Below, one piece after another: positions 1-8,628 of a stretch of 8,628 nt of DNA. Source of the stretch: Candidatus Heimdallarchaeota archaeon (GTDB lineage: Archaea; Asgardarchaeota; Heimdallarchaeia; JABLTI01); assembly GCA_030614005.1 (NCBI GenBank), contig JAUWKS010000097.1, positions 1 through 8,628 on the forward strand, written 5' to 3'. The translations under genes and the position numbers were made by a program. The notes beneath the pieces are model-generated. The model saw only the letters and a list, made by a program, of their open reading frames with translations. It was not told where the DNA came from and searched no databases. The stretch's first letter is position 1; each line of letters begins with the position of its first letter.

Positions 1-2
1 AT

Positions 3-1535
3 ACAGGTAAAGATTTTATTTACTCTGATAATTTCACTGAACCTTTACAGGACTATTTAGAAAAAACAGGTCAGATAGACAGCGAAGGAAATAAGCTAAC
101 TACTAATACAGAATCAAGTGGTAGATATCATTCTGATTGGTTAAATTTTATGTATCCAAGATTATTTTTCGCTAGACATTTTTTGTCTGATGATGGGGTA
201 ATCTATGTTTCAATAGGCAATCAAGAAATCCATCATCTTCGAATTATCATGGATGAAATCTTTGGTGAAGAGAACTTCATTGCTCAATTAATTTGGGAAA
301 ATAAAGAAGGCGGTGGAAGCTCTGATAGTAAACATTTCAAAGTCAAGCACGAGTATATTTTAGCTTATGCAAAGAGCAAGCCACTTTTAACTATTAGTGG
401 GATTTCAATTGACGATGAAGATAGGTACACTCAAGAAGACGAGTTTGTTGAAAAAAGAGGTAAATATCAATTGATTAAATTAAATAGTGCAAGCATACAA
501 TACTCTCAATCCTTAGACTATGTAATCAAATCTCCAGATAATACAGATATTGTTCCCAGCTATGGAAAGAAACGTGCTTGTTGGCGTTGGTCTAAAAACA
601 AGTTTGAGTGGGGTATTAAAAATAAATTTATTGTCATCAAACGAGATAGACGTGGGGAATGGGCAGTTTATTCTAAACAATATTTGAAAGTTGATAATGA
701 AAATAAACCTTATGATAGAAAGAAAAGACCACCTGGTGTGATTTCAGATTATTCAAGTACAATGGCAACAAAGCATCTCGAAGATTTATTTGGTGGACTG
801 AAAGTATTTGATTATTCTAAACCATACCAGCTTATAAAACATTTAATAACAGTATCCACTGGTAAAAATGATTTAATTCTTGACTTTTTTGCTGGTAGTG
901 GAACAACTGCTGAAGCTGTTTTTGAAAATAATAAAGAAGATGGAGGAAATAGACGTTTTATACTTATCAATCTAGAAGAAGAAACATTGGATGAGAATAT
1001 TAAAAAAATTTATCCATTTGTTACAGATATTTGTGCGGAAAGATTGAGACGAATTTTTCAAAAAATTAATTCTGGAGAACAGAAATTACTCTTTCAATTG
1101 GATACAGGTTTCAGAGTATTCAAGCTCTCTCAGTCTAATCTAAATTTGAAGGGAGAATTTCAATTTGATGAAAGTGAAGACTCAAAGATACTAAAGAAGA
1201 AATACTTAGAGAGTCTAGGGCTGTGGTTAGAGGAACCACTTATTGGGGATTGGAAAGGCTTGGATGTAATCTATGAGTTAATACTAAAGAATGGTTTTGA
1301 TTTGCATTCAACAATTACTGAACTAGAAATAAAGGGTTCAAAATTCTTCAATATCACTGATACAAAATACGGTTCTGATTTCTATGTAACACTAGAAAGC
1401 TCAATTTCTAAAGAAGCAATCGAAGAAATAAGATCTGAAACATTTAGAAACAAGCTATTTATTTTTCTGGACAAAGCACTTACTGATAGCGATAAGATCA
1501 ATTTAGGTGCCTTTGTAAAACTGAAGGTGATTTAA
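3..1535 (+). CDS. mod: Type III restriction-modification methyltransferase (Mod subunit, beta-class amino-MTase), 5'-truncated by the window edge
   Basis: The frame of the 150..1535 ORF has no stop back to base 3 and reads TGKDFIYSDNF...SGRYHSDWLNFMYPRL, the segment that follows DPPYN (motif IV) in Type III Mod proteins; DPPY itself would lie just off-window. The SAM-binding motif I DFFAGSGTT is at 882..908. It has the Mod-type C-terminal tail (DTGFRVFKL...) and sits 1 bp upstream of res. ATG 150 is an internal Met. Confidence 0.95.
   Translation, partial: TGKDFIYSDNFTEPLQDYLEKTGQIDSEGNKLTTNTESSGRYHSDWLNFMYPRLFFARHFLSDDGVIYVSIGNQEIHHLRIIMDEIFGEENFIAQLIWENKEGGGSSDSKHFKVKHEYILAYAKSKPLLTISGISIDDEDRYTQEDEFVEKRGKYQLIKLNSASIQYSQSLDYVIKSPDNTDIVPSYGKKRACWRWSKNKFEWGIKNKFIVIKRDRRGEWAVYSKQYLKVDNENKPYDRKKRPPGVISDYSSTMATKHLEDLFGGLKVFDYSKPYQLIKHLITVSTGKNDLILDFFAGSGTTAEAVFENNKEDGGNRRFILINLEEETLDENIKKIYPFVTDICAERLRRIFQKINSGEQKLLFQLDTGFRVFKLSQSNLNLKGEFQFDESEDSKILKKKYLESLGLWLEEPLIGDWKGLDVIYELILKNGFDLHSTITELEIKGSKFFNITDTKYGSDFYVTLESSISKEAIEEIRSETFRNKLFIFLDKALTDSDKINLGAFVKLKVI
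378..779 (+). other. Approximate target recognition domain (TRD) of Mod
   Basis: Segment between the conserved KHEYILAYAK block and the FDYSKPYQLIKHLI/motif I block, which is where beta-class Mod proteins carry the variable TRD; contains the basic/aromatic CWRWSKNKF. Boundaries are approximate. Confidence 0.65.
1525..1531 (+). promoter_or_regulatory. Shine-Dalgarno-like ribosome binding site for res, embedded in the last codons of mod
   Basis: AGGTGAT is complementary to the conserved 16S 3' tail (AUCACCU) and ends 5 nt before ATG 1537. The junction reads AAG GTG ATT TAA A ATG. Confidence 0.6.
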
Positions 1536-1536
1536 A

Positions 1537-4146
1537 ATGACGTTGGAATTTAAATTTGATCCAAATTTGGATTATCAGAGAGATGCCATTAATTCTGTCA
1601 TTGATTTATTTAATGGCCAAATTAAGCAACAACAAGAATTTACTTTTCTAGTTAAACCAAATATCCTAACATTATCTTATGAGGATATCCTTAGCAATGT
1701 GCAAGAAATAAGAAAAAGGAATGGATTAGCAGATTTAGGACAAATTGAATTCTCCTCTGCAGAAAATCTAGATAGCATTTTACAATTTACCATTGAGATG
1801 GAAACAGGGACAGGTAAGACGTATGTTTATTTGAGAACGATTTTCGAACTCAAAATGAAATATGGTTTTACAAAGTTCATTATTGTTGTTCCTTCTGTCG
1901 CAATTAAAGAAGGTGTTCTCAAAACTTTTGAGATAACTAGAAGTCACTTTAAAGGTCTCTATGAGAATCCTCCATATATTTCATTTGTTTACAGTTCAGG
2001 AAATTTGGCAGAAATTAGAATGTTTGCTCAAGATACCAATCTTCAAATAATGATCATTACTCGAGATGCTTTTAACAAAGACAAAAATATCATTCATAAT
2101 GTCAATGATCGAATGGGAGACAAACCCATTGAGCTAATCAAAAGAACTAATCCTATTGTTATTTTAGATGAACCTCACAAAATGGGTGGTGGCTCTTCCG
2201 AGTGGGGGATATCAGAACTCAATCCTCTGTTAATTTTGCGTTATTCAGCTACACACAAGGAGTTCTATAATTTACTTTATAGATTAAGTCCTTCTGATGC
2301 ATATAGTGAAGGATTGGTTAAGAAGATTGAAGTACTCTCAGTTACAGAAGATAGTGATCCGAGAAGTAAAAGGATAAATCTGGAAAAAATTAATTCGATT
2401 AGTACTGGACTTAGAGCCAAAGTCAAAGTCTTTGTAAAGGAAAATGCTGGAATTAAGCAAAAAAGCAAAACATTGAAGGATAGCAGTGATTTAGAAGAAG
2501 TAACAAAGAATCCCTATTATAATGGTTTTATTGTTAGCGAAATAAACAAGGGTTCTGGATACCTTGAATTTTCTAATGGTGTTAGAATTTTTGAAGGTAA
2601 ATCGTCCATTGATGATGATGCAGTAATTCGAACTATGATTCGTGAAACCATTAGGGAACATCTTGACAGAAAAAAGAAACACAATCACCTTGGAATTAAA
2701 GCTCTAAGTTTGTTTTTTATCAATAGAGTTGATGATTATCTTCCCGAAGACAGTGTATTGAGAAAAACCTTCACAGAGGAATTTGCAAATTTAATAAAAA
2801 GTGATTTTACGGAATATAAGGATCTTGATCCTGCAATAATTCACAAAGGCTATTTCTCAAAAATGAGAACGGTGAAAAGTATCGAAAGAGATCAAGATGC
2901 TTACAATCTTATTATGAAAGATAAGGAAAGATTACTATCTCTAGATGAACCTGTCGAATTTATTTTCTCACATTCAGCTTTACGAGAAGGTTGGGATAAT
3001 CCCAATGTATTTGTAATTTGTACTCTTTCGTATTCTTTTTCTGAAATAAAGAAACGGCAAGAAATTGGCAGAGGTTTAAGATTACCAGTCAATAGTTCAG
3101 GTGAGCGTATTCATGATCGGGAAAAAAATATCCTAACTGTAATTACAAATGAAACATATCGTGATTATGTAGAGCACTTGCAAGCAGAATTTCATGAAGA
3201 GGGATTGGAAGCTCCACCAACACCCGAGAATAGAGCTAAACGAAAGACTCTTAGCTTGACACAAGAAGTATTCAATAGTAAAATATTCAAAACACTATGG
3301 CAGAAAATTTCTAAGAAAGCTAAATACATCGTTGACATTAATAAGGAAGAATTTATCAAAAACTGTACAAAAGCTATCAATGAAATAGAGGGTATTGAGG
3401 ATCGCAAAATTTCAATAAGAAAAGTCAAAATTGAAAGTTTAGGCTCTGAAACTACTATTAAACACGATGGTGTAAAATCAAAGAGCATAAAACAAACAAG
3501 TGTCTTTAACATCGTAAACCATATTGAAAATGAAACAAATTTGACTAGATCAACTATTCTAGAAGTTATAAGTAAAGTAGACAATCTTGAGTTATTTTTC
3601 AAAAATCCACAGACCTACACAGAAAAGGTTATTCGAATTATCAAACATCAGCTAAAGCTAAGCTCAGTTCAAAATATCCAATATGTAGAACTGGATGAAA
3701 AATTCGATGCAAATCTTTTCAATCAAGAAATCCATTCTTACGAAGGTAAAATAGCTACTCTAAGTAATCAGAAAACGCTTTACAAACAAAAAGATAATGG
3801 TGATAGTGTAATCATTTATGACAGCATTATTGAATCAGATTTTGCAAAAGCACTCGATAGAGATTCCAGAATTAAGCTCTTTCTCAAATTACCTGATTGG
3901 TTTAAACTTTCCACTCCAGCGGGCAAGTATAATCCAGATTGGGCTATTTTTGTTGAGAAAACTGTTGATGCTGAGAAATTCTCTATTTATTTCGTTGTTG
4001 AAACTAAAGGCAGCAACGATTTTAACAGTCTTAGGACGGATGAGCAGCTAAAAATTACTTGTGCTAAAAAACGCTATGAAATAGTTAGTGAAGTAAATTT
4101 CCTAGCACCAATAAAGGACTTTGAAACAATGGAACAGCGAATGTAG
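1537..4146 (+). CDS. res: Type III restriction endonuclease (Res subunit): SF2 helicase-like ATPase plus C-terminal PD-(D/E)xK nuclease, 869 aa
   Basis: Q-motif region LDYQRDAI, Walker A METGTGKT (1798..1821), DEPH box (2167..2178), YSAT motif III, LREGWDNPN (starting 2980), QEIGRGLRL motif VI (3058..3084), nuclease motifs YNPDW (3928..3942) and VETKG (3997..4011). Directly downstream of mod. Confidence 0.96.
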   Translation: MTLEFKFDPNLDYQRDAINSVIDLFNGQIKQQQEFTFLVKPNILTLSYEDILSNVQEIRKRNGLADLGQIEFSSAENLDSILQFTIEMETGTGKTYVYLRTIFELKMKYGFTKFIIVVPSVAIKEGVLKTFEITRSHFKGLYENPPYISFVYSSGNLAEIRMFAQDTNLQIMIITRDAFNKDKNIIHNVNDRMGDKPIELIKRTNPIVILDEPHKMGGGSSEWGISELNPLLILRYSATHKEFYNLLYRLSPSDAYSEGLVKKIEVLSVTEDSDPRSKRINLEKINSISTGLRAKVKVFVKENAGIKQKSKTLKDSSDLEEVTKNPYYNGFIVSEINKGSGYLEFSNGVRIFEGKSSIDDDAVIRTMIRETIREHLDRKKKHNHLGIKALSLFFINRVDDYLPEDSVLRKTFTEEFANLIKSDFTEYKDLDPAIIHKGYFSKMRTVKSIERDQDAYNLIMKDKERLLSLDEPVEFIFSHSALREGWDNPNVFVICTLSYSFSEIKKRQEIGRGLRLPVNSSGERIHDREKNILTVITNETYRDYVEHLQAEFHEEGLEAPPTPENRAKRKTLSLTQEVFNSKIFKTLWQKISKKAKYIVDINKEEFIKNCTKAINEIEGIEDRKISIRKVKIESLGSETTIKHDGVKSKSIKQTSVFNIVNHIENETNLTRSTILEVISKVDNLELFFKNPQTYTEKVIRIIKHQLKLSSVQNIQYVELDEKFDANLFNQEIHSYEGKIATLSNQKTLYKQKDNGDSVIIYDSIIESDFAKALDRDSRIKLFLKLPDWFKLSTPAGKYNPDWAIFVEKTVDAEKFSIYFVVETKGSNDFNSLRTDEQLKITCAKKRYEIVSEVNFLAPIKDFETMEQRM

Positions 4147-4148
4147 AG

Positions 4149-4154
4149 TTTTTT
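4149..4154 (+). terminator. Possible oligo-T terminator immediately after the res stop codon
   Basis: A run of six T begins 2 nt after TAG 4146 with no preceding hairpin. Such runs also arise by chance at this AT content. Confidence 0.3.
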
Positions 4155-4157
4155 CTT

Positions 4158-4189
4158 AGGTCAGGGGTTTAAATCCCCATACGCTACCA
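4158..4189 (+). pseudogene. Degenerate tRNA 3'-half remnant, candidate att site of a tRNA-targeting integrative element
   Basis: AGGTC (variable-loop-like) AGGGG TTTAAAT CCCCA (T-arm-like; the loop differs from TTCAAAT at one base) TACGCT A CCA. The stretch from T-loop to CCA is 1 nt shorter than canonical, and no D-arm or anticodon arm lies upstream. Confidence 0.7.
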
Positions 4190-4199
4190 TAAATACTAC

Positions 4200-4206
4200 T
4201 TTTTTT
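4200..4206 (+). terminator. T7 run downstream of the tRNA-like fragment; possible terminator of the original tRNA gene
   Basis: Seven consecutive T start 11 nt after the CCA at 4187..4189. Confidence 0.35.
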
Positions 4207-4226
4207 ATATAAACAGGGTTGAACAA

Positions 4227-7200
4227 TTATTCTTTCCAATGAAAAACAATGGGTTCATTTAAAATAGTTGTAATTTTGGACTTGTTACAAAAATGGTGAG
4301 TGTATTTCCTTATTTTCTCTGTATATTCCATTATTTGATGTCTTCTTGGTAAATAATCCAAGTAGTTTTCACTGCAAACTAGAACTGCTTTTGATTTTGC
4401 TCTAGACGTTAAAACATTAAACCTATTTAAATCATAAATAAATTCCTCTTCTGCTTTCAGTTGATCTTTATCAGATATTCCCATAGAAGCAATAATGATT
4501 CGTCTATCTGACCCTTGAAATTTTTCGACCGAAACGATAGCTCTTTTTAATGATCGCATCAATTCATCTTCAGTTAATTTATTTCGACTATCTTTTATTA
4601 AAAACTCAAAAATTTTGTTTATAATCATACGTCCTTGAGCGTTATGTGGTGCAACAATTCCAATCTCCTCTTCCCAGAAATCCTTCTGTTCTTCCTTTGT
4701 ACTTGGGTTACCCATTGAAAAATAACCAATTAATAATTCACTAGCTATTTTTGCTTCTAATTCACTTATAGTCGAATCTAGGTTATTTTTATGAACAATG
4801 CTACAAATAATTTTATCAGGATCAAGTACTTCCTTTACCCACTCATCTTTTATATTTTCTAAATTCCCTTCGATTTTACTATTTGCATTAGTGTGATGTG
4901 TTTTTAGGTTTCTATAAAAACCTAGACTTGCAGTATAATCCACTATTGCTTGATTTGAGCGATAATTGTTTTCTAGCTGTGTAGCATTCAATTGGTGACC
5001 ATTGAAATAATAATTGAACAAGCTTCCTAAAACAATTTCCAACTTTTTTGGTGGTTTGATTATCTTTACAGGTGGTAATTGATTATGATCACCTACAATA
5101 ACCACTTTTGTTAGGCAACTATAATCAATATCTTCATTAGGTGTCATTTCTGAAGCTATCTTTACAGGATCATCTCGAGATTTACCAATTAGAACCCCTG
5201 ATTTATCAATAAATGATATTGATTGATCTTTTACATATTGTAAACAAGACATGAAATAATCGATTGGAAACTGAGATGCTTCATCTATTATTATAAGATC
5301 AAACTCACTGAAATCTACTTCAAACTCATTTCCTTCAGCGTAATTATTTAATTCAGATAACTTGTACAATTGATGAGCATTACCAAAAAGAATGAAACTT
5401 TCATTTATTATTGATTGAGAGGAACGCTTCATTCGTTTGTAAGATTGTTCATTTATTTTCCAGCTGTTATTGTCTTTGTATAAGTTAAGTATGTTGTTAT
5501 TTGCTGTAATAAGCTCACTTGGTTCATATGATGATGAATGTAAGAATATCTTTTGTATAGATGCAGCTAGAGTTGGTTTTTCCTTAGTATTAGTGCTGTT
5601 CTGTAATTTCTCCAAAACAACATTCAATGCAGTATATGAGAAAGCTGAAATTAATATTTTTACAGGTCGATTACTATTTCTAATGAGAAATTCATCTATT
5701 AGAGAAACTATAGTCTCCGTTTTACCTGTCCCTGGCGGACCAATAATCATTGATATTGTATTTTCTAATGATGTTTTTATAGCTAATTCTTGTGAAAGAT
5801 CAGGTTTATTTTTAACATTGGTTAATAATTCTGGTGGTTCTAGTGTTTTTGTCTTTTGTAATATTTTAGGCATATAGAGATAGAGCTCTGGAGTTCTAAA
5901 AATAGATTCCATAGGATAATCTAACTCGTTACCCATACTCAAACTCCAATAATAAGTTAGTCTTTGAGCTAGCCAAGAAGTTCCGAAATTATTTCTTGTG
6001 AGTAATCCAGTATTATTTCTCATATTCCAAAGTTTGTTTGGCCAACTATCACTTGCATTAGGATAAAGATACCATGTCTCAGATAGAAAACCAAGCTTTT
6101 CTTGAGCTTGTTGAATTAGATTTCCGTAGTCTTCATTAGTTTTTATTTCATAGTACGAAGTTTCATTATTCTGTTTCTTTTTCCAATTCATTTCTTCAAT
6201 AATAACTTTCCAATCTCGAGGGAAAATTCTATCTCTCAGCTCAAAAGGAACAAGTAAAACATGATCTCCCTCTTTTAACTTAACATTGGTAGATAAATTA
6301 TGCAACTCAAATTCATATGAATATTTACTACTTCTTCCTGTTGGGATTTCATTGTTTGTTAAATTTATCACAGCAGCAGATTGCAACTTTGCAATACTGA
6401 AAAGTGGAAACATCGTTCGATAAAATTCTGCTTCATACTCACTTATTGCTCCATTTAATCTTGAATAAACATACCAAAAATTACTTATCAAATGAAAATC
6501 ATTTTCAAATCTTCTTCTCAACATTGAAGTTGAATCCGCAGGAATTATATTTCTTGAGACTAAAGTACCTGCTCTTAATTGGAAGTAGTTTCTTAATTTA
6601 TCTAATGTTCGTAATTTGTGTCTAATTTGTCTACTAATTTCATGTGCTTTTCTCTGTTTTGATGCTATTTCTTCTTCTACAAGAAAATCATCCCAAACTC
6701 CGAAATCCATATAATTGATATGTGGTAGCCAGAACATCCTATTGCTTTTAGAATTTAACAGTTCTTTTGCTGATTCATGCCAAGTATAATTGACAACAGT
6801 GTTAGGTAAACCAACAATTGTTTCAGCAAAAACACATAAATCATAGAGTTTCTTATGCTGAAAAGGATCTTTAACATCAGATTCGGAAGATGAGATAAAA
6901 GCTGACAGTTCAAGAAGCAATGGTTTAATCTGATTATCCATCAACACCAATTGAAGATTTCTTTCAATTAGCTCTTCAAGAAATGTTAATTGATTAGCAG
7001 ACCAATAGAAAATGGCTAGATTTGGTTTTTGTATTCGATTTCTCTCATCTGGTTCACTGCTAATGTAATTCTCCATGATATTACAAAAGGAGACTAGTAA
7101 GTGAAGAGTTTTCAATATTTGCTTTGTTAGATTAGCTTCATCAATATCTGTTACTCCTTGGTTCAAGAAGTTACACCAATATTCAACTGTTGTAAAATTA

Positions 7201-8627
7201 TTAGTTTGATCAGCTAACATTAAATTAGCAATTGAGTTACCGTTTTTAGTCCATAATTTATCAATAATCATTCCAAAAGTACGAATGTCATTTTCATCAA
7301 TTTCAAAATTGAAATAACTATCTAAGCGCACTTTTATTTCATCTAATGAGATAGAATTCTCAAGATAATCAAACCAAACTTGCCACCAATAATCAAATTT
7401 ACTCTTATAACAACCAAACCTCTTTGGTCTAACAGTCAGATTTAGGTACATTCCCATCGCAAAAATTCTTTCTCTTAGAGGATCATATTCACTATCAATT
7501 ATTAATACAAAATCGGAATACTTTGGTATCGCTAAAGAATAAACGTCATTTTGTTCAGGATAAAATGCTTTGTTATTTATTATAGCTTCTAATTTCACTT
7601 TTATTAAAGGCAGATGAGGATAAATTGGATTTGGAGTTTTCCCAATATCATATTGCTTTAATGCCTTCTGAGCATCACTCATAGTTTTCACACCCATATT
7701 TCTTAATTGCTCAGCAACTGCTTTTGATAAGTTTGGTAATAATCGAATATCCCAATCTTTAGCAGGTAAATCAAAAAAACCGAAATTCCTTTTAAAATCA
7801 TCAATATATTTACATCTACTACATCCTCGAGAGAAATTATAGTCTGGGATGTCTGGAGAAATATTAATTGGTACCTGCTCAAAAAGAGAATTAATATAAT
7901 TGAATACTTCCTTAAATACTCGATAACAACAATCCCAGATTAAAGTTATAGTTTGAGATTTGAAATTTTCAATACTTTCAAATATCAAAGGAGTAACAGT
8001 TGGTAAGATACCATTTTCATCTGCCTTAACAAAAAACTTGTCGTTTAAATTATGTTCATGTAGGTAATTACTTAATACAATACCATAAAAAACAATTTCA
8101 ATGAAATGCTTATTATTTACCATTAACTGGTTACTTGCTTTAATATCAAAAACATTTATTCCTATTCGATTAAACTCATCAGCAGTTTCAATTACTTTCT
8201 TAGTTCCATCAGGCATGATTTCATAAATTTTGCTTTCATCTTCTTGGATTATTTCTTTTTCAAAAACTATAATATCAGGTCTACAAATCGTTGTATAGAA
8301 TAATTTGCGTTGGTGTTCATCTAGAAAGTTTTCTAAAAACTTAGAAGGAATTTCTAATTCACATTCTAGTAAACAAAGTTGTTTTGATTTCGAGCTTGTA
8401 AGTTCTGTATGAATGGAATCAAAGCTTTCCTTTGTTAGTATTGTCTTAGATATTTTATTGTTCTCAGTAGTAGATGCTTTAGTATCACCCATTTGTAATA
8501 ATGCTTGATATACAAGTTGTTCGTAATCTTTGCCTATCTTAAGTGAAGGTTCTACGCTTCTAACAAAATACTCTTTTCTTTTGACTTGGTAAGTATAACC
8601 GAGAAAAGCGTTATCTTCTTCAGATAA
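4227..8627 (-). CDS. Large nuclease-helicase fusion (RecB/Cas4-like PD-(D/E)xK nuclease + HhH + diverged RNase H-like domain + Upf1/Dna2-like SF1B helicase), at least 1466 aa, 5'-truncated
   Basis: The frame stays open for 45 codons beyond ATG 8492 (LSEEDNAFLGYTYQVKRKEYFVRSVEPSLKIGKDYEQLVYQALLQ-MGDTK). Nuclease motifs GKDYE, RPD, DIK, EIVFY and CSRC; HhH-like segment; DSE motif; helicase motifs GPPGTGKT, DEASQ, GDHNQLPP, NYRS, SVEKFQG and NRFNVLTSRAK. The layout resembles TM0106/COG2251-type nucleases fused to AAA_11/AAA_12 helicase domains. Confidence 0.85.
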   Translation of the reverse strand, partial: LSEEDNAFLGYTYQVKRKEYFVRSVEPSLKIGKDYEQLVYQALLQMGDTKASTTENNKISKTILTKESFDSIHTELTSSKSKQLCLLECELEIPSKFLENFLDEHQRKLFYTTICRPDIIVFEKEIIQEDESKIYEIMPDGTKKVIETADEFNRIGINVFDIKASNQLMVNNKHFIEIVFYGIVLSNYLHEHNLNDKFFVKADENGILPTVTPLIFESIENFKSQTITLIWDCCYRVFKEVFNYINSLFEQVPINISPDIPDYNFSRGCSRCKYIDDFKRNFGFFDLPAKDWDIRLLPNLSKAVAEQLRNMGVKTMSDAQKALKQYDIGKTPNPIYPHLPLIKVKLEAIINNKAFYPEQNDVYSLAIPKYSDFVLIIDSEYDPLRERIFAMGMYLNLTVRPKRFGCYKSKFDYWWQVWFDYLENSISLDEIKVRLDSYFNFEIDENDIRTFGMIIDKLWTKNGNSIANLMLADQTNNFTTVEYWCNFLNQGVTDIDEANLTKQILKTLHLLVSFCNIMENYISSEPDERNRIQKPNLAIFYWSANQLTFLEELIERNLQLVLMDNQIKPLLLELSAFISSSESDVKDPFQHKKLYDLCVFAETIVGLPNTVVNYTWHESAKELLNSKSNRMFWLPHINYMDFGVWDDFLVEEEIASKQRKAHEISRQIRHKLRTLDKLRNYFQLRAGTLVSRNIIPADSTSMLRRRFENDFHLISNFWYVYSRLNGAISEYEAEFYRTMFPLFSIAKLQSAAVINLTNNEIPTGRSSKYSYEFELHNLSTNVKLKEGDHVLLVPFELRDRIFPRDWKVIIEEMNWKKKQNNETSYYEIKTNEDYGNLIQQAQEKLGFLSETWYLYPNASDSWPNKLWNMRNNTGLLTRNNFGTSWLAQRLTYYWSLSMGNELDYPMESIFRTPELYLYMPKILQKTKTLEPPELLTNVKNKPDLSQELAIKTSLENTISMIIGPPGTGKTETIVSLIDEFLIRNSNRPVKILISAFSYTALNVVLEKLQNSTNTKEKPTLAASIQKIFLHSSSYEPSELITANNNILNLYKDNNSWKINEQSYKRMKRSSQSIINESFILFGNAHQLYKLSELNNYAEGNEFEVDFSEFDLIIIDEASQFPIDYFMSCLQYVKDQSISFIDKSGVLIGKSRDDPVKIASEMTPNEDIDYSCLTKVVIVGDHNQLPPVKIIKPPKKLEIVLGSLFNYYFNGHQLNATQLENNYRSNQAIVDYTASLGFYRNLKTHHTNANSKIEGNLENIKDEWVKEVLDPDKIICSIVHKNNLDSTISELEAKIASELLIGYFSMGNPSTKEEQKDFWEEEIGIVAPHNAQGRMIINKIFEFLIKDSRNKLTEDELMRSLKRAIVSVEKFQGSDRRIIIASMGISDKDQLKAEEEFIYDLNRFNVLTSRAKSKAVLVCSENYLDYLPRRHQIMEYTEKIRKYTHHFCNKSKITTILNEPIVFHWKE
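4338..5810 (-). other. SF1B (Upf1/Dna2-like) helicase core
   Basis: Q motif DLSQELAI, Walker A GPPGTGKT (5718..5741), Ia SAFSYTALN, II DEASQ (5271..5285), III GDHNQ (5079..5093), LENNYRS, IGIVAPHNAQ, SVEKFQG and VI NRFNVLTSRAK, all in canonical order with the catalytic residues present. Confidence 0.92.
6585..7511 (-). other. Diverged DEDD/RNase H-like (RNase_H_2-like) domain
   Basis: LIIDSEYDP (D-x-E at 7488..7496) followed by IFAMG; then AIFYWSANQ, LYDL and GLP...NYTW blocks in the order expected for this fold. The later acidic catalytic positions are not evident. Confidence 0.55.
7668..7751 (-). other. Helix-hairpin-helix-like DNA-binding segment
   Basis: DIRLLPNLSKAVAEQLRNMGVKTMSDAQ follows the pattern l..lp.i....a..L...Gi.t..d seen after the nuclease domain in TM0106-like proteins. 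Confidence 0.6.
7788..8627 (-). other. RecB/Cas4-like PD-(D/E)xK nuclease domain of the large ORF (N-terminus off-window)
   Basis: Motif I-like GKDYE (8520..8534), motif II PD (8274..8279) followed by a hydrophobic strand, motif III D-I-K (8139..8147), E-I-V-F-Y at the RecB-family QxxxY position, and C-S-R-C (7812..7823). Confidence 0.75.
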
Positions 8628-8628
8628 A

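Follow-up and report, generated by a model that had tools for sequence, protein, structure and literature searches.

In a Heimdall-group Asgard archaeon, which role is played by a very large protein that joins a nuclease at its N-terminus to a helicase at its C-terminus, and does it represent the Dna2 of its host? This question is raised by a long open frame in the window, i.e. the whole stretch of DNA that was analysed, which is the complete contig C52 of 8628 bp. The genome was assembled from a cold-seep metagenome, and rRNA searches found no 16S rRNA of either domain in it. Public sequencing runs listed as containing the sequence included no RNA dataset. The genes of the window are as follows:

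4227..8627, minus strand: helicase-nuclease open frame, 1466 codons plus stop, 5' end cut by the contig end
1537..4146, plus strand: Type III restriction endonuclease Res, 869 aa, convergent with the helicase-nuclease gene
3..1535, plus strand: Type III methyltransferase Mod, 5' end cut by the contig start

Extent of the helicase-nuclease gene

The stop codon TAA of the frame is located at 4227-4229, and the frame stays open to base 8627. Comparison with the starts of homologues places about 24 missing N-terminal residues beyond the contig end, and the first cluster cysteine of the nuclease falls within this stretch. The ATG at 8492, which had been taken as the start codon in the earlier note, is an internal codon, since the conserved residues E36 and Y40 are encoded upstream of it and the homologues begin about 24 residues past the contig end. 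Because of this truncation, the residue numbers counted from this ATG had to be corrected as well: in the numbering of the open frame, which is used here, D73, K118 and K924 become D118, K163 and K969. Residue conservation was computed over 60 family members and conservation of the helicase motifs over 62 sequences. Of the 132 positions conserved at ≥93% in the family, the window protein differs at just 2.

Domain organization

From the sequence, a Dna2-like architecture of four modules had been proposed. Our analysis found all of them, and as judged from two predicted structures (pLDDT 88-89) this architecture is real. It consists of a nuclease, a more tentatively assigned helix-hairpin-helix (HhH)-like segment, an RNase H-fold domain, and an SF1B helicase, with the HhH-like segment and the exonuclease-like RNase H-fold domain forming an insert of 350 aa between nuclease and helicase. 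The catalytic motifs of the nuclease and the helicase motifs are intact, as the earlier note had stated, and the motif II position of the middle domain is occupied by Asn545. The modules and key residues, all on the minus strand, map as follows:

7773..8627, minus strand: Cas4/RecB-type PD-(D/E)xK nuclease domain (aa 1-285), assigned from structure matches and from conservation in 60 members
8520-8522, minus strand: E36 codon, nuclease key residue
8274-8276, minus strand: D118 codon, nuclease key residue
8145-8147, minus strand: D161 codon, nuclease key residue
8139-8141, minus strand: K163 codon, nuclease key residue
8085-8087, minus strand: Y181 codon, nuclease key residue
7812-7823, minus strand: stretch containing the codons of C269 and C272, nuclease key residues
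7794..7796, minus strand: codon 278, TTT (Phe), position of the fourth Fe-S cysteine (Cys in 59 of 60 members)
7638..7760, minus strand: HhH-like segment (aa 290-330, about 294-324), assigned from two short helices in the model and column conservation
6708..7535, minus strand: RNase H-fold, DEDD/PolB-exonuclease-like (YprB-type) domain (aa 365-640), assigned from fold matches and conservation
6993-6995, minus strand: codon of Asn545, motif II position of this domain
5808..6707, minus strand: linker helices, helical stalk and beta-barrel (1B-like) (aa 641-940), preceding the motor domains
4230..5807, minus strand: SF1B (Upf1-like) motor domains 1A and 2A (aa 941-1466), Pfam AAA_11 and AAA_12
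5718-5741, minus strand: Walker A motif, with the K969 codon at 5721-5723

Matches of the window protein in Pfam, NCBIfam and PADLOC were confined to the helicase part. Scanning the N-terminal 640 aa of the 60 members against Pfam gave nothing meaningful, and the N-terminal profile had no match among PDB sequences even at an E-value of 10. A Foldseek search of the N-terminal model against the PDB returned no match at E ≤0.001, with Cas4 found at E 0.011 and a probability of 0.97. VIA-align was needed for resolving the N-terminal folds. The Cas4-type and PolB-exonuclease-type matches obtained in this way do not assign the N-terminal 650 aa to unrelated folds. The Pfam and Foldseek searches suggested in the earlier note returned AAA_11 and AAA_12 and, for the helicase model, Dna2 as the top match (E 1.8e-25).

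By its motifs and its predicted fold, the N-terminal module belongs to the RecB/Cas4-type PD-(D/E)xK nucleases. The catalytic motifs RPD118, D161-I-K163 and E177-x3-Y181 (QxxxY-type helix) are present. D118, D161, K163, and Y181 are invariant in the 60 members, while E36 is found in 58 and E177 in 59 of them. VIA-align matched aa 1-255 to the Cas4 structures 7mi4 (Z 9.6, 143 residues aligned, rmsd 3.9) and 8d3l (Z 8.2), followed by MGME1 (Z 7.5), RecE (Z 6.5), Dna2 (5ean, Z 6.4), and SSO0001 (Z 6.3); the AddA/AddB nuclease domains (3u44, Z 6.1) and Exo5 were also among the fold matches. A cysteine pattern C...C-x2-C-x5-C occurs in 56 to 60 of the 60 members. Its first cysteine is found in 56 of these homologues, and C269-x2-C272 is present in the window protein. 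The four cysteines would coordinate an iron-sulfur cluster that pins the Cas4/Dna2-type nuclease fold. At the phenylalanine codon 278 of the window, the sole public contig covering the position (depth 2.4) has TGT (Cys).

The C-terminal part is, according to motifs and model, a complete SF1B helicase of the Upf1 type that includes stalk and barrel, in agreement with the earlier note on the helicase type. All helicase motifs from Q to VI are present (PDLSQ at 942, GPPGTGKT at 963, DEASQ at 1115, GDHNQLPP at 1179, NYRS at 1221, QGSD at 1371, and TSRAK at 1407) and are invariant or nearly so in the 62 sequences. Model residues 100-860, equivalent to aa 700-1460, matched the folds of IGHMBP2 (Z 25.7, 552 residues aligned), Upf1 (Z 23.3), and Dna2 (Z 21.3), so that Dna2 is among the best structural matches. 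Alignments to these three proteins start at about residue 700 and take in stalk and barrel. Upf1, DNA2 and IGHMBP2 were likewise the PDB sequence matches of this part. Membership in this family suggests a 5' to 3' polarity of translocation.

The HhH-like segment is described by the family pattern L-[IL]-P-x-[TL]-S-x-[SA]-x-A-x-Q-L-x3-G-x2-T. HhH-type Pfam matches of the window segment were sub-threshold, the best being TfoX_C (E 0.024) followed by Cdd1 (E 0.067), and those of its relatives (DNA_pol_lambd_f, IMS_HHH_1, RAD51D_N) were sub-threshold as well.

The middle domain had been described as RNase H-like and RNA:DNA hybrids had been considered as possible substrates. The RNase H fold is indeed present in the model. 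As judged from the fold matches, however, the domain is of the DEDD-exonuclease (PolB) type and not of the RNase H1/H2 type, and the suggestion of RNA:DNA substrates is thus without specific support. The best matches of aa 370-640 were the exonuclease-like domain of Pol alpha (Z 6.7), RB69 gp43 (Z 6.1), Pol epsilon (Z 5.8-5.9), ERI2 (Z 5.8), ExoI (Z 5.5), and TREX1 (Z 5.5), i.e. modest in score but many and concordant. Candidate acidic residues, assigned to DEDD motifs by sequence position, are E380 (56 of 60 members), D382 (54 of 60), D or E at position 545 (51 of 60), and D596 (49 of 60); the canonical first Asp position (378) is kept in just 18 of 60 members. The window protein has three of these four candidate residues, position 545 being Asn, also in an independent contig, and thus lacks the full set of four acidic residues expected of DEDD 3'-5' exonucleases. 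Since one of the four candidate residues is replaced, the exonuclease-like domain of this copy may bind DNA only.

These features also bear on the idea that the protein is an RNA or R-loop enzyme, in which an Upf1-like RNA helicase and an RNase H-like domain clear RNA:DNA hybrids or degrade RNA. The RNA helicases IGHMBP2, Upf1 and Sen1 are among the closest helicase structures, and the fold of the middle domain is of the RNase H type. Nevertheless, this domain resembles proofreading domains of DNA polymerases and DEDD exonucleases, the members of the N-terminal nuclease family (Cas4, Dna2, AddB, MGME1) are DNA nucleases, and the operon partners found in other lineages, Mre11 and Rad50, are DNA-break proteins. 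We therefore regard a role in RNA or R-loop metabolism as quite unlikely.

Comparison with Dna2 and other protein families

The parallel to Dna2 drawn in the earlier note holds for both outer modules, as helicase and nuclease folds match Dna2. As in mouse DNA2 (5ean/5eaw/5eax), an N-terminal PD-(D/E)xK nuclease with the C...C-x2-C-x5-C pattern precedes stalk, beta-barrel and SF1B motor. A further trait shared with eukaryotic Dna2 is the tie to Mre11-Rad50-dependent end processing, here via operons in other lineages of the phylum. In contrast to Dna2, about 350 residues (HhH and DEDD-like) separate nuclease and helicase, the motor part resembles Upf1 and IGHMBP2 at least as closely as Dna2, and the family is patchy rather than universal, with a separate Dna2 candidate in the same genome.

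This candidate is the 1172-aa frame G000:C76:3930-7448. It scored 95 bits to mouse DNA2, its top PDB match, whereas the PDB sequence search with the window helicase gave 41.8 bits to DNA2 versus 43.9 to Upf1. Candidates of the C76 type were detected in 4 out of 4 same-genus genomes tested (72-91% identity), while the helicase-nuclease family was found in 2 out of 10 other genomes of the genus. The Pfam Dna2 model (PF08696) had no match anywhere in the genome. An archaeal Dna2 orthologue acting in Okazaki-fragment flap removal and replication-fork processing would fit the Fe-S nuclease and the SF1B helicase with stalk and barrel, and in a published tree (PMC12680538) some homologues from Asgard archaea are related to eukaryotic Dna2. 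With the higher score and the consistent presence of the C76 type, the insert and the missing PF08696 match against it, this reading was already disfavoured and is the least credible of those considered. Hence, the helicase-nuclease is not a Dna2 orthologue, and the C76 frame is the better candidate.

A relation to the TM0106 group was supported by AlphaFold DB entries named PD-(D/E)XK, YprB RNase H-like or TM0106, which align to aa 20-640 with E-values from 1e-18 to 1e-5. TM0106 (TIGR03491) has the same two domains in the same order, with a YprB/PolB-exonuclease-like domain after a Cas4-like nuclease. The TIGR03491 HMM matched 12 of the 60 family members below threshold (best E 2.3e-7) and did not match the window protein up to E 1. 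The present family differs from TM0106 in its C-terminal part, a complete Upf1-like helicase. In our searches, no TM0106 member with a tested function was found.

Bacterial proteins annotated as 'bifunctional RecB family nuclease/DEAD/DEAH box helicase' (Hyphococcus luteus, Kaustia mangrovi) are of similar length (about 1370-1460 aa) and match the family profile at positions 1-420 (E about 1e-30), which comprise the N-terminal nuclease and the HhH region. The good match is limited to these first 420 positions, and the hosts are bacteria. These proteins form a sister group in the tree, one member being located in the same-genus genome G084, and no study on them was found. Among the Swiss-Prot models of AlphaFold DB nothing was significant, UvrC, Arabidopsis JHS1 and the Mycoplasma MG366 homologue appearing only at E >1e-3, and the literature search found no publication on the helicase-nuclease family. 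Thus, neither PDB sequences, Swiss-Prot models nor the literature and database searches revealed a characterised family with the same architecture in which the protein would nest.

Distribution and genomic context

Of 399 genomes of the phylum, 52 carry the family, and it also occurs in some bacteria. An exhaustive homologue search gave 360 relatives versus 6-7 in a word-indexed search; the latter thus made the family look rarer than it is. A search of the viral contigs of IMG/VR for the N-terminal module gave no relatives.

The best-conserved context of the family is an operon with Mre11 and Rad50. In other lineages of the phylum (families f19-f21, of the Lokiarchaeial/Promethearchaeota type judging by the names of homologues), the gene comes first in this operon. 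Among 21 primary copies sampled from f19-f21, 18 or more are followed on the same strand by genes for a Mre11/SbcD-type phosphoesterase and a Rad50-type ATPase, with one or two genes in between at two of the loci; two of the three remaining copies are on contigs too short for judging the linkage. In four single-contig genomes, the operon-encoded Rad50 is the only full-length Rad50 match, and NurA is located elsewhere.

The window's own class behaves differently. None of its about 12 loci is linked to Mre11-Rad50, and the gene stands alone. Searching the window's own genome by tblastn with Mre11, Rad50 and NurA from related loci gave no matches; HMMs detected a Mre11-like frame on contig C26 and Rad50/SMC-like frames elsewhere, none of them near C52. 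In the closely related genome G081, the family copy is 45% identical and in a different context, versus 91% identity for the Dna2-like protein. This contrast is better explained by exchange of an accessory gene than by a core role in repair. We read the window copy as an accessory version of the family, horizontally exchanged, patchily distributed, and unlinked to Mre11-Rad50.

On the short contig analysed here, the helicase-nuclease gene is adjoined by the Type III genes res, which looks complete, and mod. This raises the possibility of a dedicated defence protein against mobile elements, which would degrade foreign DNA, e.g. after cleavage by the neighboring Type III restriction enzyme. RecBCD finishes off restricted phage DNA in a comparable way. 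Consistent with a defence role, one bacterial BREX operon ends with a homologue, which is encoded in the same direction as BrxC-PglZ-BrxHI and 14 bp downstream of them, and the patchy distribution as well as the divergence between the two very close genomes point in the same direction. Furthermore, the helicase part is similar to the motors found in the defence proteins MkoA, DpdJ and PLuB. Yet the PADLOC matches (MkoA, DpdJ, PDC-S37) are restricted to the helicase, and no model covers the N-terminal 930-940 aa. Defence neighbors were seen at two loci only, the 89 neighbors of 15 Asgard copies lacking the Mre11-Rad50 linkage are mostly metabolic with few matches to defence models, and the Mre11-Rad50 operon remains the context with the best conservation. 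A dedicated defence function is rather unlikely on this evidence. The family members at the end of the BREX operon and beside the Type III system may illustrate how repair enzymes are recruited for defence.

Proposed function

Taken together, we lean slightly towards the view that the window protein is a stand-alone helicase-nuclease which processes DNA ends, be it in repair or in defence. We infer its mechanism, including polarity, substrates and the iron-sulfur cluster, from the characterised relatives Dna2, RecD2 and Upf1. Driven by ATP, the SF1B motor would move 5' to 3' on single-stranded DNA and feed the translocated strand into the N-terminal Cas4/Dna2-type nuclease. The other strand could be held or trimmed by the HhH segment and the PolB-exonuclease-like domain. 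As a result, a broken DNA end would be resected or destroyed.

In eukaryotes, end resection is carried out by Mre11-Rad50 followed by Dna2 or Exo1, and archaeal end resection is thought to use Mre11-Rad50 with HerA-NurA. Since their genes head the Mre11-Rad50 operon, the f19-f21 members probably mediate long-range resection after Mre11-Rad50, by analogy to eukaryotic Dna2 and bacterial AddAB/RecBCD. A broader proposal can be put forward tentatively: the family may constitute an undescribed Asgard long-range resection enzyme that is co-transcribed elsewhere with the cell's only Mre11-Rad50, and accessory copies of it may be re-used beside restriction systems against foreign DNA.

With its Dna2-like outer modules and the operon link to Mre11-Rad50, the family offers a candidate, amenable to purification, for an alternative resection machinery in archaea, which bears on the origin of the eukaryotic resection pathway. 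If the broader proposal holds true, a resection axis of Mre11-Rad50 and a Dna2-like enzyme was already in place in archaeal relatives of eukaryotes. The window copy itself, truncated by the assembly and standing alone, adds less to this point.

AddAB/RecBCD and HerA-NurA likewise join one or more nucleases to a motor and are known or proposed to act on double-strand ends with or after Mre11-Rad50/SbcCD. In contrast to these systems, motor and nuclease are here united in a single polypeptide, and the motor is of the SF1B type rather than SF1A or a HerA hexamer. A replacement of HerA-NurA by the family was considered and rejected, because NurA is nearly universal in the phylum (372 of 399 genomes) and coexists with the helicase-nuclease in nearly all genomes. 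The closest relative of the window protein (1491 aa, 64% identity) is encoded one gene away from a NurA-HerA-Mre11-Rad50 cluster.

Domain architecture

The large minus-strand gene encodes a fusion of a nuclease, an exonuclease-like domain and a helicase. The following features were assigned, with residues counted from the first codon of the open frame at the contig end:

8627 (contig end) to TAA at 4227-4229, minus strand: large gene, one frame of 1466 codons
Residues 1-255: nuclease domain, with structure matches to Cas4 (7mi4, Z 9.6; 8d3l, Z 8.2)
Residues 370-640: exonuclease-like domain, matching exonuclease domains of family B DNA polymerases
About residue 700 to the end: helicase, the C-terminal model matching IGHMBP2 (Z 25.7), Upf1 (Z 23.3) and Dna2 (Z 21.3)

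Profile matches were confined to the helicase part (Pfam AAA_11 and AAA_12, an IGHMBP2-type NCBIfam model, and the helicase parts of MkoA, DpdJ and PLuB). The N-terminal 940 residues had no match in Pfam, NCBIfam, PADLOC or PDB sequences. Among the 360 relatives obtained by an exhaustive profile search, about 70 are full length; AlphaFold2 models built with alignments of 60-62 relatives were confident (pLDDT 89.3 for residues 1-640 and 88.0 for residues 600-1466). Further structure matches of the nuclease domain were MGME1 (Z 7.5), the Dna2 nuclease domain (5ean, Z 6.4), RecE, the Cas4 protein SSO0001, AddAB, Exo5 and AdnAB; all structural matches of this region are RecB-type PD-(D/E)xK DNA nucleases. 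The exonuclease-like domain matched Pol alpha (Z 6.7), RB69 gp43, Pol epsilon and Pol II as well as ERI2, exonuclease I, TREX1 and 3'hExo, and is assigned from the model to the DEDD-type RNase H folds. The segment between these two domains has the look of a helix-hairpin-helix, with sub-threshold matches only to HhH-type Pfam families. The helicase matches also cover the stalk and beta-barrel preceding the motor, and Dna2 was the best Foldseek match of the C-terminal model (E 1.8e-25).

The earlier note had placed this arrangement near the TM0106 group. This link holds for fold and architecture, since residues 20-640 matched AlphaFold DB entries named PD-(D/E)XK endonuclease-like, YprB RNase H-like and TM0106 family RecB-like nuclease (E 1.2e-18 to 1e-5). 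The profile TIGR03491 weakly matches 12 of 60 family members, but does not reach the window protein itself. A literature search found no paper on the family or on the TM0106 group; NCBI names family members 'AAA domain-containing protein'. An AlphaFold DB entry of 1679 aa, Q54P97 ('DNA2/NAM7 helicase-like C-terminal domain-containing protein'), matched the N-terminal module of the window protein with its residues 315-860 (E 5.5e-12). Its accession range is presumably that of Dictyostelium, in which case the same architecture would occur in a eukaryote.

Gene boundaries and conserved residues

The window is the entire 8628-bp contig C52 of an assembly of 3.6 Mb in 126 contigs with an estimated completeness of 90%. 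The genome is assigned to the Heimdall group of Asgard archaea on three grounds: many of its tRNA genes contain introns, actin-family genes are present, and the NCBI names on homologues of the big protein include Heimdallarchaeota and Promethearchaeota archaeon. ATG 8492, previously taken as the start codon, is refuted by 45 upstream residues that can be aligned with all homologues and include E36 and Y40, which are invariant or nearly so. Since the homologues (1433-1513 aa) moreover start about 24 residues upstream of the first residue of the window frame, the assembly has cut the gene short. Their conserved N-terminal segment M-x-K-I-x-K...E-C-E-R-Q-L, with a conserved cysteine, lies beyond the contig end. 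In open-frame numbering the residues formerly given as D73, K118 and K924 are D118, K163 and K969.

D118, D161, K163, Y181, C269 and C272 are invariant in 60 family members, and E36 (58 of 60) and E177 (59 of 60) are nearly so. The iron-staple nuclease pattern C...C-x2-C-x5-C is common to the family in the 60-member alignment. Its fourth cysteine is present in 59 members; the window protein alone has Phe (codon 278, TTT, 7794-7796). Public cold-seep metagenome contigs were mapped on the window, and one run only, X2, covers this base: its contig has C instead of A at 7795 on the plus strand (depth 2.4), giving TGT. Because this codon reads Cys, Phe278 probably reflects either an error in the assembly or a minor allele. 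The exonuclease-like domain has four positions that are acidic in 49-56 of 60 members (E380, D382, position 545 and D596); the window protein has Asn at 545, and so does an independent contig. The helicase motifs are complete. Deviation at only 2 of 132 strongly conserved sites argues, at the sequence level, that the window protein is not decaying.

Near the contig end (8540-8628), a contig of run X2 follows the window as far as 8540 and then runs on for 255 letters of differing sequence. In the minus-strand frame of the gene, the first 30 of these translate to R-I-P-R-T-L-E-Y-L-Q, consistent with the family pattern R-x2-R-[ST]-x5-x-I-G-K, so that the stretch probably represents the N-terminus of the big protein in a variant strain.

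A separate Dna2 candidate in the same genome

A new point of this analysis is that the genome carries a Dna2 candidate apart from the big gene:

Contig C76, 3930-7448 (locus L108): Dna2-type nuclease-helicase, 1172-aa frame joining a helicase to a Cas4-like N-terminus that carries cysteines

Orthology of the window gene to Dna2 was rejected, as the C76 frame has mouse DNA2 as best PDB match with 95 bits versus 41.8 bits for the window helicase, which scores 43.9 bits to Upf1. The C76 type was present in all four same-genus genomes tested (72-91% identity); in G084 and G089 the matching frame is interrupted by in-frame TGA or TAA stops. A 2025 study related eukaryotic Dna2 to some Asgard homologues (PMC12680538).

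Genomic context and proposed function

The outcome of a context survey of 40 family loci with clustered neighbors differs by lineage. In families f19-f21, which belong to another class of the phylum and whose homologue names point to a Lokiarchaeial/Promethearchaeota type, at least 18 of 21 sampled primary copies are followed on the same strand by a Metallophos protein of about 500 aa (Mre11/SbcD-type) and an AAA_23/SMC_N protein of about 900 aa (Rad50-type). The linkage is direct except at two loci with one or two genes between, and two of the remaining three copies are on contigs too short to judge. In four single-contig genomes of these lineages the operon Rad50 is the sole full-length Rad50 match, and NurA is encoded at another place. 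Replacement of HerA-NurA by the family was rejected: NurA is nearly universal (372 of 399 genomes of the phylum), hence the family adds to this system. At four loci of one genus-level group (L111, L114, L117 and L122) the operon is longer, comprising the family gene, Mre11-like and Rad50-like genes, a second Rad50-like gene whose product has about 840-860 aa, and a gene for a conserved 130-175-aa protein that Pfam does not match.

In the window's class, by contrast, linkage to Mre11-Rad50 was found in none of about 12 loci, also a new point; metabolic genes make up most of the 89 neighbors of these unlinked copies, and few of the neighbors match defence models. The closest relative of the window protein (64% identity) lies one gene away from a NurA-HerA-Mre11-Rad50 cluster.

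Judged by its anatomy, the protein would use ATP to move along single-stranded DNA and would couple this translocation to a nuclease of the Dna2/Cas4 type; an additional domain could serve DNA handling or trimming. Because Mre11-Rad50 is the best-conserved genomic partner, the family would most likely function in the processing of double-strand DNA ends, for which Dna2, AddAB and RecBCD are the analogues. For a role on RNA or R-loops, no specific support was obtained.

The window copy has defence genes as neighbors:

3-4146, plus strand: type III restriction-modification pair Mod and Res, convergent with the big gene
Mod (N6_N4_Mtase), plus strand: 5' end missing beyond the contig start, Res directly after
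Res, plus strand: 869 aa, ResIII helicase and C-terminal RE_endonuc domain

Res and the big gene are separated by 80 bp (4147-4226). The window copy may act in back-up repair or in degradation of foreign DNA beside the restriction system; as known from RecBCD, these roles need not exclude each other. At locus L017 (9-14389) of a Proteobacteria metagenome-assembled genome, a full-length member lies on the strand of the BREX genes BrxC (E 0), PglZ (1e-183) and BrxHI (8e-245), 14 bp downstream of them, and looks like the closing gene of a BREX operon; this arrangement is likewise new here.

Distribution and exchange

Of the 399 genomes of the phylum searched with the N-terminal profile, 52 contain the family, with an uneven spread over lineages (10 of 12 and 9 of 14 genomes in some families, 0 of 30 and 0 of 22 in others); within the window's genus, 2 of the 10 other genomes have it. 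At least two Deltaproteobacteria-type metagenome-assembled genomes contain full-length members; a search of IMG/VR viral contigs for the N-terminal module gave no relatives. Between G081, a close relative in the same genus, and the window's genome, the Dna2-like proteins are 91% identical, whereas the family copies are only 45% identical and placed elsewhere. Thus, as a further new point, the big gene behaves as an exchanged accessory gene in this genus, the genus-level copies being xenologous.

G084 of this genus also encodes (L131, contig C103) a 1443-aa member of an otherwise bacterial sister group, named 'bifunctional RecB family nuclease/DEAD/DEAH box helicase' at NCBI, which suggests transfer of this gene type between domains. 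Some genomes with an Mre11-Rad50-linked copy have a second paralogue of 1583-1605 aa (L128, L129 and L130); these longer paralogues form their own clade and do not adjoin Mre11-Rad50.
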